From Candidatus Sigynarchaeum calidifontis (GTDB lineage Archaea > Asgardarchaeota > Lokiarchaeia > Sigyniarchaeales > Sigyniarchaeaceae), in the NCBI GenBank assembly GCA_030587475.2, contig JAUQYZ020000176.1, positions 1 to 37,528 of the forward strand: a stretch of 37,528 bases of DNA, in the 5' to 3' direction. The position numbers and the translations under genes were made by a program. The stretch's first letter is position 1, and each line of letters begins with the position of its first letter. Positions 1-37,528 of this stretch are shown here, piece by piece. The notes beneath the pieces were generated by a model. That model was given only the letters and a program-made list of their open reading frames with translations. It ran no database searches and had not been told where the DNA came from.

Positions 1-1
1 C

Positions 2-922
2 GGGGTTAACAGACACGCTCGGCGGGGGAACGAGTGCTGTGCCTGGAGGCAGCGTCGTAGGATGTCCCCCGATGGCGGGCGGGGGCGGGGGTGGCGTCGA
101 AAACGACGGTTTCTTGTCGCCAGGAAGGCTGGGCATTCCAGGGGGTGCTGGTGGACCCGAATGCGACATCCCCGGCGGGGATGGTGGTCCCGCGCGAGGC
201 ATGCTCGGTGGAGCGGGAGGGGCGCTCATCGATCCAGGCATTGCAATGCCCGCCGGAGGTGGCGGGGGTGGTGGAGAACGTTCCAGGATCTCGCATTTCG
301 CTTCCAGCTCCTTTATCCTTGAGGATTTCTCCTTCTCTGATTTGCGTGATTCGGCCAGTTCCTCCTCGAGCTCCTTGATTTTTTCACGTAATTCATCTGG
401 CTTCTCTTCTTCAATCTTGCGCTCTAAATTCTTGATGCGAGTCTTGAGCACGCGGATCTGTGAGTTGACAGTCGGGTCATCCCCGTTTTCATTGAATTGA
501 GAAAGGTCAAAATCCTTCTTCTGCTTGAGTTCCAATATTTCTTTTTTCTGGTCCTCGATCTTTTTCTCTAATTTCTTGTTTTGAGCATCGACCTTTTTCA
601 ACTGTTCAAGCGCTTCTTGGAGCTTGCTATTTTCTTCCTTCAAGCTCTTGACTTGGCTTTGGAGCTGCTCGATCTCCTCGCCGGTTCGCGCCGATGATCC
701 GGGTACCTTCGGGGCCAGAAAAGCCCCCTTGGCCAAGACCGTCAATTCCTTGATTTTCTTTTCCATCTCGGCGATCTTTGCATCTTTCTGCTCGATGACT
801 TGTTCCTTTTCCTTGATAGTGCTTTGGAGTTCTTCGATAACGCTTTTTCCCTTGGATTTATTCTCTTCGATCTCTTTCTTGAAACTGCTGAGAAAATCGT
901 TGCCTTCGCCTTCGCCGGACAT
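2..922 (-). CDS. Coiled-coil plus polyproline protein, C-terminus truncated by the window edge (not in the ORF track)
   Basis: Manual translation from ATG at 922 gives MSGEGEGNDFLSSFKKEIEENKSKGKSVIEELQSTIKEKEQVIEQKDAKIAEMEKKIKEL... An E/K/L heptad-rich region of ~215 aa is followed by SPPPPPPPAGIAMPGSMSAPPAPPSMPRAGPPSPPGMSHSGPPAPPGMPSLPGDKKPSFSTPPPPPPAIGG... No stop in 307 codons to the edge. Confidence 0.9.
   Translation of the reverse strand, partial: MSGEGEGNDFLSSFKKEIEENKSKGKSVIEELQSTIKEKEQVIEQKDAKIAEMEKKIKELTVLAKGAFLAPKVPGSSARTGEEIEQLQSQVKSLKEENSKLQEALEQLKKVDAQNKKLEKKIEDQKKEILELKQKKDFDLSQFNENGDDPTVNSQIRVLKTRIKNLERKIEEEKPDELREKIKELEEELAESRKSEKEKSSRIKELEAKCEILERSPPPPPPPAGIAMPGSMSAPPAPPSMPRAGPPSPPGMSHSGPPAPPGMPSLPGDKKPSFSTPPPPPPAIGGHPTTLPPGTALVPPPSVSVNP
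125..223 (-). repeat. Three degenerate 33-nt (11-aa) tandem proline-rich repeats inside the CDS
   Basis: APPAPPSMPRA (191-223), GPPSPPGMSHS (158-190), GPPAPPGMPSL (125-157). Confidence 0.75.
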
Positions 923-1074
923 GGAAAATCTCGACCAGATTTTTTATCGATATTGCTTTAATGGGAAATTAAATTTAAAACATTTTATTGGCATGCCGGT
1001 GGAAGCACAAAATTATACAAATCATTTTTTTTGCTCGGAGCCTTCTACCCTCATAAATCGGGCTGCATGGATAG

Positions 1075-2058
1075 ATGAAAAAACCATTCGATCTCGTCAT
1101 TCTTGGCCACATGGCCATGGATACTGTCATTCATGTCGAAAATGGGAAGCACAACGTGCACACGGTTAGTGCCGGCGGAGCCGTGACGTTTGGCGCCCTC
1201 GCCGCGAAAACGAGCGAGCCCTCGGCACGCATCGGGATCGGGTCGAAGATCGGCAAGGATTTCCCCGCGGAACTGCTTCAACCATTCAAGCAAAAGGATG
1301 TCGATCTCTCGTGCTTGCTCGTTGATAAGACATCGCCATCCACCCGTTTCGAGCTCGTGTATAACGCGGGCAAGCGCACGGTCTCTTGCCCGGCACGCTG
1401 CTCCGAATTACTGTTCGCTGAATTTCCCCCGGAGTTGTGGATGAGCAAACGGTTCCACATTGGTGCCATCTGCAGGGAGATCAGCTTGAAATTCATCGAA
1501 CAGATGGGTGAAACAATTGCGACACGAGTGCCCGTGGGTATAGATTTGCAAGGCGTGTTGAGAGACATCGATCCAAGCGGAAAGGTTGGCCTCTTAACGC
1601 AGCAAGAGGCCTTCGCGGCGACGCGCAGCATATACGACGTGTTCGGCGATCGGCTCGTCATCAAGGGCGACGATTTCGAATGCGCGGCAGTGAGTGGGAT
1701 CGATGATCCGGTCAAATGTATAGAATATTTCCTTGCAGAATTCAAAGAATCGACTATCTTGCTCACGCTCGGACGGAACGGCTCGTACCTGGGTAAAAAC
1801 GAGGGACGAAAGCCCGTTATCGAACGCATTCCGGCCTTCAAGCCTGCACAGATCGTCGACGAGACGGGGGCGGGCGACACGTTCCTCGTGAGTTTCTTGT
1901 CACGACTGAGCAATTCGGGCAGCTCGATAAACGCGTGCAAGGATGCCGCGCTGTTCGCGAGCGCGGCATCGTCTTTCCTCGTCGAGGCCACTCGTTGCCA
2001 GGGATTGCAATCATCGAAGGCCATCTTGGCGCGCGTGAAGCGAGCTGTCTACATGTAA
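1075..2058 (+). CDS. PfkB/ribokinase-family carbohydrate kinase
   Basis: N-terminal GHMAMD, AGGA, IGSKIGKDF, TLGRNGS and the C-terminal PfkB signature DETGAGDTF. Confidence 0.9.
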   Translation: MKKPFDLVILGHMAMDTVIHVENGKHNVHTVSAGGAVTFGALAAKTSEPSARIGIGSKIGKDFPAELLQPFKQKDVDLSCLLVDKTSPSTRFELVYNAGKRTVSCPARCSELLFAEFPPELWMSKRFHIGAICREISLKFIEQMGETIATRVPVGIDLQGVLRDIDPSGKVGLLTQQEAFAATRSIYDVFGDRLVIKGDDFECAAVSGIDDPVKCIEYFLAEFKESTILLTLGRNGSYLGKNEGRKPVIERIPAFKPAQIVDETGAGDTFLVSFLSRLSNSGSSINACKDAALFASAASSFLVEATRCQGLQSSKAILARVKRAVYM

Positions 2059-2078
2059 TCAAGAGAAGTGTAAAGATC

Positions 2079-2735
2079 ATGCATCTCAACGCGCACCTCG
2101 CATTCAGCACAGTCGTGACGCTGTTATTGGCCAGTATATTACCTGTCCAGTTGTCTTTCCTAGAAGTTGCTGTTTGCATCGCTGCGGGCTTCGCAGTCGA
2201 CGCAGACTTCGTTCTGGTTCGATTCGCGAAGTATAGAAACCACAGATACCTGCTCACGCATAGCATGTTTTTGCCTTTCATCCTCGTCGTTCTCTCCGTG
2301 TGCTTGCTTTTCCTTATCCAGGGAACTTCACTCGCCTGGACGTCATGGATATGTGCCGTGAACGTCCTTATACACGATATCGTGGACTCCATCGACTGGG
2401 GCTTGAACTTCTTTGCGAATGGCAAGATCGTGGGCATGAGGATTCTTCTTGGCGGAAAAACACCCGAAGAGTTCTATGCCGAGGCAAGAAGGGAGGCACC
2501 CATATTCGCGGCTTTTTACAAGGTTTATTATGGTAGCGCGACCATGCGAACACTCGAAGCGATCGCGGCCGCGGCGATGTGCATCGCCCTCGTCATCTCG
2601 TGGCCTGGCATGGGACATGACCATTGGTGGACCATCCTGGCTTATCTTGGATTCCTTTGCTTCCATATTGTAGAGTATTACAGGGGTTTGCACCCGAAAC
2701 ATTCATCGATTGCTCGAACTGGGGCTCGTCGATAG
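2079..2735 (+). CDS. Membrane-bound metal-dependent hydrolase (YdjM/LexA-regulated-like)
   Basis: Start reassigned to ATG 2079 (MHLNAH). Motifs H..H, DAD, HRYLLTHS and HDIVD lie among hydrophobic helices. Confidence 0.75.
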   Translation: MHLNAHLAFSTVVTLLLASILPVQLSFLEVAVCIAAGFAVDADFVLVRFAKYRNHRYLLTHSMFLPFILVVLSVCLLFLIQGTSLAWTSWICAVNVLIHDIVDSIDWGLNFFANGKIVGMRILLGGKTPEEFYAEARREAPIFAAFYKVYYGSATMRTLEAIAAAAMCIALVISWPGMGHDHWWTILAYLGFLCFHIVEYYRGLHPKHSSIARTGARR

Positions 2736-2851
2736 GTAGAGAATACCGATCTGTGCACGATATTGGCGTTGGGTGAACGCCGGGTTAACGTTTTATTTTA
2801 TGGTCGCCATATGTTTATGCAAGCGAGGCACCAGCGCCCAGAGGCATCTAG

Positions 2852-3346
2852 ATGAACAAGCTCGGATTGGTCACCGGATTCATTCTTATACCATTCTTGT
2901 TCTTGATGTTCATGCCGTGGGGGAAATCTGTCCTACCGCTCTATCTGTTCGATACGGGAACGCAATTCGTCGGGATCTGGGGAATAACCCCCGACGAGAT
3001 GACGATGCCTCTCAACATCAATTACTGGTGGTTCGCCACGACGGAACCAACGCGGATCTTGTGCGGAGCCATCTTCTGGTTCTTCACGCTTTTTGCGATG
3101 TTCTTGTCCTTTGTGGGCGCAAAGCAGCCGGAAGAACGCAGCAAGAAAATGTACATTGCCGCTTTTTGTCTCTTGATCGTCGTGTTAATGATGCTCTTCA
3201 TCGACGCGCTCGCGTTGGGATCCTTGTTCTTGTCCCACAGATATTCCTTCTTCGAATTCGTGGCGGGATGTGCCCCGGGCTTTTATATTTTCATTGGTAA
3301 CACGATCTTGATCTTTGTTGCGGCGATCACCTACAAGGAGACGTGA
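2852..3346 (+). CDS. Four-TM membrane protein (claudin/PMP22-like topology), paralog of the next gene
   Basis: Four hydrophobic segments; loop after TM1 contains PW-x17-GIW; last TM begins APGFY. Confidence 0.8.
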   Translation: MNKLGLVTGFILIPFLFLMFMPWGKSVLPLYLFDTGTQFVGIWGITPDEMTMPLNINYWWFATTEPTRILCGAIFWFFTLFAMFLSFVGAKQPEERSKKMYIAAFCLLIVVLMMLFIDALALGSLFLSHRYSFFEFVAGCAPGFYIFIGNTILIFVAAITYKET

Positions 3347-3352
3347 AACGAC

Positions 3353-3820
3353 ATGGCAAGCCACGGCGTTCGGAAACTCGGGTTGATCACTGGTATTTTC
3401 ATGCTTTTATTCTTGTTCATCGAAACCTTCTTGCCCGTCGACCTCTACATCGTGGCGATGCCCTCTAGCACGGGAGGTGTCGTTAAATTCTATTCGTGGG
3501 GCTATGTCGATGGCACGATGGCCGTGAACATGCTCACGCTCCCCATCGAGAGTGCCCCGATCGCGTGGGTCACGACGGTCTTTTTCTTCGCCGCAGCCGT
3601 CATGACCATTGCCGCATCGACCCCTGGATCGATCTCGGCCAACTCGAAGCGCTTGTTTGCGATCTCGGCGACTTTTTGCTCAGCTCACGTGCTGGTCTAC
3701 GTTTTCATGCTAGCCTTGTCCCCCGTTGCGCCGCTCTTTTTCACGCTGGCAGGCCCCGGGTTTTATAGCTTGCTGGCGTTCGTGGCATCGAGTATCATTT
3801 CATGGGTCAAGGTGCAGTAG
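3353..3820 (+). CDS. Four-TM membrane protein, paralog of the previous gene
   Basis: Shares KLGL.TG (TM1), WG in loop 1, SK(K/R) before TM3 and PGFY at TM4 with 2852..3346; 6-bp gap between the genes. Confidence 0.8.
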   Translation: MASHGVRKLGLITGIFMLLFLFIETFLPVDLYIVAMPSSTGGVVKFYSWGYVDGTMAVNMLTLPIESAPIAWVTTVFFFAAAVMTIAASTPGSISANSKRLFAISATFCSAHVLVYVFMLALSPVAPLFFTLAGPGFYSLLAFVASSIISWVKVQ

Positions 3821-3890
3821 GAGTGCAGCAGGCAGCAGGGAGATCGATCATGCAAATGGTCTGACCCCGGTTTTTCCTTGGAAAATCAAC

Positions 3891-4397
3891 TTATTGCAAT
3901 GGCAAGTCTTGCTGGGAGCGCGCTGCTTTTTGCAATTGCACGCGCTCGAGCGTGTTGTTGAGCAGGCTATGATGCTCCTCTTGCGAGATGGAACCATCCA
4001 TCTCCGTGACCACCGCCCGCAAGATGCCCATGTATTCATCCTTCACGCGCCAGGCCGAATCGACGGGGTCGCCATCCAAGTTGCTTTTCGTCGCGCCCGT
4101 CTCGAAGATGACTTGACCGACGCTTGCTTGCAAGGCATTGAGTGCCATGCCCACGCCAACGAGACCGATTGGCCGCTGTCGCTTGGCGATTCGCCAGAGC
4201 GACGTGAGATCGTGCCAGTCGCCGTCGACCAGCGCTTTCAAGAGATGATATCGAGCCTTGTCAGTCTGGAGTGCCAGTTTGATCTGGTCGAAGACTTTCA
4301 CTGCCCACGGCCGTCCCGACGAGTCGTCGCCGCGATCGGCTATCGCGCTCGGTACTAGCAAGCGATCGTCTTCATCCATGTGCCATCTACCATCCAT
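3891..4397 (-). CDS. Hypothetical protein, possible winged-helix fold (alternative start 4379)
   Basis: RYHLLKALVDGDWHDLTSLWRIA...VGMALNALQ...IFE...WRV resembles a wHTH pattern; the ORF fills an otherwise empty interval. Confidence 0.65.
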   Translation of the reverse strand: MDGRWHMDEDDRLLVPSAIADRGDDSSGRPWAVKVFDQIKLALQTDKARYHLLKALVDGDWHDLTSLWRIAKRQRPIGLVGVGMALNALQASVGQVIFETGATKSNLDGDPVDSAWRVKDEYMGILRAVVTEMDGSISQEEHHSLLNNTLERVQLQKAARSQQDLPLQ

Positions 4398-4629
4398 TTA
4401 AATTGAACGATCCTCGTGGATCGCTTATCGATTCCTTCGTCTGCCTTCATTTGCTCCGCTATCATCGGGATGATACGATCGAGATGCTTGCCTTGTTCCC
4501 CGCTATGACTTCTAAGAAAAGTCACGCAGTAATTGCCTTTTTCATAGCAAAAACGAGGTTAAAAGATAGCAAACCATTAAGAAAAAGGGAAAAATTCGCG
4601 GATATGGTCGATTATATCGATCATTTCGA

Positions 4630-4896
4630 TTATTTCGAACGCAGCTCGAAGATGATCGTCCCGTTGGGGATGATGAAGGATTCCTTTTTCTTGATGACGA
4701 CCGTGTGGAAGTATTCAGCCAGCCCCAGGAAGCCCCGGATGACCGACTCGTCCTCGTCAAACTCGAAGGTGAGCACGACACTGCAACGGGACTCGTTCAC
4801 TTCGATGCTCTTGTACACGCGCTCGTCTATCAGCGGGATCTTCAATTCGTTGACGATTTCATAAGTTCGTTTGAGAAAAAGTTCTTTCTTTGCCAT
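4630..4896 (-). CDS. Small hypothetical protein (88 aa)
   Basis: Globular alpha/beta-like composition, ATG start, TTTATAA box 26 nt upstream. Confidence 0.8.
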   Translation of the reverse strand: MAKKELFLKRTYEIVNELKIPLIDERVYKSIEVNESRCSVVLTFEFDEDESVIRGFLGLAEYFHTVVIKKKESFIIPNGTIIFELRSK

Positions 4897-4922
4897 TTCT
4901 CTCGCCTTGCGATGTAGTCACG

Positions 4923-4929
4923 TTATAAA
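4923..4929 (-). promoter_or_regulatory. Archaeal TATA box for the 88-aa gene
   Basis: TTTATAA on the minus strand, 26 nt before the ATG at 4896; this spacing fits a leaderless or short-leader archaeal transcript. Confidence 0.55.
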
Positions 4930-5048
4930 TGATGCGTCGATACTTAATATTCCCATCTCTGCTATTTAATATTTTTATGTGTCGCCCGTGAAGAAATGGT
5001 CTCCAGGCCACTCCGCGCCGCGACTCGCAATTTGCGTGCAGCGCCGCG

Positions 5049-5915
5049 TCACGCCGGTTGCCAAACCCGCACCCAATCGACCTCGTAGTAGGCGGGCCAC
5101 GCGGTGCTCGCGTCGGGCGGGGCAGCCCAGCCGCCGACGGCGAGGTTGATGATGATATACTGCGCTTGCAACTGGGCGATGGTCGCGGGGTTGGAATACG
5201 AGTACACCTTGGCGTTGTCGAAGTACCAGGCGATCGAGTCTGCGGACCACTCGACCCCATAGACGTGGAAGCCCTTGGACATGTCGGGTAGCAGGTCGAT
5301 GGAGTCACCGCTGGACCGGTGGGCGTTCGCCTCGTCTCGATAGTGAAACGTGCAATATAGCGTGCGTGGCTTGTTTGAGAGCCACTCGTGAATGTCGATC
5401 TCGGGGGGCCAGCCACCCGCCTCGTTCAGGGTCCAGAACGCGGGCCAGAAGCCGGTCGGCCCTTCGGGAAACTTCATACGGGCCTCGAAATAGCCGTACT
5501 TGGCCGAGAACTTGCCCATGGTGTGGATGGCGCCCGCCGTGTAGTTGTACGAGAGGTAGCCCCACCCGGTCTCCTCGGGCGGTGGCGCGGATGGATGGCG
5601 GCGGTCCTCGCCCACGATGCGGAGCAAGCCTCCCTCGACGAGCACGTTCTCCTCGGCCATATAGGCCTCGTGGTTGTGCGTGTGGCCGCCGTGCGGCCAG
5701 TCCACGGGATAGTTGTAACTCCACCTGGACAGGTTAAGGCTCGTTCCGTCAAAATTATCCTCGAAGATAATGCCCCATCGGCCTTGATCTCGCAGCGGGC
5801 CTGGCTTCAAGCTGACCGACGGGATAGCACCCGTGGCGACGAGCGCCGTGCAAGCGCCGCCTGCAAGCAAAAACGCCGCGAGGATGTTCTCGATTTTTGT
5901 CGTGATATGCACCAT
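5049..5915 (-). CDS. Glycoside hydrolase family 16 (laminarinase/beta-1,3-glucanase-like), secreted or membrane-anchored
   Basis: FEDNFDG, YGYFEARMK, GFWPAFW, catalytic EIDIHE, FHVYGVEW, INLAVGG, VDWVRVW; N-terminal hydrophobic stretch after the ATG at 5915. Confidence 0.93.
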   Translation of the reverse strand: MVHITTKIENILAAFLLAGGACTALVATGAIPSVSLKPGPLRDQGRWGIIFEDNFDGTSLNLSRWSYNYPVDWPHGGHTHNHEAYMAEENVLVEGGLLRIVGEDRRHPSAPPPEETGWGYLSYNYTAGAIHTMGKFSAKYGYFEARMKFPEGPTGFWPAFWTLNEAGGWPPEIDIHEWLSNKPRTLYCTFHYRDEANAHRSSGDSIDLLPDMSKGFHVYGVEWSADSIAWYFDNAKVYSYSNPATIAQLQAQYIIINLAVGGWAAPPDASTAWPAYYEVDWVRVWQPA

Positions 5916-6076
5916 ATCGCGCACTTCGCGTCGAAAATCAAACGACCATATATTTGCCAAGACCTACCATTATTATATCGTTCTTTCGTAACAAAAAGAC
6001 TTTTTCAAGCAATTGAAAAAAGAAGAAGATATTGTACTGATTTTTTAGGGGCTTTTCCCGCTCTTCCCGAGCACTT

Positions 6077-6574
6077 TTAATGGTATCGTTCCTTCGTGCC
6101 CAGCAGCCATAGCATTCCTAACGCCGCGAACACGACCGAGATGAACGAGATGTACCACGGCCAGCTCATCCACAACGCAGCGGTCAACGCCGACCCGTTC
6201 ACGAACTGCGTGATGACATAACCGCCCGTCGTTACCAGGATCATCGACAATACAACCAGGGCTTGTCCCCAAGCCCACTCTTGCTCTTGAAACATGCCCA
6301 CGCCCGCGATAAAAGCCCAGGCACCCATCACGAGTCGGACGAGGGCCGAATCACCAAGCAAGCTCTGGAAAGCTTGAGTTCCTTCACCGGTTCCCAAGCC
6401 ACCAAGGTTCACGAGAATCCATTCGGGGATGGTCGAGGAGGGATCCCAGGCAAAATAGAGCGCCACATAATATAAAACGCCTTGAAAGATGAACAATCCT
6501 CCGACGATGATCAAGAAGATGTTCAACAATTCATTGCTATCCTTAACTTCTTTCTTTTCTTTCTTTTCCGCCAT
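6077..6574 (-). CDS. Four-TM membrane protein of unknown function
   Basis: Charged N-terminus (MAEKKEKKE), four hydrophobic helices, GVGMFQEQEWAW motif. Confidence 0.8.
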   Translation of the reverse strand: MAEKKEKKEVKDSNELLNIFLIIVGGLFIFQGVLYYVALYFAWDPSSTIPEWILVNLGGLGTGEGTQAFQSLLGDSALVRLVMGAWAFIAGVGMFQEQEWAWGQALVVLSMILVTTGGYVITQFVNGSALTAALWMSWPWYISFISVVFAALGMLWLLGTKERYH

Positions 6575-6949
6575 TATGAACACCCGAAACTGGAGAATCT
6601 ATTCCGAGATAGGACAGCGATCTTCAAACATTCAACATAACTTTTCGCTGCCGTATCTTGAAGAAATAGTATCGCCTCCAACTATTTGAATCTGACGCGA
6701 TCAATCCATCGATTGAACCCGACATGACGTATCGTGACGAATTTTGGTGATCATCTCGCATGTATGAACTTCATTGGAACAAGGACAAGTTGCCATGATA
6801 TTTTTCACCCTTTGCCTTGTTGCTTTGGCTAAAAGCGGGGCCGCAAACCCCTCGACGTAAGTTTTTTTACCCGGCGAATAGTTGATGTCAATCGACCGCT
6901 GCCGGATCTCTATCCGATCGAGCAGTATAGACCCCCCGAGCAAGCTGCT

Positions 6950-8254
6950 ATGAAGCATTCCAAGAAAAAAACGCACGTGCTGGCGTTGAGGAACTCGCTG
7001 TCGCGCATCTGGGCGCTGCTCCGCAACGAGATAGAGTCCTTGCTGAAAGACAAGCAGAGCCTCCTCATCATCTTCCTTTTACCAATTGCCGTAATGATCC
7101 CGTTCAAGTTCGTGGATCTGGGTGGAAAAGACATGGGCAGCATCAACGTGTTCCAAGGCGACGGCGTGCAAAGGATCGGCGTGCTCGATTTCGACACGAC
7201 GGACGACTGGCCGGGCATGCCGCCCATCCCGGGCGCGGTCGAGGAGGACTTGTCGGTCAACTTCTCGCGCACGCTCCATTTCATCATGTCCTACGGGTCG
7301 GGCGCGCTCAGCGCGGTCGACAATGCAACTGAGGTCTTGCAAGAGATCAACGGCTGGTTCGCCAATTACCCGAACGGGACGTTTTTCAACCAGACCAGCA
7401 CGGATGTCGAGCTCGTCCAGCTCGTGGATCGCAAGCAAGGGCTCGACTTGTTGGCAAATGGCGGGATCATCGGTTTTCTCATCATCCCTTACGGCTTCGA
7501 GCGCAACATCACGAATCGCGTTCCCGCGCAGGTCACGCTCGTCGACGACGCGACGGAAACGGGCATGGCCGCGACGCTTGTCGCCAACCTCGAGCTCGCG
7601 ATCGCGGCTTTCAAGCTCGTCCACAACCTGCTGCGTGACGAGATCTTCCCTATTCCCCACGTGATCGGCAAGCCGAGCGATTCCCCGCTGTTCGATGGTG
7701 GTCCCTTAATCTTCGCTCTCTTGATCTTCGGCTCGGGCATCTTGCTAGCATCGCAATGCATCGTCGGGGACGAACCACTGCGCCGCACGCTACTCACGCC
7801 CGCCGGCAAGCTCGAGGTCATCCTTGCCAAGACGGGTGCCCTTTCTGCCATTCACGCGGTCCAGATCCAGCTCTTGTTGCTCGTAGCCATGTTCGGCTTC
7901 GATCTCCCGGTGCTCGGCAATTTCCACGTGTCGTTCCTGATTCTCTTCATGGACGCGTTCACGGGGGTCATGATCGGCATGTTCATCTCGGTCATTTCCA
8001 AGACACGACTGCAGGCCAACCAGTTCTTTTTGCTCGTGTTCATCGTTTTCTTGCTCGCGCTCATTTTCATCACGAGCGACGACATCAATCGCTGGATGCC
8101 CATGTACCAGGGCGTCGACGGGTTCACGACCTACGCGTACAAGGGGTTCGACTTCTCCCTCCAGCCGTGGCCCATCACGTCGATGTGCATCTTATCGGGG
8201 ATCTTCCTCGTGGCCACGATCGTCGCCTTTTATTTCAAGAAGACCGTCGAGTGA
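6950..8254 (+). CDS. ABC-2 type (YhhJ/NatB-like) exporter permease with a large extracellular domain
   Basis: N-terminal TM (IIFLLPI), extracellular domain with LIIPYGF, LRRTLLTPAGKLEVILAK motif and five further TMs. Confidence 0.88.
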   Translation: MKHSKKKTHVLALRNSLSRIWALLRNEIESLLKDKQSLLIIFLLPIAVMIPFKFVDLGGKDMGSINVFQGDGVQRIGVLDFDTTDDWPGMPPIPGAVEEDLSVNFSRTLHFIMSYGSGALSAVDNATEVLQEINGWFANYPNGTFFNQTSTDVELVQLVDRKQGLDLLANGGIIGFLIIPYGFERNITNRVPAQVTLVDDATETGMAATLVANLELAIAAFKLVHNLLRDEIFPIPHVIGKPSDSPLFDGGPLIFALLIFGSGILLASQCIVGDEPLRRTLLTPAGKLEVILAKTGALSAIHAVQIQLLLLVAMFGFDLPVLGNFHVSFLILFMDAFTGVMIGMFISVISKTRLQANQFFLLVFIVFLLALIFITSDDINRWMPMYQGVDGFTTYAYKGFDFSLQPWPITSMCILSGIFLVATIVAFYFKKTVE

Positions 8255-8272
8255 GCCTACCCCGCGGCGCGC

Positions 8273-9556
8273 TCAATCGACCTTCCGCAGCACCTGGCCG
8301 CACCGCATACACGCCAGTGCACCTTTCTGCGCCGCCAGTTTCTCGAAACATTGCGGGTGGAACAGTGCACTGCAATCGAGGTTGGGGCACTCGTAGAGAA
8401 AGGGCTCGTCCTCGAACGGCTTACCGCAAGCAGGGCACGCCGCGGTGGCGAGCAAGTCCGGCCCTATCTCCTGGGGCGTGACCTTGGCCGGGATGTCGAT
8501 GCCATGGCTCGATGGCTCGACGGATGCCTCGATTCCAGCTGCCGGCGCCGGCTTCGTTTCTACCGCCCGCTGCGCCACTTGTATTGTTGGAGCTCTCGGA
8601 GCCACCGGGATTGCTTTTCTCCCGCCAGCCACGTCCGCCACGGCTTGTGCTTGCGAAGCCGGCACCTTGAGCAAGTAAAAGCAATGGGGGCACCGGAACA
8701 CGTTCGAACCACCGGTCTTCTTGTCCGACATCGCCCACTGCGCGGCGCAGTGCGAGTGCATCGGGTACATGCAATTCGGGCAGTGGCGACCGCAAGCGGC
8801 GAATGGCTGCTTGCAGATCATGCAATCGCTCCTAAAGCAGATCAGGCACTTGTACCGCTCCGCCTCGGTCATCTTCCCGAAGAGTTCCTTTTGCGCGGGA
8901 GTGAATTCAGCCTCGGAAACGAGCTCCCCGGCGAGGTCGGCAAGCATGGGCTTCTTGCTCTTCAATAGCTCTCGGGTCGATTCCGGCAAGACTTTCACGA
9001 GACCATCGACGATCGCTGGCAACTCGGCCACGTCAGCCACGCTCTTGAACGCGCCGCCCGTGATCTCCGCGATCTGGTTCATGATATCGCTGGAACATTC
9101 CTTGCCGATGCGCACCACGTCGACCTGGATCCCGAGCCGCTGCGCGAGCTTGGCCATCTGTAGCGGGTCCATGGCCGTGTATCTCGAAAAACGCCCGTCC
9201 GAGAGCAAGAGCATCCGGGACACTTTGCCAGAAATCTGTCGGAGCATTTCCACGTGCATCTGGATGCCCAGGGCAATGGCCGAGCCCACGTATGATACAT
9301 TCCCGCAGATCCTCGCGTCCTCGATGCTTTCTTCTATCTTTGCCAATTCGTTGGTTAAAAAGAGAATTTTCGTGCCCTTCTCGCCAAACGTGACCATGCC
9401 GATCTTGTGCTGCGAGCTGGCGGCCAATTTCTTGCGGGAAAAGGCGAGCAAGGCTTTTTTACACGCGAGCAAGCGGTTGGGAAGGATATCCTTCCGGGCC
9501 ATCGACCGGGACACGTCAAGCAAGAGGATGGTGTCCTCCACGATTTCGCTGCTCAT
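8273..9556 (-). CDS. vWA domain protein with two C-terminal RING/PHD-like Zn-finger domains
   Basis: MIDAS DVSRS...LLSDG. Cys cluster 1 is CLIC..CMIC..C..CPNC...H..C...CPHC (~8680-8850). After an Ala/Pro linker, cluster 2 is CPAC...CPNLDC....HPQC...CMRC (C4HC3, ~8300-8437). Confidence 0.88.
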   Translation of the reverse strand: MSSEIVEDTILLLDVSRSMARKDILPNRLLACKKALLAFSRKKLAASSQHKIGMVTFGEKGTKILFLTNELAKIEESIEDARICGNVSYVGSAIALGIQMHVEMLRQISGKVSRMLLLSDGRFSRYTAMDPLQMAKLAQRLGIQVDVVRIGKECSSDIMNQIAEITGGAFKSVADVAELPAIVDGLVKVLPESTRELLKSKKPMLADLAGELVSEAEFTPAQKELFGKMTEAERYKCLICFRSDCMICKQPFAACGRHCPNCMYPMHSHCAAQWAMSDKKTGGSNVFRCPHCFYLLKVPASQAQAVADVAGGRKAIPVAPRAPTIQVAQRAVETKPAPAAGIEASVEPSSHGIDIPAKVTPQEIGPDLLATAACPACGKPFEDEPFLYECPNLDCSALFHPQCFEKLAAQKGALACMRCGQVLRKVD

Positions 9557-9714
9557 GTGGTTGCATCGACCGCTGGAGATGACATGTAATATGCGCCCCA
9601 GGATTATTTAACAATTCACGATGCGGGGCATAAGCCGTCCGCGCGTGAAGCACGGCTTGCCATGAAAGATGGAAAGAGAAGGGGAAGTGATGGCGATACA
9701 ACATGAAAAGTAGA

Positions 9715-12696
9715 TCACATAGTCTGGCGGAAAATTTCCATGATCTCCATTTTCGCGACCCGTCGCAGCAACAAGACCATTCCAACCAAGCAAATGGCCA
9801 GCGACACGGAGAACGACATGAGCATGGTCGGCCACGGCAAGTTGGCGGGATCCAGGATGGCCGCGAGCGGCACCTCGGTTATCGCGGTCTGCTGATACGA
9901 GTTGATATATGACGAGAGGATGCCGATTATCGCACCGCAGATCGACGACGCCAGCAAGATGATCACGCTTTCCATCATGAACATGTTGCGCGTCTGGCTG
10001 TTGTGCAAACCAAGGCTCTTCAGCACGCCGATCTCCCGCTTCCGCTCGAGGACCGTGCTGTACACGGACGACATGAGGCCGAACAGCGCGCTCAAGATGG
10101 CAAAGAACAGGATGGTCGTGAAAAGCAAGGAGACCGTGTTCATGTTCTCGAGTACCTGGCTGATGCGGGATTGCGCGTGTTCCACGGCGAATTGCAAGGG
10201 CTGCCCGTCCGATTTCAGCGTGTCGGAATACGTCCGGTCGATGTTATTCCGCAAGACATCGAGGTCGTGGGTCGACGTGCTGTACGTGTCGACGAAGATC
10301 TTGCTCAAGGGCATGTTCGTCGCGTTCGCTTGCATGTCCATCCATTCGATGTAGTTTTGCTTCGAGCACATGACGCCGCCGTAGAAGCTGGCGATCTTGG
10401 CTTGCCGGAACTGCCAGAACCCGGGCATGCCGTCGGAGATGCCGATGATCGTGGCATTCACGATCGGATCCACGCGTTGATAGTTGTTTTTCGGGTCGTA
10501 GAACGTGAGCCTGACGTTGTCACCCACGTCGAGCGACGCGTAATTGGCAACGGCGCGGGAGATGATGATGTTATTGCCCGTGGTCTCGAACAAGCGGTCC
10601 ACCGTCGCAGCGCCGCCATTCACCTCCATCAAGTTCGAGGGCATGATCTTCGTGTAGTTCTCGTCGATGCCGATGAATGCGGCGGTGAAATCGTAATAAT
10701 TGATGAGATCCCCGATTTCTACATAGTATCGGTTGCTCTCGAACAAGCTACCGAAGTCAAAATCCCCGCCACCGATGGAACCGGCCCCGGTCGACTCCAG
10801 CTGGAGGCGCAGCGCTGCGATGTCGATCGCGTCCGTGTAGGCGCCCGAGACCATTTTCACGTTGTCCATGTGGCTGATGCTTCGCATGAGGTTCTCGTCG
10901 ATCTGGTTGCCGGTACTTGTCGAATACACGACGAGCGGCGCGCCGTAACTGACCTTGATCAAGTAGGTCTGGGAGACCTTCTGGAGCTCCAGCGTCGTGC
11001 CGATGAACAAGATGAACGCGAAGGTCATGGCGAACATGAGCACCGTGCTCGTGTTCCGCCGGCGATAGCGGTAGAGCGACGTGCGCACGATAGGCGTGGT
11101 CTTCTTGTTGACGATCCGGAAGAGGGCGAGGATGGCCCTCTCGAGTGCCGGCACGAGCCCGAGCGAAACAAGGGTGAGGCCGAGCAAGAACGTGAGCTGG
11201 ACGCCGATGAAGGCGATCATGATCACCATGATGTCGCCCGTTAACGCGAGCTGCGGTATCAAGTAGAAAACCAGCGATCCCGCGGCGACGGCCGCGATCC
11301 CGCCGGCGATCAACTGCGTGTTGATCCTTCCTTCCTTCTTGACCACCCAGCCCGTTTCCTGGTGCCGGTACGGGTTGATCGCGTGGGTGATCTTGGTCGA
11401 TGCTGCCTTGTACGCGGGGATCGCGGTGACGAGCAGGGTGATGCCGACCCCGAGCCCGAACGACGTCGCGATGGTCAATGGTTGCACGACGAGTTCGATC
11501 GGGTTCGTCCACAAGCCCAGCCAATTATACAAGACCGGGAGAACGCCTTGGGCACCCCATATACCGAAGACGATCCCCGCGGCAGAACCGACGATGGACA
11601 GGAAAAAACCCTGGTATATCACGAGCTTGAACGGGAAGATGCGCCGGCCGCCGACGACCCGGAAAATGCCGAATTCACGGATGCGATCCTCGACCGCGGT
11701 TGACAATATCGAGTAGATCAGGATGGCCGCGATCAAGGCGGAGATGACAGAGATGAAGATAAATGCGACGCTCATGGCAACGTTCATCATCTCACCATTC
11801 TCTAGTTCCGATAACTTGAGCATCTGGACCGAATACTCCTCCCCGAGCGTGACTTGAATCTTTTCAGCGATGTCGATCATGCGCTGGATGGTCCCGTCGA
11901 TGTTTCTCGTGTCATACACGTATTCCCGGTTCTTGATGAGGCACTCGAAGTAGTTCACCTTCCCCTCGAGGCGGTAGTATTGCTGTAGCCAATCCAAGCT
12001 GGTCACGATCGTGTCGATCTCGATCGCCGAGAATTTCTGCTGCTGCACGACCACGGCGAGGACGGTCAAGTTTACCGCGGGAAACGTGGCATAGCGAACC
12101 GTGATTTCATCCAAATATCCAACGTGCAAGGTCTCGCTGATGAATTGGGAGATGATGCAATAGCCAGCCGGTATGTGAGACGTGAAATACGAGTTATTGG
12201 CCGCGTACTTGAACCGCCCGAGCCCGTCCGCGTCCTCGCCGGGAACGTCAAGGCCATAGAGCAACACGGTGCGGTTTTGCTTGTCTCCCGGGCGCGGATT
12301 CACGACGTCCGCCACCGGCAAGAGCATGAGGCGCGGGTACACGCTCTCGATCTCGTCGATGCCGTCGAGCTTGGCTTGCACTTCCGTCTGGTTCATGAAC
12401 ATGCCCGATCCAAAGATACCGCCGCCGCTGATCCCCTCGAGGTTCCGCGTGATCATAAAGTCGGCAGCCCCTGCAGTCGTCGCCGACGCGTCGAGATAGC
12501 TGTACGAGAGCGAGTCCGTGATAACCCCGACGACCTGCATGATGAAGATGGAGAGGAAGATCCCGCCAATCGCGAAGAAGGTTTTTACCTTTTGCGTTTT
12601 CAGGTCCTTGAAGGCATAAACAAAATCGTTCCAGTTGTTCCGGAACCACTCGCGGATGTTTTTCTTTCCCGGTGCAGCGTGTGATTGGTTTATCAT
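9715..12696 (-). CDS. Double-FtsX/MacB-type (type VII ABC) permease, paralog B
   Basis: Two FtsX motifs (EDRIREFGIFRVVG, ERKREIGVLKSLG) and two large extracellular domains. Start placed at ATG 12696, with a GGTGA RBS (12704-12708) overlapping the upstream stop. Confidence 0.92.
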   Translation of the reverse strand: MINQSHAAPGKKNIREWFRNNWNDFVYAFKDLKTQKVKTFFAIGGIFLSIFIMQVVGVITDSLSYSYLDASATTAGAADFMITRNLEGISGGGIFGSGMFMNQTEVQAKLDGIDEIESVYPRLMLLPVADVVNPRPGDKQNRTVLLYGLDVPGEDADGLGRFKYAANNSYFTSHIPAGYCIISQFISETLHVGYLDEITVRYATFPAVNLTVLAVVVQQQKFSAIEIDTIVTSLDWLQQYYRLEGKVNYFECLIKNREYVYDTRNIDGTIQRMIDIAEKIQVTLGEEYSVQMLKLSELENGEMMNVAMSVAFIFISVISALIAAILIYSILSTAVEDRIREFGIFRVVGGRRIFPFKLVIYQGFFLSIVGSAAGIVFGIWGAQGVLPVLYNWLGLWTNPIELVVQPLTIATSFGLGVGITLLVTAIPAYKAASTKITHAINPYRHQETGWVVKKEGRINTQLIAGGIAAVAAGSLVFYLIPQLALTGDIMVIMIAFIGVQLTFLLGLTLVSLGLVPALERAILALFRIVNKKTTPIVRTSLYRYRRRNTSTVLMFAMTFAFILFIGTTLELQKVSQTYLIKVSYGAPLVVYSTSTGNQIDENLMRSISHMDNVKMVSGAYTDAIDIAALRLQLESTGAGSIGGGDFDFGSLFESNRYYVEIGDLINYYDFTAAFIGIDENYTKIMPSNLMEVNGGAATVDRLFETTGNNIIISRAVANYASLDVGDNVRLTFYDPKNNYQRVDPIVNATIIGISDGMPGFWQFRQAKIASFYGGVMCSKQNYIEWMDMQANATNMPLSKIFVDTYSTSTHDLDVLRNNIDRTYSDTLKSDGQPLQFAVEHAQSRISQVLENMNTVSLLFTTILFFAILSALFGLMSSVYSTVLERKREIGVLKSLGLHNSQTRNMFMMESVIILLASSICGAIIGILSSYINSYQQTAITEVPLAAILDPANLPWPTMLMSFSVSLAICLVGMVLLLRRVAKMEIMEIFRQTM

Positions 12697-12703
12697 GCCG
12701 TTT

Positions 12704-15700
12704 TCACCTTGTCCCGCCATCGTCGAGATATTCATCGTACGTCCGCTTCGACCCCGCGAGCTCGTCGTAGAGCACCCGGTCCCGTCGCTTGAAGTCCTCG
12801 AGTGCCTTGTCTTGCTTTTTCTTCGTGTAGATCGAGCCGAAAACGATCAAGATCGTCACGCCGGTGCTCGTTCCGAGATAGATAGCAACCAGCTCCGGTT
12901 TTTCGTCTATCACGACCGTGAAATAATTGCTTGTAGCTCGTTTCTCCTTCAAGAAGTAATAGCTTTTAACCACGCTTCCGATCTTGAAGCTGCCGACCTT
13001 CTTTGCCTGCATCGTGTAATTGAACGAGATGGACTGCCCGGGGGCTAGCGAGACGTTCGACACGGACACGTCACCCTTCAACACTTCGAAGGCAGCTTGG
13101 TTGTACCCGAAATTGTCGTCGATCGTGAATCCTTGCCGCAACGCGAGCGCCAGTTTCTCGTACGCACCGACATTGAGCGTTCCCGTGTTGTTGATGGTCA
13201 CGATCACGACCAAATTCGTCCCCCGGACGACGCGGAAGCTCGCGGGCAAGAACGATGCACCTTGCACTATTTGCTTCTTGATGGTGATCTCCATCTCGCC
13301 GATCGCCACGGGCGCGGGTGGCACGTAACGCAGCAGCATTGCCATCAGCTCCGTGTTGAAGTTGATGGAGGGAACGAGGTATCCCTTGTACGAGTTCTTC
13401 GTGTATGTCTTGACCACCGAACCTTTATTCCCGCTCAAGACAATGTCGACAGGGTTTGGCCCAGAGATGGTGAAATAAGACGTTCCAGGAAGCGACGTGG
13501 TGAGGGCCCCGGTTAGCGGCGACGCGTGGGCTATCGACACGGAATAGTTGATGCCGAAGGTCTGGGAAATATCGGGGATCGACGAGGGATTCACGTGGCT
13601 CATGGTGGCATTGACATCGATGAGGTACGGCCGCAATGAAAAGCTCTTGTAATCGACATAAGCATCGATGTACCAATCGTTCCCGCGCACGATGAAAGCA
13701 CGTGTCTGGTTCGCGTATGAAACCAGCACGCCGGGGATCTTCTCCGAGTTGGGCACGATGAAGTCGCACGTCATCGTGACACTGGCACCGGCTGCGATGC
13801 TCGCCACGGAATGATTCAAAAACTTGCCATTTATGGTAAAAGAACCCAAGCTGGTGATGATGCCGGGGATAGGTATCGAGATATTTATGTTCGTGGCGGT
13901 CCGGTTGCCCTTGTTCACGATTGATATGATCGCCGACGTGGAAGTACCCGGGAGGACGGAATGCACGTTGGCAGCCATCCTTTGTTTCACGACGAGGGCA
14001 CTGGCATTTTGGGATCCGACGTAGAGCGAATTCGACACTGCTTGAAGGGCAGTGAGACTCGATCGGTCCGTGTATGCAAAAGATTGTTGCGGGATAGGCA
14101 TCAAGGTCTGATTGCGACGCAAGTAGTCCATATCAAAGCTGTCGATACTGAGACGTGTCGACGCGTTATTTCCGAGGTGGAGCTGGATCTTGACCTCGTT
14201 CGTCATCGGAGCCATGTAATGCTTGATGTTAATCGTGTTATTTGCCGTGTCATTGTCGCCATCGTATATCCGGAATATATCGACACTCGATAATATGCTC
14301 GTCTGGTTGATGGAAACGGGGGCGCGGGTGAGGTTACTAACAGGCACCCATTGATTCGTGTTGTAATTCCAGATCATGAACGATGCATTTCCACCAGACC
14401 AGATCGTCGCGTTATTGTAACCGACATACCGGAATTCCAAGGCGCTGACATCATCACGGGTGACATTATTCGTCGTGTTCGCGAATTCGAATTCGATCTT
14501 GATCGCACGGTTAATTCCCACGCCAATGGTGTCGATTTGCCAATATATTCCATCTAAATCGAACGCGTTGGTCTCATTGTTCGTCGCCGGCGGTGGAACT
14601 TGATTACCAGCGAGGAGAGACGCGCTCGTAAAGGTGGAATTCTCGCCACTAAAGGGAATGAACATACCGGTCAAACTCGCATCGGACAAATCGATAATCA
14701 TCGACTTACCGGGCTCTATATAGTTGTAGGGATCGCTTGGCGAGAGCAAGCCCACCTCGTGAAAATCCACGTAACCATCGTTCCTACCCGGTCGGCCGGA
14801 TGGACCCGCACTATCGAGAAGCAAAAGCGCCCCGTATCCAGGTGTCGGGAGGACCGGCTCGACGATCCATTTTTGACCGCTATATGATGCAATGTTGATC
14901 ATGATATTCTCGATCCCGTAGAAAACGCTCAAAGGATCGACCGAGGCGAGCGCGGGAATGAGGAATCCTCGCACTTCGTAATCTACCGATACCGGGTAAT
15001 TGATCAAATTATTTGTCAATTCCGCGAGGCTCGATGTGCCGTGCCCGATCTTTATCCCCCACGCGCGGCTAGTGCCGATGTTCGTGACGTTCAAGGTCAT
15101 TTGGATAGTTTCCTGGAACGGCTTGACGGAGAAATCGGTATCGAGCTGTGCTATCACGACCGGAATGTTAGATTCCGGCTTCTTGTAACCCACGATAACG
15201 TTCGGTATGGCCTTGAGCAAGCCGGCCGGGACGTAGGGTAGTCCCCGGAAACCAACCAGAGCAAGCGGGGACGTGTCGAGCATGATCTCGTCAAGGAGGA
15301 AGTCGAGGAGATCTGGATTCAAACCTGCCCCGGAAAGCAGTTCCTCGTATCCAGCTCGGGTGAGGTTCACGTTCGTGTAGAGTTTCGACAACGCGCCGCT
15401 CTTCTCCCAGGACGTGATGAAAAACACGTTCTTGATGACGAATTCCAGCGCGTCGAGGATTGCCACGATGTCGATGCCCATGGAACGCCCTAAAGCCGAC
15501 GCCATGTAGATCGTGTCGAGAATCGTGTCGTCCATGGTGAGGCGGCTGGTACCGAGGTCCCAGCTCGTCACGTTCCCCGTGATCACGTTCACGTCGATCA
15601 TGGTACCGAGGATGCCGACCGGGTTGAAGTTGAACATCGAGTTCCAGATCATGGCGCTGGGCTTGAACTGCGCACCCTCGGGCATCCCCAGCGCCTTTTT

Positions 15701-16588
15701 CGCGTTGAACGTGTACGCTTGACTAGCGAAGGTGATGCTATCCGTGGCACCCTCGTATTGCACGAACACGAGGTTCGTGCGCGACCCGAAAACTTGCGGG
15801 ACATCACCAGTGAAATTGAGGCCGAGGAAGTTCGTGATCTCGGTCGTGTTGAAATCGAGAAGGCTGAGGAGGTCGGAAATCCCGCCGATCGAAAACCCTC
15901 CGAGAGACCCGCCATAACGATTGATCGACGCAAATCCACACGACAAATGCTTGCTAGCAGTGTAGGAAGCACTCCCGAGCCGCGCCGAGTCCAAGTACTT
16001 GAAATATCCATCCTTGGGTAATTGAGACGTGGTAACAGATAACGCGGCGCGCCAGTCCGGAGCGACCCCGTACAAGGTGAACGTGCGCGAACTCGCATCG
16101 ACCTGCTCGAACAGCTCGACACCGAAGGCATCTTGCAAGATCTTTATCGCCTTCTGCGCTCGCGAGTTTACCGTGGATTGAGGAACCGTGGTGTTGTAGG
16201 ACAAGTAAACGACGAGGCCATTCACTGCCAACTGGAACGTGACGAGCTCGTTGAGCGGCACGTGGACATCGATGTAGCGCGTCGGGTATATGCCGTTGGA
16301 CGCGAGTACGACCACGGAGGCGTTCTTGAAGGCGATGTCGTCGAGTGGCACGCTGTCGATGATGTAGGGATCCTCTGTTATCGCGGACTGGCGGATGAGA
16401 CAGTTCTGTCCGGCAAGGTAGAACTGTATCTGCTCGGCGTAGAGCTCGGTGCCTGAAACAGCCGACATGCCTAGCCGAGCTTGAAGTGGAGAAACCTTAG
16501 AGATTGATCCAGTAGGAGCCATGGAGAAGGGTATACTCGCGATAATGCAGAGCGAGACGATTATGGATGCGAATAATTGTTTTCTCAT
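12704..16588 (-). CDS. Large type I membrane-anchored cell-surface glycoprotein with Ig-like (DUF11/CARDB/BatD-like) domains
   Basis: Signal peptide (MRKQLFASIIVSLCIIASIPF), about 29 N-x-S/T sequons counted by eye, repeated V.N.G beta-sandwich motifs (LNVTNIG, SIVNKGNRTA, TINNTG), a single C-terminal TM and a basic cytoplasmic tail. Confidence 0.88.
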   Translation of the reverse strand: MRKQLFASIIVSLCIIASIPFSMAPTGSISKVSPLQARLGMSAVSGTELYAEQIQFYLAGQNCLIRQSAITEDPYIIDSVPLDDIAFKNASVVVLASNGIYPTRYIDVHVPLNELVTFQLAVNGLVVYLSYNTTVPQSTVNSRAQKAIKILQDAFGVELFEQVDASSRTFTLYGVAPDWRAALSVTTSQLPKDGYFKYLDSARLGSASYTASKHLSCGFASINRYGGSLGGFSIGGISDLLSLLDFNTTEITNFLGLNFTGDVPQVFGSRTNLVFVQYEGATDSITFASQAYTFNAKKALGMPEGAQFKPSAMIWNSMFNFNPVGILGTMIDVNVITGNVTSWDLGTSRLTMDDTILDTIYMASALGRSMGIDIVAILDALEFVIKNVFFITSWEKSGALSKLYTNVNLTRAGYEELLSGAGLNPDLLDFLLDEIMLDTSPLALVGFRGLPYVPAGLLKAIPNVIVGYKKPESNIPVVIAQLDTDFSVKPFQETIQMTLNVTNIGTSRAWGIKIGHGTSSLAELTNNLINYPVSVDYEVRGFLIPALASVDPLSVFYGIENIMINIASYSGQKWIVEPVLPTPGYGALLLLDSAGPSGRPGRNDGYVDFHEVGLLSPSDPYNYIEPGKSMIIDLSDASLTGMFIPFSGENSTFTSASLLAGNQVPPPATNNETNAFDLDGIYWQIDTIGVGINRAIKIEFEFANTTNNVTRDDVSALEFRYVGYNNATIWSGGNASFMIWNYNTNQWVPVSNLTRAPVSINQTSILSSVDIFRIYDGDNDTANNTINIKHYMAPMTNEVKIQLHLGNNASTRLSIDSFDMDYLRRNQTLMPIPQQSFAYTDRSSLTALQAVSNSLYVGSQNASALVVKQRMAANVHSVLPGTSTSAIISIVNKGNRTATNINISIPIPGIITSLGSFTINGKFLNHSVASIAAGASVTMTCDFIVPNSEKIPGVLVSYANQTRAFIVRGNDWYIDAYVDYKSFSLRPYLIDVNATMSHVNPSSIPDISQTFGINYSVSIAHASPLTGALTTSLPGTSYFTISGPNPVDIVLSGNKGSVVKTYTKNSYKGYLVPSINFNTELMAMLLRYVPPAPVAIGEMEITIKKQIVQGASFLPASFRVVRGTNLVVIVTINNTGTLNVGAYEKLALALRQGFTIDDNFGYNQAAFEVLKGDVSVSNVSLAPGQSISFNYTMQAKKVGSFKIGSVVKSYYFLKEKRATSNYFTVVIDEKPELVAIYLGTSTGVTILIVFGSIYTKKKQDKALEDFKRRDRVLYDELAGSKRTYDEYLDDGGTR

Positions 16589-16601
16589 TGATATGCTGCC
16601 C

Positions 16602-19523
16602 CTATAGCGTCTTTCTAAATATCTCTATCAACTCCATCTTCTGGATGTTCTTTACTAGGCCTTGCATCGACAAGAAGCACACGAGCGCTGCTATGCCCAA
16701 TTCGATCGCGATAGTATCATATGGAATGGCAAACACGCTCATCACGGGGAACTTCGAGAACGCGGCAATTTGCCAGTAGAACAGCGCGACCAGGATCAAG
16801 CCGATCACCGAGCCGTTGAGCGCTGCGGATGTCATGATGATCTCGCTCTCGAGCGTGAACATGTTCTTCACGCTGCGCTTTCGCAAGCCGAGGGTTTCGA
16901 TGATGCCCACCTCGCGCGTGCGCTCGAGGATGGTCGAATATGCACCGGCCGTGAGACCGAAGAGGCTGATGATGACCGCGAAGGTGAGGATCACGGTGAA
17001 GAGCGTCTCGACGATCGAGAATATTTGTTGCGCGAACTGGCCTTGCCGGAAGGAGTTGAGCGACCGGAAGATGTATTTATTTTCGTAAATCTTGTCGAGG
17101 CGCTCTTCAAATGCAGATGACTTGGTCAGGTCCTGGTAATCGGCACGCAGCTTGATAAAGATGCGTGACGTGAAGTATTCGCCAGCAGGCAGTTGGAAGC
17201 AACGCTTGAAATCGGCCTGGTTAAACACGACCGCCGCGCCGCTGGCCGAGTCGGGACGTTTCTCCACGGTCGGGATGCCGGGCAAGTTATCGACAACCCC
17301 GGCGATAGTGAACTCTTCCTTGTACACCTCGCCATCACCCCACTCGAACGTGACCTTGCACTTGTCGTTCACGCTTAGCATCAAATTGCCCGCGATCGCA
17401 GTTGATACGATTACATATCCGGTATTATGGAAAAGCTTGTTGAACGCGTCAGCTTGCGATCCTTGCGAGAATATTACGTACTGCGTGTAGACGACGTCGA
17501 GGTAATTCTCGTCGACAGCCACGCCGTGCACGCCGGTCGATTTATAATTGACGAGATCGGACATTGTGATAGAGTGAGTGCTTCCCCTGATGAAACCGAG
17601 TTCCTTGTCGGTCGCGAGTATCGTGGATGTCTTCACGATCTCGGCATAACTGAGGAGCTCGCGAGCGAGTGCCTGATCAGGCAAGGTTGGCCCCGAATCG
17701 GGATTGAAGCCCGTGATGGAAATTCGACGCGAGTCGAAAACCATGTCGGCACCATTGTTATTATGGATCGTGCCCACGTTCTGCGCGGATTGCGTGCCGA
17801 TCACGGTCGATACTAGCGTGATGAATGAAAACGCGATCGAGAACATGATGACGGTCGTGACGTTCCGCCGCGTGTATCGCATAAGAGAGATGCGGATGAT
17901 GTCCTTGGTCTTCACGGCAAGGAAGGTGAAGATGCGCCTGATGATCCCCTGGATCACGGGGAGTAAACCGAGACCGACAAGCGTCGCGCCGAGTAAAAAG
18001 ACCGCAAGCAAGGTGATGATCACTCCGACGATAAGGCCTATGTCTAACGTGAGGAGGATCTGCGGGACGATGAAGAGGACGAAAGCGGCGATGCCCGACG
18101 CGATGGCGCCGATAAGGATCAGCTTCACGTTCACGTTCCCTTCCTTGACCATACGGGTGCCAACACTCTCTTGCCGGTACGGGTTGATGGCACCCAGGAT
18201 GCTCATCTTGCTGACACGCAAGGCGGGGGCGATCCCGACGATCATCGAGACGCCGACGCCCACGCCAATGGTAAGCGCGAGCGTCTGGGCGCTCATGTAC
18301 GCGACCACCTCTCCGGCGCTGAAATCGAGCAGTCTTTTCAACAAGCCTAGAAAGGCAAATCTGACGATTGCATACCCGCCCGCTATGCCCATAGCTGTGC
18401 CCATAGACGAGATGATGAATGCTTGCAACACGGTTAACTTGATCGGCAGTTTTCTATGCGCACCGAGCACGCGGAACACGCCGAACTCGCGGATTTTTTC
18501 CTCGACCGATGTCGTGAGGATGCCGTTGATCAAGACACCCGAGATCACGACGCCAAGTATCGTCACGAAAAGCAAGATGATGGAAATACCAACGTTAACA
18601 TATTGTTCTATCTCGAGGATGCTGACGCGCGGCATTGCGAGGACATACAAGTCGCCGTTGGTACCACCGCCAGGCCATGGATATTTGTTGTAAAAGCCGA
18701 TGCGGTTCTGGATGCGCTCGCCGATATCGCGGAGGCGGTTGATCGTGCCCGGGATGTCCCTCGCGTCGTAGTAGAGCTGGGGGTTCCGCACGTTGATGAC
18801 GAGTGTCTGGCTATACCCGAGAAAACTATCCGGAGGATTGGCGACCCATTCCTTGATCCACTGCGTGAGATTGATGACGAGCGGGTGCTCTATCCATCCG
18901 GGGAACTTGAAATTCATGTTGACCACTGCGACGACCGTGAAGCTCCTGACATATGTCCACGAGATGATCGTGTGTTGTTCGTTCGCATAATGGGTAAGAT
19001 TATAAATGATGGTCTGGCCGCTGCTGATCCCGAGTTTCTTCGCCATTTCCAAGTCGATCAAGCATTGCCCGTCACCGAGGGTGCCGGTAAACGGCGTGCC
19101 ATCCCCCAGCAAGAACTTGCCCTGCACCGCCGCGTTTTCCCGTCCGATATCTACACCGACCAAGTACACGCCCTTGAACGTCTTCGAATTGGCGGGATTG
19201 AGCGTCTCGACCACCTCATAGACGCCGCTCCAACCCCTGACTTCACGAGGCAAGAAATCTGCGAGCTCGGTGGCCAGAACGGGATCGGCCTTGATCTGGG
19301 TCTCGATCGAGGATGTTGGAATCCAATGGTAGCCCTCGCAAGAAAGAGAGAAATCGATCTTGCCCTCGGACTGGCTAGCGTAATCGACGTAACTATAGCT
19401 TATCGAATCGCCAAGCATGCCTATGACTGTCAAGAGAAAGATGGATATGGCAATTCCAACGATACCAAAGATAGTCCGGGTTTTTTGTTTCTTTAGATCC
19501 CGGAATGCATAGGCCAAGTTCAC
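16602..19523 (-). CDS. Double-FtsX/MacB-type (type VII ABC) permease, paralog A
   Basis: EEKIREFGVFRVLG and ERTREVGIIETLG motifs; GTG start; colinear with paralog B (YAFRDLKKQK/YAFKDLKTQK, AINPYR, KMELIEIFR/KMEIMEIFR). Confidence 0.92.
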   Translation of the reverse strand: MNLAYAFRDLKKQKTRTIFGIVGIAISIFLLTVIGMLGDSISYSYVDYASQSEGKIDFSLSCEGYHWIPTSSIETQIKADPVLATELADFLPREVRGWSGVYEVVETLNPANSKTFKGVYLVGVDIGRENAAVQGKFLLGDGTPFTGTLGDGQCLIDLEMAKKLGISSGQTIIYNLTHYANEQHTIISWTYVRSFTVVAVVNMNFKFPGWIEHPLVINLTQWIKEWVANPPDSFLGYSQTLVINVRNPQLYYDARDIPGTINRLRDIGERIQNRIGFYNKYPWPGGGTNGDLYVLAMPRVSILEIEQYVNVGISIILLFVTILGVVISGVLINGILTTSVEEKIREFGVFRVLGAHRKLPIKLTVLQAFIISSMGTAMGIAGGYAIVRFAFLGLLKRLLDFSAGEVVAYMSAQTLALTIGVGVGVSMIVGIAPALRVSKMSILGAINPYRQESVGTRMVKEGNVNVKLILIGAIASGIAAFVLFIVPQILLTLDIGLIVGVIITLLAVFLLGATLVGLGLLPVIQGIIRRIFTFLAVKTKDIIRISLMRYTRRNVTTVIMFSIAFSFITLVSTVIGTQSAQNVGTIHNNNGADMVFDSRRISITGFNPDSGPTLPDQALARELLSYAEIVKTSTILATDKELGFIRGSTHSITMSDLVNYKSTGVHGVAVDENYLDVVYTQYVIFSQGSQADAFNKLFHNTGYVIVSTAIAGNLMLSVNDKCKVTFEWGDGEVYKEEFTIAGVVDNLPGIPTVEKRPDSASGAAVVFNQADFKRCFQLPAGEYFTSRIFIKLRADYQDLTKSSAFEERLDKIYENKYIFRSLNSFRQGQFAQQIFSIVETLFTVILTFAVIISLFGLTAGAYSTILERTREVGIIETLGLRKRSVKNMFTLESEIIMTSAALNGSVIGLILVALFYWQIAAFSKFPVMSVFAIPYDTIAIELGIAALVCFLSMQGLVKNIQKMELIEIFRKTL

Positions 19524-19562
19524 GTTGGATGCACCGTCATGGAAGTCCGAAGGTGGTAAGGC

Positions 19563-20786
19563 TTATTGTTCCGCGGCGATCTCGCGAACGAACACGTCGC
19601 CGTCGAAATAACCATTCAGCACTTTCTTCTTGATGGCTTGTACGATAATGTCGGCGATCGGGGTCTTCAAGTTCATGCCTAGCTTTTTCTGGAGTTTTTC
19701 GAGGGTTATCTTGCGGTAGATTCTCGTGATGTTCTCGATCTCCGTGTAGGCCGCATCGAGGTCTTTCTGGCTATCGCCAGTATCCTTCATTGCCGGCTCG
19801 GCGGGTGTTTTTTTACCAGCAGCAACTTTTTCCGCTTGCACCAGAGGTATTTCACCGCCGCTTTTCTTGATGACCGTGTCGCCCTCCACGCGAATCTCGT
19901 CGATTGACTTGATCTTCTTGAGGGCAGCCGCACCGCCACGGGCCTTGACGTGGGCCTTGATGAGCTTGATCTGCTCGTCGAGATCGAGATCTTGATCCTC
20001 GTTCTGCTTGATGTCCCGCTCGGAGATGACCTCGCCGGCTTCGATGATCTTCTCGTGGACGAGACGACCATCGAGGATATCGAGATTGCGTTTAGCGAAG
20101 AGGGGAACGCGCTTGTCATGGGTCGAAGCCACGAACGTCGCGCCCTTGATGTTCAACTCGCGGATGAGCTCGAGAATTTCCCTGCTCGTCTTCGAGTCGA
20201 GGTCACCCGTCGGCTCGTCGAGCAACACGATGGCGGGATTGTTGGCAAGTGCACGGGCGATGGCGACGCGTTGTTGCTCGCCCCCCGAAAGTTCCGACGG
20301 GGTGTGCTTAGCGCGGTCCGCGAGGCCCACCATCGCGAGAAGGGACATGGCACGATCCACCTTCTGCTTGCTGGAAAGCACGCCTTGGAAATGTAGAGGA
20401 ATCATGACATTCTCAAGGGCACTCATGAGCGGCAATAGGTTATAGAACTGGAAGACGTACCCGATGCGATCGCGGCGCAAGTCGGCGAGCATGTTGTCGG
20501 AGAACTTACTCATGTCCTTTCCTTCGAGCAAGATCTTGCCGCGGGTCGGATAATCGAGTCCACCAAGCAAATTCAGCAGGGTCGTTTTACCGCATCCTGA
20601 AGGGCCCATGATCGTGAGGAATTCTTGCTTTTTTATGACGAGATCAATGCCTCGAAGAGCCGCCACCGCGTTGCTACCGAGCAAGTATGTCTTGTGGACA
20701 TTGATGCACTCAAGTATCACGTCTTTATCGATAGCCGCTTTCGCGGCCTTTAAATACGAGATGTCGGAAACATCAGTCTCAGCCAT
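19563..20786 (-). CDS. LolD/MacB-family ABC ATPase with a C-terminal PCI-like winged-helix extension
   Basis: Walker A GPSGCGKT, Q-loop VFQFYNL, signature LSGGEQQRV, Walker B LLDEPTG, H-loop STHD. ATG 20786 has GGAG upstream. About 160 extra C-terminal aa end in IYRKITLEKLQKKLG...IIVQAIKKKVLNGYFD. Confidence 0.93.
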   Translation of the reverse strand: MAETDVSDISYLKAAKAAIDKDVILECINVHKTYLLGSNAVAALRGIDLVIKKQEFLTIMGPSGCGKTTLLNLLGGLDYPTRGKILLEGKDMSKFSDNMLADLRRDRIGYVFQFYNLLPLMSALENVMIPLHFQGVLSSKQKVDRAMSLLAMVGLADRAKHTPSELSGGEQQRVAIARALANNPAIVLLDEPTGDLDSKTSREILELIRELNIKGATFVASTHDKRVPLFAKRNLDILDGRLVHEKIIEAGEVISERDIKQNEDQDLDLDEQIKLIKAHVKARGGAAALKKIKSIDEIRVEGDTVIKKSGGEIPLVQAEKVAAGKKTPAEPAMKDTGDSQKDLDAAYTEIENITRIYRKITLEKLQKKLGMNLKTPIADIIVQAIKKKVLNGYFDGDVFVREIAAEQ

Positions 20787-20863
20787 TTCTTTCCACTCCG
20801 GGGAAGCCAAGGGAATTGGCAATTCGATTTTTTGCTAAGACATGGCTTTGATGTGCATGTTGT

Positions 20864-20913
20864 TTCTATTTTCTCCATAGCGCAAAGAATACAACACTAT
20901 GAGGAAAATAGAA
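20864..20913. promoter_or_regulatory. 17-bp imperfect inverted repeat upstream of the ABC operon, in an AT-rich divergent intergenic region
   Basis: TTCTATTTTCTCCATAG (20864-20880), 16-nt spacer, CTATGAGGAAAATAGAA (20897-20913); 15/17 complementary. Confidence 0.5.
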
Positions 20914-21370
20914 TATTCACAGAAATTGAATATGCGAGCCATTCGAATGCCAGTCGGTCTTGAGTCTCATTATACGTCGTGAAGATATAAACAAACTTGT
21001 TCGATTACATGCGAGCATCGAGTTTTCGTCTCCCTTTGCTCAAACATTGAAGGACCCAATCCATAATAGAATATACTTGGGGAAAGAATGCCAGTTAAAT
21101 TAAAGCATATCTATTTTCGGGTTTTAGTCTAGTAAATCGTATTAAAATATCATTCAAACATTTCTCGTACATTAGCATAAATTAAAAAAAGTGAAAGAAC
21201 ATTAACACGACGGTTCCACGAGCTCTGTCAGAAATGTTTATCCAATGGCCAAGAACACGTGCCCTATTAATCGAAAGTCATCTATTCAGCAGCGTGTTTT
21301 AAGAATGCGATGGATTTTCTACCCAGAAAGAACGTAAAATGATCAACAATACAACAAGTAGGAACCTGAG

Positions 21371-24300
21371 ATGGACATCCCCAACTTGTTTCAAATACAC
21401 TGGGCACCTCTTAACATCGCGTTCATCGGCGTGTTCGCCGTTCTCGTTTACTTGGGATTCAAGTTCATCTTCAAGGACATGAAAACCATCAAGCAAACGC
21501 AAGTCACGAAGCTGGACTATTTTTTTGCCATCTTCTTCGGGATAATGTTTGCCGCTTCTGTCATGCTGGGCACCCTTGTACTGATGGTGTATGGTTCTCG
21601 GGTTGAGCTGAAATACATGCCCCCGCCGATACCGATTTACATGCCCAGGTTCACGACGGTCATGTTTGTTTTTCTCATGGCTATCACGATCGCATATCCA
21701 TTCATCGAGTTCATGTTTTTATCGTTTGGAAAAAAGCAGACATCGCCCATATTCTGCCAGGATTTCTTGTTCAAGAAAATCATCGCGAAATCGTCGATCA
21801 AGGTCGTGCGTGTCGTTCTATCATCCGTGTTCTATGTCCTCGTTTTCATCGCCATTCCGATCGCGCTGGATGCAATTGGTTTCCCGCTTTTCATGGGTCT
21901 CATCACCATGTACCAGATCTTCCCCGTCTGGTTGCTTTCCCGGCTCGGCGCCGAGGGCCACTTCTACGGCTTGAACCTCAACTTTTACAACATTTTTGAA
22001 CGGGACCGGTTCATGTATACTCTCTTCGATGACCGCAACAAGGCCGAAGTGCAATTCAAGGACACGGCCATCCCTATACTCGCGGTCCCGATAATGGTCT
22101 ACGTGTATCTCAACGGGTTCATCTCCATCGCCCAGATGCTCTACAATCCCTTCGGCGCAGGAACGACGTTCAATTTCACGTTCCTCGTCTCCACGTTCAC
22201 GAACATATTGACCGCCCTCATCGGTTTTTACAACAAGTACTGGCGTCGCGAGATAAAATACAGGGTCCAGGACACGCTTTTCGCGGGCTATCTCTTCGCG
22301 AACTTGTCGGTCAATACATTGCTCACGTTTCTCGTCAAGGAACCAGGTGTCATGGTGAACAATCTCGGCGTGCTGTTCAACACCGAACTCACGCTTGACA
22401 ACTATTGGATGCTCATCCCGGCGGCCATGATCCAGCGCATTGTCTTTGCAGGGATGGTCACCTATTACTTCGTGAAGGGCGGCCAATTCAAGCGAAACGT
22501 GTTGGACTCGCTCATGGTGCTCTCGAGGAACAGGCTCGTCCCCCGCATCCTGCTCAATTTCTCCCGCCACCCCGAGGCGCGCGTGCGCGAGGAATCTGCG
22601 CGTTTGCTCGACGAGATGTACCGGATGTATAGCTTGAAATACATCCCGCCGCCGGAACCCGAGAAGAAGCCAGGGCTAGTAAGGCGGCTGGTCGTGGGAT
22701 TGGCATTGCTCGTGACGCCACCGAAGCGCAAGCAAGCACCGTTCAACTACATCTTCGATGCTTTCGGTTCCGAACACGTGCAAGTGAGGATGGCTGCAGC
22801 CAAGGTCATCGGTTACATGTTCAACGATGACCCGGATCAAGCCATTGCTGAACTTGGGAAACACTTGGTCGATCCAGACGACGTGAAGGTTTCTTGCTTG
22901 CTCGATGCGATGGAGCGCCTCGATCCAGCAACAATCACCCGCATCGATGCTGGACTCCTTCTCGATCGCATCACGGGAGCAAGTGCCTTGGTTCGCGTGA
23001 GCGCGTTTAAATTGCTGGGAAGATATTTCGCGGCCATTAGAAACGATCCAGGGCTTCAAGCCAGGCTGGTCAGCCTGGTAACCTCGTCAATAACCGATCC
23101 ATCGCCAGCAATGCAATCGGCTTGCCTTAAATTCCTCGCCTCGCTCGATGACACGTTTTTTCTCGCCAAACACGTGCCACTCGCCACGCTTATCGAAAAG
23201 ATCAACCATCCCAACACGTCGATCAAACAAGCCGCGATAGCACTTCTCGATAGATTCATCGAGGGGGAGGAAACACTCGACCCGGCACAAGCCAGCTTGA
23301 TCGTGAACCTGCTCGATAACAAGAACCCGGGCGTCCAGCGTGCCGCTCTCGATGCTTTATACGCGATTTCAAACCGCGTGAAAGTGACCGTTGTCCCTGA
23401 AAAGATAATGGATCTTGCCAGCCGCAGCGATAAAACTATCGCAATTGCTGCCATCAAGTTACTCGCACGGCTCGCCAATCAAGGAACGAAAAACATCGAT
23501 TTGCACCCCATCTTGGCTTTTCTCGAATCGGGTGACCCCGACGTGGTAAATGCCATACTTCAAGACCTCGGCGAAATGATCGAGAAAAACCCGAGCGTGT
23601 TCCTTCCCATATTCGGGAAGATCTTGGAGCGACCCGAGTTGGCACTCAAGGAAATCGCGAAAAAACAGCTGGTTAGGTTCGGCAAAACCAATTTCGATGA
23701 GGTGCTCGACCACGTGCTCAACATCAAGGAGGATGCACGGTTCGCGGTTCGCAACTTCACGCGGGAGATTCTATTCGAGATTGGAAAGCTCGTTCCCGAT
23801 AAATTGATCCCGGTGCTACAATCGATCCTCGTTCCAGAGAAAGCGAGAAAGAACTTCGGCAGTTTGATACCATTCCTGGATGCTCGGGTCGCTACAAAAA
23901 TCGAGCGCACGAGGAGCGAGACATTCCGGGTCAATGCGGCATCTGTCCTGGGCGATCTTGCAGAATACTTTCCAGGAAAGGTTGATTACAAGTCATTACT
24001 CGAAGCAGCCAAGACCGATGAGAGCTGGCGCGTTCGCCGCGATCTTGCCACGAGTCTCGGAAAGATAATAGCGCGTGCGAGCGATGTACCAGTTACAGAT
24101 TATTTTACCCTTTTCAAGGATTCCAACCCGAACGTGCGGGGTGCAGTGGCTAAAGGGCTGCTCAACATCGCGACAGCGAGACCCGCGTCCATCCCCGTCG
24201 ACCAGATCGCTTCACTGTTGGGGGATACAGACGACGCGGTTCGCGAGTCCCTGGTGGCCGTCGCAGGCCAGGTCGGCATGAGCAGCGCCAAGGACGTGAT

Positions 24301-24913
24301 GCCCCTACTTGTCCGGGGTTTAGGAGACGAAAAATGGCCCGTTAAAAATGCTGCTGCCGATGCCATGGGAAAAATAGCCGAATCAGCGCCGGACCGGATC
24401 CCGGTCGATGCCCTCATGCACGTCATGCTTACCGACAAGGACAGATGGGCGAGATGGCAAGCCGCCCGTGCTTTGAGCCGCGTGGTGAGATCGAAACCAA
24501 CTGCTTTGACGCTCAAGGATGTTGCGGGCAAGGTAGACACGAGCGACGAGAACGTTGCCCTGGCCTATCTCGAACTGCTCCAATCGATCCCCCCGGAACC
24601 CATGGATGCTTTCCTTGCCGGGATCAAGCCATTGATGGCATCGAGCAGCATGTCTATCCAGGAGCAAGTGGTCACGACATTATACTCCGTTCACGGCAAG
24701 ACGAATTCCGAGGTACTACTCAGCACGCTGCTCAAGATGGTCGTGGACAAGGAAACGGACAAGAACACGCTACATGCCGCGGCGATCTCGCTTGGCAAGA
24801 TTGCCCAATACGCGACACCGGATCTTAAGAAACGGGTGAAGAAGATCCTCAACAGTCAATGTTATGCAACGCGTGATCCCGTTATTTGCAAGGAATCCTC
24901 CGCGCTCGAATGA
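21371..24913 (+). CDS. Polytopic membrane protein (~9 TM) fused to a long HEAT-repeat solenoid
   Basis: About nine hydrophobic helices in the first ~370 aa. Then repeated HEAT motifs: HPEARVREESARLL, SEHVQVRMAAAKVI, HPNTSIKQAAIALL, NKNPGVQRAALDAL, DESWRVRRDLATSL, DSNPNVRGAVAKGL, DEKWPVKNAAADAM, DKDRWARWQAARAL. Confidence 0.9.
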   Translation: MDIPNLFQIHWAPLNIAFIGVFAVLVYLGFKFIFKDMKTIKQTQVTKLDYFFAIFFGIMFAASVMLGTLVLMVYGSRVELKYMPPPIPIYMPRFTTVMFVFLMAITIAYPFIEFMFLSFGKKQTSPIFCQDFLFKKIIAKSSIKVVRVVLSSVFYVLVFIAIPIALDAIGFPLFMGLITMYQIFPVWLLSRLGAEGHFYGLNLNFYNIFERDRFMYTLFDDRNKAEVQFKDTAIPILAVPIMVYVYLNGFISIAQMLYNPFGAGTTFNFTFLVSTFTNILTALIGFYNKYWRREIKYRVQDTLFAGYLFANLSVNTLLTFLVKEPGVMVNNLGVLFNTELTLDNYWMLIPAAMIQRIVFAGMVTYYFVKGGQFKRNVLDSLMVLSRNRLVPRILLNFSRHPEARVREESARLLDEMYRMYSLKYIPPPEPEKKPGLVRRLVVGLALLVTPPKRKQAPFNYIFDAFGSEHVQVRMAAAKVIGYMFNDDPDQAIAELGKHLVDPDDVKVSCLLDAMERLDPATITRIDAGLLLDRITGASALVRVSAFKLLGRYFAAIRNDPGLQARLVSLVTSSITDPSPAMQSACLKFLASLDDTFFLAKHVPLATLIEKINHPNTSIKQAAIALLDRFIEGEETLDPAQASLIVNLLDNKNPGVQRAALDALYAISNRVKVTVVPEKIMDLASRSDKTIAIAAIKLLARLANQGTKNIDLHPILAFLESGDPDVVNAILQDLGEMIEKNPSVFLPIFGKILERPELALKEIAKKQLVRFGKTNFDEVLDHVLNIKEDARFAVRNFTREILFEIGKLVPDKLIPVLQSILVPEKARKNFGSLIPFLDARVATKIERTRSETFRVNAASVLGDLAEYFPGKVDYKSLLEAAKTDESWRVRRDLATSLGKIIARASDVPVTDYFTLFKDSNPNVRGAVAKGLLNIATARPASIPVDQIASLLGDTDDAVRESLVAVAGQVGMSSAKDVMPLLVRGLGDEKWPVKNAAADAMGKIAESAPDRIPVDALMHVMLTDKDRWARWQAARALSRVVRSKPTALTLKDVAGKVDTSDENVALAYLELLQSIPPEPMDAFLAGIKPLMASSSMSIQEQVVTTLYSVHGKTNSEVLLSTLLKMVVDKETDKNTLHAAAISLGKIAQYATPDLKKRVKKILNSQCYATRDPVICKESSALE

Positions 24914-24950
24914 TCAGCATCTGTACGTGTCGTTCATTCAAGTTGCGCCC

Positions 24951-24985
24951 ATGTTCCCGGGGGCTTTTACGACCCCTGAGAACAT
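24951..24985. terminator. GC-rich stem-loop downstream of the HEAT gene (possible terminator or processing element)
   Basis: ATGTTCcCGGGGG-cttttacga-CCCCTGaGAACAT forms a ~12-bp stem with one mismatch and one G-U pair. Confidence 0.35.
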
Positions 24986-25149
24986 TTCTCGCTGCGTTGC
25001 CCAATGGCGAGATTTCGCATATCGCACAAATGCAGTAAACTTAAATACTTGTTTTTGTCTGGATCTTACATCCTCAAGCCGAGGATTTTGCTAGAAAAAT
25101 GGATTAGGCACGCCTGGATCGGCGATCGGGCGGCCGGAGGGGCGTGATC

Positions 25150-25386
25150 ATGTCTCAAGAACCGGAATTTAATGAAGAAACCACGAGCAAGAACGAACTA
25201 TCGATGGATCCAAGAAAGGACCTCTACGACGAGACCCTTCATTCTCGGGCACGTGCACTCCCGGTCAGACGAGAAATCTCCAGGAACACTTTCAACAAAT
25301 TTGACGATTTTATCGCGGGCGTGTGCGATGACACCTACTCGAATCTCGTGGAATATCGCCTCAAAAGACGAAGCAACATAGATTGA
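25150..25386 (+). CDS. Small hypothetical protein (78 aa)
   Basis: GGAGG just upstream of the GTG/ATG; acidic N-terminus and helical-looking C-terminus; fills the gap before the convergent trmJ. Confidence 0.5.
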   Translation: MSQEPEFNEETTSKNELSMDPRKDLYDETLHSRARALPVRREISRNTFNKFDDFIAGVCDDTYSNLVEYRLKRRSNID

Positions 25387-25413
25387 AGACTGAGCGGCCG
25401 GGATGCAACCGGT

Positions 25414-26178
25414 CTAGCCTTTTTTACGGGAGAAATGTATTTCCACCTTCCGCAAGAAACCATCCATGATGGCCAGCTCGCGATTGGTGATGGGAGCCCG
25501 TTCTAGGATATTTTTTACAGACACGATGAAGTTTTCCAAGCGCCACTCGTCCGTGATGCCAGTCAAGTGTGTCTTTACCGCGCGCGAGAACCAATCGTGG
25601 AACTGCTGCCGGGCTTCCCGAGCAGCAGGGAAAAACTCCTCGGTGGCCGAGGTCGCGTAGTGCCGCCCGCAGCCCACGGGCAACGATGGCCTGGCGAGCC
25701 AGAACTCGTAGAGGATGATCGCCGCCGCGTGCGATACATTCATGGTCGGGTATTCCGCATTTGCGGGGATTGAAATCACCAGATCGCAGCATTTCAGCTC
25801 TGCATCGGTCAGTCCGCTATCCTCGCGCCCCAGCACGAGCAGCGCTTTTGTCGAAACCAGCCGGGGCGCAGCATCCCTCGGATCGACCGGGACGCGATAT
25901 AACTTGGAACGATTGGGGGGCTTGGCAGTGCTTCCAGCCACGAGCTCGTATTTCCGAGATATCTCCTCGATCTTCAAGACTATTTCAGTCTCATTACAGT
26001 TTACAACGGTTGCCTGATCAATTATATCTCGCCCGTGCATTGCAAATCCATAAACACCATCATCCAGCTCGTAGCGCGGCGCCAGGATGATGAGCTGCCC
26101 AGCGCCGAAGTTTTTCATGCACCGCGCCACGAAACCCACGTTGCCGAACGTTTTCGGCCCGACCATGAGAACATCCAT
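25414..26178 (-). CDS. trmJ: tRNA (cytidine/uridine-32 2'-O)-methyltransferase, SPOUT TrmJ family
   Basis: GNVGFVARCMKNFG, LVLGREDSGLT, ISIPANAEYPTMNVSHAAAIILYE. Confidence 0.88.
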   Translation of the reverse strand: MDVLMVGPKTFGNVGFVARCMKNFGAGQLIILAPRYELDDGVYGFAMHGRDIIDQATVVNCNETEIVLKIEEISRKYELVAGSTAKPPNRSKLYRVPVDPRDAAPRLVSTKALLVLGREDSGLTDAELKCCDLVISIPANAEYPTMNVSHAAAIILYEFWLARPSLPVGCGRHYATSATEEFFPAAREARQQFHDWFSRAVKTHLTGITDEWRLENFIVSVKNILERAPITNRELAIMDGFLRKVEIHFSRKKG

Positions 26179-26333
26179 GTTATTCGCCAAATCATGCCTC
26201 GGTTCGAATATCGAGCATCGCTTAAAATAAAAGCGGGGCTTATTTGAACGCGGGTTACCGCGAGCTAGCGTGATGCAATGACTACTACTGATTGAGATTT
26301 CTTATTCAAAAACGAAGTACAGAGTTGTTCCGG

Positions 26334-29114
26334 ATGGATAACATCATCGCCGCCAACATCGACATGCAAAAAAAGAAATTGGAAGGCAAGTTCAAGACCA
26401 CATTCACGCTTTTACGAAAAAAAGTTATTGATACCAATGCTTGCATCAAGTGTGGCAAGTGCATCGCGCTCTGCAATGCAATCGGCTGGAGCAAGGATGG
26501 AAAGCCGGCCCTCGTTGGAAAATGCATCGCGTGTGGCTTGTGCTACTATCAATGCCCCCAAACGCCTGGATCCCCCTTGGGTGACTTCAAGCTCGCCTAT
26601 ATCACGAAGGCAAAACGCACGGACGTGGAAGGCCAGAACGGTGCCACTGTCACGGCATTACTCGCGGACATGCTCGACCGGGGTGCCGTCGATGCAGCCA
26701 TTGTCACGGGACAAGACCCGGTCAGGCCCTGGTATCCAAAGCCATACATCGCCACGACGAAAGATGAGATATTCGCCTCGCGCGGCACGATCTACGCGCA
26801 TTCGCCAGTGGTGCCGGTGCTCGTCGATGCGGTCAACCGGGGATATCGCAAGATCGCTGTCGTCGCGACGCCGTGCAAAATCACGACCATCAAGGAACTC
26901 ATCGACAGCAAGGAGGGTTTGTTCAAGGGCATCGATGGCCTTTCGATTTTCATCATCGGTCTCTTCTGTTCCGAGTCTTTCGATGTAGAACGGTTGCTCG
27001 ACCAGGTTTCTTCAAGAATGGAAGTTGATCAAGTTGCCAAGATGAGCATCTCGCACGGCATGCTGTGGGTGCATGGGAAGGACGGCAGCAAGGAAAGCTT
27101 CCCGCTATCGGCCATAACCCAGGATTACGTGTGCACGAGCGGGAGTTGCGAGTCGTGCAACGATTTTGCAGCTGAACAAGCGGATATCTCGGTCGGCAGC
27201 GTTGGCACTGATGTCAAACATAACATGGTTCTCGTTCGCACGGATGCTGGACAAGAAGCGTTCGATAATGCTGTCTCGCGGGGAATCCTGGATGTAAGAC
27301 AGGCCACGAAGGAGGAGATGAAACCGCTCATCGACCTCGCGTGGCAAAAGAAGGAACGGGGAACCGTTCCGGAGATTTCCCCCGCCGTTTCAGGAAAGTT
27401 CCGGGAGCACGATCCCGAGTCATGGAACGTCGACGATTTCGAATACACCCCGGAGATCCACCCGGAGCTTTACAAGCGCGTGGCATACAAGGAACAAGTC
27501 GTTAACACGAATCCCAATGGCCCCAAGGTGCTCGTCGCGCGCGTGCCGGACGGCTCCAAAGCGGACATGACCACGTATAATTATTCGACCGCGTATGACC
27601 TCACCTACAAGCTGCTCAAGGATTTCACCAGGCTGAAGGGAGGCAAGGTGTTCGTCAAGCCCAACAACACGGGCTTCGTGGGTATCTTCAAGCATAATCC
27701 CAAATTGCAACCGATCCTGGAAAAAAATGGCATCACGGATGATGCCGACCACCAGCCCATCGCCACGCAGCCAGCAACCCTCCAGGGAGTCGTGGACGCG
27801 CTGCTCGATCTCGGGGTAGCCAAGATCCATCTTGGCGAGAATATGCTTTGGGACGGGGGCACTCCACGAGCGTTTTACGAGACTGGATATGCCGAGATCT
27901 TTCGCAAGGAGAAGTACAAGGGCAAGGTGTTTTTCATCGACTATTGCGAGGACGACCCGCCTGCCAGCGAGTATCGCAAGATCGCCATAAAAAAGGGAAA
28001 ATACGACATTGGCGACTATTATACGCATTTCTACCCGCCTCGCGCCTTTTTCGAGGAGAAATATGACTTGATTTTCAACGTGGCCATTGCCAAGTGCCAT
28101 AACTGCACGCTCTACTCGCTCCTATCAAAGAACTTCAGCGTGTCGATGAACCCGCGCAAGAAAACAGGGAAGATCGAGCCCCGCTGGCACATCCACGGCC
28201 TTCCCATCGATGTTTTCCGCAAGGAGTACCTTGAAAAATTGTTCGGCCCCAGCTTTCACCGGAAGTACCAGTACTTGCTACGCGAGAGCTATAATCACGA
28301 ATGGGATGCCAATCTCAAGACCAAGACCGTGAAACCGGACAAGGCCAAGGTTCTTATCTCGGGCAGGCTCACGACCGCGATCGGCAAGGCCATCCCGGCG
28401 ACCTTCCACTCGAGCGGGCTCATGAAATGGTACAAATCGTACGGGAAACGCGTGCTCAACGTCGACCCGCACCATTGGGCAGGCATCAACTTGCTCACCG
28501 CCGTGCTCGGAATGGGGTATCTTATAGCGCGGTACATCGGGATCTACGCGGGAATGGTCGATGCACTCAAGGCAAACGACACTGAAGTCGCGGGGATCGT
28601 CACTGGCATCGCCGGCCAAGAGGGAGATGGCCCGCTGATCTATGGAAACATAAAGTATAGCGGATTCGCGGTCGCCGGTTTCGATGCCGCTGCTGTGGAA
28701 AAGGTTTGCCTCGACATCATGTTCGGCAATGGTGGCGACTTCCAGAAAGCGATCGTCGAATTCCAGCAAGGACTCATGACGCGGTTCGGCATAAAAAACC
28801 CCGAGCTGCTTGCCGAAGCCAAGCGGATGTGGTCACTCGAGTTGCTCGCCGAACTCACGGGCACCACGCTCGACAATGCCAGGATGGACATCACGCTGCT
28901 CGATTACGCCAAGACGGATGACTTGAAAGGGCTCAAGCCATTCGACCTCTACAAGCTGCGGCTCGGCAAGCCATACGTCTTTTCAGAATCTCTCTATTGC
29001 AGCCCCAACACGTGGCTCAAACTCGCCCACACGGACGAGGACATCTTCCGTAATGCTTTCTGGTACACGATCAAAACGATAGAAATCCCGTTGATTCCCG
29101 ATGTCGTGGGATGA
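26334..29114 (+). CDS. FrhB/FdhB-family (F420-binding) Fe-S protein fused to a C-terminal DUF362-like domain
   Basis: Ferredoxin motifs CIKCGKCIALC and CIACGLCYYQCP; FrhB motifs GQNGATVT, TPC, IGLFCSESF, CESCNDFAAEQADISVGSVG; DUF362 motifs KVFVKPN, ATQP, LGE, NVAIAKCH...SKN, EGDGP, DAAAVE. Confidence 0.85.
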   Translation: MDNIIAANIDMQKKKLEGKFKTTFTLLRKKVIDTNACIKCGKCIALCNAIGWSKDGKPALVGKCIACGLCYYQCPQTPGSPLGDFKLAYITKAKRTDVEGQNGATVTALLADMLDRGAVDAAIVTGQDPVRPWYPKPYIATTKDEIFASRGTIYAHSPVVPVLVDAVNRGYRKIAVVATPCKITTIKELIDSKEGLFKGIDGLSIFIIGLFCSESFDVERLLDQVSSRMEVDQVAKMSISHGMLWVHGKDGSKESFPLSAITQDYVCTSGSCESCNDFAAEQADISVGSVGTDVKHNMVLVRTDAGQEAFDNAVSRGILDVRQATKEEMKPLIDLAWQKKERGTVPEISPAVSGKFREHDPESWNVDDFEYTPEIHPELYKRVAYKEQVVNTNPNGPKVLVARVPDGSKADMTTYNYSTAYDLTYKLLKDFTRLKGGKVFVKPNNTGFVGIFKHNPKLQPILEKNGITDDADHQPIATQPATLQGVVDALLDLGVAKIHLGENMLWDGGTPRAFYETGYAEIFRKEKYKGKVFFIDYCEDDPPASEYRKIAIKKGKYDIGDYYTHFYPPRAFFEEKYDLIFNVAIAKCHNCTLYSLLSKNFSVSMNPRKKTGKIEPRWHIHGLPIDVFRKEYLEKLFGPSFHRKYQYLLRESYNHEWDANLKTKTVKPDKAKVLISGRLTTAIGKAIPATFHSSGLMKWYKSYGKRVLNVDPHHWAGINLLTAVLGMGYLIARYIGIYAGMVDALKANDTEVAGIVTGIAGQEGDGPLIYGNIKYSGFAVAGFDAAAVEKVCLDIMFGNGGDFQKAIVEFQQGLMTRFGIKNPELLAEAKRMWSLELLAELTGTTLDNARMDITLLDYAKTDDLKGLKPFDLYKLRLGKPYVFSESLYCSPNTWLKLAHTDEDIFRNAFWYTIKTIEIPLIPDVVG

Positions 29115-30619
29115 ATCGAACCATGAATGACGAATACAGAAAATTGCTCGAGAAGGCCAAGGAATTGCTGGTCTGGACAAGCACTAGCAACATCATTGGC
29201 TGGGATTTTGAGACGTACATGCCAAAGGGCGGCACGGAGCAGCGTTCCATGCAAATGGCCGCGCTGGAACAGCTTATCCACGAGAAATCCGTCGATCCCG
29301 AGATTGGCCGGCTGCTAACTGCAGTGAAGTCTTCCCGGGAATATAAAGACGCCAGCGACGAGGAACGCCGCAACGTTCACCTTATCCAGAAGACTTACGA
29401 CGAACAAACCAAGTTGCCCGCTGAGCTCGTGGAGAAAATCGCGAAAGAATATGCGATTTCCATCGACGCGTGGAAGCGGGCAAAGGCTGCGAAGGATTTC
29501 TCCATTTTCAAGCCCGAGTTGGAGAAGACCATCGATCTCATCAAGCAAAAAGCATACTACCTAGATCCGAACAAGCCAGCCTACGAGGTTCTCGTGGACT
29601 TGTTCGAGCCGGGTATCACGGTGAACCAGATCGCATCCGTTTTCGAGCCACTCAAGAAGGGCTTGATACCCATCATCAAGAAATGCGTGGATTCCAAGAA
29701 CAAGCCCGATCTGTCGGTTTTTAAACGACCCGTGCCCATCGACGTGCAGCGGAAGATCTCGGAGCAACTCATGGCATTCGTGAAGTATGACACGTCCCGC
29801 GGGCGCCTCGACGAGACCGAGCACCCGTTCACGACGGGCATGTACGATGACGTTCGCATTTGCACGCATTATTACGAGAATAACTTCCTCTCATCACTTT
29901 ACGCGGTGTTGCACGAGGCCGGCCATGGGTTATACGAGCAGAACTTGCCCGCGAAGTGGCGGTGGCAACCGATCGGCACCGCTTGCTCCATGGGCATCCA
30001 TGAATCCCAATCACGCCTCGTCGAAAACATCGTCGGCCGGAGTAAAGCCTTCTGGCAATGGTTCTTGCCCGTATTGAACCGGCTTACAAGTGGCACCTTC
30101 AAGGATGTCGACCTTGGCCTGATAGAGCGCGCCGCGAACGACGTGAAGCCGTCCAAGATCCGCATCGAGGCAGACGAGGTCACGTACTCGCTCCACGTCG
30201 TGCTGCGCTTCGAGATGGAACAACTCATCATGGAAGACAAGGCCACCACATCTGAATTGCCCCAGATCTGGAACGAGAAAATGGACAAGTACTTCGGCTT
30301 GAAGATCGATAACGATTCCGAGGGCATCATGCAAGATACGCATTGGGCAGGGGGATTATTCGGGTATTTTCCCGATTATGCTCTTGGCAACGTGTATGAT
30401 GGCATGTTTCTTGAAAAGATTGCGAAAGATATACCGGACTGGGAAATTGCAGTTTCACGGGGAGATTTTAGCCCTATTCATGAATGGATGAAGACGAACG
30501 TCCACGACAAGGGTAACTTGATGGATGCAGTCGATCTCGTGAAAGCTGTCACGGGGAAACCTATCGACGCCGAGCCTTTCATCCGATATCTGGATCGAAA
30601 GATGTCCAAGATCTTTTAA
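29111..30619 (+). CDS. Thermostable carboxypeptidase, peptidase family M32
   Basis: HPF, DVRICT, HEAGH (HEXXH), HESQ, IRIEADE, HW...GYFPDY; ATGA overlap with the upstream stop. Confidence 0.95.
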   Translation: MNRTMNDEYRKLLEKAKELLVWTSTSNIIGWDFETYMPKGGTEQRSMQMAALEQLIHEKSVDPEIGRLLTAVKSSREYKDASDEERRNVHLIQKTYDEQTKLPAELVEKIAKEYAISIDAWKRAKAAKDFSIFKPELEKTIDLIKQKAYYLDPNKPAYEVLVDLFEPGITVNQIASVFEPLKKGLIPIIKKCVDSKNKPDLSVFKRPVPIDVQRKISEQLMAFVKYDTSRGRLDETEHPFTTGMYDDVRICTHYYENNFLSSLYAVLHEAGHGLYEQNLPAKWRWQPIGTACSMGIHESQSRLVENIVGRSKAFWQWFLPVLNRLTSGTFKDVDLGLIERAANDVKPSKIRIEADEVTYSLHVVLRFEMEQLIMEDKATTSELPQIWNEKMDKYFGLKIDNDSEGIMQDTHWAGGLFGYFPDYALGNVYDGMFLEKIAKDIPDWEIAVSRGDFSPIHEWMKTNVHDKGNLMDAVDLVKAVTGKPIDAEPFIRYLDRKMSKIF

Positions 30620-30643
30620 CTTGTAAACCCAGGGCAGAGCCCA

Positions 30644-31579
30644 GTGACTACCGAGAAGGAAATCGGGGATTACCGGCACGCGTGGATCCGGGCCGGGGAT
30701 CAAGCGCTCCACGCGGTCGAGGCCGGCACCGAGATGGGAGACAGCATCGTCTTCATTCACGGGTTCCCGGATTTCTGGTTCGGTTGGCGGCACCAGATCA
30801 CGGGACTTCGCGAAAATCATCACGTCATCGCCTATGATCAACGCGGGTACAACTTGTCGAGCAAACCAACCAGGACTTGCGATTATGACATCGATTTGTT
30901 AGCGTCTGACCTTGCAGATGTGGTAAGAAGCAAAGGAAGTGGCCACGTCACGGTCGTCGGCCACGACTGGGGCGGCGCCGTCGCGTGGGAGTTCGCGCGG
31001 CGGTACCCGAACTTGCTCTCGCGCCTGGTCATCATCAACTGCCCGCCTGTCCACGTCTTGTTCAGCGAGCAACTGCGCAATCCCCGCCAGTTGCGGAGTT
31101 CTTATTACGTGTACTTGTTCCAAGTGCCGTGGTTCGGTGAGCTCGTGCTGGGAAGGAACAACGCAAGTGCCATCGGAAAACTCCTTTCGAGGATGATCCC
31201 GACCATCACCCCCGCCGAGATCGAGACCTACCGGCGCGGGCTCGGATCCCCGGGCACGCTCCACGCGGCTATCAACTATTACCGTTGCGCTTTTCGACAA
31301 GCGTTGCCCCGCATGCTCCGGGGGGAATGGCGGGATTATCATGTCGACGTGCCCGTGCTGGTCGTCTGGGGAATTCGCGATCAAGCCTTGGATGTTGCAC
31401 TCACGAGGCACTTTGCCCCAATTTGCCCTGCCGGATTCACGATCAAGTATATCGATGCTGGACATTTTGTCCACCAGGAAAGGCCAACGATTGTAAACCG
31501 CATTCTCTTAACGTTTGTCGATGAAAAAGAAAGAAAGGAGCAAGATTTCACGAGATCAACGCGTATTCGGCGATTGTAA
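30644..31579 (+). CDS. Alpha/beta hydrolase, epoxide-hydrolase-like
   Basis: HGFP oxyanion motif, DQRGYNLS, nucleophile GHDWGG, lid tyrosines (SYY, NYYR), DQAL acid and GHFVH histidine; GTG start. Confidence 0.9.
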   Translation: MTTEKEIGDYRHAWIRAGDQALHAVEAGTEMGDSIVFIHGFPDFWFGWRHQITGLRENHHVIAYDQRGYNLSSKPTRTCDYDIDLLASDLADVVRSKGSGHVTVVGHDWGGAVAWEFARRYPNLLSRLVIINCPPVHVLFSEQLRNPRQLRSSYYVYLFQVPWFGELVLGRNNASAIGKLLSRMIPTITPAEIETYRRGLGSPGTLHAAINYYRCAFRQALPRMLRGEWRDYHVDVPVLVVWGIRDQALDVALTRHFAPICPAGFTIKYIDAGHFVHQERPTIVNRILLTFVDEKERKEQDFTRSTRIRRL

Positions 31580-33397
31580 TGACTTCGACGCTTTCAACGA
31601 GTCTTTTAACGTTACTCTCTTTAATGGAACGTGTTCTTGCTTGATAACGCCGGATTGAATGAATATTTTATCGATTTCCGCCTTGTAATCCACGCCTTTC
31701 TGGGGCTTTTCGATATCCATCACCATCGAGTGCAAGAAAGAGTTGCGCGGGTCCATGTCATAGGTCATCGACACGTTTGCTTGCGAGTTGAGGATGGCCA
31801 TCCTATAATCGATGTGGTGCAGCGTTCTACCCTCCGTGTGCTCGATCTCGCCAGGCAAGATGTCGTATTGCTTCAATACCTTCTGTAATGCGTCGAGATC
31901 GATGGGAACCCCGTACTCGAGTTTCAAACTGAGATTCGCTTCGGCGGATGAAGATAAAAACTTGATGACGCGAGTCATGATGAAAGAGAACAAGAACCAC
32001 AAGCCAATAGCGAATAAAATCCAGAACAATGGGTTAGGGAACACGAACCCGAAGAAATTCGGGTTGTAAAACGACGATGATGAAAAGGAAAACTCGCCCG
32101 TGATGAGGAGCAAGATATTGAACACGAGCGAGCCTGAAAAAATCACGTTGAGGATGTTCATCTTGGAGTCCTGGCGCTCGCTCGCCTTCGCTTGCCGCAT
32201 CTGGATAGCGGACGAGTCCTTGAGCTGGCGGAAGATGTTCTGGAGCCGCTTCTCGTTGACCACGTTGACTTGATCCCGCAAGCCTTGGACATCGTTGTTC
32301 AATCCTGCTACTACCTGGCGCGTGTCACGAATGCGGCCTATGATATTTTTCGTGTAATCCTCTATCCCGAGAAAATCTGCCAATCGCCTTTGCTTATCAT
32401 CCAGCGTTTTACTCAAGGCTTGAAATTCGCGGAGATTTTCATCGAGCGACCTCTCGATGTGGACTCGGGTCTCTTCTAACAAGATGCAGTCTTGCGAGAG
32501 TTCGGATAACTCGGACTGGGCGATGCCAACGCTGCGTGGATCCTTGTCGAAGTCCTCGATGGTTTTCCGGTGGATTTCCTTGATGCTGTCCTCGAGACTC
32601 CACGCCCGGCTGAAAAAGTTGGCCAAGAAAATGTCGATCGATTTTAAATAGGAATATTCCGCGATTAACACCTCGTATGGCTTGTAATCGTCGGCACACA
32701 AGAGTAAACCATGGGTGCCCACGAGCACGCGCGTCCCGTCATCCCACTCCTTGACCTTGTCCACGTATTCGAGGATTTGTTTCAACTCGTTCTCGTTGTC
32801 CTCGCCGTCGAGCAAAGCCTCCATGGAAAGTTTTGGGTCGATGTTTTTTGCAATGATTGAAATGTACTTGTCCCGCGTCATGGCTTGCTTGAAAAAGACC
32901 AGGTTCAATATGCTCCGCTGGTGGTTCGTCAAGATCGTGTCGAGCAACTCGCTCGAGTCGAACACGATGTCGCTGAAGAGCCGCGTGATCGTGTCGATGG
33001 AAAAAAGGTCTTTTTTGCCGAGGATCGAGTCGATCTTCATGCCGATGATGATCTTGCCCGTGGAATTGATGTATACTCCGAACCGCTCCACCTGGGTTAT
33101 GCCTTCCTCCTCGGGGTAATAGACCTGGGCGTTGAACTTGATGAATCGCGACGGGTGGAAGTCGAGGATCTCGATCGCGGTCTCGTGAGCCTCGGTCTTG
33201 AATCGCGTCCCCGCAGGCGTGCTGTCCCGGAACGCCGTGATCATGGATGACTTGACGCGCTTGTATGCATCGAGCTTGGAAACAAACGCGCTGATGCCGT
33301 TCTTGCCAAACGGGATGAATTCACCGATCATGATGCGGGCATCGACGAGGGACAGGTGTGATTCCAGCTCGTCCCGGATATTCGTTCCTGTCTCCAT
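31556..33397 (-). CDS. Uncharacterised membrane protein with CorA-like architecture (alpha/beta domain, long helical stalk, 2 TM, extra C-terminal domain); lacks GMN
   Basis: Long amphipathic or coiled helices (IRDTRQVVAGLNNDVQGLRDQVNVVNEKRLQ...ERQDSKMNIL) lead into two TMs (ILNVIFSGSLVFNILLLITG; LFWILFAIGLWFLFSFIM), followed by ~130 soluble aa. Confidence 0.8.
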   Translation of the reverse strand: METGTNIRDELESHLSLVDARIMIGEFIPFGKNGISAFVSKLDAYKRVKSSMITAFRDSTPAGTRFKTEAHETAIEILDFHPSRFIKFNAQVYYPEEEGITQVERFGVYINSTGKIIIGMKIDSILGKKDLFSIDTITRLFSDIVFDSSELLDTILTNHQRSILNLVFFKQAMTRDKYISIIAKNIDPKLSMEALLDGEDNENELKQILEYVDKVKEWDDGTRVLVGTHGLLLCADDYKPYEVLIAEYSYLKSIDIFLANFFSRAWSLEDSIKEIHRKTIEDFDKDPRSVGIAQSELSELSQDCILLEETRVHIERSLDENLREFQALSKTLDDKQRRLADFLGIEDYTKNIIGRIRDTRQVVAGLNNDVQGLRDQVNVVNEKRLQNIFRQLKDSSAIQMRQAKASERQDSKMNILNVIFSGSLVFNILLLITGEFSFSSSSFYNPNFFGFVFPNPLFWILFAIGLWFLFSFIMTRVIKFLSSSAEANLSLKLEYGVPIDLDALQKVLKQYDILPGEIEHTEGRTLHHIDYRMAILNSQANVSMTYDMDPRNSFLHSMVMDIEKPQKGVDYKAEIDKIFIQSGVIKQEHVPLKRVTLKDSLKASKSLQSPNTR

Positions 33398-34063
33398 TTA
33401 AGCATCCCTCCTGTCGATATCGTCCAAGTTGTTGAAAAAAGGTATATCGGGGAGATACGGGCTCGTTTCATACGACACATCCTCGATCCTCGTGATGCCC
33501 GAGTACCGCTTGTATGCACAGCCCGCCTTCTTGCAAAAGATGAGGATCAAGTTGTCCTCGTCGTCTGGATCTTGCACGATGTCCGTTTCCAGCAAGTCGC
33601 CGCATTTCGGGCACGTTATCAGCTTGTCGACCTGCGCCTTGAACTCTTCTGGGATGATCAAGTTAGACTTTTCGCTGGTAATGCGATAGGCGTTGACGGT
33701 AATGTACGTCGTCGTGCTGAGCTTCAAGCACGCGATCAAGCCAAGCTCCCGGAGATCGGCGATGTCGTCCTCGCCCTCTTGCGAAATGTTCAAGTATCGC
33801 CGCCCGCCAGGTAGTTCGACACTCATTGGCGAATAATCATATCCTCCAAACACGTGATTAAGGATGCCCTCGAACATGAAAACCCGCAGGGGAAGTTCCT
33901 TTAGCCAGACCTCTCCTTGCGTCCCCGTGCTGTTCGTCGACGAATACCGGGAGATGAGATAATACAGCTTCCGGTGCTCTTCGGTCGCGTTTTCGAGCGT
34001 CCAACCCTTCTTTGTCTTGAGCATGATACTTGGATCGACGATGCTATAAAAAAGGATATTCAC
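33398..34063 (-). CDS. Uncharacterised winged-helix-like plus C4 Zn-ribbon protein (alternative start 34024)
   Basis: EDDIADLRELGLI...AYRIT helix-wing pattern, then CPKC...CKKAGC. Its TAA directly abuts the ATG of the next gene. Confidence 0.8.
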   Translation of the reverse strand: MNILFYSIVDPSIMLKTKKGWTLENATEEHRKLYYLISRYSSTNSTGTQGEVWLKELPLRVFMFEGILNHVFGGYDYSPMSVELPGGRRYLNISQEGEDDIADLRELGLIACLKLSTTTYITVNAYRITSEKSNLIIPEEFKAQVDKLITCPKCGDLLETDIVQDPDDEDNLILIFCKKAGCAYKRYSGITRIEDVSYETSPYLPDIPFFNNLDDIDRRDA

Positions 34064-36240
34064 GCCGTCCGTTTGCCAAGACGGGTCATCACAAGCCAGG
34101 AAATGCCATGGGCCGGGAGGCTAACAGTAATGGTGAGAAACTGGCGTGCATCGAGCGTGAATGGCCTCGCGGGCTCGTCCATTTCCGAGACCAGGATGTT
34201 GCCGGCCAGCCCGGCATAGTATAGCGGGACACGTATCGTCTCGGTCATGGATTCCCGGGACGGGTTAAAAAATGCGGCGAATGCTGCTTCTTCAAGACGC
34301 GGGTTCACGTGAACAAAGCCGTCGACATGGCGGCCATCCGGGCGCCTCAAGTGGATGATGTCCGATTCGAGGATTGCCCGGTGCTTCTTGAAGAGGGCCA
34401 CCCACTTCCGCACGGCCTCGAGGGTGCGGGGCGTGTCGTAGAGGCGGGTGCCCCGGTAGCAAGACTGCACCCCCGCAAGGAAGTTTTGGGCGAGGTGCGC
34501 CTCGTAAAGGTCGAGGTGCTCGTCGAGCGGCTCGATCGTCGATTCCTTCCAGTGCTCGCCGAACGCGTGGTACACGGTCAAGGGCGTGAACATCCAGCCC
34601 ATGCTCGGTGTTTTCTCCCACGTGCCGTCGAAGATGTTCTGCCGGCCGATGATGACCTGCCGCTCCCGGGGCAGCGACCAGTTGACCTCCTTGTAACCCA
34701 TGCCGGTCTTGTTCCCGCCGGAAAGGAAATACCAGTCCGGCTGGTTGACGTAGATGCCCCTGGCCTTGCACCACTTGTACAGACCCGCCTGTGCTTCCCA
34801 CTGGCGCCATTGGGAGTCGACGAGGCTCTCGTGGCCGGGATGGGACGTGGACGCGCACCAGTCGCCCGGGTATGGCCCATCGTGCTCGAGAAAGTCAGCA
34901 CCCGTTTCCTCGAAGAACCGCTTGATCGCGGCGATGTAGCCGATCCCCCATTTCGATTGCAAGCAAGGAGCCTTGCCGAAGGCCGGCGGCTTGCCGGGCG
35001 GGGACACCACGTCATCCCCTGGTGAAATGCTCCTGCTGGAAAAGAGCGAGTAGATGCCGATCTCGATGCCCCTGGCGTGCGCGTAGTCGACGATCTCCTT
35101 GTACTCGGCAATGAACTCGGGCTCGTCGACCCAGCGCTCGAGCTCGGGGAAGCCGCTGCCGAAGGACAAGATGACCATCTCGAAGCCGGCCGCGACACAT
35201 TGATCGATGACTTGCTTGACCTTTGCTGGTTCCGCGGTCGTGCAATGCATGAAAATCGGGTTCTCGGTCACCCACGGCGCGATGGTGCGGTACATGCGGC
35301 GCTGCGCGAGCCCGCGGCGCTCGCGATCCGTGCTGTCATGGACGAGAATCCACGTGCGGAAGGTCTCGAACGAGTTGCCCGGCTCGATGTCGATGCCGGG
35401 GCCGGCGGGCGGGGCGCTCTCGAGCTGGACTGGGTTGTCGGACAGGTAGGCGACTTGCGACGTGTACTGCGGGTCCTTCACCCACCGCGTCGTCACGTCG
35501 CAAGCGGCGGGGGACATGGCCGCGAAGATGTAGTCGCTCTCGACGTGGACGGGGGGGAGGGCGGTGGCAGTTACCTTGGAAGCGTTGCCTTGCGGGGTGC
35601 TCGTGGTCTCGACCATGGCGAGGATCTCGCTCGTGAACGTGTCGACTTTCACGGGTTTGGACGTGTCGTTCTTGATCTCCAGCCACTTGCACAGCAAGGG
35701 GATGCCGTCGTAGAGCTCGTGGTGGACGATCACGTCGATCCCGGGTAGTTGGGCAGACCGGTAGGTGAACGAGATCTCCACGCCAGCCGGCGGCCAGGTG
35801 TCGTTACCCACGTGGCGTACTTTCTTCCAGGGGAAACGCTGCCGGATCTTGCCAGTAGCAATGTCGGCGAGCTGGAAGGCCAAGGGATCCGTGCGCATCT
35901 CGTCGAGCCATTCAGGGAGCAAATAGGCATATTCGACTTGACCTATCAAGCCCCCTATCACGTGTTCCTTGCCATCGATCGTGATGCGGGCCTCGGGCTT
36001 CACGCCGCGCAACAAGGATTCTCCGCTCATCTCGTTGACAAGGTCAACAGTCGCGCCGTTCGGCATGATCCGAAAGACCCTGGACACGAGACCGTTCGTG
36101 ATGACGAGCTCGCCGTCCTTTTTACGACGAGCCACGACCGCGGGGCGGGGAACTCGATCCACGAGCCAGTCGCCGCCCGCTGGCATAGTTCCGATGGCCA
36201 TCAACGGGAACGTGGCGAGTTTTTCCGAGAGATGATCCAT
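34060..36240 (-). CDS. Alpha-galactosidase-like glycoside hydrolase (clan GH-D, GH36-like)
   Basis: N-terminal beta domain (ITNGLVSRVF, HELYDGIPLLCKWLEIKN), barrel with IDQCVAAGFEMVILSFGSG, YAHARGIEIGIY, PCLQSKWG, FLEHDGPYPGD. Resembles bacterial proteins annotated as alpha-galactosidase; no signal peptide. Confidence 0.72.
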   Translation of the reverse strand: MDHLSEKLATFPLMAIGTMPAGGDWLVDRVPRPAVVARRKKDGELVITNGLVSRVFRIMPNGATVDLVNEMSGESLLRGVKPEARITIDGKEHVIGGLIGQVEYAYLLPEWLDEMRTDPLAFQLADIATGKIRQRFPWKKVRHVGNDTWPPAGVEISFTYRSAQLPGIDVIVHHELYDGIPLLCKWLEIKNDTSKPVKVDTFTSEILAMVETTSTPQGNASKVTATALPPVHVESDYIFAAMSPAACDVTTRWVKDPQYTSQVAYLSDNPVQLESAPPAGPGIDIEPGNSFETFRTWILVHDSTDRERRGLAQRRMYRTIAPWVTENPIFMHCTTAEPAKVKQVIDQCVAAGFEMVILSFGSGFPELERWVDEPEFIAEYKEIVDYAHARGIEIGIYSLFSSRSISPGDDVVSPPGKPPAFGKAPCLQSKWGIGYIAAIKRFFEETGADFLEHDGPYPGDWCASTSHPGHESLVDSQWRQWEAQAGLYKWCKARGIYVNQPDWYFLSGGNKTGMGYKEVNWSLPRERQVIIGRQNIFDGTWEKTPSMGWMFTPLTVYHAFGEHWKESTIEPLDEHLDLYEAHLAQNFLAGVQSCYRGTRLYDTPRTLEAVRKWVALFKKHRAILESDIIHLRRPDGRHVDGFVHVNPRLEEAAFAAFFNPSRESMTETIRVPLYYAGLAGNILVSEMDEPARPFTLDARQFLTITVSLPAHGISWLVMTRLGKRTA

Positions 36241-36445
36241 GCACTCATTGATCGCGAAGGTTCATAAAAAAGGTCATGAACACGTCGTTCCACCACGTCC
36301 AAACCGCGACGTGCTGCTCGACTGCACGAACACGATCCGGGTGCTGCGCCAGGGATGCTTGAGTATCGCACATCCGCCACCGGCGCGAGTGCCAAGATAT
36401 CTCGCCGGGACAGGTCGAAGGCGCCGGTCAAGGGCTTCTTTTTCA

Positions 36446-36850
36446 TCATATCTCGAAATGGATGATCCTCGTTTTTTCCTTGACAGATTTCAACCTGCTA
36501 TCGGTCGTGAGCAACACGCAATTCAATTCCGAAGCCAGGGCGAGGGAAATCGAATCAACCGTTGAAAGCGTGTTCGTGTATTTCACCTTCAACTTGCCGG
36601 CATGAACCCCGATAGGTGGCGTGATGTCGTCGATGATCGTGAAATCCGAGTTCAAGATGCGCCAGTACCACGTCTCGGCGGTTTGCGTGCCGAGATCTTC
36701 CAATGTCTTGTAATACAATTCAACCATGTTCACCATGGACGAAAATGCCTTGACCTTGCCCGCTGAAATGGTATCTCTATAAGAACTCAATCGTTCATCG
36801 CCAAGAAGAAAGAGTTTTATCGCACCCGTGTCGAAATACAAGTCATTCAT
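36446..36850 (-). CDS. vapC: PIN-domain toxin VapC
   Basis: YFDTG, NMVELYY, LSTVDSISLALA and LLTTD acidic PIN residues; 8-bp overlap with the antitoxin gene. Confidence 0.9.
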   Translation of the reverse strand: MNDLYFDTGAIKLFLLGDERLSSYRDTISAGKVKAFSSMVNMVELYYKTLEDLGTQTAETWYWRILNSDFTIIDDITPPIGVHAGKLKVKYTNTLSTVDSISLALASELNCVLLTTDSRLKSVKEKTRIIHFEI

Positions 36851-37100
36851 TTTCGACAGACTCCCGGTGTTCCCGATCTAGCTCCCGTATCATGTCGTGC
36901 ACTTCAGTCTCGAGCCCCCTTGCAATTCCAAAGAGATCAGCAGCTTTTGAATATGGCAGCATTATCAACTTCCCCCCCTCATCGATTATTTTCAAATCAC
37001 TCCCTTTTTCGAGGTTATACTTCTTTCTCAGCGAGATGGGGAGCGTTAGCAATCCTTTGCTGGATAAAGTGACATGGTAGGTGTCTTGTTTTTCCATCAT
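36843..37100 (-). CDS. vapB: AbrB/MazE/SpoVT-type antitoxin VapB
   Basis: VTLSSKGLLTLPISLRKKYNLEKGS swapped-hairpin motif and an acidic C-terminus; directly upstream of vapC. Confidence 0.88.
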   Translation of the reverse strand: MMEKQDTYHVTLSSKGLLTLPISLRKKYNLEKGSDLKIIDEGGKLIMLPYSKAADLFGIARGLETEVHDMIRELDREHRESVENE

Positions 37101-37111
37101 CGGTCTTGGAT

Positions 37112-37123
37112 ATTTTCGAAAAT
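37112..37123. promoter_or_regulatory. Perfect 12-bp palindrome, candidate VapBC operator
   Basis: ATTTTCGAAAAT lies 12-23 nt upstream of the vapB start. Confidence 0.45.
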
Positions 37124-37125
37124 TC

Positions 37126-37528
37126 TAGTGCCTTTATCATTTGAAACGGAAATCATTCGATCTTAAATACTCTTTTCGCATCGTCCATCGTGAACGTCCA
37201 CGTGATCGTCGCACGCGCGTCGTTTCGTTCATTCGTCCACGCGGACACTTCCTCGTCTAACACTTGCAGGGATCCAATGCGCTTATCCAAGCATTGAGCC
37301 CCCATGACACCAAGTTCGATTTCTGCCTGGTTTAACCAGCTGCCACGTTTCGGGGTGTAATGAAACACCACTTTCGAGAAGACCGGATGGCTGTGCCCGA
37401 GGTGTTTCCTCAACGCGCCTTCGAGGTGGGTCTTGTAATTGTCCATCACGACGTGCACCTTGACCGCCGCCGGGTATTGCGCCAACGCATGAACGAAAAA
37501 CGAGGCGAAATCAGCCGAAGTTTTTCTT
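37126..37528 (-). mobile_element. IS630-family insertion sequence, downstream end (truncated by the window)
   Basis: The transposase 3' end is followed ~25 nt later by CACTAG; TA at 37126-37127 within CTAG fits the IS630 TA target. The other end is not visible. Confidence 0.7.
37153..37527 (-). CDS. IS630-family DDE transposase, C-terminal part
   Basis: Frame open to the edge: RKTSADFASFFVHALAQYP...VVMDNYKTH...HYTPKRGSWLNQAEIE...WTNERN...ITWTFT. Confidence 0.92.
   Translation of the reverse strand, partial: RKTSADFASFFVHALAQYPAAVKVHVVMDNYKTHLEGALRKHLGHSHPVFSKVVFHYTPKRGSWLNQAEIELGVMGAQCLDKRIGSLQVLDEEVSAWTNERNDARATITWTFTMDDAKRVFKIE

Follow-up and report, generated by a model that had tools for sequence, protein, structure and literature searches.

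The first bases of a contig from the Asgard archaeon Candidatus Sigynarchaeum calidifontis carry an open reading frame (ORF) in which a long coiled coil is followed by polyproline tracts, and the question raised by this locus is whether an actin-regulating scaffold or elongation factor resembling formins or Ena/VASP proteins is encoded there. The window analyzed here, a stretch of 37,528 nucleotides, runs from base 1 onward of contig C108 of a 4.99-Mb, 89%-complete metagenome-assembled genome (MAG), and the gene is therefore cut by the assembly and not by biology.

The interrupted gene and its family

From an ATG at position 922, a minus-strand frame of 307 codons runs without a stop to base 2. 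It is a partial coding sequence (2..922, minus strand) for residues 1–307 of a 471-aa coiled coil/proline-rich/coiled coil protein, the 3′ end of which is lost at the contig edge. The missing C-terminal part was not found in the MAG's own assembly; it is supplied by P0002 (471 aa), a full-length protein from a sister MAG of Candidatus Sigynarchaeota that is 99% identical over all 307 residues. In the sister MAG, the same gene is annotated as a hypothetical protein. According to the AF2 model and the alignment, residues 1–215 (278..922, minus strand) form an N-terminal helical rod of three helices broken at residues 70–80 and 142–149. A P7 tract at residues 217–223 (254..274, minus strand), evident from both the sequence and the alignment, stands directly after this first coiled coil and is followed by the three repeats PPAPPSM, PPSPPGM, and PPAPPGM at residues 235, 246, and 257, with a spacing of exactly 11 aa (131..220, minus strand), by a P6 tract at residues 277–282 (77..94, minus strand) preceded by a conserved (K)PSFST, and by a further PPP at residue 299. 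The proline-rich region to which these elements belong is predicted to be disordered and covers residues 217–307 in the window (2..274, minus strand), extending to about residue 313 in the full protein; residues 217–307 are 41% Pro, and the part before them contains 1.9% Pro and 61% E+K+Q+L+R+D. Everything that the initial annotation had read from this minus-strand ORF, namely about 215 aa of helix, the P7 tract, the three 11-aa repeats, the P6 tract, and more prolines, is present. The poly-Gly and Arg-rich ORFs that lie opposite on the plus strand were rejected as antisense artefacts.

A word-indexed search of 5.8 billion proteins yielded five relatives with lengths of 471 aa (99% identity), 461 aa (81%), 440 aa (53%), 414 aa (46%), and 473 aa (43%; labelled Hodarchaeota), and because of these orthologues the ORF is not a product of chance. 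When 1.84 billion representatives at 50% identity were scanned in full by HMMER, only five clusters matched the family profile below E 1e-30, comprising three full-length forms and two C-terminal pieces, and the family totals five full-length forms (P0002–P0006) and two fragments (P0044 and P0045). The possibility that P0044 is a stand-alone C-terminal form was rejected, as it is actually a contig-edge fragment broken in the proline region; P0045 starts at the same point as P0044, right behind the proline arm, and is likely to be a fragment too. The next-best profile matches were compositional and included a collagen/WD40 giant and a eukaryotic formin (P0048), the latter over its coiled coil and FH1 only. 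No orthologue was detected when 300 other Asgard genomes were scanned with the profile, the only matches being under 40 bits and to other proline plus coiled-coil proteins, and a pattern scan of the GTDB representative genomes revealed no relative. The family is real, rare, and narrowly distributed, occurring in Sigynarchaeota and a few related MAGs, and it is not known from any cultured Asgard strain. In two independent assemblies, namely this MAG (window 1–300) and a Logan contig from another lineage (L061:1–600), the contig ends within the codons for the prolines; assemblers seem to be halted by the GC-rich CCN repeats, and the number of family members may therefore be underestimated because some survive only as fragments.

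Conservation of the proline tracts in orthologues, a point on which the initial annotation had made its proposal depend, was borne out: each of the five full-length forms has retained the proline region, with a length of 35–128 aa and a proline content of 39–47%, while its length and repeat number drift. The P7 tract is located right after rod 1 in three of these forms (P0002, P0004, and P0006), P0005 has PPPP-A-PPP, and P0003 has a degenerate PLPTPPP. The PPxPPG motif is found in four of the five, with PPAPPAPG instead in P0004, and (K)PSFST-P6 in three. The layout of a coiled coil leading into several polyproline tracts is real and conserved among orthologues. Furthermore, invariant islands occur in both rods: rod 1 contains DFLSSFKK.I (DFLSSFKK corresponding to residues 9–16) and KKDFDLSQF.E.GDDPT...RVLKTR (residues 135–162), and two other invariant islands are EIDEFK...ILNLKTRRI.DL and YYNDLK.KYE.VY.MIQERD, the latter modeled with a pLDDT above 90. 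In ILNLKTRRI.DL, the residues L, N, K, R, I, D, and L are invariant in 5/5 forms, and the first and third positions, T/S, and R/H vary. Since such invariance is not expected of a generic coiled coil, the rod islands suggest specific binding.

Upstream of the gene, a divergent intergenic region of 152 bp (923..1074) contains AT-rich TATA-like stretches about 20–60 nt from the ATG, which, as read from the sequence, may serve as the promoter. It is followed by a divergent gene for a PfkB-family kinase (1075..2058, plus strand), which is syntenic in the 4/4 lineages examined. Four lineages share a long syntenic block consisting of two small membrane paralogues, a YdjM-like gene, the PfkB kinase gene, and then the coiled-coil/proline gene, and continuing with a convergent gene of about 485 aa (gap of 10–37 bp), a gene of about 262 aa, and, farther away, ADH and Cdc6 genes. 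None of the neighbors is actin-related, and the neighborhood tells little about function because the entire block is conserved.

The convergent gene product of about 485 aa (L003:8462-9919, minus strand) belongs to no Pfam family; a segment of it weakly resembles AbrB/SpoVT-MazE, its body consists of helical repeats, and its tail is long and acidic. Its gene is kept beside a DENN-like gene in 4/4 lineages. The 262-aa protein (L003:10025-10813, minus strand), encoded two genes past the window edge in the sister MAG, has orthologues in L005, L006, and L008 with 62–68% identity across four lineages and has at its N-terminus a beta domain of the zinc-ribbon type (CPxC...CGH). Modeled with AF2 (pTM 0.63), it matched members of the DENN family, including DENND1B (3tw8), folliculin (3v42; TM 0.59), C9orf72/SMCR8, and DENND10, with a Foldseek probability of 1.00 and E about 3e-4; on the strength of this model, the protein is a candidate Asgard DENN-like GTPase regulator. 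A 245-aa ORF elsewhere in the host genome (G000:C233, L010:1474-2211, minus strand) combines the zinc ribbon of the DENN-like protein (CPxC...CGH..IF.D.N..(I/V)RGY) with a roadblock/longin-like C-terminal part.

The C-terminal part compared with formins and Ena/VASP proteins

The missing C-terminal part had been named as the place to look for an FH2, WH2, or zinc-ribbon domain, and none of these was found; a second coiled coil of about 150 aa is present instead. Beyond the proline region, all five relatives continue with about 150 residues of charged helix. In the AF2 model of full-length P0002, which was based on a five-sequence alignment, helices at residues 7–69, 81–141, and 150–215 are followed by disorder at residues 216–319 and by helices at residues 320–350, 353–380, and 382–462, the last with a pLDDT above 90. 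The C-terminal part lacks cysteine and therefore cannot contain a zinc ribbon, and an acidic Trp tail is absent. A Pfam search of the protein gave only sub-threshold coiled-coil families and showed no EVH1/WH1 domain (PF00568) at the N-terminus or elsewhere in the protein. When the C-terminal parts of three orthologues were compared with Pfam, a single sub-threshold FH2 match (12.9 bits versus a cut-off of 34.8) appeared amid dozens of coiled-coil matches, and WH2/thymosin gave no match at E<=1 on residues 300–471 or at E<=10 on residues 310–370. The conserved ILNLKTRRI was considered as a WH2-like motif and rejected, as there is no WH2 match and its LKTR lies inside a predicted continuous helix.

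Foldseek with the full AF2 model gave no match, and an exhaustive VIA structure search with residues 314–469 returned only extended rods (kinesin stalk, tetherin, SAS-6, ROCK, NudEL, lamin, and tropomyosin) at Z about 7, the level expected of any long helix. A PDB sequence profile search gave coiled-coil noise only, and an internal duplication of the N-terminal half in the C-terminal half, hinted at by the LKTR motif in both, was not significant (E 0.22). The Protein Atlas yielded clusters of generic coiled coils and a structural row with a weak likeness to PspA; kinship with PspA/ESCRT-III was rejected, since no PspA_IM30 or Snf7 Pfam match was obtained at E<=1 and the sole lead was a TM of 0.35/0.62 to a low-confidence Atlas model. 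The protein is cytoplasmic, with no signal peptide or membrane segment evident.

Formins are composed of a coiled coil or dimerization region, FH1, and FH2 (Pfam PF02181), and Ena/VASP proteins are composed of EVH1, a proline-rich region, and EVH2 with GAB, FAB, and a tetramerizing coiled coil. The present protein resembles formins in that an FH1-like run of polyproline tracts of variable number directly follows a helix of 215 aa, and its family profile picks up the coiled coil and FH1 of a real formin by composition. In contrast to formins, it has no FH2, an extended coiled coil of about 150 aa stands after the prolines where the FH2 model has 372 positions, and homology is not detectable. 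With Ena/VASP proteins it shares a central proline-rich region and a helical C-terminal part, the final coiled coil of which could oligomerize; on the other hand, EVH1 and a detectable WH2-like GAB or FAB are lacking, a 215-aa coiled coil occupies the N-terminus, and VASP has a C-terminal coil that is several times shorter. The sole structural matches are generic rods at Z about 7, such as the kinesin stalk (6igv), NudEL (2v71), lamin (6snz), and SAS-6 (6yrl), none of which has an internal polyproline arm or a sequence relation to the protein. Because FH2, WH2, and a zinc ribbon are absent from the C-terminus and EVH1 is absent as well, the protein is not a relative of formins, WASP, or VASP and has no recognizable means of holding actin itself. 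Since the actin-binding domains are lacking, the likeness to formins and VASP is outward only, and a role in actin control is possible but only a candidate one.

Candidate polyproline readers and other proline arms in the host genome

The host is an Asgard archaeon. Its genome encodes a true actin (435 bits), two actin-related ORFs, gelsolin-domain proteins, and a profilin (P0009, 217 aa) whose first 125 residues match the solved Asgard profilins 5zza (E 7e-15), 7pbh, and 5yed. In the profilin (G000:C181, L009:1123-1776, minus strand), a Gly/Ser/Ala/Thr-rich linker also leads to a further helical stretch of about 50 aa with the conserved motif ..LLQWV.DP.GLA.FI.YCL.N.DQ..I..F.RFYR.LRQILG, and this extension is common to about 30 relatives of 214–227 aa in Sigyn- and Loki-type MAGs. 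A second profilin-like match (C233), weak against the profilin HMM, was rejected as a zinc-ribbon plus roadblock-like protein. FH2 was not found in the host genome; two weak matches (C243 and C1) are unrelated coiled-coil ORFs that match the same profile segment as the 12.9-bit one of the orthologue. Searches for GYF, WW, SH3_1, and WH1 in the 89%-complete host genome found none of them. The suggestion that the PPG-hydrophobic motifs are GYF ligands is thus left without a reader here, and profilin is the only candidate polyproline reader detectable in the host genome.

Among characterized Asgard profilins, those of Loki and Odin are described as not regulated by polyproline, and those of Heimdall and Thor bind a VASP polyproline peptide with a Kd of 0.2–3 mM (PMC8410842). 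The closest relative of the host profilin is a solved one from the Loki/Odin group. The same study notes that polyproline motifs are widespread in Asgard genomes and singles out no partner protein (PMC8410842), and a literature search found no native polyproline partner named for an Asgard profilin. In a 2025 preprint, formins and Ena/VASP are listed among the machinery of eukaryotic model systems, and literature mentions of WH2 in Asgard archaea concern only a motif inside gelsolins. A predicted complex of profilin residues 1–130 (19-row alignment) with residues 205–320 of the present protein, run without controls, scored 0.00 and counts neither way.

A six-frame scan of the host genome revealed about 25–30 proline-rich ORFs, and proline arms are thus a common building element there. 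A small pan-Asgard family with an EEFxxFL head, GPPPPP/PPG tracts, and the near-invariant end helix SLRGAIMGELK.LFAKRK occurs in 98 of 301 genomes of the phylum, and in 63/68 and 7/7 genomes of two families of the same order. Its copy in the host genome is a 141-aa protein (G000:C206:21394-21816, minus strand, equal to L036:1501-1923; GPPPPPGGPPPPP) with the end helix MSLKASIMDELKSLLAKRR. This end helix resembles the WH2 helix of WASP/WIP and membrane-targeting helices of the MinD/FtsA type, and it has no Pfam WH2 match. Two further host ORFs, G000:C132:16811-17779 (plus strand, 322 aa) and G000:C189:12942-13733 (plus strand, 263 aa), have PPGM/PPGV arms followed by a terminal helix resembling this one. 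Two more host proteins have proline arms. The one of 481 aa (G000:C82:13504-14949, minus strand) carries a zinc ribbon and a globular part at the C-terminus, and a GLLGELKQKL helix separates its two arms, which are very long and built of PPGxM/GPPGPMPGPPGAM repeats. In the one of 430 aa (G000:C49:19183-20475, minus strand), P8 lies at the N-terminus and a domain at the C-terminus, in addition to a long coiled coil.

The small family and the window protein have in common a helical head, an arm of the GPPPPP/PPGM type, and the lineage of their host, and their pre-arm helices match weakly by profile. They differ in that the window protein has no SLRGAIMGELK.LFAKRK helix, is three times longer, and possesses a second rod, and the small family is far wider, being present in 98/301 phylum genomes as compared with five clusters. 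An hhalign comparison of the two families gave a probability of 90% (E 1.7e-6) over the pre-arm helix, and the aligned stretches stop in register where the arm begins. The match has 13% identity and lies in a coiled coil, a known source of false positives. With filters off, the end-helix HMM had no match in P0002–P0006 at E<=1000, while the paralogue P0042 was found; the head HMM was insignificant against the window protein's family, and the profile comparison with the C-terminal half gave a probability of 0.8%. As the end-helix HMM and the C-terminal comparison were null and a single hhalign signal was obtained, the window protein is not placed in the small family.

Possible functions and their meaning

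Based on the architecture and its conservation, the tentatively preferred explanation, though one still held with less than even confidence, is that copies of the protein assemble through their coiled coils into a scaffold and that a polyproline reader, most likely profilin, docks on the proline arms. The two long α-helical rods would most likely pair or bundle with those of other copies and would be joined by a proline-rich arm of 35–128 aa in the polyproline-II form. The P7 tract, the PPxPPG repeats, and the P6 tract could act as low-affinity multivalent docking sites; with profilin as the putative reader, profilin or profilin-actin would be concentrated where the rods anchor, and the invariant rod islands may bind the anchor or a partner. 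The net design would be an "FH1 without FH2". Consistent with such docking, contiguous proline tracts remain at the end of rod 1 in all five forms down to 43% identity while the rest drifts, motifs of the rods such as YYNDLK.KYE.VY.MIQERD are invariant, the C-terminal residues 314–469 match only extended coiled coils, and the genome contains actin, gelsolins, and profilin and none of GYF, WW, SH3_1, or WH1. The polyproline binding of the Heimdall and Thor profilins also argues for it, although this binding is weak (Kd 0.2–3 mM) and the Loki/Odin profilins are not regulated by polyproline (PMC8410842). However, the arm varies fourfold in length and has lineage-specific tandem repeats as in spacers, about 25–30 other host ORFs carry proline-rich stretches, and the neighbors are not actin-related, the long syntenic block saying little. 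These points lead to the possibility, doubtful in itself and nearly as likely as the docking scaffold, that the coiled coils serve as a tether or as an element of a filament and that the proline region is only a semi-rigid hinge setting the distance between the rods; the prolines would then have no reader, and neither actin nor profilin would be involved. Such a hinge would agree with the 35–128 aa range and lineage-specific repeats of the arm, with the abundance of proline arms in the host genome and in other Asgard proteins, with structural matches that are all rods from tethers and cytoskeletal proteins, and with characterized Asgard profilins that bind polyproline weakly or not at all (PMC8410842). 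It accounts poorly for the pure P6–P7 runs, which stay at fixed places despite the drifting arm. Contiguous prolines stall ribosomes, and the spacers of prokaryotes are typically XP repeats rather than homopolymers, which likewise speaks against a mere hinge.

Two more specific alternatives are less probable. The protein could be a diverged and enlarged relative of the pan-Asgard small family, in which the post-arm helix (EV..LQ.ELR.LQ.RY) would correspond to the end helix and dock that family's partner. The hhalign match over the pre-arm helix, similar N-terminal motifs (EEFxxFL and DFLSSF), and PPGM-type tracts in both proteins of the host genome point in this direction, but the kinship is rendered quite unlikely by the null end-helix HMM in all five members, the insignificant head HMM, the 0.8% comparison of the C-terminal half, and the 13% identity of the hhalign match in a coiled coil. 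Least probable is a true formin- or Ena/VASP-like elongation or nucleation factor, in which the second coiled coil would hold actin, for example with ILNLKTRRI as a WH2-like LKKT, and the prolines would feed profilin-actin. The order of oligomerizing coiled coil, proline tracts, and helical C-terminal part does parallel VASP and formins, ILNLKTRRI.DL is largely conserved, and formin P0048 is among the weak compositional matches, albeit over coiled coil and FH1 only. On the other side stand the absence of FH2 beyond 12.9 bits in one orthologue, in a segment that unrelated coiled-coil ORFs match as well, a C-terminal part of 150 aa as against a 372-position FH2 model, the WH2/thymosin null even at E<=10, and the location of LKTR within a continuous predicted helix. 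As no actin-binding element is detectable, a strict formin- or VASP-like factor is very unlikely. The proposal of the initial annotation, a candidate actin-regulating scaffold or elongation factor, consequently stands in part: the layout and the host toolkit hold, whereas homology and an actin-holding domain are absent.

Returning to the docking scaffold, its most far-reaching form, an archaeal "FH1-only" actin-assembly scaffold in which an oligomeric coiled coil with multivalent polyproline arms would concentrate profilin-actin at a defined cellular site, is improbable at present. If it were true, polyproline–profilin coupling, so far demonstrated in Asgard archaea only with eukaryotic peptides, would be a native regulatory mechanism that arose without a formin or VASP. 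What the locus provides is a new protein family of narrow distribution, reminiscent in design of scaffolds that bear FH1; it does not yet constitute evidence that archaea regulate actin in a formin-like way, and its restricted occurrence gives it limited weight for the origins of eukaryotes. It also offers a cloneable candidate for a native profilin partner, a conserved cytoplasmic protein with P6–P7 tracts between two putatively oligomerizing rods. If the protein binds profilin, polyproline-guided actin assembly would predate eukaryogenesis, and if it does not, it still defines an unannotated family of Asgard coiled-coil scaffolds.
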